Origin: Patescibacteria group bacterium
GTDB lineage: Bacteria; Patescibacteriota; Minisyncoccia; Phycocordibacterales; UBA12445
Assembly: GCA_003504275.1 (NCBI GenBank)
Contig: DOAO01000009.1
Coordinates: 24,405 to 88,404, forward strand
Reading direction: 5' to 3'
Length of the DNA: 64,000 nucleotides
Shown here: positions 1-64,000 of the stretch, in pieces
How positions within the stretch are numbered: position 1 is the first letter of the stretch
Layout of the letters: every line of letters begins with the position of its first letter
The notes under the pieces: generated by a model
What the model was told of the DNA's origin: nothing
Seen by the model: the letters and a program-made list of their open reading frames with translations, nothing else
Databases searched by the model: none
Program-made: the position numbers and the translations under genes

Positions 1-1068
1 CTTTGGGCGCTTATTGAGCCGTTTGCTGCTTATGGATTCAACAAGGCACATGCTGCAAGTTATGGCCGTGTGGCCTATCAGACTGCATATTTGAAAGCAA
101 ATTTCCCCGCTGAATATATGACGGCTGTTTTGACCGCTGAATCTGATGATATTGAAAAAATGGGTGAAATTATGGCGGAGTGTAAAAGAATGAAAATACC
201 TGTTTTACCGCCGGATGTAAATCAAAGCGAACAAAGTTTTGCTGTAATAAAAGGTCTGCCTACCATATCTGCGTATGCAGGGCAGACAGGAAGCAATGAT
301 GACAACACGGGTCTGCCTACCGAGGCAGGAGATAGAATCAGGTTTGGATTAAATGCTATCAAAAATCTTGGAACAGAAATCGCTCAATTTATAATTGATG
401 AAAGAAATAAAAAAGGAGAATTTAAAACATTTGGAGACTTCTTGTCGCGAGTTAAACATCGAAATTTAAATAAGAAATCTTTAGATGCTTTAATAAAAGG
501 TGGCGCAATGGATACATTTGGAGAAAGAGGAATGCTTCTTCGGAATATGGATAATGCGCTTTCTTTTAACAAAGAATTATCACGTGACAATGGCGATCAG
601 GCGTCTCTTTTTGGATTATTGCCGGTAAATACAACTGCCCCTGAATTTAAATTAAGGGACTTTCCTCCCGCAACCTTAAAGGAGCGTTTAGATTGGGAAA
701 AAGAATTACTTGGTCTCTATCTTTCCGGTCACCCCTTGCAAAATTTTGAGGAAAAATTTAAGAAAAAAGAAAACACGATTGCATATTTAAAAACTCAGAG
801 TAACGGTAAGCCCGTTGTCGCCGGAGGAATAATAAATGAAGTAAAACTAATAACTACTAAAAAAGCTGAACAAATGGCGTTCGTTAAGATAAGCGACCTT
901 AATGATTCTATTGAAATTGTTGTATTTCCAAAGACACTAGCTCAGTTTAAAGAACTTCTTGTTCCAGATAAAATCGTCGCTATTAAGGGTTCGATGTCTT
1001 TTAGAAATGATACTCCGAGCATTATTGCTGATGCTATAAAAGAATTGGTTCCTGAAATAAAAAAATAA
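1..1068 (+). CDS. dnaE: DNA polymerase III alpha subunit (DnaE), C-terminal part; 5' end lies outside the window
   Basis: ORF open to the window start. The C-terminal beta-clamp-binding/OB-fold region of PolIII alpha is recognisable (YQTAYLKANFPAEYMTAVLT...). Confidence 0.85.
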   Translation, partial: LWALIEPFAAYGFNKAHAASYGRVAYQTAYLKANFPAEYMTAVLTAESDDIEKMGEIMAECKRMKIPVLPPDVNQSEQSFAVIKGLPTISAYAGQTGSNDDNTGLPTEAGDRIRFGLNAIKNLGTEIAQFIIDERNKKGEFKTFGDFLSRVKHRNLNKKSLDALIKGGAMDTFGERGMLLRNMDNALSFNKELSRDNGDQASLFGLLPVNTTAPEFKLRDFPPATLKERLDWEKELLGLYLSGHPLQNFEEKFKKKENTIAYLKTQSNGKPVVAGGIINEVKLITTKKAEQMAFVKISDLNDSIEIVVFPKTLAQFKELLVPDKIVAIKGSMSFRNDTPSIIADAIKELVPEIKK

Positions 1069-1092
1069 AAACCTTCCATGCGGAAGGTTTTT
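1066..1092. terminator. Bidirectional rho-independent terminator between convergent dnaE and mgtC-like genes
   Basis: Hairpin ccttccatgcggaagg flanked by an A-tract and a T-tract. Confidence 0.6.
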
Positions 1093-1106
1093 AAAGAAAC
1101 ATATTT

Positions 1107-1619
1107 TTATTCGCCCTTACATTTTACCTCTCCTTTGTGGTCAATTGTACATTCATCGTTTGTACCAACAAAATGTTTTATTTGGTCTTCTATTCTCCAT
1201 AATACTTTAAATATAAATAGGGTTAGTATTGTTGCGAATATTGCGATTGTATAAAGCTTGTACCCAACAGCCATTCCTATTCCAGCCATGACCCAAAGAC
1301 CTGCGGCGGTGGTGAGCCCCTTTACTGTGTTACCGTGAACGAATATAAGTCCTCCACCGATAAAACCTATACCAACGACGATTTGTGCGGGAAGAAGGAG
1401 AGGATTTATTGCCGAAAAGGAAGCGTATTTAAGGAAAATTATTTCTGAGATAATTACAAAAAGAGCTGCACCCGTGCTTATAAGTGCATAGGTCCTCATT
1501 CCCGCGGTTTTGTGGGCTATAGTCCTTTCAATTCCCAAAATGGTTCCAAGCAACATTGCCACAAGGAGCTGAATTAAAATTGAGATAGATTGGGGATCTA
1601 GAAAATTTAAATTTTGCAT
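1107..1619 (-). CDS. MgtC/SapB family membrane protein
   Basis: The N-terminal LLGxxLGxER...AGxRTxxLxxxGxALF signature of the MgtC family; multi-TM. Confidence 0.75.
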   Translation of the reverse strand: MQNLNFLDPQSISILIQLLVAMLLGTILGIERTIAHKTAGMRTYALISTGAALFVIISEIIFLKYASFSAINPLLLPAQIVVGIGFIGGGLIFVHGNTVKGLTTAAGLWVMAGIGMAVGYKLYTIAIFATILTLFIFKVLWRIEDQIKHFVGTNDECTIDHKGEVKCKGE

Positions 1620-1757
1620 TTTATTTTTTATTCACCCGCCCAAATTTTTACTATAATTTGAATGGTGTTTGCTTGTTAATTTTTTATAAACTATTTTAAT
1701 TTAAAATATTTTTCAAAATTTTGGAGAATAAATTATTTAAATAATTATATCACAACA

Positions 1758-2657
1758 TCAAACAATTTGTTTGAAATCATTTGTTTTAAATCTCACAAAA
1801 AAAGTGGTTCCTCTATTCTTGCCATCGGATTCTGCCCAAATATTACCTCCATGTTTTTCTATTATTTTCTTTGAAACATACAAACTAAGCCCCATACCTT
1901 CTGTGTCGGATAGTTTGGCTTCCTTGCTTCTGTAAAAATTAGAAAAAACAAGGGGTATTTCCTTATGTCCTATTCCAATTCCCGTATCTTCAATCTTAAG
2001 AGTAAAAGCATCTTCTCCTTCTTCATTTGATATTTTTATTTCCCCTCCCTTTGGTGTATATGTTATAGCGTTATTTAGGATAGTTTTAAACACGAATTCA
2101 ATTCTTTTTGTATCGGCATAAACAAAAGGCATTTTTGATGGTAAATCCATTAAAATTTTTAAGCCTTTTTCTTCTGCCTTTTTTTTGATGCTTTCTTTTA
2201 AGGAATTTTCAATTATTTGTCTTAGGTTGGTTGTTTCAAAATGATAGAAAATACTATCCTCTACTTCCGTTGAACCTACCAATACATCTATAATTTCACG
2301 AAGTTTTTCTAGAGAATTTCTTATTTTTTTTACCTCCTCTCTTCTTTGCATTATGTCTATCGCTGTTTCTAGGGAATCGGCAGACCATTCGATTACAGAA
2401 ATAGGTGTTCTGAATTTATGAGTAGCAATCTCAACAAACTGGTCTTTTGTGCGGTTATTTTTTTTAGTTTGGACAAAGAAGAACCAGCCGACAGATATTG
2501 CTAATGTAAGTGCGAGTAATGGAATAAGCCACTCTTCTACAAGAGGTACAGGAAGACCCATTGTTAAGTCATTTCTATAATAAATAACCACTTCAACTAA
2601 AAGGATGAGCGTGGATAGTGAAATTGCTTTTTTAAATAATTCTTTTGTTCCGTCCAT
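1758..2657 (-). CDS. Sensor histidine kinase (two N-terminal TM helices, HisKA and HATPase_c domains)
   Basis: HKFRTP H-box, then N/G1/G2 boxes (IKISNEEGEDAFTLKIEDTGIGIG...GMGLSLYVSKKIIEKHGG). Start moved to the ATG at 2657 because the longer ORF runs into the tRNA region. Confidence 0.8.
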   Translation of the reverse strand: MDGTKELFKKAISLSTLILLVEVVIYYRNDLTMGLPVPLVEEWLIPLLALTLAISVGWFFFVQTKKNNRTKDQFVEIATHKFRTPISVIEWSADSLETAIDIMQRREEVKKIRNSLEKLREIIDVLVGSTEVEDSIFYHFETTNLRQIIENSLKESIKKKAEEKGLKILMDLPSKMPFVYADTKRIEFVFKTILNNAITYTPKGGEIKISNEEGEDAFTLKIEDTGIGIGHKEIPLVFSNFYRSKEAKLSDTEGMGLSLYVSKKIIEKHGGNIWAESDGKNRGTTFFVRFKTNDFKQIV

Positions 2658-2749
2658 TTTATCTTGTAAATTAGTTTTTTGAGATGTAATATTATCCAAG
2701 TATAACAATATATATATAGTGGCACAAATGCCTTTCGGAATGTGGTGTT

Positions 2750-2781
2750 CGCCCGTACCGAACGGAATACGTTCGGGCGGG
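2750..2781. repeat. GC-rich palindromic mini-insertion, copy 1 (cgcccgtaccgaacgg-aatac-gttcgggcggg), inserted between D-loop positions 13 and 14 of the pseudo-tRNA-Pro
   Basis: Outer stem cgcccg/cgggcg and inner stem ccgaacg/cgttcgg, both perfect. About 70% GC in an AT-rich genome. Same family as the elements at 14613-14646 and 14815-14847. Confidence 0.7.
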
Positions 2782-2789
2782 AACGGTAA

Positions 2790-2820
2790 TCCCAGTAGTA
2801 GAGCAAGGCTCACTACGGGA
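2790..2820. repeat. Second hairpin insertion in the pseudo-tRNA-Pro (tcccagtagtagagcaaggctcactacggga)
   Basis: Stem tccc.gtag/ctac.ggga with a one-base bulge; absent from the genuine tRNA-Pro. Confidence 0.4.
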
Positions 2821-2853
2821 CAGGCATATACGATTCGCCCTCCTAAATTTTAT

Positions 2854-2925
2854 CGGAACATGGTGTAACGGTAACATACACGATTCGGGTTCGTGTGACT
2901 CTGGGTTCAAATCCCAGTGTTCCGA
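2854..2925 (+). tRNA. tRNA-Pro (anticodon CGG)
   Basis: Hand-folded cloverleaf: acceptor CGGAACA/TGTTCCG with C1:G72; D-stem GTGT/ACAT with conserved GG; anticodon stem CACGA/TCGTG, loop TTCGGGT; T-arm CTGGG-TTCAAAT-CCCAG; discriminator A. CCA not encoded. Confidence 0.85.
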
Positions 2926-3101
2926 TAAGTCACAGCAAACAAATATTTTTTGTTTGCGTTGGGATTTGAAAGCCACAGCGATGTGTGAGTTTGTGCGGAG
3001 CACAAGGCGAACACCGCAAGGCGGGGTCGAGAAAAATTTTCGTCAGAAAATTTGTTCGTGACCAAATCCAGGCATTCCAATTAATAACATTAATAAAATT
3101 T

Positions 3102-4847
3102 ATGGAAAAAGAAAATAAATTGCACAATATAAGACATTCTCTGGCACACATTCTTGCCATGGCTGTGTTAAAAAAAGACCCCGAGGCGAAACTCGGTATC
3201 GGTCCTGTTATAGATAACGGATTTTATTATGATTTTCTTCTCTCAAAACCGCTAAAAGACGAGGATTTGAAAGATGTTGAGAAAACAATGAAGAAAATTA
3301 TTTCTCAAAATATAGAATTTTCTTCTAAGGAAATATCCGCAAAAGATGCGGAGGAAATGTTCGCGAACCAACCTTTCAAACTCGAACTCATAAAAGAGCT
3401 TTCTGAGGAGGATGCAAAACTCAGTGTTTACACATCCGGAGAATTTTCGGATTTATGCAAAGGACCACACGTCAAAATCTCAAAAGAAATAAACACTGAC
3501 GCTTTTAAATTAAAGAGCATCGCCGGAGCATATTGGAGAGGAAGCGAAGATAATCAGATGCTCACAAGAATTTACGGATTATCTTTTGAGACAAAAGACG
3601 AATTGACTGAATATTTAAATATGCTTATTGAAGCAGAAAAGAGAGATCACAGAAAGATTGGAAAAGAACTGGAGTTGTTTACCTTCGATGACGATGTTGG
3701 ACCAGGACTCCCTCTTTGGATGCCAAACGGAACAGTAATAGTTGATGAGCTAGAGAAACTTGCAAAAGAAACGGAAACTAAGGCTGGATATGTGAGGGTT
3801 CGAACTCCCCATATTGCAAAAGAATCAATGTATCTAACGAGCGGACACCTTCCTTATTACAAAGACAGCATGTTCCCCCCAATGGAATATGAGGGTGGAA
3901 AATATTACTTAAGAGCGATGAATTGTCCCCATCACCATAAAATATTCGGCGCAAGAGGCAGAAGTTACAGAGAACTACCCCTTAGACTAGCTGAATATGG
4001 TACTGTTTATAGACACGAAAAATCAGGTGAGCTTTTTGGATTAATGAGAGTGCGAGTCTTAGAGATGAATGATGCGCACATTTACTGCACGAAGGAACAA
4101 TTCGAATCCGAATTTAAAGCAGTCAATGATATGTATCTAAAATATTTTGATCTTTTTGGTATCAAAAAATATGTAATGAGGTTTTCAACACATGATCCAA
4201 AGAGACTCGGAGATAAATATGTAAATGAACCTGCATTATGGAAAGAGACCGAGGATATGGTAAGAAAAGTATTAGTTGACGCAAAAATTCCTTTTATTGA
4301 AATACCAAACGAAGCCGCTTTCTACGGACCAAAAATTGACGTTCAAGTATGGAGCGCGATTGGAAGAGAATTTACTCTTGCTACTAATCAGGTTGACTTC
4401 GCTGTTCCAAAAAGATTTGGGCTAACCTACAAAGACGAGAACAATGAGGAAGTCACGCCTCTCTGTATTCACAGAGCTCCGCTCGGAACACACGAGAGAT
4501 TTATCGGGTTCCTTATTGAGCACTATGCCGGACTTTTCCCAACATGGCTTTCTCCTATACAATTATCAATTCTTCCTATCAGTGAGAAACAGGTTAGATA
4601 TGCAGAAGTAGTAAGAGATGCTTTCCTCGAAGCAGGTGTTCGAGTAGAACTAGATGGAGATAACGAAAGTCTCGGTAAAAAAATAAGAGAGAGCAAGAAA
4701 AAGAAAATTCCATATATGATAATTATCGGGGAAAAAGAGGCATCTAGCGGTATGATTACTGTAGAATCAAGAAACGGAAGCCTTGGAGAAAAGAAAATTG
4801 AGGACTTTGTCGCTGAAATAACCCAAGAAATAAAGGATAGAAAATAA
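3102..4847 (+). CDS. thrS: Threonine--tRNA ligase, short form beginning at the editing/second-additional domain (no N-terminal TGS domain)
   Basis: HSLAHIL zinc motif, class II catalytic motifs (FRAE-like, GGG) and a C-terminal anticodon-binding domain. The in-frame ATG at 3102 sits in AT-rich context; the upstream extension is GC-rich leader sequence and unlikely to be coding. Confidence 0.85.
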   Translation: MEKENKLHNIRHSLAHILAMAVLKKDPEAKLGIGPVIDNGFYYDFLLSKPLKDEDLKDVEKTMKKIISQNIEFSSKEISAKDAEEMFANQPFKLELIKELSEEDAKLSVYTSGEFSDLCKGPHVKISKEINTDAFKLKSIAGAYWRGSEDNQMLTRIYGLSFETKDELTEYLNMLIEAEKRDHRKIGKELELFTFDDDVGPGLPLWMPNGTVIVDELEKLAKETETKAGYVRVRTPHIAKESMYLTSGHLPYYKDSMFPPMEYEGGKYYLRAMNCPHHHKIFGARGRSYRELPLRLAEYGTVYRHEKSGELFGLMRVRVLEMNDAHIYCTKEQFESEFKAVNDMYLKYFDLFGIKKYVMRFSTHDPKRLGDKYVNEPALWKETEDMVRKVLVDAKIPFIEIPNEAAFYGPKIDVQVWSAIGREFTLATNQVDFAVPKRFGLTYKDENNEEVTPLCIHRAPLGTHERFIGFLIEHYAGLFPTWLSPIQLSILPISEKQVRYAEVVRDAFLEAGVRVELDGDNESLGKKIRESKKKKIPYMIIIGEKEASSGMITVESRNGSLGEKKIEDFVAEITQEIKDRK

Positions 4848-4930
4848 TTTTATCTAATTCACAGCTTATTAACAGGTTTGGGCACTTTTTCAAGCTTCTT
4901 ACCCGTTTCTTCATGTGCTAAATTATATCT

Positions 4931-6328
4931 ATGGCACAAGGAATGACTCCAATAAAAACAACTCTTCGTACTCCCCCGCACGACACTGATGCAGAGAAGG
5001 CATTTTTGGGTTCAATACTTTTGCGTTCCCAGAGTATTCCTGATATTGCGGACATGATAGATCCTGATTCTTTTTACTCTGGTAAAAATTCGATTGTTTA
5101 TAAAACAATATTTGATCTATATACAAAAGGTGAGCCGATAGATTTAGTTTCTCTTTCATCCAGATTAAAGGAAAAGAATTATTTAGAACAAGCTGGTGGC
5201 TCAAGTTATTTGGCAGAGCTTATAAACACAGTTCCCTCTTCTACTAACGTTGAGCACTACGCAAGAATAATCCAGAAAAAACATATACTGAGAAAACTTA
5301 TAGAATCAGGAGACCATGTGTCTGAGCTCGGTTTTAGCGAACATCGAGAAGTTGAAGATGTTCTTGTTGAGGCAGAGAAAAAAATATTGGGAGTTAGCGG
5401 TTCTTTGCTTAAAAATAAATTTATTCCAATAAGTAAGACTCTTACTGAAGCATGGGAGAGATTGGATAGATTAAATAAATCAGACGGAGAAACAAGAGGT
5501 ATTCCAACTGGATTTAAGGGACTAGACGACAAACTTTCCGGCCTCCAAAAATCAGATCTTATTATTCTTGCCGCCAGACCGTCTGTTGGAAAGACTAGCT
5601 TGGCACTAGATCTAGCAAGACAGGCTGCTTGTAAATTTAATGTCCCTGTTGGTATCTTTTCCCTAGAAATGGGATCTCAGCAATTAGCCGATAGAATGGT
5701 CGCAGCAGAATCTGGTGTAGATTCTTGGAAGCTCAGAACAGGCAAAATATCCAGCGATGAAGAATTTGTTGCGATTAGAGAAGCTATGGATAGATTAAAT
5801 AGAGCACCTATTCATATCGACGACGAGGCAAGTAACAATATTCTCAGAATGAGATCTGTTGCCAGAAAGCTGAAAAGAGACTCTGGGCTCGGACTTATAA
5901 TTGTTGATTATTTACAGCTTATGGTTCCCCAGAGGCATTCCGATTCTCTCGTTCAACAGGTTACGGAAATATCAAGATCGTTAAAAATATTAGCCAGAGA
6001 ACTAGACGTACCGGTACTCGCACTTTCTCAGCTAAACAGACAGGTAGAACAAAGAGGAGGTCCGCCAAGACTTTCTGACCTCAGAGACTCCGGTTCTATT
6101 GAGCAAGACGCTGACGTTGTTTTGTTTATTCACAGAGAGGACAAGAACGACAAGAATGCTCCGCCAAATATTGCAAAAATAATCATTGCAAAGCACAGAA
6201 ACGGTCCAACCGGAGAGACCGAGTTATTCTTCGACCAAGAGAGAGTCAGCTTCATGAATATTGATAAAACCGGAGATTCTGGGGGCGGAGGTGCTTCATC
6301 TGCTAATGCCGGATTTGGAGACTTTTAA
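4931..6328 (+). CDS. dnaB: Replicative DNA helicase DnaB
   Basis: DnaB N-terminal domain, Walker A ARPSVGKTSLAL, RecA-like fold, C-terminal Gly-rich tail. Confidence 0.9.
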   Translation: MAQGMTPIKTTLRTPPHDTDAEKAFLGSILLRSQSIPDIADMIDPDSFYSGKNSIVYKTIFDLYTKGEPIDLVSLSSRLKEKNYLEQAGGSSYLAELINTVPSSTNVEHYARIIQKKHILRKLIESGDHVSELGFSEHREVEDVLVEAEKKILGVSGSLLKNKFIPISKTLTEAWERLDRLNKSDGETRGIPTGFKGLDDKLSGLQKSDLIILAARPSVGKTSLALDLARQAACKFNVPVGIFSLEMGSQQLADRMVAAESGVDSWKLRTGKISSDEEFVAIREAMDRLNRAPIHIDDEASNNILRMRSVARKLKRDSGLGLIIVDYLQLMVPQRHSDSLVQQVTEISRSLKILARELDVPVLALSQLNRQVEQRGGPPRLSDLRDSGSIEQDADVVLFIHREDKNDKNAPPNIAKIIIAKHRNGPTGETELFFDQERVSFMNIDKTGDSGGGGASSANAGFGDF

Positions 6329-6369
6329 AGCGAAACTTGAAGTAATCCAGATTTATTTTTTTATTTTTT

Positions 6370-6978
6370 ATGGACCCTATCACACAGCTAACCGAAATAT
6401 TTTCCCACTTCCCGGGTATTGGCCCAAGACAGGCCAAGCGATTTGTTTTTTATTTGCTTGGACAAAACGATTCTGCTAACAAAAAAATTGCCGACCTTAT
6501 TGTTGAGTTAAAAAAAGACATAAATTCATGCACGAGATGTATGCGATTTTTTAGCGATGGTCAAAAAAGCTCCTTGTGCAACATATGCAGTGACGAAAGT
6601 CGTGACAAGACGAAACTACTCATTATCGCTAAAGACGTCGATTTGGACAATATAGAGCGGTCTAGAAGCTATGAAGGTCTTTATTTTGTACTTGGCGGAC
6701 TTGTTCCGATACTTGATAAGAATCCGGAAGAAAGAATTAGACAATTTGAACTAAAAAGAGAAGTTGAGAGAAACACAGACCTCAAAGAAATAATAATTGC
6801 GCTCTCCGCAACGGTTGAGGGAGACCACACGGCAGAATATATTCGTGAATCTTTTAAGACAATAACAGAACCGAGAGGAATAAAGGTGTCTGTATTAGGT
6901 AGAGGCCTGTCCACTGGTACAGAACTTGAATATTCTGATATAGATACAATAAAGAACGCCCTTAAGCATCGAGAATAA
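6370..6978 (+). CDS. recR: Recombination protein RecR
   Basis: HhH motif (FPGIGPRQAKR), C4 zinc finger (CTRC...CNIC), Toprim domain. Confidence 0.9.
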   Translation: MDPITQLTEIFSHFPGIGPRQAKRFVFYLLGQNDSANKKIADLIVELKKDINSCTRCMRFFSDGQKSSLCNICSDESRDKTKLLIIAKDVDLDNIERSRSYEGLYFVLGGLVPILDKNPEERIRQFELKREVERNTDLKEIIIALSATVEGDHTAEYIRESFKTITEPRGIKVSVLGRGLSTGTELEYSDIDTIKNALKHRE

Positions 6979-7027
6979 TTATTGGTTGGTAGTTTTTATA
7001 GTTTTGCCACTCCTTTTCTCCTCTTTG

Positions 7028-7128
7028 TGTCATTCCGACTTTATGGAGGTCGACGGAGATTAACGTCGACATCTGTAGACGAGAATCGCTTATAGTTTAA
7101 GAGATCTCTCGACAAGCTCGAGATGACA
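7028..7128 (+). repeat. ~100-bp element with terminal inverted repeats, copy A (TIR tgtcatYYcgaS ... StcgRRatgaca)
   Basis: About 80% identical to the reverse complement of 9177-9275. The internal hairpin gtcgac-N10-gtcgac shows compensatory changes in the other copy (gtcgcc-N9-ggcgac). Confidence 0.65.
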
Positions 7129-7143
7129 AAAAATTACAAAAGT

Positions 7144-7174
7144 AAAACCGCCTATTTCTAGGCGGCGTTTTTTG
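7144..7174. terminator. Bidirectional rho-independent terminator (ccgcctatttctaggcgg), copy 1
   Basis: A-tract, 18-nt hairpin, T6. A second hairpin of identical sequence lies at 7573-7590. Confidence 0.7.
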
Positions 7175-7182
7175 GGAAATTT

Positions 7183-7434
7183 TTATACTTCCCGCTTCTC
7201 TTCCTCTTTTATCTGTTTGTGTCTTTTGTAATATTCCGCGATTATTTCCGCGTTAGAGAAATCTTCGAGCGCACTTTCTTTATACTCGAAAGGTTTTTCG
7301 GTGGCCATTTCGTAAAGAGTCTTTACTATAAAGACACAGAGGCAAATACTAACAATAATAACTAACCCGACACCAGTCCGGAACAATAGATCGAACATAT
7401 GTGCTAATTCGGGCGACATTGGTGTTCCATACAT
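7183..7434 (-). CDS. Small single-TM protein, paralog of 8249..8518
   Basis: One TM helix, then the conserved C-terminal motif EDFSNAEIIAEYYKRHKQ (EDFSNAEII...AEYYKRHKQ in its paralog). Confidence 0.5.
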   Translation of the reverse strand: MYGTPMSPELAHMFDLLFRTGVGLVIIVSICLCVFIVKTLYEMATEKPFEYKESALEDFSNAEIIAEYYKRHKQIKEEEKREV

Positions 7435-7560
7435 AACAACCCCTCCCCTTTTTTATTATTTTTTATCCAATTATCAAATTACTTTTGCCGATGTAAGTAA
7501 ATCATATTTTGTGTTATCTGTCAACCTTTTCCTTTTTTTAGGCGTTTGAATACAGAGAAC

Positions 7561-7593
7561 AAAAAAGAAAAACCGCCTATTTCTAGGCGGCGT
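7561..7593. terminator. Rho-independent terminator (ccgcctatttctaggcgg), copy 2; the T-tract is on the minus strand, downstream of the 8518-7619 operon
   Basis: Hairpin identical to 7148-7165; AAAAAAGAAAAA on the plus strand gives a T-run on the minus strand. Confidence 0.65.
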
Positions 7594-7618
7594 TTGTGTA
7601 GGAATTTATTGTTATTTA

Positions 7619-7936
7619 CTAAATTCTTATTATTCCATTTTGATAAAGCCAATATATAAGGTATATATTATGTTTTAACAATGCTTCATAAAGTGAAATT
7701 TTTTTGCAATTATGGTTTTTAGGGAAACCAATATCGCTTAAATATAAAAATTTTTCATCTGTATATACTTCTGCCGGAGATTTTCTGAATAATTTGAGCA
7801 ACTCTTTTGTGCCACTTTGATCTAACGGTTTTTTAATCTCGACACTGCTTGAATTAAGGATAAAACTTATCTTTTCAGCGTTACTCTCTTTTGCTAACTC
7901 TTTTAAAACTAAACTGATTTTTTCTTTTTTGGTCAC
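7619..7936 (-). CDS. Hypothetical protein
   Basis: ORF in an apparent operon with 7950..8252 and 8249..8518; no recognisable domain. Confidence 0.45.
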   Translation of the reverse strand: MTKKEKISLVLKELAKESNAEKISFILNSSSVEIKKPLDQSGTKELLKLFRKSPAEVYTDEKFLYLSDIGFPKNHNCKKISLYEALLKHNIYLIYWLYQNGIIRI

Positions 7937-7949
7937 GATTATTCCTCCT

Positions 7950-8252
7950 TTATACGCATATCTTGAAGCGATACTCAGAATCTTTTATGAAAGAAACCGG
8001 TATTCCGGGAATCAGGTGGTCGCAAAGGAAGTTGTTGTCTCTTTTTTCTACTGCGAAGATAAAAGGACGTTCTTTTTTGACCGTGACCAGAAGGATGAAA
8101 TTTCCGCCCCGGCAAGTTCCCAATTTATATCGAAGGGCTACTTCGTGCCCCTTTTCTTCAATCAGTTCGCCGAGAGCCTTAAGTTCTTCCATTTTTTCCA
8201 CTTTTGAAGGATCTTTGGTTATTGTTTTTAAAAAGGGAATGTTTATTTTCAT
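7950..8252 (-). CDS. Hypothetical protein (start overlaps the upstream gene by 4 nt, ATGA)
   Basis: Translational coupling with 8249..8518; no recognisable domain. Confidence 0.5.
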   Translation of the reverse strand: MKINIPFLKTITKDPSKVEKMEELKALGELIEEKGHEVALRYKLGTCRGGNFILLVTVKKERPFIFAVEKRDNNFLCDHLIPGIPVSFIKDSEYRFKICV

Positions 8253-8518
8253 AAGAACCCCTCCTTATCTTTCCTATTTTGCTCTGTATAGTATTCCCTG
8301 CGTTGTCTATGTAACCTTTTGTAGTGCTCAATCATTATTTCCCTGTCGGAGAAGTTTTCTATACTGCGACCTTTTCTTTCGCAGTCGGAAAATTCTTCGA
8401 TTCTTTTTTCACCAGACTCTGGCTTCAATGAATTGATCTGGAGAGATATTATTCCCGCGAACGCGACGACAGTGAATATCGTCCAGATTATAACTAAGGC
8501 AAGATTTGATATTTCCAC
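8249..8518 (-). CDS. Small single-TM protein, paralog of 7183..7434
   Basis: TM helix plus the conserved motif ENFSDREIMIEHYKRLHRQ. Confidence 0.5.
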   Translation of the reverse strand: MEISNLALVIIWTIFTVVAFAGIISLQINSLKPESGEKRIEEFSDCERKGRSIENFSDREIMIEHYKRLHRQRREYYTEQNRKDKEGFL

Positions 8519-8694
8519 AAGAAACCTCCTTAAAAGATATGTTTTTATTTAATTTTCAATATACTTTATTTTCTTTAAAACTAGCATATTTTGTTATCTT
8601 TGTCAAGCGAGTTTAAGTATGAAAAACCCGCTATATCGCGGGTTTTTAATACTTGCCCCGTAGGAAGTTTATCTTTAAACATTAAGTTACTACG

Positions 8695-8730
8695 AAAAAA
8701 GTCGCCAGGCGTATACCGAGCGACTTTTTT
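8695..8730 (-). terminator. Rho-independent terminator downstream of rplU
   Basis: gtcgc-N13-gcgac hairpin with a T-tract on the minus strand. Confidence 0.6.
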
Positions 8731-8768
8731 AAATTTAGAAATAGTTTATTCGAACTTTCCTATCGGGG

Positions 8769-15056: not shown

Positions 15057-15602
15057 CTAGGTTATTCTGGCTAAATGATTATTCTTAATTAAATTAAATA
15101 TAAGTTGTTCATTATTTAACCATGCAAAGGCAATGCCGGGTCCATGCGAAATGCTAATGATTCTGTGAAAAATTCCAGAATGAATGGGTGTTGTGACCAA
15201 CGTAACGGTTTCAGCATCGATACGATGGAGACTTACTTTAATTAATTTATTGCCAGTATATTTGTCTAGAGTACCTCTTAAATCATTAAGTCCATCTTTT
15301 ATGGAAATATCTTTGACTAAATATTTAACATCTTTAACCCCAGAGAATATTACTGAGATAAACTTACCTTTTTCAACTTTTTCAATCTTTTCGATTTCTA
15401 AAAAAACATAACCGTATACCTTCCCGCGAGAACTTAGTGGGTCAATGTGTACCCACACACGATCACCTGGGGACAATTTCAAAACATCATCTAATTCTAA
15501 ATAGACCAACGATTCACGGATTTCTTCGCTATCCCAGTTCGTCCACAAGTTGTAATACACGAGAACTGCCCCTGGTTCAAATAAGTTGTTTTTTATTTGC
15601 AT
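15057..15602 (-). CDS. Hypothetical protein (181 aa)
   Basis: RBS AAGGGAGGA 8 nt before the ATG at 15602 (MQIKNN...). No confident domain. Confidence 0.5.
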   Translation of the reverse strand: MQIKNNLFEPGAVLVYYNLWTNWDSEEIRESLVYLELDDVLKLSPGDRVWVHIDPLSSRGKVYGYVFLEIEKIEKVEKGKFISVIFSGVKDVKYLVKDISIKDGLNDLRGTLDKYTGNKLIKVSLHRIDAETVTLVTTPIHSGIFHRIISISHGPGIAFAWLNNEQLIFNLIKNNHLARIT

Positions 15603-15780
15603 AGACAGCATCCTCCCTTTTTTTATTTTTTCAAATTACGTTCCAGGTTCTCTGAAATATATTACGACCATTGGGATTTTATGTCAATATACCCATATTT
15701 GTCTTGACTTATTTACAAAACAGGGTTATTCTATCAGCGAACAAAAAACAGTTTTTTGAAAACAAAAAGGAGGAGTTTTT

Positions 15781-16116
15781 ATGTCAGATTCAGAATTAAA
15801 CCTTCCCATTTTAGACGCAACAGAAAATACGGAGCCTAAAGTTCCGGAACTTTGCGATTTTATTGGCAAGGACATACCTCGTCGCCATCGGGATATATTC
15901 ACCAGCAAATATCTGGATATTGAATCAATGTTTGAGATTATGAATATTCTTCATACCTCCAACCCTGAATTGTACAAAGCTGCTACAAAAAAGATTCAAG
16001 AAAACGGAGGAGCCAAGACGCTATTTTGCTTAGGCTCAAGAGAGGCCGCCAATCTCATATATAGACATCTGATAACCTCCGCAAAAGAAATCGAAGAATA
16101 TCGCACAAAAAATTAA
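15781..16116 (+). CDS. Hypothetical protein (111 aa)
   Basis: RBS AAAAGGAGGAG; candidate promoter TTGACT-17-TATTCT upstream; own terminator at 16141-16174. Confidence 0.55.
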   Translation: MSDSELNLPILDATENTEPKVPELCDFIGKDIPRRHRDIFTSKYLDIESMFEIMNILHTSNPELYKAATKKIQENGGAKTLFCLGSREAANLIYRHLITSAKEIEEYRTKN

Positions 16117-16225
16117 TCTTTTTGACGAAGTTCACAACCCCAAGTAAAAAATACTTGGGGTTTTTATTTTGACATAGCGTATGTTAGCCTAAAGAAAAGG
16201 GACTTTGAAAAAAGGAGGTGGACAA

Positions 16226-17344
16226 ATGGACTCGATCATTGTTGTATTCTTGTTTTCTTTTATTTTTGACGGGTTAATGATAACTATGTACCTGCTTGTA
16301 AAATATCTTTTAAAAAAATTTTCGTCAGATCATACCAAGGTTTCAGTTATTGTCCCCCTCTACAATAAAGAGCGGACTATAGGTAATTTAATCAAACGCC
16401 TAAGGTGTCTGTTTCCACTTAAAAACATCTTTGTTATAAATGATGCAAGTACCGACAGGAGTTTTAAGATAGCCCAAAAATATGGCAAGGGTATCAATAT
16501 AATTGATCTTAAAAAAAACGTCGGTAAGGTTGGAGCTATCTCTTTTGTTATGAGCAAAATAACCACTCCATTTACTCTTATTTTGGATGCCGATGTAATG
16601 CTTGGAAGTGATTTTAAGTGCCCAACTTCTCTTTTGGATGAAAAAATAACCGCATGTTCATTTAATGTCATGCCGATGAAAACCGGAAAAATACTTTGCG
16701 ATCTTCAGTCTCATGAATATGCTAAATCAATGGAGCTTGGAAGAAGGTTTCAAGACATAACGTCTTCTGTGTCTTGTATATCGGGAGCGGCGGGACTTTT
16801 TCAAACAGAACGATTAAGGGAACTAACCAATTTACATAGCAATAATTGGGATGGAGAGGATTTTGAACGCACACTAATAGAGCTTGATAGAGACGGAAAG
16901 GTTTCTTATGTACCAGAACTCGTTGAAACAGAGGTTCCCAAAAGATTCGTGAAGCTTATAAAACAAAGAATTACGGGCTGGTGGCCGGGATTATGGAGAA
17001 ATATACCCATAATGCTCAAGCTTATGATGAAGCCAAGCTCTCACTTTCTGTTTAAAATTGATCTTTTTTACCAGTTATTTAGTCTATTCACAGATATCTT
17101 CAAGATAATAACACTGTTTACTGTCATATATAACAAATGCTTTATAGTACTATTAACCATGTATTTTTTGTACTTAATATTAGACGTTTTGTCTTACAAA
17201 AAAATAGGTGGAAATTATCTTGAATACCCCAAAACAACTTTAGCTTTGTACCCTATATACAACGTGGCTCAGATGTTGATGAGGGTTGCCGGATTATTTG
17301 TTCTAATAAAAAAATACCTCAGAACAAAGATGCAAAAAACTTAA
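16226..17344 (+). CDS. Family 2 glycosyltransferase with C-terminal membrane domain
   Basis: GT2 motifs: VSVIVPLYNKE, DAS (INDASTDRS), DADV (LILDADVML), then several TM helices. RBS AAAGGAGGTGG. Confidence 0.75.
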   Translation: MDSIIVVFLFSFIFDGLMITMYLLVKYLLKKFSSDHTKVSVIVPLYNKERTIGNLIKRLRCLFPLKNIFVINDASTDRSFKIAQKYGKGINIIDLKKNVGKVGAISFVMSKITTPFTLILDADVMLGSDFKCPTSLLDEKITACSFNVMPMKTGKILCDLQSHEYAKSMELGRRFQDITSSVSCISGAAGLFQTERLRELTNLHSNNWDGEDFERTLIELDRDGKVSYVPELVETEVPKRFVKLIKQRITGWWPGLWRNIPIMLKLMMKPSSHFLFKIDLFYQLFSLFTDIFKIITLFTVIYNKCFIVLLTMYFLYLILDVLSYKKIGGNYLEYPKTTLALYPIYNVAQMLMRVAGLFVLIKKYLRTKMQKT

Positions 17345-17452
17345 AACACCCGCTAAGGGTGTTTTTTATATAAAAATAGGCTATCTTTGACAAACGACAA
17401 CAAAAATATAGTATTTAGTTAAATTAGTAATTTGAAAAAAGGAGGTGTTTAG

Positions 17453-17656
17453 ATGAAAAAAGCTAAGATGGTTGCACATCACGACGATCCACCATGTAGA
17501 GAAAAACTAGAGGATGATCATTATTGTCCTAAATGTAAATTATATCCGGATAGTCAGAGCATATGCTTTCACTCCTATTGTCCGGACTGTGAAGTTCCTT
17601 TAAAGGAAATGCGGTGCCCAAAATGTAAAAAAAAATTCAAATCAGCCAGAGGATAG
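17453..17656 (+). CDS. Small Cys-rich zinc-ribbon protein (67 aa; four CxxC pairs)
   Basis: CPKC...CPDC...CPKC; RBS AAAAGGAGGTG; own terminator. Confidence 0.5.
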   Translation: MKKAKMVAHHDDPPCREKLEDDHYCPKCKLYPDSQSICFHSYCPDCEVPLKEMRCPKCKKKFKSARG

Positions 17657-17671
17657 CTTTTCATTTTTTAA

Positions 17672-17700
17672 AAAATAACCCCCTTAATTGGGGGTTTTAT
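17672..17700. terminator. Bidirectional terminator between convergent genes
   Basis: ccccc-ttaatt-ggggg hairpin with flanking A and T tracts. Confidence 0.6.
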
Positions 17701-17719
17701 TATATGTGTTTTAATTTTT

Positions 17720-18628
17720 TTATTCGTCTACGTCATACTCAGCAAGGATTTTTCTTATTTGATTTTCTATTTGCATCTCCCTTGTTCTTGTTTCAGTGAA
17801 ATATTTAGCAGAGCCATAGTGACCGGTTGGTTTTGGATATTTTTCTGCCAAATCTCTCATTGTTAAAATGAATTTTTTTAAATCCCAGTCTAACGTGCAA
17901 AGTAAGTCATCCAAGAGTTCGAAGTAGTGTGAGTATGTGTGAATAAATGATATTTCCGCAGTATTAATGGCGCCACTATTATAAATTATCTTGTTTTTTA
18001 TTTTTAAAAAATCCACCAAACTTATTTCCTTATTTTTATATAAGGAAACTAATTCAGTTAATTTTTTATAACAAGTGTTTATATTATTATCAGTGTTACT
18101 GTAGGAGTAAGGGTGCCTTACTAAGTTAAATATTATGGACTTCTGGTCTGCTCCCAAGAAAATCATGGTCGCAACATAAGAAATAAGAGTTGCGGCAGCC
18201 TCTTCCATATCCAGCGGTAAACCCAGATTACAGTGAGCATCTTCGTGAAATATCAATTCTATGAATTCTTCTTGGCTACGGCCGAGTGCCTGTCTTGTAA
18301 TAAGACTTTCACCCTCAATACCATCTGTGACAAAAAAATACATATCATATTCCTCGGGGGTTATGCCTTCCTCCCTTAGGAGTGGTAGGTTTTTTTCAAG
18401 AGTACCGTGTTTGCATTCTCTGGAAATAAGGATCGGGTCAATATAGGAAAATGCAACCTCATCTTTTTTTTGATAAAAGAGTCTATTATACGAACCTGGC
18501 TGTTCTTCAAATTTTTTAAAATTTTTGGTTTTTCTAAAACCAAAATTTTTAATACCGAATTCCTTAACTTTTTGGACAAGGCTTAACAATAACCGCTCTC
18601 TTTTGCTAAATTCAGCTTTCTTTTTCAT
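17720..18628 (-). CDS. Putative HExxH zinc metallopeptidase-like protein
   Basis: IFHEDAHCNLG (HExxH) followed by an acidic region (DMEEAA); no TM. Confidence 0.45.
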   Translation of the reverse strand: MKKKAEFSKRERLLLSLVQKVKEFGIKNFGFRKTKNFKKFEEQPGSYNRLFYQKKDEVAFSYIDPILISRECKHGTLEKNLPLLREEGITPEEYDMYFFVTDGIEGESLITRQALGRSQEEFIELIFHEDAHCNLGLPLDMEEAAATLISYVATMIFLGADQKSIIFNLVRHPYSYSNTDNNINTCYKKLTELVSLYKNKEISLVDFLKIKNKIIYNSGAINTAEISFIHTYSHYFELLDDLLCTLDWDLKKFILTMRDLAEKYPKPTGHYGSAKYFTETRTREMQIENQIRKILAEYDVDE

Positions 18629-18742
18629 TTAGCCACACTCCTTTTTTCAAAGTTCTTTTTATCCTGACACCACACTACCAGTTTAAATAATAATGTCAAA
18701 AATCCCACCCTTTAGCGGGATAATTTTTTTCTGGGTTTATTT

Positions 18743-21133
18743 TTATAAATCTATCGGTCTTAGTTCAATCTTGTCTCCACCAACAAGCTCTCCTGATATC
18801 ATTTTCCTTGCGATAGATTGCTCTACCTTATCCTGAATATATCTGTTCATTGGTCTGGCCCCAAATATATCATTTGCACCTTCTGTGGCCACAGCCATGG
18901 CTAATTCATCGGTAACAACGAAATTAATTCCTTTCCCCGTCAACCTCTTTTTGAGCTTATTAAGCATAATTTTAGCGATTTGGAATAGTTCTGATTTGTC
19001 TAACGGATGGAATATAACTGTTGCATCAAAACGATTAATAAGTTCTGGTTTAAATACCCCCGTGTCAACAATTTTATTTACAATACTATCTTTTTGTCCT
19101 ATCAAATCCTTATTCTCTTTGATAAGCTGGAATATGTAATCTGAAGCTGCGTTTGAGGTGGCTATTATTATAACATTTCGCAGACTTACTTTTTTGCCGT
19201 CCATATCAGAGAAAAATCCTTCATCAAGTATTTGAAGGAAGAGGTTCTGAACGTCTTTCTCGGCTTTTTCAAATTCATCTAGAAGTAGTACTCCGTATGG
19301 ATTTTCTCGCAACATTGAAGATAGTACTCCCGACTTTCCATTTTCAAATGAACCGATAAGTCGTTGCAACGAATCTGATTTTTGATACTCAGTCATATCC
19401 AAACGAAGCATAAATCTTTCTTCACCAAAAAATACCGAAGCAAGAGCTTTGGCGGTCTCTGTCTTACCCACGCCCGTAGGTCCCAGAAACAAGAATGTGC
19501 CAATAGGTTTCTTTGAGTTCCTTATATCGGCCCTGGTTCTTCTCATTGCATTACTAATAACGGAAACTGCTTCTTCTTGCCCGATTATTCTTTCGTGAAG
19601 GATGGATTCTAGATTTAGAAGTTTATCTTTTTCTGTTGACTCCATTTTGCCTAAAGGAATCTTTGTTTTCATTTCTATAAAATTCAGGACGTCATTCCTT
19701 GTAATGTAATCACTTTTCCTCAATGAAGATCCGATTATTTCAAAAAGAATATCTATTGCCCCGTCTGGCATTACGTTTCCGGGAAAATATTGAGTTGCCC
19801 CGGTAACAATTTCTTTAATAGCGGGATAAGAAAAGAAAAGACCTTTTGTTTTTTCTATTTTTCTAACTGTATTTTTAATTATTTCAATCGTTTTTTCCTC
19901 GTCGGTTTCTTCTATACTTACCTGATTAAAACGTCTCATGAGATCCGGATTTTTTTCAATTAATTGATGGAATTTATGATTGTCTGTGGTGGCTAATATT
20001 TGTAGTTGTGATTCCAGATAAGGATCTAGAATGCTTTGTACGTTTACACCCAGCGCTCCCGCAGAAACCATAAAGCCGGGAAAATCCTCCATGACCAATA
20101 TGATGTTTCCTGCCTGTAGTGCTTCATTTAAAACGTTAAGAAGCTCTGTTTCTAGGCCCGTCTTGTCTTTATTTGCAGCAACAAGATTATTCCAGTTTAA
20201 AATGAACACACGCTTATATTCGAGCGCGGGATGTATCTTGCCTCTATCTAGTTTTCTTACAAATTCCGAAACCATATCCATTACACCAGCCCCAGGTTCC
20301 CCCACAAGTAGTGCGTTAGACTCCCTGCCTTTGCTTAAAATACTTTCTAACTGACCGACTTCCGTTCCAAATTCCTTAATGTCAAAATCAATACTCGGCG
20401 CTACGGCTTCTGGAGCAAGATCCTTACCATACTTGACTAGATAATAGAGCCTTCCAAAATTCCAATCCTTACCAATCCCCGGTATTTTAACAAGATATTC
20501 TCGCCACCACCAAGCCTCCCTTCTGTACTCCTTCTCCATATCTGTTATCACCCAGTCTAAAATATTTGAAAAAATCTTTTTATCTATCCCATAAGACGAA
20601 AGTAGTTTCTTGAAACCCTGATCTGCCTCAAAAATAGCTAGAGCAAGTTCTTTTGCATTTAATATTTCCTTTGATGGGTCTGTGCTCACAACGTCAACAA
20701 TAACTTCAGCGTCGCCTCTTTTTTCCAATAAATTGGTAATAATATTTATTGGTATTTCTGTACGAAGAATCACTCTTTGTCCAAAAGGCGAAAAAATGAA
20801 GGAGCTAAGTAAGTCGTCACCTGCGCAATGAATAATACTACCGGAAATTATTTCTGATTCATTTCTTCCGTAATAAGAAGCGAAGAATGCCTCAAGTGAA
20901 AAAAGCACCATTGTAAGGGATAAGAAAATCATAAAACCACCTAATAGTTGTGATTCTAATGCCGTATTTGCTCCAGTAAGAAAAACCACAGTGTATATAA
21001 GACCAATTATTAGAGTAGTGTTTTTTATAAAGAAATAGGCCTTTCTTCTAATTTTATGAGGAAAAATTCCTTCCATTCCAAAGATTCCAATGAAGGAAGC
21101 GCCTCTTAATAAAGATTTGTTTGTGGTTATCAT
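18743..21133 (-). CDS. Membrane-anchored ClpA/ClpB-like AAA+ ATPase with a degenerate D1 domain and an intact D2
   Basis: Two N-terminal TM helices. D1 Walker A is GEPGAGVM (Lys lost) and Walker B reads ED instead of DE. D2 has GPTGVGKTETAKALA, RLDMTEY, LLLDEFEKA and the GARP sensor-2. Start taken as the ATG at 21133, which overlaps the stop of the upstream gene in ATGA. Confidence 0.75.
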   Translation of the reverse strand: MITTNKSLLRGASFIGIFGMEGIFPHKIRRKAYFFIKNTTLIIGLIYTVVFLTGANTALESQLLGGFMIFLSLTMVLFSLEAFFASYYGRNESEIISGSIIHCAGDDLLSSFIFSPFGQRVILRTEIPINIITNLLEKRGDAEVIVDVVSTDPSKEILNAKELALAIFEADQGFKKLLSSYGIDKKIFSNILDWVITDMEKEYRREAWWWREYLVKIPGIGKDWNFGRLYYLVKYGKDLAPEAVAPSIDFDIKEFGTEVGQLESILSKGRESNALLVGEPGAGVMDMVSEFVRKLDRGKIHPALEYKRVFILNWNNLVAANKDKTGLETELLNVLNEALQAGNIILVMEDFPGFMVSAGALGVNVQSILDPYLESQLQILATTDNHKFHQLIEKNPDLMRRFNQVSIEETDEEKTIEIIKNTVRKIEKTKGLFFSYPAIKEIVTGATQYFPGNVMPDGAIDILFEIIGSSLRKSDYITRNDVLNFIEMKTKIPLGKMESTEKDKLLNLESILHERIIGQEEAVSVISNAMRRTRADIRNSKKPIGTFLFLGPTGVGKTETAKALASVFFGEERFMLRLDMTEYQKSDSLQRLIGSFENGKSGVLSSMLRENPYGVLLLDEFEKAEKDVQNLFLQILDEGFFSDMDGKKVSLRNVIIIATSNAASDYIFQLIKENKDLIGQKDSIVNKIVDTGVFKPELINRFDATVIFHPLDKSELFQIAKIMLNKLKKRLTGKGINFVVTDELAMAVATEGANDIFGARPMNRYIQDKVEQSIARKMISGELVGGDKIELRPIDL

Positions 21134-21507
21134 TTTATAAAAATAACTAACCCTTTGGTTAAAAGATATAAAATAATAAGTGGCCATACGAGCCAAAGAG
21201 TGAGCGCAACCGGACCCAGTGCTATAACTAAAATAACGAATACTAAACCGATTATTATTGTTATTGAGCGTAAAAATATACCAAATAGTCTCATTATGGT
21301 ATCAATAATAATGAAAGTAACATCAAAAAATCCCTTTCTCTCTTCCCCCAGTCTTTTCCACGGAGAAAAGAAAGTTTTTAATAATAGTGGTATTGAAAAA
21401 AAGTTAAATGTAAACCAGATAAAATTAATCCATATCGTAAATAGATCTTTTATTGCACGAGTATAATGCCACACAACATATCTTAAAAAATATAGAATTA
21501 TGTCCAT
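21130..21507 (-). CDS. Small polytopic membrane protein, translationally coupled to the Clp-like ATPase
   Basis: Three or four predicted TM helices; 4-nt start/stop overlap with the downstream gene. Confidence 0.5.
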   Translation of the reverse strand: MDIILYFLRYVVWHYTRAIKDLFTIWINFIWFTFNFFSIPLLLKTFFSPWKRLGEERKGFFDVTFIIIDTIMRLFGIFLRSITIIIGLVFVILVIALGPVALTLWLVWPLIILYLLTKGLVIFIK

Positions 21508-21600
21508 ACAAACATTATACCGCGATAGTTATTAAAACATAACAGTATGCCTGTGAATAAATATAAAGATCAACTGACCTTGCGAATAAATTTAATGGTT

Positions 21601-22629
21601 TTATTTTGTATAATAGAATAATTCTAATATCAATATTACGAGCCAACCTATTTGCAAGAAGAAAAATGCCCAAATTTGAATTAATTCCAATCTCTGAAGA
21701 TTAGACATTCCTAGGTTTTCAGAGGCAATCGAATAAATATCTTCAAGGGATTCCATTTTTTCTTTTATTGTTCCCCTCCATCCGTCTAAGCGAAACTTTT
21801 TAGACATTAAATCGTATAATCTGGCGGAGTACCAATCTCCTATAAGCTTCATATTTCTCTCTAGTGCTTCAAATTGTGCGATCGACTGTACGCGAAGCTT
21901 TATTATATCTCTAAACTCCTGGGTTACTTCTTTGCTTGGGATAACCCGCCAAAGCTTTATGTTGTCTATCTGTATCGCCTTGGATATCTTCTTCATTCTC
22001 TCGTCTAAATCTTCATCTAAAATTCTATATCTCAACAGTTGATAATTAGCCAATTGAAGAAGCTCGATATCCTCATCAAAATCACCCTGCTGATCAAACA
22101 CAATAGCACCATCCCAATCTACAATCATAAGGTCGTCTTTGCTGTATTTGAACTGAAAAGAAAGGGTGTAATCAACTTCTTTTTCATCCAAAATGGATTT
22201 TTCCGATTTAAGCAAACCCGCTATTTTTTCTTCACGGTCTTTTATAAAATCTTCTGGATCACCTTCGTATCCCGAGACCTGATAAACAGTGTACTCTTCA
22301 GAAGGTTCTTCTTTTGCACCATTTTTAGTAGCGCTTTGGTGACAAGCCTTGAGCATTCCCGCCTTAAGCTCTAAAATATTTTCTGCAAAAACATCTTCAA
22401 CCTCTGTAGTTGCTTCAATAACAATTGCATCAGGCTGGTATGTTTTTATGAATAACTCAATATTTTTTTTTCCTATTTTTATCTTTTCTTTGCCAATTAT
22501 ATATTGTGCGGGAACGGATTTGTCAAAATAAGAAGGAGCGCTTTTGGGTAAAATTGGTGGCGGCGCCTCTTTTCCTGTTTTTTTAATCTTAGCAGCTTCT
22601 GCTATGACAAATGATGTTATTTTGAACAT
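21601..22629 (-). CDS. Hypothetical protein with C-terminal TM anchor
   Basis: Long soluble domain plus a C-terminal hydrophobic helix; RBS AAAAGAGG. No confident family. Confidence 0.5.
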   Translation of the reverse strand: MFKITSFVIAEAAKIKKTGKEAPPPILPKSAPSYFDKSVPAQYIIGKEKIKIGKKNIELFIKTYQPDAIVIEATTEVEDVFAENILELKAGMLKACHQSATKNGAKEEPSEEYTVYQVSGYEGDPEDFIKDREEKIAGLLKSEKSILDEKEVDYTLSFQFKYSKDDLMIVDWDGAIVFDQQGDFDEDIELLQLANYQLLRYRILDEDLDERMKKISKAIQIDNIKLWRVIPSKEVTQEFRDIIKLRVQSIAQFEALERNMKLIGDWYSARLYDLMSKKFRLDGWRGTIKEKMESLEDIYSIASENLGMSNLQRLELIQIWAFFFLQIGWLVILILELFYYTK

Positions 22630-22755
22630 TTAATAATTATACCTCTTTTAAGAAAATTTTTCAGCCAAAAAGAAAGCCGCCCAATCTATCTAAAAAATTT
22701 TTAGACAAATTGGGTGGCTAACTTTCGTTTTCTTCTATCATTTTATAGATGAAAA

Positions 22756-23043
22756 TTAAGAACTTTTTAACTCGGTCTCTTGGAGAGTTATTCGTCCCTC
22801 TCTCGTTGAGATGTAGTAAGTGCCAATCATTGTTCCGACAGAACAACCCAAGGCATAAACCAAAACCAGGTTGAAGTTCTCGATGTCATTTACTATCTTA
22901 TCTAGAACATAATACCAGATAAAGATATTGATTATTGTTACCATCCCACTTTCAATCACCCTCGCTTTTGTGACTGTTTCTGTCCAGGCGGTAACAACCA
23001 TCATCTCTACTATCCCCACCATAAATAACATCAGCTCGTTCAT
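22756..23043 (-). CDS. Small membrane protein
   Basis: Three predicted TM helices; no RBS evidence. Confidence 0.35.
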   Translation of the reverse strand: MNELMLFMVGIVEMMVVTAWTETVTKARVIESGMVTIINIFIWYYVLDKIVNDIENFNLVLVYALGCSVGTMIGTYYISTREGRITLQETELKSS

Positions 23044-23168
23044 ATAGCTGTTTCTGATTATAATTGTTAAAAAACCGACCTTTTTAACAATATCATATTT
23101 GGCACCTGAAGTAAAATAAGAGCGTAAAAATATCCATCAAAATAAGGACATAATGAAAATAAATATTT

Positions 23169-23606
23169 TTATTTTTTCCCAGTACTACCAAACCCTCCCC
23201 TGTCGCAAATATTCATCTTGGGGACTTCCTTCCATTCAACCTTTACAATAGGAACGATAAATCCTTGTGTTAACCTGTCTCCTTTTTCTATTTTTACAGT
23301 TTTGTCTGAGAAATTATACAGAGCGGCGCGATATTCATCTCCATCTCCACAGAAATCCTCATCAAACACCCCAATACTGTTTGCCAAAAGTACCCCCTTT
23401 TTGTGTAGAGAGCTTCTGGGCGCCATAAGCAGAGTGTGGTTTTTGGGTATCTTTATGCACACATTAAGGGGAACATAAGATATCTCTTTTGGTTTTATCT
23501 CAGCGTCTTCTCTGGCCATAAAATCGAAAGCAACTGATCCACCTGTCTGATATCTTGGAAGTTCTATAGAATTATCTAATCTTTTTACTTTTAGTTTTTT
23601 GAACAT
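23169..23606 (-). CDS. dut: dUTP diphosphatase
   Basis: dUTPase motifs (GSVAFD, PRSSL, GVFDEDFCGDG, GGFGSTG). Start at the ATG at 23606. Confidence 0.85.
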   Translation of the reverse strand: MFKKLKVKRLDNSIELPRYQTGGSVAFDFMAREDAEIKPKEISYVPLNVCIKIPKNHTLLMAPRSSLHKKGVLLANSIGVFDEDFCGDGDEYRAALYNFSDKTVKIEKGDRLTQGFIVPIVKVEWKEVPKMNICDRGGFGSTGKK

Positions 23607-23741
23607 TATTTTTATATTATTATAGAACTTGTAAATTTGAATCAGAACGAGGAGAAGACGAGCACTGCGACGAAGCTGTATAAAAATACTGCGAGGAGAA
23701 AGCGGAGTCTTCGACAAAGTTATGATTCAGATTTACGAGTT

Positions 23742-24485
23742 CTATCTGACTACGAAGGAAGTCCTAGCTGTAACCATAACCTCCTTCTCAATACTCTGTG
23801 TATCATACTGTCCATAATCAGAAACTTCTATGGAATTTGGAGCAAGTACCTGGACAACCCCACTTGAGGCTGCTTTCATCGCACCGATAGTTCTTCCGCC
23901 ACTCTTTGCCAACATTTCCGCTCTAGCTTTTGCATCTTTTACAGCCTCTCCCAGAAGACTTACGCGAAGCTCGGCCAATTTTGAATAATAATATTCAGGA
24001 GATTGATTTGAGAAAAATACCCCCCTATTTATTATATCTTGAGTATTTTTAGCAACATTCGTTATCTTAACAATATCATTGGAATTTATTGTTATGTTTT
24101 GCAAAAGAGAATACTCTCGTGGTCCCGCATTACCTGAAGGATTGTATTTATATATTTCATTTGTAAATATCGGGGTTGTTGTTATTTCGGATTCAAGAAT
24201 TCCTTTAGATTCTAAGAATTTTTTTACTATCGCAAGATCATCTACTAGATCAGCATAACCTTTCTTAAGATTTCCCTCTGTAACTGTCCTTGAGATAGAA
24301 GTACTCCATTTTACAGAATCAGAAGTTACTCTTTGTTTTGCTGAACCAGTAGTCGATAGAGTATTGTCAAAGGTTCTTATTAGATAAAAAGTATAAGTAG
24401 CACCCATTGCTGAGAGAAAAAGTCCGAGCGCCAATACTATGGCGGCGGTAACTATTTCATTTTTTGAAAATAAATTTTTTTCCAT
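23742..24485 (-). CDS. SIMPL-domain (DUF541) protein
   Basis: N-terminal TM/signal, then a SIMPL-like alternating pattern. Confidence 0.65.
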   Translation of the reverse strand: MEKNLFSKNEIVTAAIVLALGLFLSAMGATYTFYLIRTFDNTLSTTGSAKQRVTSDSVKWSTSISRTVTEGNLKKGYADLVDDLAIVKKFLESKGILESEITTTPIFTNEIYKYNPSGNAGPREYSLLQNITINSNDIVKITNVAKNTQDIINRGVFFSNQSPEYYYSKLAELRVSLLGEAVKDAKARAEMLAKSGGRTIGAMKAASSGVVQVLAPNSIEVSDYGQYDTQSIEKEVMVTARTSFVVR

Positions 24486-24557
24486 AATGTTATAACTAGA
24501 CTAATAAGTATAATTATAACATTTTTTAAGAGCAATAAAAGTACAATAAAAAAGAAG

Positions 24558-25688
24558 TTAGAAGCCTGCCGTTTCTCTAATAACAGCCACCATTTGCTCG
24601 TTAATGACCTTTGGGTCTAGGTATTTTTTTAAGTTATTTAACTGCTTGGGCAATATATGCTGTCCGCAAAGCTCTTTTGCTCTTTCGGCTACCTTTTTTA
24701 AGTCGTCAAACGGCATAACCATTTTTCCTAAACCCGCTAATTTTAGTATCTCTGCACACCCCATATTTTCGTTTACAAGAACAGGTATACCTAAACAAGC
24801 AGCTTCCATGGGAACATTTCCAAATGTCTCAAAAAAAGATGGGCAAATTATAAGTCCCTGACTTTTATAAAAATCAGATATTCCCGATGGTGACATCTGT
24901 GCAACCCTATGTATTGATTTCGGCATCCTGGTTATTTTTGCGGTGCCCGTAACAAAAGACGCTGAATGTTCCCATTTTTGTTTTTTTAATATTTTGTGAA
25001 TTTCAAAATATGCTTGAAAATTTTTTATATAATCCCAACGTCCGATAGCCGCAATTCTCCTTTCAACTGATCTAACCGCTGGAATCGTGTCAGGTATAGT
25101 TACAGGATTCGGAATAACGAAAGCATTGTTAACTGCGTATTTGTAAACCTCCTCCTCGACAACTTTTTTACACAATTCAGACGGAAAAATAAAAGAATCA
25201 ACCCTTTTTTCAAAAGACTTCTCCATTTGTTGAAAAATTTTTCTTGCTTTTGGTTTGAGTCCCGCGGTTTCTCTAGATAAAACTCCCGCATACCTAAGAA
25301 CTATAGGAATTTTTAATTCTTTAGCTGCTATGGATAATATCCACGGCATATAATAAGTGCCATTAAGTAGAACAACGTCTGGCCTTTCCTGCATCAAGAT
25401 TTTTTTTATAAGTTTTATTGTTGGTCTATACCTGCTCTCTAATTCTTTGATATTTTTAGAGTTATTGACCTGTTTCATTATTGGTATGTCGTGAATATTG
25501 ATTATATGGTGCTCAAACCAGTCTGGAGAAAAATGCCAGAATGCAGTGGCTCCATGTATATATCTTCTTCCGTTCAATTCGATACCCATAACACCCCTCC
25601 CTGTTCCGTGAAGGAAGTTTAAGAGGTTAATGTTTGATATTGTTATCCCACCTAGATAATCCCGTGTAACATTCATTGCTATTCTCAT
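24558..25688 (-). CDS. Family 1 glycosyltransferase (GT-B fold)
   Basis: The EX7E-type motif ETFGNVPMEAACLGIPVL. Confidence 0.75.
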   Translation of the reverse strand: MRIAMNVTRDYLGGITISNINLLNFLHGTGRGVMGIELNGRRYIHGATAFWHFSPDWFEHHIINIHDIPIMKQVNNSKNIKELESRYRPTIKLIKKILMQERPDVVLLNGTYYMPWILSIAAKELKIPIVLRYAGVLSRETAGLKPKARKIFQQMEKSFEKRVDSFIFPSELCKKVVEEEVYKYAVNNAFVIPNPVTIPDTIPAVRSVERRIAAIGRWDYIKNFQAYFEIHKILKKQKWEHSASFVTGTAKITRMPKSIHRVAQMSPSGISDFYKSQGLIICPSFFETFGNVPMEAACLGIPVLVNENMGCAEILKLAGLGKMVMPFDDLKKVAERAKELCGQHILPKQLNNLKKYLDPKVINEQMVAVIRETAGF

Positions 25689-25751
25689 GGCTTAGTTATA
25701 TCAAACTTCAATATATTTGACAAGTTGTATTTACCATTATGATATAGAAAT

Positions 25752-26897
25752 TTATTCCCTAATAGGACGTTTTAGATATTTTTTACCTTTGAGCTTTTCC
25801 GGCAAAAGGTCTTCTTTTGTATATTGTTCATATCCCTTACCGTAGTCCAGTTTTTCCATAAGCTTTGTAACAGGATTTCTTATTTTGAGAGGTATTTGAA
25901 GATTCCCATATTTCTCAGCATCGGCGAGGGCTTCCTGAATACCGTCATACGAACTCCTCTCTTTTGGTGCAAGAGATAAGTAACTCGCGCCATGAGCAAG
26001 ATTTATACGACACTCAGGAAGTCCAACAGTTTCCACTGCACGAAATACTGCATTTGCTACAACGAGAGCTGTCGGCTGGGCCAATCCTATATCTTCCGAG
26101 GCAAAAATAACCATTCTTCTAGCAATAAATATCGGATCTTCTCCTGCCGTTATCATTCTGGCTAGATAGTAAAGCGCGGCGTCCGGATTTGAAGCTCTCA
26201 TACTTTTTATAAATGCACTTATTGTATTGTGATGTTCCTCCCCCTTTTTATCAAAACGTAAGAATTTATTCTGAAGAGTCTGTTTTAAATTCTCAATATT
26301 TATTTTTCCATAAAACTTCTCCGTATTTTCAAGCATTGTTATGGCCGATCTCGCATCTCCATTCGCCATATTTATAAGCCACTCTTTTGCTTCCTTGTTT
26401 AGTTTTATTTTTGTTCTTCCTATGATCTTCTCCATCTCCGCATTGCCGTGTTCCTTGAGAGTGAATACTCTGCATCTTGAAAGTAATGGGGATATTATCT
26501 CAAAGCTTGGGTTTTCTGTAGTAGCTCCTATAAAAGTTAATTTTCCGCTCTCAACAAAAGGCAGGAGAAAATCTTGTTGTGCTTTATTAAATCGGTGGAT
26601 CTCATCTAGAAAAAGTATTTTTGGTCTGCCAAAATTATCTAGGGCAATTATTTTCTTAATATCATCTTTTCCCGCAGATACGGCAGATAGCTCAAAAAAG
26701 TCTGCCTCAATAGAATTGGCATATATTTTAGCTAACGTTGTCTTGCCGACTCCTGGTGGACCCCAAAGCACGAAAGAAAATAGATGTTTGCCTTCTATGG
26801 CAATTCTTAATGGTTTGTTGTCCCCAACAAGATGCTCTTGTCCCACGAATTCATCAAGATTTTGAGGTCGTATTTTATAAGCTAATGGCTCTGACAT
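25752..26897 (-). CDS. rarA: Replication-associated recombination protein RarA/MgsA (AAA+)
   Basis: GPPGVGKTTLA Walker A, RarA-type C-terminal domain. Confidence 0.85.
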   Translation of the reverse strand: MSEPLAYKIRPQNLDEFVGQEHLVGDNKPLRIAIEGKHLFSFVLWGPPGVGKTTLAKIYANSIEADFFELSAVSAGKDDIKKIIALDNFGRPKILFLDEIHRFNKAQQDFLLPFVESGKLTFIGATTENPSFEIISPLLSRCRVFTLKEHGNAEMEKIIGRTKIKLNKEAKEWLINMANGDARSAITMLENTEKFYGKINIENLKQTLQNKFLRFDKKGEEHHNTISAFIKSMRASNPDAALYYLARMITAGEDPIFIARRMVIFASEDIGLAQPTALVVANAVFRAVETVGLPECRINLAHGASYLSLAPKERSSYDGIQEALADAEKYGNLQIPLKIRNPVTKLMEKLDYGKGYEQYTKEDLLPEKLKGKKYLKRPIRE

Positions 26898-26990
26898 AAA
26901 CATATACTACCCTCCGGCTATTTTTTGTCCAAATTTACCCGCAAAAATTTTACAAAATGAAATGCAGTAAAATTTTTGCGGGTAGTTTCT

Positions 26991-27710
26991 CTATTTTTTC
27001 AGATACAGTTGTCGCTTCTCTTCTGGCAATCTCTCTATCGCATATCTAAGCATCGTGCGGGGCATTGTTTTGTGATGTTTTTGAAGAAACTCTTCCTCGA
27101 TATTTTCTCCACATCTTTTACCAACCTCTCTTAACATCCATCCACAAGCCTTATGTATTAGATCGCTTTTATCTTTAAGTAGTTTCTCGGATATTTTTAA
27201 TGTGTCCTCACAGTCTCCATCCTTAATAAAAGTGAAAGTAGAAATTATTGCAATCCTTCTTTCCCATAAATCTTCTGACTTAGCGTATTTATACAGAAGA
27301 AGCCTGTCTTTTTTCTTCAGATATTCGCCAATAATATTTGGTGCGGTTAAATCTACTAAATCCCAATTATTTATTTGTTTGATGTTTCTATTATAGAGAT
27401 TAAAAATCTCCCTTTTTCCTTTTTCATCAGCACTCTTAAATTTCAATACCAGAATAAGAAGTGCTGTTAACCTTTCTTCGTGATATTTACTCTGTAATAA
27501 TTTTGAAACTTCCTCTGGCGATAAGTTCTTAAACTCTTGTGTAATTGTTCTTATCTTCGGAACAACAACTCCGAGGAATTTATCTCCTGCACCATATTCC
27601 CCTTTTCCTGTCTTAAAAAAACCACGAAGAACTTTGGCCTTCTCGGGGTCAGCAATCTTTTTTAGAGCTCTTTTGGCGTCGATAGCCCTTAATGGTATTT
27701 TGTCGGGCAT
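26991..27710 (-). CDS. DNA alkylation repair protein (AlkD-like HEAT-repeat glycosylase family)
   Basis: WERRIAI and GWMLRE motifs typical of this family. Confidence 0.7.
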   Translation of the reverse strand: MPDKIPLRAIDAKRALKKIADPEKAKVLRGFFKTGKGEYGAGDKFLGVVVPKIRTITQEFKNLSPEEVSKLLQSKYHEERLTALLILVLKFKSADEKGKREIFNLYNRNIKQINNWDLVDLTAPNIIGEYLKKKDRLLLYKYAKSEDLWERRIAIISTFTFIKDGDCEDTLKISEKLLKDKSDLIHKACGWMLREVGKRCGENIEEEFLQKHHKTMPRTMLRYAIERLPEEKRQLYLKK

Positions 27711-27711
27711 T

Positions 27712-29361
27712 TTAATCTATTGTTAATCTGACCAATCTAATATCCTCAAAACTAAATCCGGCACCAAGTTTATTTTTTGCCGGAGAAAGAAGATACTTAC
27801 CTCCCTCTTTTCCTCCTTTAATGAGTGCTTCTTTTATTTTATTTTGCCTAGCAGAGCTGATTATTTTTGCCAATTTAGAAAAATCAAATTCAGGATTCGT
27901 TAATCTTATTTTTTCACAATGGTCTAATATTGTTCCCGTGTTTAAATCGCGTTCAACGCTTATTTCCAAAAGTGTTTTGCCTTCATCTAGCATCTTTTTT
28001 GTTATTTCATACGTGGTCAGCTTCTTCTTTTTTATTTTTTTGCCATGCGGAGATATTTTGTTTAAAAATTCCCCCTGCTTTTCTTTGATTATATCTAAAT
28101 CCATATTGCGAAGCTCTTCTCCATGTTCCAGTGACCTATCACTAAACTGTCTATCAAAATCAAGAACCTCTTCGTCCATCTTCAAAGCTACATCATTTAA
28201 ACCCGCCAAAAACAGCCCCTCAAGCGACCTTATTCGCGAAAGAGCCACATATCCCATTCCGTTCTCAAAAGCTCGAGATAGGTCAATTTGAGCACAATCA
28301 AGGCTCATTCCTTGGCTTTTGTGGACAGTTATGGCCCACGCTAAGCGTAATGGATACTGCCCTATTTGGGCCTTAATTTTACCATCTTCTTCTATGACCC
28401 AAGTGGCAGGTAGAACATTTATTATCTTACCCTTAGTCGTTCGAACCATGATTCCGGAGCTATCACAAGAGGTTACAATACCTTGTGTTCCATTGACATA
28501 ACCTTCCTCAAAATTATTTTTTGTAAACATTACTCTCGCATTTTTTTTAAGTCGCAATATTTCCGGAGACAAACATCCCTTCTTTAGGGTGGTTGCGAGA
28601 AATTCCTGTCCCTTGTTGGTCATTTCATACTCAAATACTTTTCCTGGGAGTTTTTGAAGTTCCTTTTCATTTTCCTCATCCACGTTCGCATTGTGGGTGT
28701 AAATTTTTGTAGGTTTTTCTTCTTCTTTAGGCTCCTTACCAAAACGAGTTTTCAATTTTTTAATAATTTCCGAAGATACGTTATTCTCTCTGATCGAGTT
28801 AAGAATTTCCAAAAAAGATTCATCGTTTTGTCTATGTTGTTCGTTAAGATAACATATTTTTGGAGATAAATTTTTCCAACTTTCTGAATGATATGCGAAA
28901 AGTGCTTCCCTTTCTCCCATTCTAGAGACAGGTGGGAGCTGGAAAAAGTCTCCGCAAAATATTACTTGTAGTCCACCAAATGGTAAATTATTCCTCTTAA
29001 AAGAGCGCAAAATCTGTTCCACCAAATCCAAGCGAAAATGATGAAGCATTGATATCTCATCAATAATGAGAACTTTTGCCCGTTCAAATCTCTTCCATAG
29101 ATAAGGCTTTTCTTCGAGACTCTCTAGGTCATAGGGCGAAAGCGAATCCCTTATCCCAAGCCCCGACCAGGCATGTATTGTCTGTCCACACATATGAGAA
29201 GCAGCGATACCTGTAGCTGCGGTAATCCCCACTTCAACATCATTATTTTTTAGATAATTTATATATTCATTTAAAAGGTGTGTTTTTCCGCTTCCGGCTG
29301 GACCGGTAATAAAAGCGTTATGCCCCATCTTTAATATGTCCAAGGCTTCCTTTTGTGTCAT
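27712..29361 (-). CDS. Pif1/RecD-family 5'-3' DNA helicase
   Basis: Walker A GPAGSGKTH, motif Ia ATGIAA, IIDEISM, FCGDFFQLPPV. Its stop lies 1 nt from the AlkD-like start. Confidence 0.8.
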   Translation of the reverse strand: MTQKEALDILKMGHNAFITGPAGSGKTHLLNEYINYLKNNDVEVGITAATGIAASHMCGQTIHAWSGLGIRDSLSPYDLESLEEKPYLWKRFERAKVLIIDEISMLHHFRLDLVEQILRSFKRNNLPFGGLQVIFCGDFFQLPPVSRMGEREALFAYHSESWKNLSPKICYLNEQHRQNDESFLEILNSIRENNVSSEIIKKLKTRFGKEPKEEEKPTKIYTHNANVDEENEKELQKLPGKVFEYEMTNKGQEFLATTLKKGCLSPEILRLKKNARVMFTKNNFEEGYVNGTQGIVTSCDSSGIMVRTTKGKIINVLPATWVIEEDGKIKAQIGQYPLRLAWAITVHKSQGMSLDCAQIDLSRAFENGMGYVALSRIRSLEGLFLAGLNDVALKMDEEVLDFDRQFSDRSLEHGEELRNMDLDIIKEKQGEFLNKISPHGKKIKKKKLTTYEITKKMLDEGKTLLEISVERDLNTGTILDHCEKIRLTNPEFDFSKLAKIISSARQNKIKEALIKGGKEGGKYLLSPAKNKLGAGFSFEDIRLVRLTID

Positions 29362-29440
29362 AGATGTGTCTACTATATCAGAAAATTGGTAATTAAAAAC
29401 ACCGCCGATATGGCGTAATATTTTTATATCTTACTTAGAT

Positions 29441-29866
29441 TTATTGATTTTTCTTAACAAATGATTCTACGTGAGAAATGGCATCATCGATATTAGTATA
29501 TGATGCCACAAAAAAATCATCACAGCCCGAGATCATTGCTGAAATTTTTTTGTCGTTATTTTTATGGATACACAAAATAGGCTTTTTTTGATGTTTAGAC
29601 TCATTAAGCTCTATACCCACTCCATGGCTAGGAGAAGTTATTTCTGCAACCACAAAATCAGCTTCTTTGAGCCACCTCATATCACGAGACTCTATCTCTT
29701 TGTCAGTTAATTTTTTTTCTTTGTGAAGCATTTTTTCATTACCAACATGTTCCGTTAAAACAATATAGCGTTTTTTAAGCTCCTTAATTATTCTGAGATA
29801 ATTTTTCCTATCTGCTTCGGCCCCGCGTATTGAACCAGCAAAATATATTTTTATGTCCTTATTCAT
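29441..29866 (-). CDS. 2'-deoxynucleoside 5'-phosphate N-hydrolase (DNPH1/Rcl-like; nucleoside deoxyribosyltransferase fold)
   Basis: Close match to the DNPH1 pattern: YFAGSIRG...VLTEHV...DFVVAEITSPSHGVGIEL...KPILC...ISAMI. Confidence 0.8.
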   Translation of the reverse strand: MNKDIKIYFAGSIRGAEADRKNYLRIIKELKKRYIVLTEHVGNEKMLHKEKKLTDKEIESRDMRWLKEADFVVAEITSPSHGVGIELNESKHQKKPILCIHKNNDKKISAMISGCDDFFVASYTNIDDAISHVESFVKKNQ

Positions 29867-29877
29867 TCCAATATCAA

Positions 29878-30804
29878 TTAAATAGTTAAATCTACAATAG
29901 ATATATCCTGATAGTACTCATATCCATTTTTAGGTTCTTTTTTCATTCCCCTACCTACTAAATATTTTAGCCACTTTTTATTATTTAAAACATTGCAGAC
30001 TTTTAAAGGTACGGTCATCGAATCAATTTTTTTTGAAATAATTCCGCTTTCATTTATTGTTTTATCAACTTCTTTTTCAGAAAGACTGGAGATATTAGAA
30101 ATAAATCTTCCACTGTTGTTCAAATTATTCTTTAAATTATTTATCAAATATTTCAATAGTCCAACACCTTCGTACGGATTATCATCTATACTCCCGGGCC
30201 TTGGTATATAGGGCGGATTACATATAATCAAATCAAATTTTTTGTTCCTAAGAAACTTAATGGCATCTCCGCACACAAATTTAGCTCTTTTGTCTTTTAT
30301 ATTATCCTTACAGCATTGTATGGAATTGGGATTTAGGTCGACAAGGGTTATTTTTTCTATGTTAGTAAATTTTTCAAGCAAGTATTTTGAGATAAATCCG
30401 GAACCGGCGCCAATTTCAATAACGGTTTTTAACCTGGATAATTGCCTTGGTAATTTATTTAATCCGCGACAGAAAAATAGTGTGTCTATGCTCGGACCCC
30501 AAGCTCCCCTATATTTTAGTTGCTCAAAATTTATTGAAACACCATTATATTCTGTTATTCTTTTTGGAGATTCATAGAGCTTAAGTATCGTGTCTCTGAT
30601 TGTCGGGTCAAATTCACATATTTTGTATGCGTCAGTTACTAGGACAGGATTTTTAATCAAAGCAACATGTTTTTCTTTGTCTTCAGAATAACTGTAGATT
30701 CGTTCATTTTTGTCGCCTCTATCTAAACCCATGACACTCGAGAGCTCGTCGCCATTGGCGTAAATATCTTGTCTTTTGAGGTCTTTAGAAAATTTTAATA
30801 TCAC
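29878..30804 (-). CDS. Class I SAM-dependent methyltransferase with NPPY motif (HemK/PrmC-like small-domain family), with an N-terminal extension
   Basis: Motif I IEIGAGSGF and motif IV ICNPPY about 60 aa downstream. Confidence 0.6.
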   Translation of the reverse strand: MILKFSKDLKRQDIYANGDELSSVMGLDRGDKNERIYSYSEDKEKHVALIKNPVLVTDAYKICEFDPTIRDTILKLYESPKRITEYNGVSINFEQLKYRGAWGPSIDTLFFCRGLNKLPRQLSRLKTVIEIGAGSGFISKYLLEKFTNIEKITLVDLNPNSIQCCKDNIKDKRAKFVCGDAIKFLRNKKFDLIICNPPYIPRPGSIDDNPYEGVGLLKYLINNLKNNLNNSGRFISNISSLSEKEVDKTINESGIISKKIDSMTVPLKVCNVLNNKKWLKYLVGRGMKKEPKNGYEYYQDISIVDLTI

Positions 30805-30877
30805 TGTTTTTATAAGTAGATTTTAGCTCAAATAGTTACTCTCGATTTCTTTAAGTAGGTTGAACGTGACTATATCT

Positions 30878-32278
30878 TTAGAAATCGGCGTTTCCCGGGG
30901 TCCTTGGAAAAGGTATCACATCTCTTATGTTTTCCATTCCGGTCAAATACATAATCATTCTTTCAAAACCAAGACCAAAACCGGCGTGTTTGGCTCCTCC
31001 AAATTTTCTGAGATCTAGATACCAAGAGTAATCCTCTTCATGAAGTCCCAATTCTTTTATTCTTGCGGTCAGTCTGTCATATCTTTCCTCTCTCTGTGAA
31101 CCGCCGATTATCTCTCCAATACCAGGAACAAGTAGGTCCATAGCAGCAACAGTCTTTCCATCATCATTTTGCCTCATATAGAAAGCTTTGAAATCCTTTG
31201 GGTAATCTGTTACGAACACCGGCTTGTTGAATATTTTCTCAGTCAAATATCTTTCGTGTTCCGTCTGAAGTTCCTTACCCCATCCGACAGGATACTCAAA
31301 TTTACTTTTTTCTTCTGCGGGAAGATTTTCAAGTAATTTCACAGCATCGGTATAAGAAACTCTTTCGAATGATGAATTCAAAACATTCTGGAGTCTCTCC
31401 ATAAGAGCGGTATCAATAAACTTATTGAAGAAATTCATTTCCTCAGGAGCATTATCGATAACATACTTAATAATGTATTTGATCATCTCTTCAGCTAAGT
31501 CAGCATCTTCTTTTAATCCGGCAAAGGCTATTTCAGGCTCTACCATCCAGAATTCTGCAGCGTGTCTTTTTGTATTTGAATTCTCTGCCCTAAAAGTTGG
31601 TCCGAATGTATATATTTTATTGAAGGCCATCGCAAACGTCTCTCCTTCCAATTGTCCGCTTACCGTGAGGTTTGTTTCTTTTCCAAAAAAGTCTTTTGTA
31701 TAATCAATTTCCCCCTTGTCGGTTTTTATCGGATTTTTCAAATCCTGTGTTGTGACGTGGAACATTTCTCCTGCGCCCTCAGCATCGCTACCTGTAATTA
31801 TAGGTGTATGTACGTAAACGAATCCTTTTTCATTAAAGAATTTGTGGATAGCAAAAGCAGCAAGACTTCTTACTCTGAAAACAGCCGAGAAAGTATTTGA
31901 CCTCGGCCTCAAGTGCGCAATCGTTCTAAGATATTCAAAAGTATGTCTCTTTTTCTGTAATGGGTAGCTTTCTTCGGAATCAGCAACGATTTCTATCTTT
32001 TCTGCCTTCAACTCAAAAGCCTGTTCTTTGGCTGGAGACTTTACCATCTCTCCGTCCACAGATATCGCAGATCCTATTTTAACTTTTTCTATATCCTTAA
32101 AGTTAGATAATTTATCGTCAAAAACAATCTGAAGGTTCTTAAAAAATGTTCCATCATTTAATTCTATGAAGCCGAATGAGCCCGAAGACCTAGCGGTTCT
32201 TACCCATCCATTAACACTTATTTTGGAACCGATAAGTTTTTCTCCTTCTTTAAAAATATCTTTGTTTTCTAATTTCAT
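30878..32278 (-). CDS. asnS: Asparagine--tRNA ligase
   Basis: GWVRTAR N-terminal OB fold, class IIb motifs 1-3 ([12 protein letters not shown]), 466 aa. Confidence 0.8.
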
Positions 32279-32420
32279 AGGTTTAAATATATACTTTTTG
32301 GACCTTATTTCAACCCCGTAGTGAAATTTTGGCTTGATTATTTTTTTTAAAAAATAATCGTGAAAAATATTATAAATATTTTTTGAGCCAAAATTCTACT
32401 ACGGGGTCAAGATTTTAAAA

Positions 32421-33407
32421 CTATCGTAAAAATTCTTCTATATTCTTAAGATGTTCAGTGTATTCTTTTGCACAATGTATTTTGCCGAGCGGATCATGTA
32501 AATAAAATATACAATCTGTTTTTTCTGGATATATTGTAGCCCTTAGAGCCTCAACTCCGGGATTACAAATCGGATGTGGCGGTAATCCCTTATACATATA
32601 TGTATTATATGGAGAATCTATTTTTTTATCAGCAGGAGAAATAGGAGACCACCAATCTTTATTCCTATCTCCTTTTACATATTGAATAGTTGCGTCCACT
32701 TCAAGCTTCATTCCTTTATCTAACCTATTCCACAATATACCAGATATAAGAGACACGTCGTCTCTATCAGAAGCTTCTCTTTGAATAATGGAGGCAAGTT
32801 TGACCACGGTAGTCCATTTTATATTTTGTTTTATGGCATCTTTGGCAAATTCAGCATATTTTTCTTCAAATTTAGAGCGAAGTCGCTTCGCAACCTCTGG
32901 ACCCGTTTCTTCTGTGGGTATTAAATATGTATCAGGAAAATATACTCCCTCAAAATATTCGGGAGATTTTGCGGTATCCTCCATTATCCATTTGTCTATT
33001 TTTGCTTTTTCCCAATTCAGTTCCCTTCCTAATATTTGCGCAATCTCTTCTTTGCGAATACCCTCTGGAATAGTAACCCACTTCATATATGGAGAAGATG
33101 TGAGGACTCCAGCCACCTGCCAAGCGCTCATTGAATTAGATATTTTATAGGCACCTGGTTCTATCTGATGTCCGAATTTTTTCCAGTTGATAGCAAAATT
33201 AAAAGCCCATTCGTTCGTTATAAATCCACCATCTTTTAATTGTTTTATTACTTCCAGATTGTTTGTATTTTTTGCAACAATAAACCTTTCTAGTGTTGTG
33301 TTTACCCCCGGTGCGCCAAAGCCACCTAAATAATAGACTGTAGAAAATATGGTCGCCACAACAAGAGTCGCCACCAAAATAAATTTTAACCAATATTTAT
33401 TTACCAT
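32421..33407 (-). CDS. mltG: Endolytic murein transglycosylase MltG (YceG-like)
   Basis: N-terminal TM and the YceG motif YNTYMYKGLPPHPICNPG. Confidence 0.85.
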   Translation of the reverse strand: MVNKYWLKFILVATLVVATIFSTVYYLGGFGAPGVNTTLERFIVAKNTNNLEVIKQLKDGGFITNEWAFNFAINWKKFGHQIEPGAYKISNSMSAWQVAGVLTSSPYMKWVTIPEGIRKEEIAQILGRELNWEKAKIDKWIMEDTAKSPEYFEGVYFPDTYLIPTEETGPEVAKRLRSKFEEKYAEFAKDAIKQNIKWTTVVKLASIIQREASDRDDVSLISGILWNRLDKGMKLEVDATIQYVKGDRNKDWWSPISPADKKIDSPYNTYMYKGLPPHPICNPGVEALRATIYPEKTDCIFYLHDPLGKIHCAKEYTEHLKNIEEFLR

Positions 33408-33450
33408 TGGTTTGATTTTAACACCTGGGTCGATTCTTTAAAAGGCGTCC

Positions 33451-34188
33451 TTATCTAGAGAATATCTTTGTTCTTTTTAGTTTGTATAGAAGAACCGGCA
33501 TTTTTAGAGCTTTTTCTAAATTCTCGCAAAACCCCCTTATAAATGTCCCACTGGAAACTTTTATCTTAAAAGAAAATGTCTGAAAATTTTTTATTTCTGT
33601 TTTCAACAAAAGCTCCTTCCATTTTTCTAGAATTTCTTTTTGTCTAAATTCCCCTCTGACATTTGGAATAACTTTAAAAATATCCGACTCTAATTTTTTC
33701 TTTGATATTTTAGAAAATTTTATATTAGTTATTTTATGAATTTTAATTTTTATTGTGGGTCTCTTTACGTTATCTGTTTCTCCATCCTTGTATATATCGA
33801 ACATCTTCTTTCCCTTGATAGTTTTACCGGAAAACCACGGGTATTTTTGAGTTTTTATTTTTTTTAAATTTATTATCTCTTTTTTAATTTTATTTTCCAC
33901 AATAACTACCCCTTCTTTTTGAGTGTTCATCAAAAAACCCATAATATCGCCAGAATCTGTGGAAATGCCGACTAAAAAAGTCGCCTCATATTCTTTATTA
34001 AAATTGAGATATTTAGAACGATTTTTATTCTCCTTATTACCAACGAGCAATATCATTTCTCCTTCCGCCATAGGGTCAAGCCGTCCTATGTACGAGATTT
34101 TTTCTTTTTTTAGTAATTTTTTATTTTTTCGCACTATTTCTAGCGCAACGAGTGGTGTTTCTCCTCTTTTCTTGTTGATAAATAACAT
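33451..34188 (-). CDS. truB: tRNA pseudouridine(55) synthase TruB
   Basis: Catalytic motif GRLDPMAEG. Confidence 0.8.
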   Translation of the reverse strand: MLFINKKRGETPLVALEIVRKNKKLLKKEKISYIGRLDPMAEGEMILLVGNKENKNRSKYLNFNKEYEATFLVGISTDSGDIMGFLMNTQKEGVVIVENKIKKEIINLKKIKTQKYPWFSGKTIKGKKMFDIYKDGETDNVKRPTIKIKIHKITNIKFSKISKKKLESDIFKVIPNVRGEFRQKEILEKWKELLLKTEIKNFQTFSFKIKVSSGTFIRGFCENLEKALKMPVLLYKLKRTKIFSR

Positions 34189-34190
34189 TG

Positions 34191-35483
34191 CTATTGCCTT
34201 GGGGGACAGATTTTTCTTAATTTTTCAAGCTCATTTTTTAATTCTACCATTCTAGCCTCTCGTCCCAATAAAAGTTTATTCAACTTATCTATTGTTTCCA
34301 TATGGTGATAGGTATTTTTTTCAATCATTTTTCTATTGGTTATATCAGTAATAAATGAATAATAAAATTCAGGATTTCCTGAAGTGTCTCTTTTGATGTG
34401 TGCAAATATTTCTATCGGAATTATTGTTCTGTCTTTTTTTATATATTCTTTTTCAAATCGAACAGGGATTCCTGTTTTATTTAATTCTTTTAATTTTTCA
34501 TACTCCATATCTAACCATTTTTGCGGAGTTAAATCCACGCTCCATTGTATATTACTTAGTTCTTCTCTAGAGTATCCTGTTAGACTACAAAACGCTTTAT
34601 TAAATAGCCCCAACCTTCCATCCGGATATGCAATAGCAAAAGGCTGTTCTGAATTTTCTAAAAGATCGGCTAGAAAATCCATCTTTTCTCTGTTTTGAGA
34701 TATGTTGTGTTCTGTATTTTTCTGATTGGTAATATCCTGAATTAAAGGAAGAAAATATAAAGGATTACCATTCTTATCCTTGACCATACGAACGGAAACA
34801 TTTCCCCACACTGTACCACCATCCTTAGTCAGATATCTTTTTTCTGTATTATAAACCTCCATTTTACCTTCAAGAATTTTATTTACATTTTCAATATCCC
34901 TACTTACATCGTCGGTATGTGTTATATCTGTAAACTTTTTAAAAAGCAATTCGCTTTCTTCATATTTGAGCATTTTGCAGAGTGTCTTGTTTACTCTAAT
35001 AAATTGAAAATCAGTATTTAGAACAGCGGCACCTATTGGAGACTGATCAAAAACAAGCCTGAACATGGACTCGCTCTTGTGTAAAATCTCCTCGGCTATT
35101 TTTAAATTAGTAATATCCTCAGCGGTACCCAATACTTCCTTAACCCTCCCTATTTCATTTTTAGAAAAAATTATTTCTCTGCTTTTTAACCACCTCCATC
35201 CGTCTCCCGATGATTTTAATCTATATTCTATTTCTAAAATTTCATCTTCTCTGGCAAAGTCAAAAATAGAATAGTGGTCCTTAACTCTTTCTATGTCGTC
35301 AGGATGAAGAACGTTTGAAAATAATAAGGAGCCCATATTATGTATTTCTTCCTGTGTATATCCAAGAACTCGAGTTATTTCTTTATTTACATAAATATTT
35401 TTGCCTTCACTAATATCACATATGTATATTATATTTGGACTAGTATCCAAAATTTTCTGCAAAAAAAATTCCTTATTTTCCAT
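34191..35483 (-). CDS. Multi-PAS-domain sensor protein without a recognisable output domain; C-terminal coiled coil
   Basis: Three PAS-like repeats (for example the LGYTQEEI and TGYSREEL regions). Confidence 0.65.
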   Translation of the reverse strand: MENKEFFLQKILDTSPNIIYICDISEGKNIYVNKEITRVLGYTQEEIHNMGSLLFSNVLHPDDIERVKDHYSIFDFAREDEILEIEYRLKSSGDGWRWLKSREIIFSKNEIGRVKEVLGTAEDITNLKIAEEILHKSESMFRLVFDQSPIGAAVLNTDFQFIRVNKTLCKMLKYEESELLFKKFTDITHTDDVSRDIENVNKILEGKMEVYNTEKRYLTKDGGTVWGNVSVRMVKDKNGNPLYFLPLIQDITNQKNTEHNISQNREKMDFLADLLENSEQPFAIAYPDGRLGLFNKAFCSLTGYSREELSNIQWSVDLTPQKWLDMEYEKLKELNKTGIPVRFEKEYIKKDRTIIPIEIFAHIKRDTSGNPEFYYSFITDITNRKMIEKNTYHHMETIDKLNKLLLGREARMVELKNELEKLRKICPPRQ

Positions 35484-35577
35484 TAGAATATAGGTGGATT
35501 ACTTTTATAACCCATAAAATTATATTATTAAAATCCCCAAAAACCCCCGTAAAAAGATCAATTTTACACCTCCTATT

Positions 35578-36306
35578 TTATATTTTAATATTCTTCAAGC
35601 GTTTTGTATATAAAGCGATCCCAGCAGAAACGGCCACATTTAAAGATTCGCACTTTTGATCCATAGGAATTGAAACCAATTTATCGCACACGGTAAACAC
35701 TTCTTTACTAAGACCCTTTGATTCATTTCCCATTATAAATACTGTTGGATCATTAAAAGCCTCATCTTGTATCATGTTTTTTGATTCGCCATCCATACCA
35801 TAAATAGTAAAACCTTTATTTTTTAGGTCTTTTATTGTGTCTAAGACACTCCCTGTTGTGATTATTGGTACACGGAACACCATTCCCGCAGAAGTCTTAG
35901 CAACCGTACCTGTTATTGGCGCTTGTTCTCTCTCTGGGATTATTACGCCCGATGCACCAAAGGCCACTGCAGAACGAATTATCGCGCCGACATTCTGCGG
36001 ATCTTGTAACCCATCCAAAAATACAAAGAGAGAATTTGGAGTAACTGTGTATTTTTCAAAAAATCCTTCATATTTTCTAATAAGTTTTTCGGGAGAGATG
36101 CTCCCGATAACCCCCTGGTGAGAAGCGTCATTTTCTATACTCGCAGAAGAAAGTTCTCCCACAGAAATACCACTCTTTTTAATAAGAGCCTCAAGTTCAA
36201 CATCGTTTCTATCAGCCAAAAAAATCTTTGTTATGGCCTGAGGCGCACTCATAAGAGCTTCTTTTAGCGCGTGTCTGCCATAAATATAAATTTTATCTTT
36301 TTTCAC
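35578..36306 (-). CDS. rlmB: SpoU/TrmH-family RNA 2'-O-methyltransferase (RlmB-like)
   Basis: SpoU motifs LDGLQDPQNVGAIIRSA and GNESKGL. Confidence 0.8.
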   Translation of the reverse strand: MKKDKIYIYGRHALKEALMSAPQAITKIFLADRNDVELEALIKKSGISVGELSSASIENDASHQGVIGSISPEKLIRKYEGFFEKYTVTPNSLFVFLDGLQDPQNVGAIIRSAVAFGASGVIIPEREQAPITGTVAKTSAGMVFRVPIITTGSVLDTIKDLKNKGFTIYGMDGESKNMIQDEAFNDPTVFIMGNESKGLSKEVFTVCDKLVSIPMDQKCESLNVAVSAGIALYTKRLKNIKI

Positions 36307-36404
36307 GTTATTTTGTATGGAGATTAAGCTTCTATAAATATCGGGTTTATTTTACCACAATAAACTTTTTTTGTTATCATAAAAAGGATAGAATATAGCA
36401 TATA

Positions 36405-38276
36405 ATGAACAGTGTGAATATTTCAAAAAAAACTTTAGCCTATATTATTATAGCTATTGCCACAACCTTCGGGGTCTTTTTGTTTTTTGAATACACATAC
36501 AATAACCGATTTTATCCAGGAATATACGTAGATGGAAGATTGGTTGGTGGGAAAACATATACTGAGGTTTTTAATGAATACAAAAAAGGCGCTGAGGCTT
36601 TAGATAAAGATGGCATCACTCTTATTTTTGAAAGCGAGAAAGGAGAACGAATAGTAAACATCCCCATGGAAGCGAGTGGAATGTCGCCTGATAGAGTTGT
36701 CGCATATTTTTCTCTTGGCGATTGGGAGGGTTCTCTAAGGGAAGCCTACGACTATGGTAGAAACGGTAATATTTTAACAAAAATTTTTGAACAAGCTAAT
36801 TCTTTAATAAAAAATAAAGAGTTTAACTTCCCTGCGGTATTTCAAAGTGAAGCAATCAGTTCATTTTATTCACGTGAAATCAAGGGTTATTTCAAAGAGA
36901 CAATTTCCTCCAACTTTGTATATGTTGGAAATAAAATATATGTCTCAAAAGAAAGCGCGGGTGAAGATCTAGATTTTTCTGAAGTATCACAGGAGATAGA
37001 AAAGAAACTCTCTTCTTTTGACCCTTCTCCAATTCGCTTAAAAGCAAAAACCCGTATGCCTTCTTTTTCAAAAGAAGAAATGAAGATGTTTTTGCCGGTC
37101 GCAAATGAGATTGCTCACGGAATCAATGTTGATTTTAGATATAAAAGTTATGGCTGGAAGGTAAGCGGGAAAAAACTTATAACATGGTTGAGGTTAGACG
37201 AAAATGGTCGTTTGTCATTGGATAAAAATAAGATTAAGCTATTTTTAAACAAAAATATTATTCCTGTATTAGATAATCGTCCGATGAGTAGTCGTTTCGA
37301 AGTTCAAGGTGGCAAACTTATAGAAATTGAAAAAGGAAGAATTGGAAACATGGTAGACATCGAAAAAACTGTTGCTAAGGTAGAGGAGGTTATCTTTGGT
37401 ACAAAACGTTCCCTGGGAATAGCAGACAGTATGGTCGCTTCCCTTGGCGGATTAGCTATTGGTAATAGCGATATTATAATAAACAATGGATACCTTGTTG
37501 TTCCGATAGAAATTACTGAAGAGGAACCATCTGTCACAAAAGATACAGTAGATGAATATAATATTAATGAGCTGGTTGGTGTAGCCACAACAAATTTTAA
37601 AGGTAGTAGTGCAGATAGGATTCACAATATAAAAGTTGGGGTTTCTAAATTAACAGGTCTACTTATTGCTCCCGGAGAGGAATTTTCAACGGTTTTTTCT
37701 ATTGGAACAACTTCAGAAGAAGAGGGTTTTGTTGCAGAATTCGTAATCAAGGAAGATAAGAGTATCAAAGAGCTTGGTGGTGGTCTTTGTCAAATAGCAA
37801 CTACTCTGTTTCGTCTCGCCTTAAATACCGGACTTCCTATTACAGAACGAGTAAACCATAGGTATGTTGTCGGTTATTATGGACCAGGTCTTGATGCAAC
37901 AATATACGACCCACATCCGGACCTTCGCTTTATTAATGATACAGGAAAATATTTATTACTTCAGGGCACTGTAAAAGACAATAATCTTATTTTTGAATTC
38001 TTTGGTCAAAAAGATGGCAGACATATTTATATTTCCGAACCTGTACTTTCTGACGAAAAACCGATACCCGAAACAAAATACCTCATGAGTACAGATGTCC
38101 CTTATGCGACACAACAGTGTAGCGAGACTCCACGTAAAGGTATAACAGCAGAGGTTGATTACGCGGTCACCTACAAAAATGGTAAGATAAATGAACAAAA
38201 ATTTAAAAGCATATATCAGCCGTGGAGGAAGATATGCCTCATTGGACTCGGTGCAACAATACCTCTAAAAAAATAA
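36405..38276 (+). CDS. VanW-family protein with N-terminal TM anchor
   Basis: C-terminal VanW signature GGGLCQIATTLFRLAL...RVNH. Confidence 0.75.
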   Translation: MNSVNISKKTLAYIIIAIATTFGVFLFFEYTYNNRFYPGIYVDGRLVGGKTYTEVFNEYKKGAEALDKDGITLIFESEKGERIVNIPMEASGMSPDRVVAYFSLGDWEGSLREAYDYGRNGNILTKIFEQANSLIKNKEFNFPAVFQSEAISSFYSREIKGYFKETISSNFVYVGNKIYVSKESAGEDLDFSEVSQEIEKKLSSFDPSPIRLKAKTRMPSFSKEEMKMFLPVANEIAHGINVDFRYKSYGWKVSGKKLITWLRLDENGRLSLDKNKIKLFLNKNIIPVLDNRPMSSRFEVQGGKLIEIEKGRIGNMVDIEKTVAKVEEVIFGTKRSLGIADSMVASLGGLAIGNSDIIINNGYLVVPIEITEEEPSVTKDTVDEYNINELVGVATTNFKGSSADRIHNIKVGVSKLTGLLIAPGEEFSTVFSIGTTSEEEGFVAEFVIKEDKSIKELGGGLCQIATTLFRLALNTGLPITERVNHRYVVGYYGPGLDATIYDPHPDLRFINDTGKYLLLQGTVKDNNLIFEFFGQKDGRHIYISEPVLSDEKPIPETKYLMSTDVPYATQQCSETPRKGITAEVDYAVTYKNGKINEQKFKSIYQPWRKICLIGLGATIPLKK

Positions 38277-38427
38277 ATTCACACTGTTCAGTAGAATTTT
38301 TATTTTTTAGAAAATTAAAAATTTAAAATCGATAGAATGAAGGCAGGTAGAAATATCGGCAAAATTAGGTGATATCTTTTTATTAATAAACAAAGTCTTA
38401 TTATTCAATTTTTACTAAACAGGGTAA

Positions 38428-40032
38428 ATGGAAACAGAAAACAAAAAGGCATATTTAATAGGGGGTGGTATAGCATCACTTTCTGCTGCAGTATATTTGA
38501 TAAGAGATGGTGGTTTTTCAGGTAAAAATATTTATATACTAGAAAGCTCGGAAGACCTTGGAGGGAGCTTAGATGGTAAGGGTTCCCCAAAAGATGGATA
38601 TGTTTGTAGAGGAGGGAGAATGTTTTCTGAGGAAGTTTATAGTTGCACCTTTGATCTTTTGTCTTCGATTCCCCTTCACAAGAGCTCAAAAAAAACTCTC
38701 CGAGATGATTTTGTTAAATTTAATAAAGAGGTAAGAGTTAATGCTAAGGCTAGGCTTGTAGAAAACAGAAAAATAATCGACTCATCTTTTTTGGGACTTA
38801 GCGATATTGATCGAATTGGATTAGCAAATCTTATCTCTTTACCAGAATCTTTTTTTGATAGCGAAAGTTCAAAAATTAGCGACTACTTCTCCCCTTCTTT
38901 TTTTGAAACAAATTTTTGGTTTGAATGGTGTACAACTTTTGCCTTTCAGCCATGGCACAGCATAATAGAATTTAAAAGATACCTCCTTCGTTTCATTCAG
39001 GAATTTCCTCGTATAAATACAATGACAGGGGTCAAGCACACTAGATATACTCAATTTGATTCTATTGTTACTCCCGTTGCAGATTGGCTTAAAAATGAGG
39101 GTGTTATTTTTTTAATGAATCATCATGTCCTTGATCTTGAGTTCACAGAAAATAGAGACAGGGAAAAAGTAAAAAAAATAATATATTCAAAAGAACAACA
39201 CAAAGAGGAAATTATTGTTGAAGATAGCGATATCGTGTTATTTACAAATGGCTCTATGACTTCTAATTCGAGTCTCGGCAATAACAAAAGCGCCCCAGAA
39301 ACTAATACAAAGAAAGCCAACGACTCGTGGAGGCTTTGGGAAAAAATAGCTAAAGGGCGACCACACTTTGGTAAACCACACATATTTGAGGCCGATATAG
39401 ACAAAATGAAATGGGAATCATTTACGGTAACGCTTAAAGATAAAAAGTTTATAGAACTTATTAAAAAATTCTCAGATAATGAGCCTGGAACGGGCGGTAT
39501 CGTAACCTTTAAAGATTCAAACTGGCTTTTGTCTATTGCTATTCCAAATCAACCACATTTTGCAAATCAACCGGAAGATATATTTGTTTGGGGAGGATAC
39601 GGACTATCTCCAGATAAAGAAGGAAATTTTATTAAGAAAAAAATGTCTGAATGTACGGGTGAGGAATTAGTAATGGAGGTTTGTTGTTTATTGGGCTTTG
39701 ATAATGAATTGTCTGAAATTCTAGAGCATTCTGATTGTGTACCTTGTATGATGCCATACATAACAAGTCAGTTTATGCCTCGAAACAAAGGTGATCGTCC
39801 GCTTGTAATACCGGAAAAAACCGAGAATTTCACTTTTTTGGGACAATACTGCGAAATACAAGATGAAGTTGTCTTTACAGTAGAACAGTCGGTCAGATCA
39901 GCAATGATAGCTGTTTATGGTTTACTTGGAATAAATAAAGAAATACCAACTATATATAAAGGCGTATATGACCCTGAAGTAATTATGAATTTTATGAAAA
40001 CGGTTTTTAATAAAGAGGGATTATTTAAATAA
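38428..40032 (+). CDS. ohyA: Oleate hydratase (FAD-dependent fatty-acid double-bond hydratase, MCRA family)
   Basis: Extended colinear similarity to the streptococcal MCRA/oleate hydratase pattern: AYLIGGGIASLSAA...GGSLDG...GGRMF...FETNFWFEWCTTFAFQPWHS...RYLLRF...VPCMMPYITSQFMPR. Confidence 0.85.
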   Translation: METENKKAYLIGGGIASLSAAVYLIRDGGFSGKNIYILESSEDLGGSLDGKGSPKDGYVCRGGRMFSEEVYSCTFDLLSSIPLHKSSKKTLRDDFVKFNKEVRVNAKARLVENRKIIDSSFLGLSDIDRIGLANLISLPESFFDSESSKISDYFSPSFFETNFWFEWCTTFAFQPWHSIIEFKRYLLRFIQEFPRINTMTGVKHTRYTQFDSIVTPVADWLKNEGVIFLMNHHVLDLEFTENRDREKVKKIIYSKEQHKEEIIVEDSDIVLFTNGSMTSNSSLGNNKSAPETNTKKANDSWRLWEKIAKGRPHFGKPHIFEADIDKMKWESFTVTLKDKKFIELIKKFSDNEPGTGGIVTFKDSNWLLSIAIPNQPHFANQPEDIFVWGGYGLSPDKEGNFIKKKMSECTGEELVMEVCCLLGFDNELSEILEHSDCVPCMMPYITSQFMPRNKGDRPLVIPEKTENFTFLGQYCEIQDEVVFTVEQSVRSAMIAVYGLLGINKEIPTIYKGVYDPEVIMNFMKTVFNKEGLFK

Positions 40033-40045
40033 GTTCTCTGTAAAC

Positions 40046-40076
40046 AAAAAACCACCAAATTAATGGTGGTTTTTGT
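40046..40076. terminator. Bidirectional terminator between ohyA and the cold-shock gene
   Basis: accaccaaat-taat-ggtggt hairpin with flanking A and T tracts. Confidence 0.6.
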
Positions 40077-40089
40077 TTACATTACAAGA

Positions 40090-40287
40090 TTATGCTCTTG
40101 AAACGTTTGTGGCTGCTGGGCCCTTAGGACCATCAACGATCTCGAAAGAGACTGTGTCCCCAACTCTCAAATCGTCAAAAGCAACGCCATTCAATTCTTT
40201 TGAGTGAAAGAAAAGATCCTTTGCTTCGCCTTCGCGAGCGATGAATCCAAATCCTTTATCCAAAATAGTTTTTATTGTACCTGTCAT
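40090..40287 (-). CDS. csp: Cold-shock protein (CspA family)
   Basis: GTIKTILDKGFGFI with RNP1/RNP2 motifs. Confidence 0.9.
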   Translation of the reverse strand: MTGTIKTILDKGFGFIAREGEAKDLFFHSKELNGVAFDDLRVGDTVSFEIVDGPKGPAATNVSRA

Positions 40288-40507
40288 ATTATTTATATGT
40301 GATTTTTCCTAACTTAAGAAACTTCGACTTTGTTCCCCTGTGCTAATTACACTACCTTTAAGTATATACTAAATCATATATTTTGTCAAGTATTCGTCAA
40401 ACGGCCCATATAAAAAGACAAAAAAACAATTTTTGATAAATAAAAAGCCCCACTAATTTGTGGGGCTTGTGTTCCGCCAAAGGCGAGAACAAAACGAAAA
40501 GAACTAA

Positions 40508-42076
40508 CTACCCTAAATCAATTATCTCGTGACGCGCACCGTTATATGTGTGCAGTATCTCCTTTAAACTGAAAGTGTGCTTTTCCTCATCATAACCCTT
40601 TATTTCATAAGTTATGAGATGAATCGGTCTTTCCCAGAAAAAATATAATTTTTCGAGGGCGCCGTTTTCATATTTAGGATCAAGCTCAAATCCGGAAAAA
40701 GAGTGCTTAATAAGAAGATGTCCTAAATCATTAAGATTTCCATCGACTACCGCAACGGCAGGTATGCCGAAGGTCGTATGTTGTCTTATTAGGATCTCTC
40801 TTATTACTTCCGGCCTATCTTCTGCAATAGAGTAAACCTCTTCTCCTGTCATGGGGTCTATCTCTGTTTGCCAAAGATACATTTGTTCATCGCGTATGAA
40901 TTCATCGTAGAAATAACTTTCGATAGCCATTCTATCGGAAAGCATCTTGCGAAGTCCTATTATCTTTTTTCTGCCTAAACCAAGTTTCTTATCCCAATTT
41001 CTTTTTTCTTCTTGGTCTCTGCATTTTTCCCATTCGTCGCCAAATCTTCCTTTATCCCAACGGTCTTCTATCATTTCCCAAAAGGCGGGACCGATGGAAT
41101 ATACGTTGAAACCTAAGCGACGCTTCTGGGTGACTTGTGCGTGAAATTGTATTGCTTCTTCGTGTTCGGCGGGGGTTATTATTTTTTCTTTGGCTAATTG
41201 CCTAAGTACCCTGACATGCCAGAATGTAGCCCAGCCCTCATTAAGTAACCTTGTTCTGAAATTGGGGGCCAATGCTCTCATTTGTTCACGAACTACGGTA
41301 ACAACATCTTTTACCCACGACTTCTTCATTTTTGGAGACTTCTCGATCATATATTTGAGAATGTCGTATTCGGGAACGGGGGGTGTATGTTGTTCGTAAA
41401 ACTGTATAAGCTTTTCTGTTTCCTCGATGTCTTTTTTGAGCTTTTCAGCTTCATCGTTATCGGTCGTAGCATCGAGAGCTTTTTGATATCTGTTGAGATT
41501 TTCCATTTCCGCAGAAAGATATCTTTCGCGTATTTCCTCTTCAGGTAAAGCATCAGAAAAAGGATCGGAATCCTGGTGGTATTGAAAAGCGATAGCGGCA
41601 TCTATAACTTTTTCGACTTCTTCTACGCCGTATTTCTTTTCATATTCCAAGAATCTTTTCTTTGCGCTTCTTGCTTCAATGGTTATGTCCGCGATACTTC
41701 TACTCTTCCTCATGAGCATATTAGCGAGGTGAAAGTCGACGTGGCCATAAACGTGCGCAAGTATGAGTACATTCAATGCAAAAGGATTTGTATCAACCAA
41801 CAAAGCTGTCGGATTATCGAAATTCCAGACAACCTCGTAAGGTATTCCATGTCCCGAGTGTTGATATTGAGTATTCTCCCTCTCAAAATTTCTACCGAAA
41901 CTCCAGTGAGAAAAATTAGTAGGAAGACTATAAGCCATGGCTTCTATCATTCTTTCGGCGGTTACTATCTCAAAGTTAATGTTTGTTGTTTCCAAGCCAT
42001 TTTCTTTGAAGATTTCATCCACCCTTTTTTCAATCTCTCCGAGTCTTTTTATTTCCTTGGCATTCATACATATCAC
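40508..42076 (-). CDS. SpoVR/YcgB family protein
   Basis: Size, position downstream of prkA and yhbH, and conserved SpoVR-family regions. Confidence 0.75.
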   Translation of the reverse strand: MICMNAKEIKRLGEIEKRVDEIFKENGLETTNINFEIVTAERMIEAMAYSLPTNFSHWSFGRNFERENTQYQHSGHGIPYEVVWNFDNPTALLVDTNPFALNVLILAHVYGHVDFHLANMLMRKSRSIADITIEARSAKKRFLEYEKKYGVEEVEKVIDAAIAFQYHQDSDPFSDALPEEEIRERYLSAEMENLNRYQKALDATTDNDEAEKLKKDIEETEKLIQFYEQHTPPVPEYDILKYMIEKSPKMKKSWVKDVVTVVREQMRALAPNFRTRLLNEGWATFWHVRVLRQLAKEKIITPAEHEEAIQFHAQVTQKRRLGFNVYSIGPAFWEMIEDRWDKGRFGDEWEKCRDQEEKRNWDKKLGLGRKKIIGLRKMLSDRMAIESYFYDEFIRDEQMYLWQTEIDPMTGEEVYSIAEDRPEVIREILIRQHTTFGIPAVAVVDGNLNDLGHLLIKHSFSGFELDPKYENGALEKLYFFWERPIHLITYEIKGYDEEKHTFSLKEILHTYNGARHEIIDLG

Positions 42077-43492
42077 CTACCTATTTTTCTTCAGAAATTC
42101 TCTGAGAACAGTAAAAACATGAGCCTTGTTGCTTATGGTTACAGCGATAAAAGGAAAACCATCTTTACCGGTAATAACCTCCATGGAGTCCATCCTGCCA
42201 CTTTCCGGATTTTCTATCTTGAGGTAAACCGTTTCAATAGGCCAATTACCTTTGATGTGGGAGATGAGATCGGCATCATTCGTAAAAGAAGAATATCCCC
42301 ATGATTTTTCCTCAAAACTTTCCTTAATGTTTGCAAAGCAAAACATATTAATACCGGAATCCAGCATTTTTTTCATTTCCTTGCCGGTTTTTTCCGGTTC
42401 GAAATCGTCTCCGTCGGAAAAGTAAAAAGCATAGACATTCCAGATATCCGTCGGATATTTGCTCTTTATAAGATCGTTAACGAGAGAAAAAGCAGTATGT
42501 CCGACAGTTCCGCCACTTTCCATTGTGCGGAAAAAATCTTTTTCTTCGATCAATCTAGCCGAGCTATGGTGAACGATAAATCTTATTTCAACATTGGTAT
42601 ATTGTCTGCGAAGAACCTGCACCAGCCAAAAAAGTATGGCTCTTGAAATATACTTCTTGTGATCACCCATAGAGCCGGAAACGTCGAGAATTGCGAAGAC
42701 GACAGCGTTCGTCTCTGATGTTTTTTTGTCCTGAACATCAAAGTAGCGCAGATCGCCGTTTCCGATTATAGGAAAAGGTTCTACCTGCTTTAAATCATGT
42801 TTAAAGTTTGGATCAAGAAGAAGTTGCTCTGCTTCATATAATCCGCCACCCTCTTGCTTTAGGGCAGCAAAACAATCAAGTTCGCTTCTGTCCTTGAACT
42901 TTTCCTGTAAAAGACCCATCAAAACCCAGAATGTTTTCATTGCATTTTTCGCGGTTGGTCTCTTTTTCAAAAGAACCATAGGACCGACTTTTTCCATTCC
43001 GGTTATTTTATATCCAAGAGAAACTTCAATTGTGGCAAGATCTTTTTTAAGGAGATTTGGAAGACCGAGATCTTCAAACATCATTTCAACGATCTCTTCG
43101 ACCGTGAATTCGCTTTCGATCATATCTTCACCGGGATCATTGCCCGCTTTCGATTCTCCGCCTTCTCCCTGTTGCTGTCCGGGTTTTCTTCCCATTTCGT
43201 CACCCTTTTTACCGGGACCCTGACCCATTCCTACTTTTTTGCCTTCGCCTTCGCCATCGCCCTCTCCATCTCCGCCACCATTACCACTTCTTTTGCCGTG
43301 ACGCAGATCAGGGATGCTCAAAGACTTTACGGGCACTTTTATTTTCTTGCCTTTGTTATCCTGAGTTATTATATCTTCCTGAGAAATTATCTCGGGAAGT
43401 TTCTTTTTTACAATTTCCTTTATTTTGTCGTGATGCCTTTGAACGTCTTTTGAAACATCTAAATTATCTTCCCTTGAATCAATTATAGGCAT
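42077..43492 (-). CDS. YhbH/YeaH (DUF444) protein with vWA-like domain
   Basis: The AILDVSGSMGD motif, a Gly/Glu-rich low-complexity insert, and a position between prkA and spoVR. Its stop abuts the spoVR start. Confidence 0.8.
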   Translation of the reverse strand: MPIIDSREDNLDVSKDVQRHHDKIKEIVKKKLPEIISQEDIITQDNKGKKIKVPVKSLSIPDLRHGKRSGNGGGDGEGDGEGEGKKVGMGQGPGKKGDEMGRKPGQQQGEGGESKAGNDPGEDMIESEFTVEEIVEMMFEDLGLPNLLKKDLATIEVSLGYKITGMEKVGPMVLLKKRPTAKNAMKTFWVLMGLLQEKFKDRSELDCFAALKQEGGGLYEAEQLLLDPNFKHDLKQVEPFPIIGNGDLRYFDVQDKKTSETNAVVFAILDVSGSMGDHKKYISRAILFWLVQVLRRQYTNVEIRFIVHHSSARLIEEKDFFRTMESGGTVGHTAFSLVNDLIKSKYPTDIWNVYAFYFSDGDDFEPEKTGKEMKKMLDSGINMFCFANIKESFEEKSWGYSSFTNDADLISHIKGNWPIETVYLKIENPESGRMDSMEVITGKDGFPFIAVTISNKAHVFTVLREFLKKNR

Positions 43493-43573
43493 TTTAATCC
43501 CTCCTTCTACAATTCAGAAAAAAACGGGGTTAGTAATTAACCAACCCCGTAATTTGAACTTACGATTTACGAT

Positions 43574-45574
43574 TTATTTCTTGAGGAATTTCCTCGCGTC
43601 TTCCAGTATCTCCTGAACACAGTGTTCACAGAAACCGGCCTTCTTTAATCCCTCTACGAGGTCTTCTTTGTGCTTCCTCGAGTTTTCCGCTTCTTTTCCG
43701 GTAGCGGGTTTTTCGGAAAGAGTGAGAATGTTTATCATATTGAGCTGCATTTCCTCGAGAAGAACTTTGTTTACCGCTTCTCTAAGCTTCGGGAAATCTT
43801 TCAAACTGAATTCCCCGTGCTCCTGTAAGTATTCATAATACATCTGAAGCAGTTCTCCCCTGGCGCTATTTTGCGCCTCGGTGCTATTTAAGCCCATATG
43901 CGTTTCTATTTTCCTCATTTCCGTGTAATCCGGCCCGGAAGCGTTTTCTTCGGTAACCCTCGGAGCGCTAAACTTCCTGCTTTTTTGGCAGTGAAGTTGT
44001 ACGTCTTTCATATAGCGCTTTGCTTTTTGAAGAGCTAAATCGCCATAACACGACAAGAAGGCAGTGTTGATAATTTCAATTACCCTTTCTTTATATTCCT
44101 TCGTTATCTCATTATTGAGAAGATTTTTCCAAGCCTTGATAAGTTCCGGGTTGACACCCATTAAATTATCAAAGTTTGCCAAGAGGAAAGATATTGCTTT
44201 TTTAGGAGTGAGACATTTGCATCCTTTATCGGATACGATTGCCTTACTTAAGGCGGACATTATGTCTCTCGGACTTATTCCGAACATTCCGTCTTTTTTG
44301 GACCAGTCGTCACTTGCTTTGCCTCTTTCGATCACTGATTTTATGTCCAAGCGCTTTTCAGCGATGGATTCAACGATCTGCCCGTTTAAAAATTTTGCCT
44401 TTTCTATAACGCTGGAAAAATTGTTATCGGGATTAAGGCGCGACGATATCGCAAAAAGAGCTACGAGCTCAAGTGTCTCCGGACTAATGTGAGTTTTCAC
44501 ATTCGCCTGATTTATGAGTTTCTTGTATATCTCAACCTCGTCTTTGATGCGAAGTGCATATCCAAAAGGTATAGCGTAAATTCTGCTCTGAAGAGCTTCG
44601 TGAGCCGAGTCACTTGCAAACCATTTAAAACCTACGATGTTGCAGTGTCCCAAGACCACTGTGTCTATATCAAGTGGCGCCATATTGGAGCCGGGAACAG
44701 CGAGTAATCCTTCTTCGTTAAGGGTTATGAAAACCCACAGAATTTTAGGATCGATACCCTTTTTAACGAATTCAACACCCTCTACGAGACCGCGATTTCC
44801 ACGAGGAATGGCTCCGTTAAACGTAAAAGCTTCGGGGTCATCATATCCCCTCTTGGGATTATAAGTGACCGCCGGGTTCTCTTTTGCTGTAATATCTGAG
44901 ATATCCTGAGCTTTTTCGTCTGCGGGTTCAAATCTGCCGATACCCCTCATTTTTCTTCTTGAAATACTGAAGGTTTCAACGGGGATATCGTAGTAACCTG
45001 TCGGACCGCCTTTTTCTTTATATTCTTCTAATTTGGCGCGACATTTTGCGCAAAGGTCTCCCTTTATTTTTATCCCGAGCTCTCTTTCGAAATCCTCTCT
45101 CATATTCTGAGGCAAGAGATGCAAGGGTTCCTCGTTTATAGGACATCCCTGGATTTTATACATCGGAATATCTCTGTATGACTCAAGACCTGATTTCAGG
45201 ATCTCAAGAAAAGAGCTTTTGCCCGATGCGGGGGGTCCAAAAAGAAGAAGGACTTTTTTTCCCAGAGCCAATCCGTTTGCTCCGGCTAAGAAAAATTCCA
45301 TAACCTCGGAAACTGAGGAGGTTACTCCTTTTAAGTGTTGTTCGAAAAAGGGATACCCCTTTTTAACTCCGAAAAATTCGCGGTCGACCGGAGAAAGTTC
45401 TTTTTCTCCGCGCCCCAGAATCATTGAGAAGATTCTTTGGGCAGAAAATTGAGCAATCTTAGGGCTTTCTTTCAAAAGCCCGAGGTATTCCTCAAAGGTT
45501 ATTACTTTGTTCTCTTTACGTTCCAATTTTCTTTCCTGGTCTTTTTTGATGAGATCGTCAATGATATTCGCCAT
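43574..45574 (-). CDS. prkA: PrkA family serine protein kinase (AAA+ N-terminal, kinase-like C-terminal domain)
   Basis: The LLLFGPPASGKSS P-loop, 666 aa, conserved operon context. Confidence 0.85.
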   Translation of the reverse strand: MANIIDDLIKKDQERKLERKENKVITFEEYLGLLKESPKIAQFSAQRIFSMILGRGEKELSPVDREFFGVKKGYPFFEQHLKGVTSSVSEVMEFFLAGANGLALGKKVLLLFGPPASGKSSFLEILKSGLESYRDIPMYKIQGCPINEEPLHLLPQNMREDFERELGIKIKGDLCAKCRAKLEEYKEKGGPTGYYDIPVETFSISRRKMRGIGRFEPADEKAQDISDITAKENPAVTYNPKRGYDDPEAFTFNGAIPRGNRGLVEGVEFVKKGIDPKILWVFITLNEEGLLAVPGSNMAPLDIDTVVLGHCNIVGFKWFASDSAHEALQSRIYAIPFGYALRIKDEVEIYKKLINQANVKTHISPETLELVALFAISSRLNPDNNFSSVIEKAKFLNGQIVESIAEKRLDIKSVIERGKASDDWSKKDGMFGISPRDIMSALSKAIVSDKGCKCLTPKKAISFLLANFDNLMGVNPELIKAWKNLLNNEITKEYKERVIEIINTAFLSCYGDLALQKAKRYMKDVQLHCQKSRKFSAPRVTEENASGPDYTEMRKIETHMGLNSTEAQNSARGELLQMYYEYLQEHGEFSLKDFPKLREAVNKVLLEEMQLNMINILTLSEKPATGKEAENSRKHKEDLVEGLKKAGFCEHCVQEILEDARKFLKK

Positions 45575-46009
45575 TATAAATCACTCCCTTCCTTCGTTCT
45601 GTTGTTTTTGGTTGTTTTAAAGACGCTTCCACATTTATTTTGGTTTTCAAAGACCTTTTTACCTAAATAGAAATCTACCATCAACTAGAAAATAAGTAAA
45701 TGGTTTATGAACAAAAAAGATCATAATTTACAAAATATCCATTTATCGGCCTAAAATATAGTTAATTAGCTTATTAGTTTAAATATAAAACCCCGCTACC
45801 TAAGTTTTGGGGTTTTACAGAATAAATTATAAATTTATTCAATGGACAAAAAATGCCCTTTTTATTTTTTTGCCTTTTTCGGCTTCTTTACATCTTTCTT
45901 TCGTGAATCATTTCCTTTTGCCATAAAAATTACTATTGTGCTAATTTTTAATATAATAATTATAACATATTATTTTTTAACAAGGCTGTGGAAAAATATT
46001 GTTAGTTTC

Positions 46010-46318
46010 TTATTTCTGCTGAGGTTTTTTATCTAATTTATCTAGACCCATCATTTTTACACCAAAATAAACAACTCCTGCTATAACCAGAAAATCAACA
46101 AAAACAGCAAGAAAATTTCCATACATTATATTTGCACCAGCAATAATTATGGAAGCTGTTTTAAGATCACCAACAATACCTAATGCAACACCCAGAAAAG
46201 GATTTATTATATCAGCTATAAGAGCTGATACTAATTTTGATACAGCACCGCCAAGGATGAAACCGACAGCCAACCCGACAACTCCCTGCTCTCTAATAAA
46301 ATCTAAAAAACCTTTCAT
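46010..46318 (-). CDS. mscL: Large-conductance mechanosensitive channel MscL
   Basis: FIREQGVVGLAVGFILGGAVSKLVSALIADIINP is the canonical MscL TM1. Confidence 0.85.
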   Translation of the reverse strand: MKGFLDFIREQGVVGLAVGFILGGAVSKLVSALIADIINPFLGVALGIVGDLKTASIIIAGANIMYGNFLAVFVDFLVIAGVVYFGVKMMGLDKLDKKPQQK

Positions 46319-46341
46319 TATTTTTAATTATTTAATAATAA

Positions 46342-46620
46342 TTACTTTATACCCTTACTACATTCCCCTCTAAAAAAGGCCCATTCATCACATTCGCTAT
46401 TATCTGAAAATATACAAACACCAAATTGGCTTCCGTCCGCGCTTGTTCTTATCTCTGAACGACCGCCCTGATCTATACAATAGACAGATGCAGGATTAGC
46501 TATACCTACCTGATTACCTTCATTTTCCACAGGAAGTTGTTTGCTCGTTGTTCCATATTTAAAATAAAGCAAAACACCGACGATCAACACTAAAACTATA
46601 ATTATATTTTTCTTAGACAT
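46342..46620 (-). CDS. DUF333-domain secreted protein
   Basis: Signal/TM plus the DUF333 pattern NPASVYC...GVCIFSDNSECDEWAFFRGEC. Confidence 0.65.
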   Translation of the reverse strand: MSKKNIIIVLVLIVGVLLYFKYGTTSKQLPVENEGNQVGIANPASVYCIDQGGRSEIRTSADGSQFGVCIFSDNSECDEWAFFRGECSKGIK

Positions 46621-46667
46621 TTTTAATTAATTTTACTTTTAATATAAATATTATAACATCTTAAAAT

Positions 46668-46700
46668 AAAAAAAGGCGGAAAAGTTTTTTCTTTTCCGCC
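46668..46700 (-). terminator. Terminator downstream of pncB
   Basis: ggcggaaaag-ttttttc-ttttccgcc hairpin with a T-tract on the minus strand. Confidence 0.55.
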
Positions 46701-46710
46701 ACTGTATTTT

Positions 46711-47952
46711 TTAATACCTACATTCCTCAGAAACATTATTTGTATAACCGCAAACTCTTTTATAGCGACTTACTTCCAACTTTTCGCCAATTGCCTTTGC
46801 TAAATTATCACTCAACTTAACCAAAGGTTCTCCGTTTGCCAAAATGGCCTTTATAACAAGAGACAAGGCGAGAAAACCGAGATCATTAGTCAGATTGGTT
46901 CCCCATCCAAAAGTATATTTTATCCGCCCTTTAAAATGATCGGCTATTTTTATTATTAAATCTATATCAAGCCCATCACTAAAAACGATAAGTTTGCTAG
47001 TCGGATCAATCCCGTGGTATTGATAAAATTTAATGATCTTCTCTCCAAACTCAATCGGATCGCCCGAATCATGGCGAAAGCCTTTCCAATTACGAGCTTG
47101 TTCCACGGTCATCTGCTTGAGGAAGAAATCACTTCCAAATGTATCGGGAAGAGCAATTGATAATCCCCATCCATATTGATTCCACCAATCATTAAGTACG
47201 ATATCTACTGAATTGAGTATTCCTTCATCTGATTTTTTCTGCCCCATAAGACCGGCAACAATCATGAATATTTCATGCGCGTTGGTTCCCATGGGGAGAA
47301 TACCATGCTTCATAGCAAGAAAGGTGTTTGATGTTCCCAAAAACTGGCTAGCGGGAAGTTCATCGATTAATGTTTCCACGACATAATCCTGAACACTCTT
47401 ATTGAAACGTCTACGCGTACCAAAATCAGTAAATGTTATATCTGGCTTCGATTTCAGTTTTTTTATCTTCTCCGCTAATTTAAGCCTCATGACAGCATAT
47501 ACACATTCTCTTTCAAATTTACTCATTTTTCTTAAAAGAGAGCGGTAATAGAGCTCATTCACAATACTCAGGGCAAGTGTTTCCCAATAAATCACTTCAA
47601 CCCATTTACCGGAAAATTTTAAACCAATATCTCCGTCTAATATTTCTAGTTTATAGTCTGGTAATTTTAAATTGGAAAGAAAAGAAAGATAACTCTCGGA
47701 AAACATCCTGTCCTGATACTCATTCGTACCGCGAAGGTAGTGAATTTCAGTTTTATTAAAATGTAAAGTCTTAACGTGATCTAACTCTCGTCGTAACTCA
47801 TTCATATTAACATGATCAGCGAGACGGATGCCTTTTGTCCTATTTTTAAAAGCGTAAGTTATAACAGTATCGGGATATTTATTGAACACTAATTGCCCCA
47901 TCGTAAATTTGTAAAAATCTACATCAAGGAGCGATTTAATTATCGGTTCCAT
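46711..47952 (-). CDS. pncB: Nicotinate phosphoribosyltransferase
   Basis: The LLDVDFYKFTMGQ N-terminus and NAPRTase length and organisation. Confidence 0.85.
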   Translation of the reverse strand: MEPIIKSLLDVDFYKFTMGQLVFNKYPDTVITYAFKNRTKGIRLADHVNMNELRRELDHVKTLHFNKTEIHYLRGTNEYQDRMFSESYLSFLSNLKLPDYKLEILDGDIGLKFSGKWVEVIYWETLALSIVNELYYRSLLRKMSKFERECVYAVMRLKLAEKIKKLKSKPDITFTDFGTRRRFNKSVQDYVVETLIDELPASQFLGTSNTFLAMKHGILPMGTNAHEIFMIVAGLMGQKKSDEGILNSVDIVLNDWWNQYGWGLSIALPDTFGSDFFLKQMTVEQARNWKGFRHDSGDPIEFGEKIIKFYQYHGIDPTSKLIVFSDGLDIDLIIKIADHFKGRIKYTFGWGTNLTNDLGFLALSLVIKAILANGEPLVKLSDNLAKAIGEKLEVSRYKRVCGYTNNVSEECRY

Positions 47953-47962
47953 TTTTACCTCC

Positions 47963-48568
47963 CTACTCTATGTCCTTCAAAAAAACTTCTTTAACACCAT
48001 AAAGCTCCAACTTCTTTTTCATTTTTTCGATATCACCATAAGGCGGTGGAACAGAACGTGTAAGATCTTCGATAACATACACCTCAAACCCCTGACAAGC
48101 ATAAGAGATTGCCGATTCACCTACACAATGTGTATAGGCCCAGCCCACGAGAAAAATCCTTCTAATCTCGGCAAACCTCAATCTTCTTACGTGACTTGAA
48201 AATTGAGAGCTAGTTGCGATGGAATAACTGATAATGCTTGAATCATTTCCTTTTTTAATATTCTCATCTGCGGTATCGTAAACCGGGAGCAATTCTGTAA
48301 TATATTTTTGACCGGGGGTTGAGACCACGCAGTGCTCACCAAAAATTCCAAATTCAATGTGGTTTGTGCCGTGCTTATCTTCTGTTGTAACGTGACGCTT
48401 AAATTTTTTACACACTTCTTTTATTCCGGCAACAATAACCTCATTAGAAGATTCGCCTGGAACTCCCTTTACATAAAGTTTACCATCTTCGAGAATAAAA
48501 TCGTTTTGCGCATCAATTATTACCAAAAGATCTTCCTGACCAATAATCAAGTTGTTTCTTTGAACCAT
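47963..48568 (-). CDS. pncA: Nicotinamidase / isochorismatase-family cysteine hydrolase
   Basis: LLVIIDAQNDF (catalytic Asp), a catalytic Cys later in the protein, adjacent to pncB. Confidence 0.75.
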   Translation of the reverse strand: MVQRNNLIIGQEDLLVIIDAQNDFILEDGKLYVKGVPGESSNEVIVAGIKEVCKKFKRHVTTEDKHGTNHIEFGIFGEHCVVSTPGQKYITELLPVYDTADENIKKGNDSSIISYSIATSSQFSSHVRRLRFAEIRRIFLVGWAYTHCVGESAISYACQGFEVYVIEDLTRSVPPPYGDIEKMKKKLELYGVKEVFLKDIE

Positions 48569-48697
48569 AACTTCCTCCTTTTTCTTTATACCTGTATCTG
48601 TATTGAATTTTAAAAGAACATAAAAGAACTAAATTTGCTATCACACCTTACTTTATTAACTGTTTATGTCAATTATTTTTGGGTATTTAACAATAAA

Positions 48698-49651
48698 TTA
48701 ATCTACTAAATTCATATTTACAAGATCCTCTCTTTTAACTGATGGTATTGGTAAAATCTTATGGCGTGTTAATTTTTCAATATCACGCAAAAACAAAACC
48801 GTTTCCACCTTTTCCATATCTCCATACTTTTTTGTTAATTCTTGGATATTTATTTTCGAATTTTTTCCCGTGATAACTCCGTTCTTAATATCTTCTCTCC
48901 ACGCCCATGCAATATTACCTTCTTTTGAACCGTCTGACGCACCATAGGAAATTTTAATTTTATAACCAAGATCATCAGCCCATTTTGTAAGTTGAGACTC
49001 ATCGTTGTGTCTATCTCCTTTTCCCTCAAGATCGGCTGATGGTAATTTAATTACAATTCTTTCCGGAACACCCATATAATGCGCCAACTGTCTTACCTCC
49101 GCCTTATTAAGCCCCGCAAGTATATTATTATCTACTGCACCATCTCCATATTTATCAAAATAGCGAAGAAATCCATCCTCTTCCCCGTTTCCAGTACCAA
49201 AAATTCTACCCCTTCCTCCGTCGATTGCTTTTGAAATAAAACCCGCCAAAGGAGTGGTAAAACGAGACTTTAAACTAGAATAAGCACTTGTAAAACCGGA
49301 ATCATCCGCAAAAACGCTATTTTCATCATAAAAGCCTAAACTATTTTTTTTGAATTCCTTTTTAATTTTCTTAATTAATTCATCGTATAAGTCATTTAAA
49401 TCTAAACTTATTAATTGAAAACCAAATTTATTCCTCAATAACTCAACATCCTTTTTGTGTTTTTTGTCGCTTTTAATATCCCTATACATTCCGACAACAT
49501 TTTTAGGACCATACGCCCCGCAAAGTATCGCAATGACAAGCGAAGAATCTATTCCACCGGAAACAGCAACAAAAACTTTTTTACACCCCTTTCCTAATTC
49601 ACGTGCGCGTTCTATTAATAATTCTTCTGTTTTTTTAAAATCCTTAATCAT
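48698..49651 (-). CDS. nadE: NH3-dependent NAD+ synthetase
   Basis: PP-loop SGGIDSS and NadE C-terminal features. Confidence 0.8.
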   Translation of the reverse strand: MIKDFKKTEELLIERARELGKGCKKVFVAVSGGIDSSLVIAILCGAYGPKNVVGMYRDIKSDKKHKKDVELLRNKFGFQLISLDLNDLYDELIKKIKKEFKKNSLGFYDENSVFADDSGFTSAYSSLKSRFTTPLAGFISKAIDGGRGRIFGTGNGEEDGFLRYFDKYGDGAVDNNILAGLNKAEVRQLAHYMGVPERIVIKLPSADLEGKGDRHNDESQLTKWADDLGYKIKISYGASDGSKEGNIAWAWREDIKNGVITGKNSKINIQELTKKYGDMEKVETVLFLRDIEKLTRHKILPIPSVKREDLVNMNLVD

Positions 49652-49740
49652 TTATCCTGTTTAGTAAAAATTGAATAATAAACTCTAATTATCAACTAAA
49701 ACATCTCATCCGTTCGACCGACCACATTGATTTATTTTCA

Positions 49741-51372
49741 TCATTTCAATTTAAACTTTTTTAAAGTCTCATTTATCTTATTTATGCGGTCCTTGATCGT
49801 CCCCGAAAGCAGAATGAAAGAAACGCCTCTCTTATTTAAGTCTTCTATTATTTGACGTTGAAATATTTCTCTGTGTTTTGCCCCTGAACGTGTCCCATCT
49901 TCTACATATGGAATATCCGTATCACAAACAAAAACAAGGTCATATCTTGATTCACTTTCTTTAGCCAATCTAGAAAGTTCCGGGTGTGCGTCACCATGAT
50001 AGAATCGGCTAAACATCTCGGTTGTTATTGCATTTGAATCAACAAATAAATATTTATTGGCTTTCTGTAATAATTCTTCTTCCTTTTCTAAATGAATATT
50101 TGCCAGTTCTACAAGTTGCTCTTTGGAAAGTTTTCCTTCTGTATTATTTTTTTCCCAATACTCTCTACCATACTCCGGCATCCACTCGGTCTTGTGTTCT
50201 TTTGCAACTTCTTCAGCAATAGTTGTTTTACCGGTAGACTCCGCGCCCAAGAAAACTATTTTTTTGATAAAATCCCTATAGACAATTGGGTGTAAATAAT
50301 CTCTATATTCGTGAGGATTAGAACGCACCTTTGTTCCTGAAATGGGAATTATATTCCTATTCTGATCAACGCAAATATTTTCAGCACCAAGGGCTTTGCT
50401 TATATAGTCTCCGTACCATTCACTCGAAAAAAGATGAGTGATGGGTTCGGGTAAGTGTTCTCTAATAAATTCTTCATGCTGACGCATTATTTCTGGATCT
50501 TCTTTTGAATCAGGCGGTCCGGACGGAACCTCTAGAACATGTACCTGGGGGTAAATTTTTCTGATCCATTCTGCACGTGTTTTGAGCGGAATATCAATCA
50601 CTTGTGGACAATCATATATCATCACATAAACCATATCTGTATTTTTCAAGGCAGCTTCCACTAAAGACTGATGTCCTTTATGAAATGGTGCAAATTTACC
50701 AAGCACTAAACCATGTTTAATATTCGCTCCTTCATTTTTCCATTTTAAATATCCGGACACGGCGAGTATTAAGAAAATTACGTATTCTAACGCAATGAAT
50801 TTTACACTCTGCTCGTAATATAGCCACACACCAATAACGTCAACTGTTATCCAAAGATACCAACATTCTATTTTTCTTTGGGCCATTAAAATGGTCGCCA
50901 CAAAACTCATGATAGTGGTAAGTGCGTCAAGAAAAGGAAATGCGGCGGGTATCGGGAAATAAGCTGGAAAATATAAATGTATATTGCTCATAAAAGAACC
51001 CACGATAACTGTTCCAAGCAGTATAACTACAAGATATATAGTGTTTTTTCTAAAAGTATTTGGCGTAATTTGCAACTCAGCATCTTTACCTGTTTCTTTC
51101 TTGTTTTTAGATGGTAACCAAAGCCACCAACCATAAAAACTCGCAAAAAAGAAATATATTTGCTCAAAAAGATCGGAATAAAGCTGTATCTGATAAAAAA
51201 GGAATATATAAAAAACAATTCCCACTAATCCAACTGGCCATGTCAAAATTTTATTTTTTACAGCCAACCATACACACCAAAGATTAAAAATCGTTCCAAT
51301 AAATTCTACATAGCTCATTTGATAACCCCAAAAAGTGAAAATTATCGTATTTATACTAAGCAAGTTTTCCAT
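49741..51372 (-). CDS. pnuC-nadR: PnuC::NadR fusion protein (nicotinamide riboside transporter fused to NMN adenylyltransferase and ribosylnicotinamide kinase domains)
   Basis: N-terminal ~190 aa are a multi-TM PnuC. Then the NMNAT motif GLVLGKFAPFHKGH. Then the kinase P-loop FLGAESTGKTT. Confidence 0.8.
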   Translation of the reverse strand: MENLLSINTIIFTFWGYQMSYVEFIGTIFNLWCVWLAVKNKILTWPVGLVGIVFYIFLFYQIQLYSDLFEQIYFFFASFYGWWLWLPSKNKKETGKDAELQITPNTFRKNTIYLVVILLGTVIVGSFMSNIHLYFPAYFPIPAAFPFLDALTTIMSFVATILMAQRKIECWYLWITVDVIGVWLYYEQSVKFIALEYVIFLILAVSGYLKWKNEGANIKHGLVLGKFAPFHKGHQSLVEAALKNTDMVYVMIYDCPQVIDIPLKTRAEWIRKIYPQVHVLEVPSGPPDSKEDPEIMRQHEEFIREHLPEPITHLFSSEWYGDYISKALGAENICVDQNRNIIPISGTKVRSNPHEYRDYLHPIVYRDFIKKIVFLGAESTGKTTIAEEVAKEHKTEWMPEYGREYWEKNNTEGKLSKEQLVELANIHLEKEEELLQKANKYLFVDSNAITTEMFSRFYHGDAHPELSRLAKESESRYDLVFVCDTDIPYVEDGTRSGAKHREIFQRQIIEDLNKRGVSFILLSGTIKDRINKINETLKKFKLK

Positions 51373-51411
51373 TTGTTATTGTAATTATTACACTAATTAA
51401 TAATAAAAAAA

Positions 51412-52092
51412 TTAAACAATCTCTACATTCTTTGGTCTTCTATCGGTAAAAACATAAAGACTAGCCGGTCGGTTAGCCATTCCCCTTTTTTCTCTCCCTA
51501 GTGTTTTAACTAAATTTAAAGAAAAAAGTTTCTTTCTAAAATTTCTTTTATCTAATTTATTATCAAGAATTATCTCGTAAGTCTTTTGAATCTCACTTAA
51601 TGTAAATTCCTTGGGCAATAGGCTGTATACGATATTACTGTAACTCAATTTACTCTGCAGACGATTAATTGCAGAGCGAACCATCTCTTTATGGTCATAG
51701 GCGAGTTTGGGCAGTTTATCAACGGGAAACCACGAAATATCACCGTATTCTTTTGTGGTTTTTAAAATTAGTTTATCACTTGGTATCAATGCAAAATAAG
51801 CGACAGAAACAACGCGACCGAAAGGATCCCTATCAACTTCTCCAAAAGTATAGAGTTGTTCGAGATAAACATTTTCAATACCAACCTTTTCTTTTAAAAT
51901 TCTTTCCGCCGCACTGTCTACAGCCTCATCCAATTTAATTAATCCTCCAGGCATGGCCCAGTGTTCCTCATATGGCTTCTTTTTCATTTTAATTAAAAGA
52001 ACCTGAAGTTTTTCGTCTTTTATTGTAAAAATAACCACATCAGTGGCAACTACCGTGAATTTATATTTATTTTTAATAGATTTAATTTTCAT
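51412..52092 (-). CDS. Nudix-domain protein with C-terminal extension (NrtR-like NAD-regulon regulator candidate)
   Basis: Partly degenerate Nudix box GLIKLDEAVDSAAERILKEKVGI. About 80-aa basic C-terminal domain. First gene of the NAD salvage gene string. Confidence 0.55.
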   Translation of the reverse strand: MKIKSIKNKYKFTVVATDVVIFTIKDEKLQVLLIKMKKKPYEEHWAMPGGLIKLDEAVDSAAERILKEKVGIENVYLEQLYTFGEVDRDPFGRVVSVAYFALIPSDKLILKTTKEYGDISWFPVDKLPKLAYDHKEMVRSAINRLQSKLSYSNIVYSLLPKEFTLSEIQKTYEIILDNKLDKRNFRKKLFSLNLVKTLGREKRGMANRPASLYVFTDRRPKNVEIV

Positions 52093-52211
52093 ATTTAATT
52101 TTTGTTAGTGTCTATTATACACATACTATTCCTTTCTAAATAAATAGTCAACTCTCCACCTCATTTTGTCCCTAAGGTATTGGGATATTTATTTTAAAAA
52201 AATATTACAAA

Positions 52212-52241
52212 CCAAAAACCACCGAGAGCTCGGTGGTTTTT
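52212..52241. terminator. Bidirectional terminator
   Basis: ccaccgag-ag-ctcggtgg hairpin with flanking A and T tracts. Confidence 0.6.
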
Positions 52242-52251
52242 AAGCGCTTTT

Positions 52252-52671
52252 TTATTTTTCCCAGCGAAGGCTGAGAGTCTCGATTGCATCAGCCAGTCTA
52301 TCTAGCTTTGCATTCATTCCTTCAATCTGTCTCTTTATATCATCGTTGCCACCTCCGAAGCTTGGTCTAGAAGACCCTCTGTCTCCGAAATCTCTTCTCT
52401 GTGGTCTATCGCCTCCACTTCTACCACCTTTATTTCCGAAACAGTCACTGCAATATACAGGCTTCTCGCCTGTAGGCTTGAAAGGCACCTGACAGCTCTT
52501 CTGACACTCGCTACATACAGCATTGTGCATTTCGAACTCTCTTCTTTCTCCGCCCCTATCTCCCCTGTCCCCGAAACTCTTTCTACCAAAGCTCGGTCTT
52601 CCGCCAAAGCTTCTTCCTCCACCAGTGTTGCCACCGAATCTCTTTCCGCCTCCCTGATCGAATCTTGCCAT
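52252..52671 (-). CDS. Arg/Gly-rich (RGG/FGG repeat) protein with central CxxC-N17-CxxC zinc ribbon and C-terminal coiled coil
   Basis: Low-complexity RGG/FGGR repeats flank CSECQK...CSDC; likely nucleic-acid binding. Confidence 0.5.
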   Translation of the reverse strand: MARFDQGGGKRFGGNTGGGRSFGGRPSFGRKSFGDRGDRGGERREFEMHNAVCSECQKSCQVPFKPTGEKPVYCSDCFGNKGGRSGGDRPQRRDFGDRGSSRPSFGGGNDDIKRQIEGMNAKLDRLADAIETLSLRWEK

Positions 52672-52852
52672 TTGTTTATTATTATCTGCTAATTAATTAC
52701 AATTACGATAGTCTGCATTATTTTTGACAAAATAGCAAGTTTATTTTAGATAGTTCAAATTTCAAGGATAAATTGTCTAACTTTAAATACAAATAGCTAA
52801 ATTAAAACCGCCCCGATAGGAGCGGCTTTGTGAAGGAGAACTGGATCTTACT

Positions 52853-53143
52853 TTATTTGATATTTTTCAAATATTCAGCCATTTTGTCGTAAATGACCGT
52901 AATGCTTAATGGCTTAAGGACGACATTTGTGACAATTGTTAAAATGCGCGTCGCCAGCGATAAAATAATAACAGTCGCGAGCATTATTGGCCCAAATGCC
53001 AAAAAGATCTTTAATGTATTTTCATCTACCTCAGGAGCATCCGTCAAAGATCTTTTGATAAGCCAGTTATTCAATGCCGCGGCATAAAAACCCGAGAATA
53101 TCCAAATGACCACGAACAGAAGGATTTTAGTGATAATTAACAT
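52853..53143 (-). CDS. Small membrane protein
   Basis: Three hydrophobic helices. Confidence 0.4.
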   Translation of the reverse strand: MLIITKILLFVVIWIFSGFYAAALNNWLIKRSLTDAPEVDENTLKIFLAFGPIMLATVIILSLATRILTIVTNVVLKPLSITVIYDKMAEYLKNIK

Positions 53144-53265
53144 TACTACTTCACCCCTTTTTTATTTTATCTCCCGCATATTGGAGATTTTCAAATAACT
53201 GATTTAACCAAAAATAAAAATAACACGTTGGTTTTTATAAGTCAAGAATTTTAGTGTCTAAATTA

Positions 53266-53721
53266 TTATTTTATAGAAATTTTACTTCCTAATGAAATAT
53301 AATTTTCTTTTATAAAACCTACCGGTAGCTCAAGAACGAAAGCGGCTTCATAAGCTTCTCCGAATATTTTTGGATATGTTTCCGGAGTTATTGCCCATTC
53401 AATACCAACCACCTCCGTATCTTTATTGATCCATAATATATCTATAGGGAATTTCATATCTTTCATCCAAATACCTCTTGAGCCATCATTCTGATACACA
53501 AAAAGCATTCCTTGTTTTTTACCTAAAGAAGTCCTACCAGAAAGCCCTAATTCTCTTTTGCAATCATTATCAGCCAATTCTACTGTTATATTTTTTTCGC
53601 CAACTGTAATTTCTTTTGAAACATATTGACCACAAATAGGTATTGCAAAATAAATATTAATTGCAAAGTAGCCAAAATAAAAAATAACAAAAACAATTAT
53701 CAGGCTTAAAACTATTTTCAC
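53266..53721 (-). CDS. DUF192 family protein
   Basis: N-terminal TM plus DUF192-like segments (GLSGR, GMLFVY, FPIDILWI). Confidence 0.6.
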   Translation of the reverse strand: MKIVLSLIIVFVIFYFGYFAINIYFAIPICGQYVSKEITVGEKNITVELADNDCKRELGLSGRTSLGKKQGMLFVYQNDGSRGIWMKDMKFPIDILWINKDTEVVGIEWAITPETYPKIFGEAYEAAFVLELPVGFIKENYISLGSKISIK

Positions 53722-54368
53722 TTATTTTTGTTAGTTTTAAATATCCGCACAAACCACGGAGTAAAAGGAAGTCTCTTGTGTCTATACATCCAAAAGTATC
53801 CCGTAATACTAACAATCAAGGAACCGATGATGTCCGCAATAAGATCCCACATAGTATCAGTGTTACTTGCCTGCCAAGCACTACCGAAAATACTATCACC
53901 CACAAACTCAACAATTTCCCAAACTGCTCCCAGTGCTAATGAAAAAGTGATTGCAAAAACGGCAATAAAACCAGGACTCAAATTAAGCATCGCGCTTTTA
54001 TTCTCATTCAATATGTAAATAATTATAAAGCCAGTAGCCCCCAGCAATATTCCTGATTGCAAATGAACAAACTTATCCCAAAAAGGTATGTAATCATAAA
54101 AACTGGCCAAATGTCCTAAAAAAAGAGTTATAAATATGAATGCAACAACACCTATTTCAAGCGCAAAAGGTAGGTGCAACCTATATCTTTCTTTAAGGAA
54201 TGAAGGCGTGAGCATTAAAATAAAAATAATTACAGTACTGACAGATGATTCCCAGTCTCCCCAAAGAAAAAATAACCCGGCAGCGATAAGTACAAGAATT
54301 CTCATTCCATAGCAGATGGCCATCGTAATCTTATTTTGATAATTATCTTCGTGATATCCTGTATCCAT
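53718..54368 (-). CDS. Polytopic membrane protein
   Basis: Five to six TM helices; its stop overlaps the downstream start by 4 nt. Confidence 0.5.
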   Translation of the reverse strand: MDTGYHEDNYQNKITMAICYGMRILVLIAAGLFFLWGDWESSVSTVIIFILMLTPSFLKERYRLHLPFALEIGVVAFIFITLFLGHLASFYDYIPFWDKFVHLQSGILLGATGFIIIYILNENKSAMLNLSPGFIAVFAITFSLALGAVWEIVEFVGDSIFGSAWQASNTDTMWDLIADIIGSLIVSITGYFWMYRHKRLPFTPWFVRIFKTNKNK

Positions 54369-54391
54369 AAATATTTTAAAATATAATAAAA

Positions 54392-55330
54392 TTATTCTTC
54401 ACTTTTATAAAAAACTCTATACACCTTATTAATTAGCTGATGGAAATAATTCAAAAAGAAAATAAACAAGGTGGCATTTATTAAATTGAACAACAGATAA
54501 GCGAGAGCAACCGACTTATCTGATGATAATTGAAAAGTATCTATAAAAGCAGAGAAACGATTAATAAAAGGGATAAATAACAAGACACCAATAACATTAA
54601 AGAGTAGATGAGCAATGGCGGTCTTCTTTGCAGAAGCATTCATTATAAGCGAAGTAATCATAGCTGTTGAGGTTGTCCCTATATTAGCACCTAAAATAAT
54701 CCCAAAGGCCTGATTAAAATCAAAAAAACCCTGAGCGACAAGGAGTATGAGTATTCCCGAAACAACGGAGCTTGATTGCAAAATGACAGTGGCAATAATA
54801 CCAGCCAATACGGCTAAATAAATATTGGAAATATTTGAAAATATCCCTAAAATAAAAGGATTTCTCTGAAGGGGTTCTGTTACAATCATTATAAAAAACA
54901 AAGAAAGAAACACGAGTCCGAAATAAAAAACAGCTTTAGCATATTTTTGATATCTGCTATTAGTGTGCTCAAGCAAAAAACTCAAAACAACTAAATAAGG
55001 TGCGAAGTATATGATTTTAAAAGCAACCAGTTGGGAAGTTAAAGTTGTGCCAATATTTGCTCCCAGTATTACCCCTAGGCTGTTGTAGAAAGTTATTACC
55101 CCGACGTCTACAAGTCCTACTAAAATAATTGTAACAGCAGTACTGGACTGCACTATCGCTGTTAATATGGCGCCGGTTGCAACACCTCTCAATGGTGTCA
55201 TCGTAGCTATTTCAAGTGTCTTTTTTATTTTATCTCCACCTAAATTGTGAATTTGTTTACTAAACTTTTTGATTGAAAAAAGAAACAATATGACGGAGGC
55301 AATAATGGTAAAAAAGGTATTTATTAACAT
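54392..55330 (-). CDS. Na/Pi-cotransporter family protein (NptA-like)
   Basis: Duplicated QSSTAVT / QSSSVVS motifs characteristic of the Na/Pi cotransporter II-related family. Confidence 0.7.
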   Translation of the reverse strand: MLINTFFTIIASVILFLFSIKKFSKQIHNLGGDKIKKTLEIATMTPLRGVATGAILTAIVQSSTAVTIILVGLVDVGVITFYNSLGVILGANIGTTLTSQLVAFKIIYFAPYLVVLSFLLEHTNSRYQKYAKAVFYFGLVFLSLFFIMIVTEPLQRNPFILGIFSNISNIYLAVLAGIIATVILQSSSVVSGILILLVAQGFFDFNQAFGIILGANIGTTSTAMITSLIMNASAKKTAIAHLLFNVIGVLLFIPFINRFSAFIDTFQLSSDKSVALAYLLFNLINATLFIFFLNYFHQLINKVYRVFYKSEE

Positions 55331-55380
55331 TTTGTAAATTGTTTTATTTTACTTTATAAAAAATATTTTAATATTCAAGC

Positions 55381-56544
55381 CTATTTATCATCTTTAGGTA
55401 ATCCCCACTGCCATTTAGGACTCTCACCTTTTTTATAACAAATAACAATTAAAATAAGAACAGCACAAAATGACTTAGAGAAAAACCATATTGCGTCAGC
55501 CTTCGTCGGAGTTATATCAGACTCAAGGTTAATACCATTAAAAATTATAAAAATAATGAACATTGCGGTTACCAGCCAACCTTGCCAAGTCGCAGGATAC
55601 CAACCCCAACCATATGTTTTTCTCTTAAACCAATAATTATTTGGATTGTCCTGTAAATACTCAAAACGGTCTTTTGAGAATTTCATTTTATATATTTTTG
55701 TATGAGTGTTTTTTCCCAGTATCAAATAAATTCCACACCAACCGATTATCGCCTCAAAAAACAAAAAACCCGCAAGAAAAATAAGAAATGGATTCCATGT
55801 TGTAAATATGGCAAAAATAAAAAGGACCCCACCAAGAGAAGCTCTTATTATCCTGTCTTCCTTGTTTATATTTTTTATAACTTTATCTTGTTGATTCTTT
55901 ATAATTTTACTTAAAATAATTCTAAGAATAAAACCAAAAATGAAAGCGGAAATAAAAATTATTATTATATAACTAATTCCTATTGGAGAAAAAATAAAAT
56001 TTGCCGGAAATTCATTGAAGAAGTTTTTCTTTAATTTAGAAATAGTTCCAATCATACCGACTACTCCCTTAAGATCAAATGATTCAGTTTCTCCGATAGC
56101 TAAAGAGTATTTACTATCATTATTTCTACTCCAAATAAGTATTTCATAATTACCAGACACCACTGTAGCCTTATATTCCGGGCCCCTCCAGTATGAATTG
56201 TATCCAAATTCCTCCCAGAATTTCTCCCATTTAAAATTATTACCATCAAGAGTAGCGATAGGGTTATCCACATCGCCATCTTTAACAATAATCGCAGAGA
56301 CATCATTCTTTTGTCCCTCTATGTCAGGGGTAAGAATATTCACATAAAGATTAAAATCTTCCTCTGAATTTATCTTAAAAAAATGTGGTAATCCTTCCAA
56401 TTTGCCGTAAAAGGCTTGTGAAATTTCCGGCTCGGTGACGGTAGTATTAATATCACTAACAATTCTAGGCTGATGTGCAAAAGTAAATAAAGGCGTTAGA
56501 GCGACAAAAACAATAGTAAAAATAGCAGTTATTATTTTTTTCAT
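55381..56544 (-). CDS. Hypothetical protein: signal peptide, extracytoplasmic domain, C-terminal multi-TM region
   Basis: Hydropathy pattern only. Confidence 0.45.
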   Translation of the reverse strand: MKKIITAIFTIVFVALTPLFTFAHQPRIVSDINTTVTEPEISQAFYGKLEGLPHFFKINSEEDFNLYVNILTPDIEGQKNDVSAIIVKDGDVDNPIATLDGNNFKWEKFWEEFGYNSYWRGPEYKATVVSGNYEILIWSRNNDSKYSLAIGETESFDLKGVVGMIGTISKLKKNFFNEFPANFIFSPIGISYIIIIFISAFIFGFILRIILSKIIKNQQDKVIKNINKEDRIIRASLGGVLFIFAIFTTWNPFLIFLAGFLFFEAIIGWCGIYLILGKNTHTKIYKMKFSKDRFEYLQDNPNNYWFKRKTYGWGWYPATWQGWLVTAMFIIFIIFNGINLESDITPTKADAIWFFSKSFCAVLILIVICYKKGESPKWQWGLPKDDK

Positions 56545-56546
56545 AT

Positions 56547-56906
56547 TTAATCAATTAAAAAATCTAATTGCTCTCTGGGTATATCAACAGACAATCCATA
56601 CAAAATAGCCGGTTGCCAGGAAGCTTCATTATCAAACTTGAATTCAAAAATCTTATCTCTAAAGACTGCTATAATATTCTTCTTATCATCCCAAAAATGT
56701 GCGTAAAACTTTTTAGGTTTAATAACTTTTGATATTTCTTCTAACTGTCCCTTCGTGGCCTCTATCGTATGAATATGCCACCTATCCCTAGGGTCCTCGT
56801 CATCTGTAACCACTGTCTTAATAATCTTGAGATTATTCAAAATCTTTCCATCTTCAAGACTTTCTTCAATTATAGCCCCCTTAAATATTTGTTCTGGTAT
56901 ACTCAT
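56547..56906 (-). CDS. Hypothetical protein (119 aa)
   Basis: ORF abutting the downstream gene; no domain recognised. Confidence 0.4.
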   Translation of the reverse strand: MSIPEQIFKGAIIEESLEDGKILNNLKIIKTVVTDDEDPRDRWHIHTIEATKGQLEEISKVIKPKKFYAHFWDDKKNIIAVFRDKIFEFKFDNEASWQPAILYGLSVDIPREQLDFLID

Positions 56907-56977
56907 GTTCGATATCTTACTATAGAATAATTATAACAAAAAACCCACACTTTGTGTGGGTTTTTAAATTATTTTAT

Positions 56978-58279
56978 TTAGCAATTATTTCCAGCGACAT
57001 ATCCCGTTGTCCAGCAAAGTTGAAGACTGTATCCGCCTGAAGGACGGTCAATATTTAGAACGTCTCCGACAAGATAGATTTGAGGCACTATTCGCGACTG
57101 CATTGTTTTGAAATTAACTTGTTCTAGGCTAACACCACCGGAAGAAACTATGGCTTTTTCCTTACCAAGTAGCCCTGCGACGTGGAGCGGAATTGATTTA
57201 AATAAAGACACAAGTGATTTTCTTTGCTCTGAGCGCACACTATGATTTGGGGTCTCGCCGTCTATTTCAGCAATCATAAGTAGCGGTTCAACAAGACCAG
57301 ATGGAACTAAAGACGAAAGGGTATTTTTTATTTTCTTATTACTTTGTCCAATGAGTATAGCCTGTAATTTTTTCATAATGGCGCCACTATCCTCTGTTGG
57401 GAATAAATCGAGCATTAATACAACATTTTTAGCGCCAGGAAGAAGCTCTCCGACTTCCCTGCTCATATTAAGAACTGTTGGACCGCTAATACCGACGTGC
57501 GTAAAAAGAAGCTTACCCTTGTATGCCTTTTGCTTCACATTATCTCTGAACGAAGTTAGCTTGATGTTATCAAGGGCAATACCCGCTAAATCTTTTACCC
57601 AAGTATCCTTAAGGGCAATAGGTACGAGCGAAGCATCATCTTCTATTATTTTATGACCAAGTTTTTTGAGCCATTTGAAGCCTTCTCCTGTTGAACCAGT
57701 CTCAGGGTGAGACGTCCCGCCAAAAGCGACAACGCAGGATTTTGCTCTCACTTCCGACTTATCTGCGAAAGTTATGATAACCTGCTCAGTAGACTTATTT
57801 ATGGATATTCCGGCGACTTCGGCATTATTTAAGACATTCACATCCCCCTTCTTCATATATTTAACGAGTACATTTAATACTGACTTTGAATTATCTGAAA
57901 TGGGAAACATTCTTCCGCCTTCCTCCTCTTTTGTTTCCATCCCTCTATCATTAAAAAACTTTATCGTATCAGCTACGCCAAATTGAGAAAATGCCGAAAA
58001 AAGAAACTTGTCACTCTCTTTATATTTTGAAAGCATCGTACGGAGGTCATTTTTGTTGTTTGTAAAATTACACCTTCCTCCGCCGGAAATAAGAAGTTTC
58101 TTGCCAAGTGTTGGATTTTTTTCAAGTAACAAAACGCTTCGGCCACGCTCTGCCGCGCGTCCTGCGGCAGTCATCCCAGCGGGACCACCACCGATGACTA
58201 TAACATCCCAAATTCGATTCAGCAGAATCGTGTCGCGTAATTGTCCATTGAAACGCGACGCTTGTTCTATTTTTGACAT
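56978..58279 (-). CDS. HI0933-family flavoprotein (NAD(P)/FAD-dependent oxidoreductase, aminoacetone-oxidase-like)
   Basis: DVIVIGGGPAGM Rossmann motif and GGRCNFTN. The true start may lie downstream of the annotated ATG. Confidence 0.8.
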   Translation of the reverse strand: MSKIEQASRFNGQLRDTILLNRIWDVIVIGGGPAGMTAAGRAAERGRSVLLLEKNPTLGKKLLISGGGRCNFTNNKNDLRTMLSKYKESDKFLFSAFSQFGVADTIKFFNDRGMETKEEEGGRMFPISDNSKSVLNVLVKYMKKGDVNVLNNAEVAGISINKSTEQVIITFADKSEVRAKSCVVAFGGTSHPETGSTGEGFKWLKKLGHKIIEDDASLVPIALKDTWVKDLAGIALDNIKLTSFRDNVKQKAYKGKLLFTHVGISGPTVLNMSREVGELLPGAKNVVLMLDLFPTEDSGAIMKKLQAILIGQSNKKIKNTLSSLVPSGLVEPLLMIAEIDGETPNHSVRSEQRKSLVSLFKSIPLHVAGLLGKEKAIVSSGGVSLEQVNFKTMQSRIVPQIYLVGDVLNIDRPSGGYSLQLCWTTGYVAGNNC

Positions 58280-58282
58280 TTT

Positions 58283-59761
58283 TTATTTTTCCAAATCCAG
58301 CACCTCATCAATACGAACCTGCGACACAAAATCAGGAACGTGGCTCACAAGCATCATCGCACCCTGATATTCACTGAGCGCCTTTGCAATAACAGGCAAA
58401 TGTCTGAAGTTCATATGGTTTGTCGGCTCATCGAGAATGAGTAGTCCGGGCTTCAAAAGCACCAACCTCGCAAATGCTACAAGCCCTTTCTGTCCTTCAG
58501 ATAAACTGCCAATTTTAGTATTGAATATTTCTCCAGTAAGCAGAAAACCCGCAGCGGTACTGCGTAATTGTTCTTCAAATGGCCTCGGCATCGCTGTCGC
58601 AAGTTCTTCTCCTACCGTCTTATCAAAATCAAGGTTTGAGAAATCCTGGCGATAATATCCTATACGCAATCCTGGCGACAAAACGGCTCCCTTTGCCGTA
58701 CCGTTAGCGATAGATTCTAAAAGCGTACTTTTGCCGATACCATTTGGACCACTTAGAAGTAGATGCTGATTCTTTCTCAAGGAGGCATTCTTCCTTCTTT
58801 CTACCATTCCCTTCTTTTGCATAGACTTAAAAGAAGTAATTTTCAAAATCTCTCCGGAAAGATCTGTCTGTACGGGAATAGTAAATGCACGAATAGTTTT
58901 GTCTTCTCTCCTTACTGTAATTTTCTCTTCCTCAAGGTCTTCGGCAAGTAAACGCATTCTTTTTGCAACCATACGCATCTGTCCTCCTTTATTTGCGAAA
59001 AAGTTGGACTTATCTTTTTTCTCCTGAATCTCTTTTTCAAGCTGGGCATTCTTTCTGTTTTCTTTTTCTATTCTGGCTGTTATATCTGCAAGTACGTTGT
59101 TGTAGTTTCCCACATACTGCTCCACTTTCTTTGTATGCACATCAAGATAGAGCACTCCTTCGGTAAATGAATTTAAAAATTCGGCATCGTGAGAAATGAC
59201 AACACAAGTCTTTTTGTATTCAACCAAAAATTTTGTGAGATGAGTAATACCGCTCTTGTCGAGATTGTTTGTGGGCTCATCAAGAAGAAGGAGGTCGGGG
59301 TCTTGAATAAGAGCGAAGGCTAGGAGCAAACGTGCCTGTTGTCCGCCTGAAAATGTTTTTATTAATCTATCGTGATCTGCGACAAGATTCACTGCCTCCA
59401 ATACTGTATCTATTTTGGGATCAATATCGTAAACTTTTTTAGGAAAAGCGCTCTGAAAAAATTCTCTAACAGTAAATTCCATTTCGTCTCTAGGTATGAC
59501 CTGTCTAGCTGTTGCGATAGTAAGATCCTGTGAAATATTTATAATTCCCGAGTCGGGCTTTGATGCGCCTGTGATGAGTCCAAAAATTGTACTTTTACCG
59601 GCGCCATTCTGTCCCATGAAAGTTATCTTCGTACATCTGCGCACAGAAAAATCCACTTCATCAAGAAGTGGCTTTTTGATGCCAAAACCGAACGACACCT
59701 TCTCAAATCTTACTATTACGTCTCCTCTTTGCATCGGACAACCATACATCATTTTACACAA
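58283..59761 (-). CDS. ABC-F family ATPase (two tandem ABC domains, no TM domain)
   Basis: Two Walker A sites (GQNGAGKST, GPNGIGKST), two signature motifs (SGGQQ, SEGQK), and an inter-domain linker. Confidence 0.85.
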   Translation of the reverse strand: MCKMMYGCPMQRGDVIVRFEKVSFGFGIKKPLLDEVDFSVRRCTKITFMGQNGAGKSTIFGLITGASKPDSGIINISQDLTIATARQVIPRDEMEFTVREFFQSAFPKKVYDIDPKIDTVLEAVNLVADHDRLIKTFSGGQQARLLLAFALIQDPDLLLLDEPTNNLDKSGITHLTKFLVEYKKTCVVISHDAEFLNSFTEGVLYLDVHTKKVEQYVGNYNNVLADITARIEKENRKNAQLEKEIQEKKDKSNFFANKGGQMRMVAKRMRLLAEDLEEEKITVRREDKTIRAFTIPVQTDLSGEILKITSFKSMQKKGMVERRKNASLRKNQHLLLSGPNGIGKSTLLESIANGTAKGAVLSPGLRIGYYRQDFSNLDFDKTVGEELATAMPRPFEEQLRSTAAGFLLTGEIFNTKIGSLSEGQKGLVAFARLVLLKPGLLILDEPTNHMNFRHLPVIAKALSEYQGAMMLVSHVPDFVSQVRIDEVLDLEK

Positions 59762-59777
59762 AACGGCAAGTTTTAGA

Positions 59778-60032
59778 CTAATTTTTGCCTATCAAATCAA
59801 GCTTTTTTGCTCGAGTAAGGCGTTTAATGACTGCCTCACGACTCCTCGCCTCACCCAAAGTAGCAAAAGTCTCTGTATATCTGAGAACCACGGGTCGTCG
59901 TATTTTCGTATAATGAGCCCCGCTTTTAGCGTGATTGTGCTCGTGAAGCCTTTTTTCAATGTTGTTGGTGCTACCAACATAGAGTGTATTATCGGCACAT
60001 TCTAGAATGTATACAATCGGCTTCAAAATCAT
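59778..60032 (-). CDS. GIY-YIG nuclease-superfamily protein (UPF0213/YhbQ-like)
   Basis: VYILECADNTLYVGSTNNIEKRLHEH matches the GIY-YIG motif. Confidence 0.8.
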   Translation of the reverse strand: MILKPIVYILECADNTLYVGSTNNIEKRLHEHNHAKSGAHYTKIRRPVVLRYTETFATLGEARSREAVIKRLTRAKKLDLIGKN

Positions 60033-60067
60033 CTTTTTATTTTTCTCTATAATTAGGAAACTTGATG

Positions 60068-61027
60068 TTAATAATTAGGGCAAGTTCTACCGTCTTTTTT
60101 CAAAATGATAGGGAATTCTTTATGGGTTATCTTACCATCCGAAATATCCAAAAAGAGTGCGACCCCTTTCATTACTTCCGGATCCCAATATTGATCAAAA
60201 ATAAAATTACCGAGAGAATAATAAACTAAAGTTTTACCAATATATTCAGAAGGAAGAACGATGTGTGGGTGTGAGCCGACGACAGCATCTGCGCCGTTTT
60301 CAGCAAACAGTGTAGCGACACTGCGTAGTCTCGGGACAGAATCAACATATTCTTCTCCCCAGTGAGCATAAACAATAACGATATTCCCCTTCTTCTTCTC
60401 CTCAACAATCTTTAGCGCTACTTTTTTCGGAGACTGCCCACCAAACTCATTGTAAGAGATGAAAGAAATACCATCTTTTCTGTAAACAGGCTCGTCTGCA
60501 CCAAGTCCACCAAAATAACCAACCTTAGCTGTCTTTAAATACTCTTTTGTTGAGGCGACCCCCTCCATACCAAAATTACCGATATGATTATTGCCTAAAT
60601 TAACAAGACTTATATTGTGCTTTTTTAAAAGTTCCGCAGAGGTCGTCGGGAATGTAAATACGAAATTCGCAGGTGTACCCATAACTGTCCCCATACTTAT
60701 TGAGGCATTATCTGTAATAGGTCCCTCAAGGTTACCCACGACAAAGTCAGAAGACTTTAGTAGGTCATCAATGCAAGAAAAAATAAAATCTCCTCCTTTG
60801 TCATTACTAACCCGCCTAATATATCGGTCAAAAGAAATATCGCCCACAATTAATATTTTTGTAGATTTTTGGGCTGGTAGCACCTTAATTTCCGGCTTAG
60901 GTATCGTTTCGTTTACAACAACTTCCTTTTGAATATCTTGCGGTTTTTCGTTTTCGGGTAATTTTAAATTAAAAAATCCGGCGACAGCGGAAACAGCGAG
61001 AACAATAATTATATAAATACTTTTCAT
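60068..61027 (-). CDS. CapA family protein (metallophosphatase-like; poly-gamma-glutamate capsule synthesis family)
   Basis: N-terminal TM plus CapA/PGA_cap motifs (VGNLEGP, LVNLGNNH, VVGSHPH). Start at the ATG at 61027 (MKSIYII). Confidence 0.75.
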   Translation of the reverse strand: MKSIYIIIVLAVSAVAGFFNLKLPENEKPQDIQKEVVVNETIPKPEIKVLPAQKSTKILIVGDISFDRYIRRVSNDKGGDFIFSCIDDLLKSSDFVVGNLEGPITDNASISMGTVMGTPANFVFTFPTTSAELLKKHNISLVNLGNNHIGNFGMEGVASTKEYLKTAKVGYFGGLGADEPVYRKDGISFISYNEFGGQSPKKVALKIVEEKKKGNIVIVYAHWGEEYVDSVPRLRSVATLFAENGADAVVGSHPHIVLPSEYIGKTLVYYSLGNFIFDQYWDPEVMKGVALFLDISDGKITHKEFPIILKKDGRTCPNY

Positions 61028-61144
61028 AATTTTATCCCCTAAGTATACAGAAAAAACCGAATGGTGTTTAGTGAATTGTTTTTTAAAAAATAAAAAAGCG
61101 CCTGGGGTTACCAAGCGCCAAAAGCTTTATTACAAAGAAAGTGG

Positions 61145-61879
61145 TTATATCGCATCGGATAATAAGCTTAAGGTTTCTTTAGCTAATACATCTATATCTT
61201 TTCTGGATTGATTTACAGAAGCCTGAATCTCTTTTTTTATCTCGTTATCTTTTGTCATGTCTTTATATCGCACAGGACTAAAGACAGGATAAGATCCACC
61301 TGCTTTAACCACGCCCTGACCCTTACCCTCTCCATAAAGTTTTAGACCCATGGGTCCCACACTTCCCAGAAACACCTCTTGCCCTGGTTTTTTCTCAACA
61401 TCCTCCTTAGCTGTCTTTAAACCGGATGTTGTCGAAGATAGAACCGCTAAATCAAAATCAATTTTCAGATCCTCTAATATTTTTGTGAGTTTTTTAATAC
61501 TATCCCCCGAACAAATATATTCAGTTACCAATAATACATGTTTAGGATCAAACTCTTTCAGAAGATTACTAATAGCTTCAAAAACAATCCGGGTGTCATG
61601 TCTGCCACCTGATACAAAACGAATATCTGGTTTATTTTCTCCCCTTCTTATTTGTACCTCATCCATAACCTTTTTTAAGAAAAGGCTAACTAATCTAGCA
61701 CTAGCATCATCGCTCAATATTAAATCGTAACTTTTTTTAGACTCAACTATCTCCCTAGCTAGTTTTTGTAATTCAGGCGCAACTTCTGCAAGTCGTGTTA
61801 TGACAACGACGGGATTTTCTTGTTTTTCCTGTGGTTGTGGTTTTGGTGAATTTAATTTTGATTCTGGAAAATTTTCCAT
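61145..61879 (-). CDS. Hypothetical protein (possible PRTase-like fold)
   Basis: HVLLVTEYICSGDSI resembles a PRPP-binding loop; weak evidence. Confidence 0.35.
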   Translation of the reverse strand: MENFPESKLNSPKPQPQEKQENPVVVITRLAEVAPELQKLAREIVESKKSYDLILSDDASARLVSLFLKKVMDEVQIRRGENKPDIRFVSGGRHDTRIVFEAISNLLKEFDPKHVLLVTEYICSGDSIKKLTKILEDLKIDFDLAVLSSTTSGLKTAKEDVEKKPGQEVFLGSVGPMGLKLYGEGKGQGVVKAGGSYPVFSPVRYKDMTKDNEIKKEIQASVNQSRKDIDVLAKETLSLLSDAI

Positions 61880-62041
61880 AAATAATATTTTTATTATTAA
61901 CCCATTATACAAAAAGAGAAATTCATGTCTCTCCTTTAATGATATTACCACATTGTCTGGCTGTCTAGCATGAAATTAAAATCACAGTGGCTAAATAAAA
62001 AAGCGCCTGGGGTTACCAAGCGCTTAAAGAAACTAATATGA

Positions 62042-62800
62042 CTAATCATTTTTACGACGACGGAAAATTAAAGAGGTCTTACCATCCCACGGATCACCGG
62101 AACACGTATCAAGACACGGGCCCTCGTCTTCGTCATTACTCACAAAGAAAACTTCCGTGTATTTGTCATTAATAGAATCCATCGCGATGAGAAATTCACC
62201 GTCGCCTGCGTAAGCCTCACGTAAACGTGGGCCATCCTCAGGCTGACATTTATCATACCCCCTTGATGCAATAGCACTTAAAATTTCCTTAAAGGTAACC
62301 ATATCTTTACCCGTTAGTTCTTTTGCTGTCGCTAAAACAAGTTCAACTTCATCCTGAGTTTCGGAAATAGATTTTTTGAATTTGTCCTGCCCCATAACCT
62401 CCCGAGCGCAATTAATAACTTTTAAACCCTTCGATTTCAACGCTCTAAAAAAATCTTCTGTCTTTCGTCCGTCGCCTATTTTAATAATAGCAACAGTCGG
62501 ATAAATTGGGACCGAACCAAAGACTAAGAGGCGCCGTTTAAGTAGCTCAAGCGTCATAACACTATTACTCTTCAGGTATGAGAGCATTTCTCTTTCTTCT
62601 TTATTAGAATCCGAAAGTAGGAACGACGAATTTTTTGGAACTATTAAAGATGCTCCTTTGGGCACGGACAATTCGGTGTTATCTTCATCCTTTTGATTAT
62701 TAGACTTGATGGGTCTTGGGGTATATTTTTCAAATACAGACACGAGGTATATTATTACCAGCACCAACACAAAAATGTGTAAAAACAGTGAAAAATTCAT
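62042..62800 (-). CDS. Hypothetical protein with N-terminal TM/signal anchor
   Basis: Hydrophobic N-terminus, Cys-rich C-terminus; no domain recognised. Confidence 0.45.
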   Translation of the reverse strand: MNFSLFLHIFVLVLVIIYLVSVFEKYTPRPIKSNNQKDEDNTELSVPKGASLIVPKNSSFLLSDSNKEEREMLSYLKSNSVMTLELLKRRLLVFGSVPIYPTVAIIKIGDGRKTEDFFRALKSKGLKVINCAREVMGQDKFKKSISETQDEVELVLATAKELTGKDMVTFKEILSAIASRGYDKCQPEDGPRLREAYAGDGEFLIAMDSINDKYTEVFFVSNDEDEGPCLDTCSGDPWDGKTSLIFRRRKND

Positions 62801-63034
62801 TTACACTCCCCCTTTTTATTATTTATTTTTTCAAAGAAACTAATTTCTATCAACACAAACACTACCTTATGATAAGGCTCGTGTCAAGATAACGTTATGG
62901 TTCAATAGCCGAAAATCTATTTGGAGATTTAAAAACTATTAGTCGGTTTGACAAACCTTAAAATAAGTAGTAGTTTTCATAACTAGATAGTCAATTTTTA
63001 TATAGATTCTTTGAAAATTAGAGGAGGGATTATT

Positions 63035-64000
63035 ATGGGTTTTGGAACAAAAACATGGAGAGAGATCGAATTTAATGACAATCTTTTCAAAAGACAGAAG
63101 AAAAGAATTTTGGGTCTCACCTTTCCGGCAACTGATATAAATCTTGGACTGGAGCCATCTATACTCAACGTCTTGCCACCCGGTGACAACGTGGAATATA
63201 TAACCGACAATCGCCTATTCAATGACAGTGATGTTGAGTATTATGCATGTTCTGTGTATATCAGCGGATATGATGAATTTACCAAATGGGCAACACAACA
63301 CAATCCCAAAAAAATCATTGTTGGCGGATATCATCCGACAACATTTCCTGAGGAATTCGAAAGATATGCGCTAAAGATTGTTCAGGGACCATGCGATGAC
63401 TTCTACGCGACCATCTCGCAAGAAGGACAAGTTGTTCGTGGAATTATCTCTAACAAAAATCTTCCAAGAAGAGATCTTTATGACATTTATCGAAATCAAC
63501 AGATAATTCCCGACAAAATGCCCCAGGACACGGTCGTCTCAATTAATACATCAATTGGATGCAACATGAAGCCACCATGCGATTTCTGCTGTACGCCGAT
63601 GATGTGCGACAAATTACTTTCAAAACCGATAGAAATGGTTGAGAACGAGGCAAGGGATCTCCAGAAGTATTCTCCAAAATTTATATTCATTCGTGACGAA
63701 AATTTCACCATGCAAAAAGACTGGAAAAGTAGGCTGAGGATATTGCATGAAATATTGCCAGATACTCGAATCTATTTGTTCGCATCCGCCAACACTTTAA
63801 ACGAAGAGCGGATACGCTTCATGTCCACGCACGGCGTTTATATGGTGTGTCTAGGTATGGAGGATCCGACGGTCACCTACCAGAAGAACAGTATCTTGCC
63901 GAAAGTGATCGAATTACTAAAAAAGAATGATGTAAAAACATATCTTTCTTTTATTGTTAATCCGCTCAAGATAATCGGTAAAAAAGCAGGTGAAAATTTC
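63035..64000 (+). CDS. B12-binding-like / radical-SAM-like protein with noncanonical CX5CX2CC cluster; 3' end outside the window
   Basis: Own translation of an open frame after RBS AGAGGAGGG: MGFGTKTWREIEF...KKIIVGGYHPTTFPEEF...SINTSIGCNMKPPCDFCCTPMMC...IRDENF.... It is missing from the ORF track only because there is no stop codon within the window. Confidence 0.55.
   Translation, partial: MGFGTKTWREIEFNDNLFKRQKKRILGLTFPATDINLGLEPSILNVLPPGDNVEYITDNRLFNDSDVEYYACSVYISGYDEFTKWATQHNPKKIIVGGYHPTTFPEEFERYALKIVQGPCDDFYATISQEGQVVRGIISNKNLPRRDLYDIYRNQQIIPDKMPQDTVVSINTSIGCNMKPPCDFCCTPMMCDKLLSKPIEMVENEARDLQKYSPKFIFIRDENFTMQKDWKSRLRILHEILPDTRIYLFASANTLNEERIRFMSTHGVYMVCLGMEDPTVTYQKNSILPKVIELLKKNDVKTYLSFIVNPLKIIGKKAGENF

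Follow-up and report, generated by a model that had tools for sequence, protein, structure and literature searches.

Two tRNA genes flanked by pieces of themselves

Why should a bacterial tRNA-Pro gene be preceded by a broken-up version of its own first half, and does the same process act on other tRNA genes? These questions are raised by the 64-kb stretch of DNA analysed here (hereafter the window, meaning all 64,000 nucleotides). The host is a tiny-genome groundwater member of the Patescibacteria (Parcubacteria), and its ThrRS was 100% identical to that of GW2011_GWF2_38_76, with the next relative at 82% identity. ARAGORN and Rfam agreed on two tRNA genes in the window, tRNA-Pro(CGG) and tRNA-Glu(CTC), and both were flanked by partial pieces of themselves together with small hairpin-rich modules. 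When both loci were searched with Rfam, at the gathering score and at E ≤ 10, the two tRNAs and nothing else were returned.

2854-2925, plus strand: intact tRNA-Pro(CGG), found by ARAGORN and Rfam (62.7 bits)
14377-14448, minus strand: intact tRNA-Glu(CTC), found by ARAGORN and Rfam

An interrupted copy of the 5' part lies upstream of tRNA-Pro

The region at 2736-2837 (Pro-U) was found to be a colinear copy of tRNA-Pro(CGG) positions 1-35, with 31 of 34 aligned bases identical and with two hairpins interrupting it. Three blocks could be matched to gene positions 1-13, 14-21 and 22-35, and the features of the region are as follows.

2736-2748, plus strand: pseudo-tRNA-Pro block 1 (positions 1-13), CGGAATGTGGTGT compared with CGGAACATGGTGT, 11/13 identical; acceptor 5' strand, positions 8-9 and D-stem 5' strand
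2749-2781, plus strand: GC-clamp hairpin hp1, inserted between positions 13 and 14
2782-2789, plus strand: pseudo D-loop AACGGTAA, 8/8 identical to the gene
2790-2824, plus strand: second hairpin, hp2, at 21/22 or 22/23
2825-2837, plus strand: pseudo block 3, CATATACGATTCG compared with CATACACGATTCG, 12/13 identical; D-stem 3' strand, anticodon stem 5' strand and loop to G35
2838-2853, plus strand: 16-nt spacer CCCTCCTAAATTTTAT, unrelated to tRNA, after which the intact gene begins

An earlier note on this DNA had described an upstream copy of positions 1-35 that diverges from the gene in the anticodon, and this description held, since the blocks are colinear and identity ends past G35, where the copy reads ATTCG/CCCTCC and the gene ATTCG/GGTTCG, such that the break falls inside the anticodon. 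That note had reported a single hairpin insert in the copy, whereas we found two (2749-2781 and 2790-2824). In hp1, the first of these, a GC stem on the outside is followed by a bulge and by an inner stem of 7 bp (CCGAACG/CGTTCGG) that ends in a 5-nt loop. Within block 1, positions 6-7 of the copy are TG instead of the CA of the gene. A 9-mer, AATCCCAGT, that spans the junction of the D-loop and hp2 (2788-2796) is identical to T-arm positions 58-66 of tRNA-Pro, which may be a chance event.

The gapped local score of Pro-U was 37.7, relative to 18.9 ± 3.5 (maximum 32.6) in 500 dinucleotide shuffles, and it also exceeded the maximum of 31.5 obtained in 298 other 200-nt windows. Comparison of the tRNA-Pro 5' half with the 300 nt upstream gave z = 8.3. 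A simple tandem duplication was ruled out because the 15 nt that precede the copy (GGCACAAATGCCTTT) are unrelated to the 15 nt that precede the gene (CCCTCCTAAATTTTA). A promoter would not fit into the 16-nt spacer; it is therefore probable that Pro-U is transcribed with the tRNA as a 118-nt 5' leader, which RNase P would remove.

A 3' remnant downstream compensates the altered acceptor strand

A second, more decayed piece of tRNA-Pro lies 330 nt downstream of the pseudo-half, with the working gene between the two.

3063-3080, plus strand: decayed direct repeat of tRNA-Pro 56-73, CAAATCCAGGCATTCCAA, 13/18 identical

The sequence CATTCC of this remnant (3073-3078) is complementary to GGAATG of Pro-U (2737-2742), as compared to acceptor strands of GGAACA/TGTTCC in the gene; that is, the changes at positions 6-7 are compensated at positions 66-67. 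This compensation requires an ungapped reading of the 3' remnant, in which the T-stem strand CCAGG is imperfect relative to CTGGG in the gene. The minimum-energy fold of 2733-3082 closes on the GGAATG/CATTCC helix, and this outer helix is extended by 3006-3015 (GGCGAACACC), a segment of the downstream element described below that forms a perfect 10-bp complement of 2744-2753. A complement to the D segment GGCGAACAYC was absent upstream of four other loci that carry the same segment, and thus the 10-bp pairing between Pro-U and the downstream element is specific to the tRNA-Pro locus.

Because the differences at positions 6-7 are compensated in the 3' remnant, Pro-U may be the displaced half of an older allele. 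The case from these sequences that Pro-U and the 3' remnant are the two halves of one older tRNA-Pro allele is a modest one, involving two positions with a chance probability of ~0.06–0.1, and it makes doubtful the earlier view that tRNA-Pro is preceded by a duplicate of itself.

A conserved structured element follows tRNA and tmRNA genes

Between tRNA-Pro and its 3' remnant lies a structured element (D-element), which in part overlaps that remnant.

2935-2957, plus strand: AT-rich hairpin between tRNA-Pro and the D-element, a weak terminator at best
2959-3073, plus strand: D-element of tRNA-Pro, D(Pro)

The layout of the D-element is a complement of the T-loop/T-stem 3' strand, AAAGCC, a variable hairpin, GGCGGGGTCGAG, an AT hairpin, GTGACC and the T-arm 3' strand. 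The complement of the T-loop/T-stem 3' strand is paired with the T-arm 3' copy to form helix P1, while P2 and P3 hold the invariant core GGCGGGGTCGAG. A metagenome scan with this core returned six true loci and one chance match in a GC-rich stretch. The true loci, from organisms of 31–48% GC, were located 3' of tRNA-Arg(TCT), tRNA-Gly(TCC), tRNA-Glu(CTC) and three tmRNA genes. At five of these loci the element preceded a direct repeat of the 3' end of the gene, running from T-loop positions 56-58 (the start in L084, L086, L088 and L089) to approximately the CCA end, and exact stretches of 16 nt (tRNA-Arg) and 21 nt (tRNA-Gly) were confirmed. The P1 helix was re-tailored to the T-arm of each host gene.

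A covariance model recovered 12 D-element copies, all of them in tRNA/tmRNA contexts or at contig ends. In the alignment, which was fitted to the model, 94.7% of cells were paired and 19 of 28 pairs had changed on both sides; none of 500 shuffles reached this level of pairing, and slid controls reached 36–54%. The structure is more likely to belong to the tRNA strand, judging from an invariant G-U pair and lower fold energies. The reverse strand was considered and rejected, as it folds less well and the invariant G-U becomes an A-C mismatch. There was no match to the D-element among the Rfam covariance models, whether at the gathering score or at E ≤ 10. Scans of viral contigs gave zero matches to the D-element core and zero matches to the GC hairpin of the pseudo-copies, blastn of both tRNA loci against phage genomes gave no match, and conceptual translations of the conserved units, compared with the protein database to catch spurious ORFs annotated over such units elsewhere, had no match. 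The D-element is well supported as a conserved structure absent from Rfam, and we consider it a concrete candidate for a new class of non-coding RNA or a new kind of recombination site.

The tRNA-Glu locus carries two upstream units and two downstream modules

Upstream of tRNA-Glu we found two tandem pseudo-units, A then B, and downstream a terminator, an inverted repeat of the gene end and two structured modules.

14661-14888, minus strand: pseudo-unit A, with the 5' part (positions 1-34) of a diverged allele (GGCCCTA, D-loop AATGGTTA)
14862-14873, minus strand: 12-nt palindrome of unit A, beside the D-stem
14815-14847, minus strand: GC hairpin of unit A, at position 21/22
within 14661-14888, minus strand: remainder of unit A, a body of several hairpins followed by tRNA positions 44-57 and a spacer of 24 nt
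14450-14660, minus strand: pseudo-unit B, with a 5' part (positions 1-34) identical to the gene
14612-14646, minus strand: GC hairpin of unit B, at position 13/14
within 14450-14660, minus strand: remainder of unit B, consisting of a body, positions 44-57 and the same 24-nt spacer as unit A
14340-14369, minus strand: two-way terminator hairpin
14308-14326, minus strand: perfect 19-nt inverted copy of the tRNA-Glu 3' end, beyond the terminator
14216-14319, minus strand: copy D1 of the D-element, scoring 95 bits with model R1, its last 10 nt a direct repeat of tRNA-Glu 56-65
14093-14191, minus strand: D2-type variant with a T-arm-derived P1 and two hairpins, ending in a 15-nt direct repeat of tRNA-Glu 57-71

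Each upstream unit follows the same order, with the tRNA 5' part to C34 and its D-loop-side hairpin, a body of ~110 nt, positions 44-57 and the 24-nt spacer. The tRNA-derived blocks of unit B are identical to the tRNA-Glu gene. The bodies of A and B have in common the junction sequences GAGAGGTTGAG, CGAAAGACCT and AGGTGTACTG, in this order, and the hairpin sequences that intervene are completely different. The motif GGTTGAG(hairpin)CGAAAG of these bodies was inspected by eye as a possible hammerhead core and rejected, as C3, U4 and A6 are missing.

Downstream, the D2-type variant follows the plan of the D-element with other sequences. A motif made of TACTG and a 4-bp hairpin with a GTA loop occurred in D2, body A and body B only (~0.7 Mb, both strands), which indicates that the upstream bodies and the downstream modules are related. 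As had been pointed out before, the two tRNAs of the window both come with pseudo-copies of their 5' part that break off in the anticodon loop, at 35/36 in tRNA-Pro and at 34/35 in tRNA-Glu.

GC-clamp hairpins sit at structurally equivalent sites beside the D-loop

The stem pattern CGCCCG..CGGGCG occurred at three sites in the 64 kb, where 0 were expected, and all three were inside pseudo-units. No other GC-clamp hairpins of the kind seen in Pro-U, unit A and unit B were present elsewhere in the 64 kb, and none in the CGCCCG..CGGGCG form was present in ~650 kb of other Patescibacteria loci. Between hp1 and the unit A hairpin, identity was 94% over 32 nt, the former being inserted at 13/14 and the latter at 21/22; the unit B hairpin (13/14) has the same architecture as hp1 with a different inner stem. 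A hairpin family common to the Pro and Glu copies had been proposed earlier, and a GC-clamp beside the D-loop was indeed present in all three remnants. The further statement that these hairpins occupy an identical D-loop position applies to Pro-U and unit B (both 13/14) and fails for unit A (21/22). The D-loop is closed by the 13:22 pair, with 13/14 on one side of it and 21/22 on the other, and since both flank this pair the hairpin sites are structurally equivalent and not identical.

All breakpoints and insertions at the two loci fell within a tRNA loop or on its border (13/14, 21/22, 34-36 and 56-58). The occurrence of the D-element at five tRNA identities and at tmRNA genes indicates that the phenomenon is tied to tRNA gene architecture and not to one sequence. 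To this extent the results bear out the proposal of the earlier note that the responsible process acts on the structure of tRNA genes; that one single structure-recognising process underlies all cases is a step that we infer.

Insertion scars at tRNA loops as the proposed explanation

We tentatively favour, at somewhat less than an even chance, the explanation that the structures at these tRNA loci are scars left by insertion targeted to the loops of tRNA genes, or by replacement of their ends, through a mechanism that we infer. Direct repeats that run from a loop to the end of the gene lie beside an intact, regenerated gene at both the Pro and the Glu locus, and the breakpoints fall in the anticodon loop or the T-loop (35/36 in Pro; 34/35 and 57/58 in Glu). 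Also in favour of insertion scars is the layout itself, as a module followed by a repeat of the 3' end from the T-loop is that of classical site-specific insertion regenerating its target gene. Integrases that use tRNA and tmRNA genes have their crossovers located in loops (PMC4383910), and integration in the T-loop is known (PMC1762012). At tRNA-Glu, three further observations count towards this explanation: the left remnants (n=2) end at position 57 and the right remnants (n=2) start at 56-58; the acceptor allele GGCCCTA of unit A is also found in another Patescibacteria tRNA-Glu (L085); and the 76 nt comprising the spacer and the start of the tRNA are 98.7% identical between the A/B and B/tRNA junctions, as expected if one module type had been inserted twice. 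A tRNA-Phe of an unrelated member of the Patescibacteria (L029), likewise bordered by a 5' and a 3' fragment, also speaks for scars.

Other observations weigh against insertion scars. The inserted 'elements' measure only 16–200 nt; the L085 copies of the D-element occur without tRNA-derived flanks, so the D-element scaffold can exist without an att-like repeat; and the outermost 3' remnant of tRNA-Glu (TAAGGTT) fits the acceptor of unit B better than that of unit A, so strict nesting at tRNA-Glu is not clean. Neither does insertion by itself explain why all three remnants carry a GC hairpin. Duplication on the 5' side is a rare orientation for integrative elements, which likewise counts against scars. 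Mobility genes such as integrases and transposases were looked for between and near the repeats in Pfam gene lists and scans, and none was found; nor was there an ORF between the repeats.

If the structures are insertion scars, Pro-U most likely stems from an older tRNA-Pro gene, of which it would be the left part, now displaced, rather than being a fresh copy of the present one. Small modules, protein-less and rich in hairpins, that target tRNA loops would have interrupted the older gene or exchanged its ends. A new 3' end would have arrived with the D-element through an insertion in the T-loop, and a new 5' part through a second event, in the anticodon loop, with the halves of the old tRNA pushed outwards; alternatively, a single cassette may have delivered a whole replacement tRNA. 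The two-event route would pass through an intermediate with wobble pairs at U6-G67 and G7-U66, which the tRNA should tolerate. The tRNA-Glu locus would have been hit twice, giving rise to two left and two right remnants. The GC hairpins would be later additions, placed on either side of the pair closing the D-loop. They could represent a small palindrome that seeks out D-arms and persists in dead copies alone, or they could reflect survivorship, in that only remnants with broken homology would escape deletion between direct repeats. Survivorship would explain why most D-element loci have no left remnant.

Alternative explanations

We consider it unlikely that the structures are instead a functional cis-acting RNA, in which the Pro-U leader and the trailer, made up of the D-element and its 3'-end copy, are under selection and pair through an acceptor-like outer helix to clamp, protect or time tRNA processing, or in which the units serve as tRNA-fragment mimics or decoys, although much of the folding evidence is in keeping with such a role. 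Predicted folds were far below those of shuffles (z = −3.6 for Pro-U, −4.8 for unit B and −7.8 for the whole Pro locus), and in the minimum-energy fold 17 contiguous bases of Pro-U (2737-2753) pair with 3006-3015 and 3072-3078. The hairpins of units A and B are kept at the same places despite completely different sequences, the GC hairpins occupy structurally equivalent sites, and the D-element is conserved with covariation across distant lineages with streamlined genomes; its invariant G-U pair favours RNA on the tRNA strand, and the sole plausible promoters lie upstream of the units. However, upstream units were seen in this genome only (the query of the metagenome scan being the D-element core), no locus found via that core had an upstream 5' fragment, and the 10-bp complementarity to the D-element was missing at the four other loci with the same D segment. 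Moreover, the Pro and Glu units share only the hairpin and the tRNA-derived blocks, and a strong two-way terminator separates tRNA-Glu from its D-elements.

Local replication errors, that is, slipped-strand or template-switch duplication followed by decay and quasi-palindromic hairpin expansion without any mobile element, strike us as distinctly unlikely. tRNA genes are rich in hairpins, the small palindrome of unit A has GTCT on both sides and reuses D-stem sequence, and on the far side of a terminator the 3' end of tRNA-Glu recurs as a perfect inverted copy of 19 nt, all of which would be in line with such errors, as would the bare fragments of an unrelated Patescibacteria tRNA-Phe (L029), where one 5' and one 3' fragment surround the gene without a module. 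Against this, a 30-nt GC hairpin that is 94% identical at loci 12 kb apart is not derived from their flanks, the D-element is a conserved family in unrelated genomes, and the flanks of the pseudo-copy are unrelated to those of the gene. The kept blocks are near-identical and the parts between them entirely different, unlike uniform decay.

A long shot, in our estimate, is that Patescibacteria contain a family of structured nucleic-acid cassettes, protein-less ones, which home to tRNA and tmRNA loops and bring a replacement gene or gene end with them, the tRNA segments acting as a folded att site or guide-like RNA, the enzyme acting in trans and not being encoded nearby, and the GC hairpin forming a D-arm module. 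Target recognition by such cassettes would fall to three tRNA-derived parts: in P1 the strand complementary to the T-loop, downstream of the scaffold the copy of the 3' end, and ahead of the upstream scaffold the 5' half.

Highly improbable, and close to refuted, is the reading of Pro-U as the 5' exon or half of an interrupted or split tRNA, joined to the remainder around a group I intron at 35/36 or by trans-splicing of the archaeal type. GC-rich hairpins next to tRNA halves are known from the split tRNAs of Nanoarchaeum, which those of Pro-U recall. Group I introns of Patescibacteria tRNAs are enriched at 35/36, where the Pro break also lies, such that phylum and anticodon-loop position are both alike (PMC13011429). 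Unlike those introns (PMC13011429), the sequence here has no intron core and no 3' exon, is far too short and adjoins an intact gene: only 16 nt follow the Pro break before the complete gene begins, an Rfam search relaxed to E ≤ 10 matched no intron or ribozyme, and the last base of the 5' part is G where a group I 5' splice site needs U. As for a split tRNA, the adjoining intact tRNA-Pro(CGG) has the same anticodon, and the downstream 3' remnant is without positions 36-55.

Independent assemblies and related loci

Reproduction in independent assemblies, on which the earlier claims had been made to depend, was obtained for both loci. Logan contig SRR6487897_38 (L081) was 100% identical over window positions 1-7078, including Pro-U, and ENA contig ERZ27254744 k141_1409837 (L090) matched the entire tRNA-Glu array without a difference. 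In other contigs the assembly is interrupted precisely at the repeats (L082 starts at window position 2872 and L091 ends at 14693), as is expected for true repeats. An assembly or binning artefact, to which such short-read contig breaks might point, has next to no probability given these identities across different samples and assemblers and a ThrRS that is 100% identical to the one in the NCBI genome GW2011_GWF2_38_76.

tRNA-Pro was found upstream of thrS in 0 of 80 related ThrRS loci. The closest relative locus (L001, ThrRS 82% identical) has a plain AT-rich spacer with no tRNA there and a different synteny. No empty-site allele was found, the comparison being with this 82% relative and with other assemblies that were all of the same strain. 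A T-box leader before thrS in the relatives was not confirmed by Rfam at the gathering score.

Comparison with known mobile elements and folded recombination sites

Islands borne by integrases, with their attL and attR sites, resemble these loci in having a partial tRNA repeat beside a regenerated gene (Islander database, PMC4383910; phage Ms6, PMC1762012). They are also alike in their breakpoints in the anticodon loop or T-loop, their repeats from loop to gene end and their use of tmRNA targets (PMC4383910, PMC1762012). In contrast to these islands, here there is no island and no integrase, the inserts are 16–200 nt long and the 5' part is duplicated. The remnants described here also bear hairpin inserts, and the P1 of the 3' module is built from the T-arm of the target, which again is unlike integrase islands. 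Zhao and Williams reportedly described in 2002 integrative elements of Mesorhizobium with a reversed orientation that carry the tRNA 5' part. These are alike in the displaced 5' part upstream of a regenerated gene, but the Mesorhizobium elements are large, encode an integrase and supply a promoter, whereas here only a 16–24-nt spacer or a 145-nt hairpin module lies between.

REP/BIME sequences, MITEs and the palindromic elements of Rickettsia are short GC-rich hairpins that are copied between loci and tolerated only at permissive positions, and the GC-clamp hairpins resemble them in being short, GC-rich and copied between loci. Unlike these types, the hairpins were seen three times in 64 kb, each time next to the D-loop of a tRNA remnant, with no terminal inverted repeats, no target duplications and none in ordinary intergenic DNA; the many dispersed intergenic copies that characterize REP and MITE families were not found within the 64-kb window.

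Folded single-strand recombination sites include the attC sites of integrons and the attP site of CTX phage. As an analogy only, the D-element is like these in that its P1 stem reproduces the target duplex (T-loop/T-stem 3' side) and that its sequence varies while its structure is conserved. It differs from attC and attP in that no cognate recombinase was identified and in that, judging from G-U pairs and fold energies, an RNA read from the tRNA strand is favoured.

Implications for tRNA genes in Patescibacteria

Remnants of tRNA genes of this kind break short-read assemblies and can mislead tRNA annotation. If they are indeed insertion scars, the tRNA genes of ultra-small Patescibacteria would be repeatedly rewritten at their loops by gene-less miniature elements. 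Such scars would mark a route of tRNA allele replacement as well as a source of structured RNA, and would raise the question of which enzyme moves these elements.

A structured element downstream of tRNA and tmRNA genes

Downstream of both tRNA-Pro(CGG) and tRNA-Glu(CTC) in the window lies a conserved, structured element of ~110 nt, here called the D-element.

D-element copies in the window
2959-3073, + strand: conserved structured element, ~110 nt
14216-14319, - strand: conserved structured element, ~110 nt

The element was also found 3' of tRNA or tmRNA genes in diverse Patescibacteria (loci L083, L084, L085, L086, L088 and L089), showed strong covariation, and had no family in Rfam. The first helix of each D-element copies the T-arm of its host gene, and the element is usually followed by a repeat of the 3' end of that gene. 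A AAACTGCTTTG motif recurred in or beside a hairpin preceding D-elements in three genomes (window 14195-14215, - strand; L085; L088), and this hairpin may therefore be part of the element.

Upstream of thrS in the window, the tRNA-Pro gene and its D-element occupy the site that in three relatives is taken by GGAACCGCG and a GC-rich terminator hairpin (L017 ~200-260; L046 ~2900-2975; L074 ~2880-2950). The latter arrangement is reminiscent of a T-box, and the Rfam T-box model scored below its gathering score at these three sites.

Sequences around tRNA-Glu and other tRNA genes

A ~90-nt palindrome on the - strand at 14308-14396 consists of the 3'-terminal 19 nt of tRNA-Glu and a perfect inverted copy of this stretch, with a two-way terminator hairpin between them; as RNA it would be a rival fold to the cloverleaf. 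Just downstream of the tRNA-Glu array are three small ORFs, one encoding a SET-domain protein, each preceded by a repeat that ends in a Shine-Dalgarno site; this arrangement is cassette-like.

Repeated sequences of ~180 nt (92% mutual identity)
12962-13137, - strand: repeat
13592-13770, - strand: repeat
~14006-14059, - strand: repeat

In an unrelated Patescibacteria genome (L029 6320-6510, - strand), tRNA-Phe lies between its own 5' fragment (positions 1 to ~22, at -73) and 3' fragment (21 nt, positions 54-74, at +23), neither of which contains hairpin modules. Several copies of an AGCTTCT..AAGCT motif, which resembles the anticodon arm of the adjacent tRNA-Glu(CTC), precede that gene in a different genome (L085 840-940, - strand).

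T-stem alleles at tmRNA loci

Two tmRNA genes and the repeats after their D-elements carried reciprocal T-stem alleles: GCGGG/CCCGC in the gene versus CCCCC in the repeat in L084 (1793-2017), and GGGGG/CCCCC versus CCCGC in L089 (~960-1190). This reciprocity hints that the whole arm was replaced, or that the gene and its repeat exchanged sequence.

Follow-up and report, generated by a model that had tools for sequence, protein, structure and literature searches.

Two questions are raised by a group of NAD genes on the minus strand of a 64,000-nucleotide stretch of DNA (hereafter the window): do they form a single regulated salvage unit, and is the gene that joins the transporter PnuC to the enzyme NadR a genuine fusion? 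The five ORFs between positions 46711 and 52092 (nrtR, pnuC::nadR, nadE, pncA and pncB) have exactly the limits originally predicted in all five cases, and the identities proposed for their products (NrtR-like, PnuC, NadR, NadE, PncA and PncB) are backed by profile and structure matches. An intrinsic terminator is found on either side of the five genes (Table 1); the one at the 5' boundary belongs to the upstream gene, encoding a CxxC-x17-CxxC zinc finger, and the one at the 3' boundary lies 11 nt past the pncB stop codon. We propose that this unit would be an NAD salvage operon repressed by NrtR, in a bacterium of the candidate phyla radiation (CPR), the groundwater Parcubacteria group bacterium GW2011_GWF2_38_76.

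Table 1. Features of the NAD salvage locus, in the direction of transcription (window coordinates)
Feature	Position	Strand	Description
Intrinsic terminator, 5' boundary	52212-52243	-	14-pair stem then T-run
Promoter-like site	52123-52151	-	TTGACT-17-TAGTAT before nrtR; consensus match only
NrtR operator 1 (predicted)	52106-52124	.	ATGTGT-ATAATAG-ACACTA on minus strand
nrtR	51412-52092	-	226 aa; Nudix-like effector domain and C-terminal NrtR winged-helix DNA-binding domain (aa 156-215)
NrtR operator 2 (predicted)	51377-51395	.	TAGTGT-AATAATT-ACAATA on minus strand
pnuC::nadR	49741-51372	-	543 aa, one continuous ORF
PnuC half	50725-51372	-	aa 1-216; seven TM helices, N-terminus out, C-terminus in; 4QTN 6e-13
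Fusion junction	50716-50742	-	aa 211-219 WKNEGANIK; no stop, no long homopolymer run
NadR-type NMN adenylyltransferase domain	50278-50718	-	aa 219-365; GKFAPFHKGH (HxGH), ISGTKVR (SxTxxR)
Ribosylnicotinamide kinase domain	49741-50268	-	aa 369-543 and stop codon
nadE	48698-49651	-	317 aa; TIGR00552 80.8 bits, cut-off 63.65
Direct repeat	48613-48629	-	GTTCTTT-N3-GTTCTTT; nadE-pncA spacer; conserved
pncA	47963-48568	-	201 aa; isochorismatase fold; best solved-structure matches nicotinamidases
pncB (nicotinate phosphoribosyltransferase)	46711-47952	-	413 aa; NF003704 440 bits, cut-off 379
Intrinsic terminator, 3' boundary	46675-46700	-	10-pair stem (6 GC pairs) then T7

The PnuC-NadR polypeptide

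The fusion product matches successively the NMN_transporter profile (2e-51, aa 20-213), a cytidylyltransferase region with the HxGH motif that begins at aa 219, and AAA_28 (5e-36, aa 371-529). It scores 107.9 bits against the TIGR01528 PnuC model (cut-off 42), and its NadR half stays under the NCBIfam equivalog cut-offs (197 bits versus 341 and 141 versus 201). All the catalytic motifs are intact, those of the kinase domain being a Walker A GAESTGKT, a Walker B-like VDSN segment and a DGTRSG lid, and the protein aligns with the NadR structures 9X6F, 8X7F and 1LW7. The NadR half lacks an HTH: it matches the profile of E. coli-type NadR only from profile position 54 onward. In the AlphaFold2 model, in which the PnuC half is of moderate confidence only (pLDDT about 55-85; overall pTM 0.62), the PnuC helices span residues 21-38, 44-61, 65-85, 107-129, 146-164, 169-187 and 191-216, and the last of them runs on into the first β-strand of the adenylyltransferase domain (220-225). 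In the positive-inside count, lysines and arginines number 10 in the odd loops versus 0 in the even loops. With seven TM helices, the N-terminus out and the C-terminus in, NadR would be located in the cytoplasm.

The PnuC facilitator may then admit nicotinamide riboside (NR), its last helix passing almost directly into the cytoplasmic HTH-less NadR, whose kinase domain would trap NR metabolically as NMN and whose adenylyltransferase domain would convert NMN to NAD. Fusion would set a 1:1 stoichiometry and keep the enzymes that trap NR beside the exit of the channel, possibly with a kinetic benefit. The PnuC and NadR proteins of Haemophilus influenzae and Salmonella (NadR structure 1LW7; PnuC structure 4QTN) likewise comprise an NR facilitator, a ribosylnicotinamide kinase and an NMN adenylyltransferase with the same catalytic motifs, and metabolic trapping would be the driving force in both cases; they are, however, separate proteins, and the enterobacterial NadR carries an additional N-terminal HTH repressor domain, absent from the window fusion. 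The PnuC of N. mucosa is longer by one N-terminal helix, and the 4QTN match of our protein starts at chain residue 27. Other Pnu transporter and kinase pairs, such as PnuT with thiamine kinase (PMC5749112), also combine a facilitated-diffusion channel with a direction set by cytoplasmic phosphorylation, but they are known as operon partners. No description of a covalent fusion between a channel and its trapping enzyme was found in the papers open to search.

A sequencing or assembly error, either a frameshift or a missed stop codon, could have merged two genes into one. In line with such an error, a public TPA re-assembly of a near-identical genome gives no more than a 297-aa product (HBM45971.1, aa 247-543), the close relative L013 has pnuC and nadR in two ORFs that overlap, and the two genes are separate in more distant CPR genomes. 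However, the exact 543-aa protein is encoded on 9 contigs from separate assemblies obtained with different assemblers and samples, and the frame is open across the junction in four orthologues of 72-80% identity (L001/L002, L003, L004 and P0001), which have a junction of equal length and use different codons. Moreover, the window junction contains no long homopolymer run, whereas the L013 split falls in an A8 run where one extra A restores a 537-aa fusion, so that the split form is the likelier error. The artefact is thus largely refuted, leaving it a very slim chance, and the fusion announced by the original prediction is real.

The regulator and its predicted operators

The nrtR product matches Pfam NUDIX (2e-17) and NrtR_WHD (4e-22). 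Its translated Nudix box reads G-x5-E-x7-R-I-L-K-E-K-V-G-I, with RILKEK in place of REUxEE, so that two of the three catalytic glutamates are replaced, as had been supposed for a non-catalytic regulator. The protein is a Nudix fold short of catalytic glutamates that has retained the winged-helix domain.

The predicted operator, TAGTGT-N7-ACACTA, contains the core GT-N7-AC of the 21-bp palindrome published for the NrtR family (PMC2330246). Judging from sequence, NrtR would bind two such palindromes, one at its own promoter and one directly 5' of pnuC::nadR. Operator 1 adjoins and overlaps the -10 box of nrtR and covers its likely transcription start, which implies autoregulation. Operator 2 lies inside the 39-bp nrtR-pnuC spacer, in which no canonical promoter was detected, and ends 4 nt 5' of the fusion ATG. 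The shared palindrome that had been anticipated is thus present at these two places, but a search of the region upstream of pncA (48569-48697) found none. The operator aligns in 8 of the 8 upstream regions compared, from four genomes, 3' of TTGAC -35 boxes; the -35 box of the nrtR promoter-like site aligns in L001, L003 and L004. Five matches with at most 2 mismatches occur in the window versus 1.4 expected, and the distant CPR loci L005-L012 (88.6 kb) contain 4 perfect sites versus 0.008 expected from shuffles. The motif also stands directly upstream of pnuC, nrtR or nadB in L006, L007, L008, L012, L013 and L014. As to other elements, an NAD riboswitch was looked for and is absent. The direct repeat of the nadE-pncA spacer occurs as a single exact copy in the window and in the same spacer of L001 and L003; it showed no convincing RNA fold and might belong to an internal promoter or be bound by a second regulator.

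If the protein behaves like the NrtRs already characterised, the build-up of ADP-ribose, a product of NAD consumption, would release it from these sites. It should be noted that the effector is uncertain, because among solved structures the top match is AraR, the arabinose regulator of Bacteroides thetaiotaomicron (BtAraR, 5BS6, 8e-45), which has the same Nudix and winged-helix architecture and is closer than S. oneidensis NrtR (3GZ5, 1e-29). The score of 169 is also below the NCBIfam cut-off of 400 for the ADPR-responsive equivalog, and effector diversity is noted by the NrtR paper itself. The protein might accordingly sense a sugar or sugar phosphate, as BtAraR does, or else NAD or NMN. AraR, however, senses arabinose and controls sugar genes, whereas the only genes linked to the operators here and in relatives are NAD genes (nrtR, pnuC, nadR and nadB), and the window neighbourhood has no arabinose or xylose genes. 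We consider an effector other than ADP-ribose unlikely.

A close parallel is offered by the Streptococcus nadR-pnuC-nrtR operon (NrtR group Firmicutes-1b; PMC2330246; S. mutans and S. sobrinus, PMC12282500 and PMC12735969), in which nrtR is part of the operon and NrtR controls NR salvage by PnuC and an HTH-less NadR. By contrast with the window locus, pnuC and nadR are separate genes there, the operator is a divergent motif instead of the common GT-N7-AC core, and nadE-pncA-pncB is not appended.

Completeness of the salvage pathway

NadE is a single-domain NH3-type NAD synthetase with a PP-loop SGGIDSS, in the ~317-aa form common in Patescibacteria, and PncA has D19 (IDAQNDF), K106 and C148 as well as the D64/H66/H79 metal site. 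Together with PncB, they would recycle nicotinamide via nicotinate and NaMN. Salvage had been called complete; this overstates the locus, because the PncA-PncB branch ends at NaMN and no NadD-type NaMN adenylyltransferase is encoded in the locus or the rest of the window. The step from NaMN to NaAD would most probably depend on a NadD encoded elsewhere. NrtR regulons covering salvage I similarly place pncA, pncB and nadE and/or pnuC-nadR under NrtR control in one locus, but they include the adenylyltransferase for NaMN (nadD or nadM), which the window locus lacks, and no separate NrtR site can be recognised here for pncA-pncB.

The absence of NadD over these 64 kb could also mean that the pathway is self-contained, NadE amidating NaMN to NMN, like the Francisella-type NMN synthetase, a precedent cited in PMC3376133, and the NadR adenylyltransferase finishing both branches. 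NadE is divergent (86 bits to Pfam NAD_synthase), and in relatives its gene comes immediately after the fusion gene or overlaps it. Nevertheless, the ~317-aa NadE of three relatives (61-62% identity) is fused to a NadD-type NaMN adenylyltransferase, which speaks for NaAD amidation of the conventional kind. The window NadE, moreover, resembles Francisella 3FIU (37 bits) no more closely than it does ordinary NAD synthetases (63 bits), and the 64 kb searched are only part of the genome. A NadD-independent route is thus doubtful, and distinctly less credible to us than conventional amidation with NadD from elsewhere.

That the host is a Parcubacteria/CPR bacterium fits the suggested auxotrophy or host dependence. 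Possession of pnuC-nadR does not, however, imply loss of de novo synthesis, since in a relative from the Paceibacterota nadB and nadA belong to the same NrtR-controlled operon as pnuC-nadR (L006, JAGLID010000092.1: nrtR-nadB-pnuC-nadR-nadA-(NadM-like)-nadE-nadK-nudix). This locus shares with the window the operator (three sites in L006), the NrtR family and a PnuC of 60% identity, but there pnuC and nadR are two genes that overlap, the operon includes the de novo genes and the extra adenylyltransferase, and NadE belongs to the canonical type of 284 aa.

Origin and stability of the fusion

The fusion appears dispensable, since not all close relatives have it: besides the L013 split by a single A, L014 has nadR and lacks the PnuC half. 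In the more distant CPR loci L005-L012, pnuC and nadR are separate and either adjacent or overlapping. The physical coupling of uptake and phosphorylation originally put forward is reasonable as an inference, short of demonstrated fact; the fusion is not fixed even in close relatives. The fusion might instead be a real but near-neutral event, in which a translationally coupled, overlapping pair lost a stop codon in a streamlined genome, with no channelling or gating benefit beyond co-expression. The 4-nt to 47-nt pnuC-nadR overlaps of relatives, the toggling of the clade between fused, split and PnuC-less states, the handful of fusions among the best 120 and best 150 NadR and PnuC homologue matches, and the reliance of Pnu transporters on facilitated diffusion with soluble kinases (PMC5749112) are all compatible with this possibility. 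Against it, the fused form has been maintained over 20-28% protein divergence with a very short, fixed linker, and the same architecture is found in P0047/P0100 (identity to the window protein 30% in the PnuC half and 51% in the NadR half), P0135 (25% and 33%), P0200, P0188 and P0190, unrelated lineages that fused PnuC and NadR independently. We regard near-neutrality as a possible, though not the favoured, account of a fusion that most likely derived from an overlapping pnuC-nadR pair like those of other CPR genomes and is still labile.

Taken together, these results make it probable, in our view, that the locus is an NrtR-repressed salvage operon with a genuine but labile pnuC::nadR fusion and a NaMN adenylyltransferase provided from elsewhere. 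The fusion is a rare, evolutionarily unstable variant of the well-known two-protein PnuC and NadR system.

A single reading frame joins PnuC to NadR

The NAD salvage operon of Parcubacteria group bacterium GW2011_GWF2_38_76, the host of the window, consists of five co-directional ORFs on the minus strand, located exactly where the original prediction placed them. The same prediction held that the second gene encodes a single polypeptide joining PnuC to NadR, and several agreeing lines of evidence demonstrate that this fusion is real. An identical 543-aa product is found on nine contigs from separate assemblies, and the orthologues P0001-P0004 (loci L001/L002, L003 and L004 of other genomes), which are 72-80% identical to it, keep a single ORF across junctions of equal length made up of different codons and residues. 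The junction of the window protein (aa 211-219, positions 50716-50742) is devoid of long homopolymer runs. A frameshift artefact in the window is largely ruled out by the identity among the nine contigs and by the open junctions of the diverged orthologues.

The first 213 residues form a PnuC/NMN_transporter domain (E = 2e-51) that scores 174.9 bits against PF04973 (cut-off 27.3), while the fusion scores 107.9 bits against TIGR01528 (cut-off 42.45) and matches the PnuC structure 4QTN at 5.6e-13. In the AlphaFold2 model of the fusion (pLDDT 80.9, pTM 0.62), seven transmembrane helices run from an external N-terminus to an internal C-terminus, the loop that links helices 3 and 4 being long, and the positive-inside count based on hydropathy gives 10 Lys and Arg residues in loops 1, 3, 5 and 7 versus 0 in loops 0, 2, 4 and 6. 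The predicted arrangement is that of PnuC, a seven-helix 3+1+3 core with a cytoplasmic C-terminus, which would place the enzyme half in the cytoplasm as its function requires. TM7 (residues 191-216) passes in the model nearly straight into the first β-strand of the adenylyltransferase (residues 220-225). The PnuC equivalog match and the fusion to an NR kinase suggest that nicotinamide riboside (NR), rather than thiamine, riboflavin or another vitamin, is transported, and specificity for NR would also be expected from the characterised homologues.

The rest of the fusion is composed of a NadR-type NMN adenylyltransferase and an AAA_28 ribosylnicotinamide kinase (5e-36, 124.8 bits). The HxGH and SxTxxR motifs of the former (GKFAPFHKGH and ISGTKVR) align with 9X6F, 8X7F and 1LW7 and are invariant among 37 aligned sequences; in the P-loop kinase domain, the Walker A motif (GAESTGKT), the Walker B Asp (FVDSN) and the DG-R lid (EDGTRSG) align to NadR structures. 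Judged from these motifs and from E-values of 1e-41 to 1e-21 against PDB entries, this half belongs to the NadR family. Its scores lie below the NCBIfam equivalog thresholds (197 bits versus 341 for TIGR01526 and 141 versus 201 for NF005988), which marks it as a divergent member. Crystals of PnuC contain three chains, and solved NadRs are dimers or tetramers.

The match to NF005988 begins at profile position 54 of 411, and the N-terminal HTH of the trifunctional enterobacterial NadR repressor is absent from the fusion, its place being taken by the PnuC membrane domain. Since the fusion has no HTH DNA-binding domain, the name "Transcriptional regulator nadR" under which it was deposited (KKQ82463.1) is wrong, and the public annotation of this gene is put right here. 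The JGI label for other fusions is "HTH-type transcriptional repressor", and one TPA re-assembly (HBM45971.1, 297 aa), in which just aa 247-543 were called, names the product "cytidyltransferase".

Rarity, lability and repeated origin of the fusion

The fusion is rare and labile. Both domains are present together in just a handful of proteins among the best 120 and the best 150 homologues. In the nearest GTDB genomes, which are candidate phyla radiation (CPR) MAGs and three genomes with other taxonomic labels, a pnuC 55-61% identical to that of the window adjoins a nadR that is a gene of its own, frequently overlaps it and shares just 30-36% identity with the NadR half of the window. Compared with the window protein, the fusions P0047 and P0100 are 30% identical in the PnuC half and 51% in the NadR half, the fusion P0135 is 25% and 33% identical, respectively, and the fusions P0200, P0188 and P0190 contain long linkers. 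The NadR half of the window is nearer to free-standing NadRs, with up to 64% identity outside its own clade. The other fusions are too distant for one shared event, which argues that the architecture arose repeatedly.

Two loci of the clade to which the window belongs depart from the fused form. At L013, a relative with 75% identity, pnuC and nadR are two ORFs whose 25-nt overlap falls at an A8 run (704-711), and a single added A yields a 537-aa fusion; this split may stem from erroneous sequencing, from a genuine frameshift or from slippage that lets both forms be expressed. At L014 (210-1875), which is close to L004, nrtR and the same operator motif as in the window are followed by a nadR starting with MKKGLVLGKF, the PnuC half being cleanly absent. 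Over its C-terminal two-thirds this NadR is identical to the L004 protein, but its N-terminal third is different, a pattern suggestive of recombination or of a chimera made in assembly.

A fusion in the reverse order, NadR-PnuC with a 13-aa linker, was detected once (P0005, 562 aa, on one 3.1-kb Logan contig). It was set aside as evidence, because a seven-helix PnuC behind a cytoplasmic domain poses a topology problem and only one contig carries it. An external PnuC N-terminus fits poorly with a cytoplasmic N-terminal NadR, so that P0005 could result from artefactual read-through or could contain an additional helix.

NrtR and its predicted operators

The first gene of the operon encodes a 226-aa protein with an N-terminal Nudix fold (Pfam NUDIX, 63.7 bits versus a cut-off of 21.1) and a C-terminal winged helix (NrtR_WHD, 78.6 bits versus 27), and its residues 10-218 are covered by matches to PDB structures of NrtR and AraR. 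The degeneracy of the Nudix box that had been read from the sequence was confirmed, as two of the three Glu residues of REUxEE are lost in G-x5-E-x7-R-I-L-K-E-K-V-G-I. The synteny of nrtR with the NAD genes is kept in L001, L003, L004 and L014. It should be noted that the regulator scores 168.7 bits against NF050029, the ADPR-responsive NCBIfam equivalog, under the cut-off of 400 bits, so that the effector of this NrtR need not be that of the equivalog; by analogy with characterised homologues, ADP-ribose would be its inducer.

Comparison of the orthologous spacers revealed the palindrome TAGTGT-N7-ACACTA. It occupies two sites in the window (see Table), and the eight upstream regions compared, taken from four genomes, all align on it. 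The same motif, often perfect, is located immediately upstream of pnuC, nrtR or nadB in L006, L007, L008, L012, L013 and L014, and four perfect sites were observed in the 88.6 kb of the distant CPR loci L005-L012 compared to 0.008 expected from shuffles. The NrtR family operator was described as a 21-bp palindrome with the core GT-N7-AC (PMC2330246), a signature with which the predicted operator agrees. Operator 1 overlaps the promoter-like site of nrtR, as predicted for autoregulation, and repression would operate through promoter occlusion if this NrtR behaves as its characterised homologues. The pattern TGTA-N7-TACA, whose spacing is wrong, was not enriched (23 found versus 23 expected). 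Operator-like matches at 24485, 34980 and 35833 are within chance expectation; two of them lie inside ORFs and the third is devoid of the AC core.

A shared palindromic operator had been anticipated upstream of both nrtR and pncA. The former site was found at the expected place; the latter was not, as the best candidate in the region preceding pncA (48569-48697) has mismatches at 5 of 12 positions. Instead of an NrtR palindrome, the nadE-pncA spacer carries the direct repeat GTTCTTT-N3-GTTCTTT, present as a single exact copy within the window and conserved in the corresponding spacer of L001 and L003; another regulator, acting on pncA-pncB, may bind there. With a consensus fold of just -2 kcal/mol, the pncA leader is not considered to form an RNA structure or riboswitch. 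Rfam at gathering or E<=1 thresholds detected none of the NAD riboswitches (nadA or pnuC motifs) in the locus, and the three weak Rfam matches correspond to terminator hairpins or chance.

Other genes were noted in the window. A Gly/Arg-rich CxxC-x17-CxxC treble-clef zinc-finger protein adjoins the NAD operon in three genomes. The genes for MscL and a DUF333 protein are closely followed by a PrkA/DUF444/SpoVR-like trio, a conserved stress- or sporulation-associated module found here in a small-genome Parcubacterium.

Table. Positions of the NAD operon, its predicted control elements and other genes (window coordinates unless a locus is named)
Feature	Position	Remarks
nrtR	51412-52092	minus strand
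pnuC::nadR	49741-51372	minus strand
nadE	48698-49651	minus strand
pncA	47963-48568	minus strand
pncB	46711-47952	minus strand
Upstream terminator	52243-52212	5' boundary of NAD unit
Downstream terminator	46700-46675	3' boundary of NAD unit
Predicted NrtR operator 1	52106-52124	abuts -10 of promoter-like TTGACT-17-TAGTAT preceding nrtR
Predicted NrtR operator 2	51377-51395	ends 4 nt before ATG of fusion gene
Direct repeat	48613-48629 (minus strand); L001 10622-10638; L003 10617-10633	10-bp period; perfect in three genomes
Zinc-finger gene	52252-52671; L001 12689-13132; L003 12673-13119	precedes nrtR in the window; follows pncB in L001 and L003
PrkA (AAA_PrkA + PrkA), DUF444 (YeaH/YhbH-like), SpoVR-like	40508-45574	minus strand
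MCRA/oleate-hydratase family protein	38428-40032	4e-196
Nucleoside 2-deoxyribosyltransferase	29441-29866	
Pif1-like helicase with HTH_40 domain	27712-29361	
SET-domain protein	13161-13598	

NAD supply and the coupling of NR uptake to phosphorylation

The NR branch, from PnuC through the kinase to the adenylyltransferase, is predicted to be complete in one polypeptide. In the second branch, PncA has the isochorismatase fold and, among solved structures, best matches nicotinamidases, with which its Asp/Lys/Cys triad (D19, K106, C148) and metal site (D64/H66/H79) align, PncB exceeds the NCBIfam cut-off (NF003704, 440 bits versus 379), and NadE is a single-domain protein (TIGR00552, 80.8 bits, cut-off 63.65) with the PP-loop SGGIDSS. 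Among the scanned ORFs of at least 120 aa in the 64-kb window, no NaMN adenylyltransferase (NadD or dual-specificity NadM) was found, the sole cytidylyltransferase-like match being the NadR domain. To call the salvage pathway complete was thus an overstatement for this locus, where the PncA-PncB-NadE branch is devoid of that step. The NadE form of about 317 aa is common across Patescibacteria. Three relatives with 61-62% identity (P0318, P0334 and P0338; 484-527 aa) carry this CPR-type synthetase joined to a C-terminal nicotinate-nucleotide adenylyltransferase of the NadD type. These NadE-NadD fusions point to ordinary NaAD amidation, with nadD probably elsewhere in the genome; a Francisella-like route with NadE as NMN synthetase was down-weighted once they turned up.

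A CPR bacterium could plausibly be auxotrophic. The window, which covers only a portion of a single contig, contains no nadA, nadB or nadC. In Paceibacterota, locus L006 (JAGLID010000092.1, 3377-12001) contains nrtR-nadB-pnuC-nadR-nadA-(NadM-like, 177 aa)-nadE-nadK-nudix, a large NAD "supra-operon" with three predicted NrtR operators of the same motif as in the window. One regulon of this CPR genome unites de novo synthesis, salvage and NAD kinase. As nadA and nadB stand there beside pnuC-nadR, NR salvage and de novo synthesis coexist in the group.

PnuC with NadR is a textbook example of how metabolic trapping can drive a facilitator, and their physical association has been debated since the Salmonella genetics of the 1990s. 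This question underlies the classification of PnuC as a group translocator (TC 4.B.1, a class named in PMC7176098). By analogy with characterised homologues, the fusion would trap NR metabolically; kinetic channelling or gating by the tether is speculative, and a near-neutral origin, through loss of the stop codon in an overlapping pnuC/nadR pair, explains the data about as well. That the fusion is a vectorial machine, in which the tethered kinase and adenylyltransferase receive NR straight from the channel and ATP or NAD acts through the NadR half to gate that channel, appears improbable to us. If the vectorial machine were true, nature would have supplied evidence for the physical complex of PnuC and NadR that has long been proposed in Salmonella, as well as a construct ready for determining its structure, and the switching within the clade between fused, A-run-split and PnuC-less forms would represent adaptive tuning of NR uptake.

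The logic of the NrtR/pnuC-nadR/pncAB-nadE regulon and every one of its components are known from Streptococcus, Hahella, Clostridium and others (PMC2330246), and current understanding is not overturned by any of these findings. No description of the covalent PnuC::NadR architecture was found in the searchable literature, its sequences being public under NadR names; this architecture, its lability within the clade and the CPR-wide operator consensus are new. These findings extend the NrtR regulon, with the operator core common in the family, to the CPR and give a clean consensus for regulon reconstruction in these uncultured bacteria. Conserved in its clade, topologically plausible and several times independently arisen, the fusion could serve structural and transport work as a construct in one chain and provides "Rosetta-stone" evidence for a close functional coupling of PnuC and NadR.
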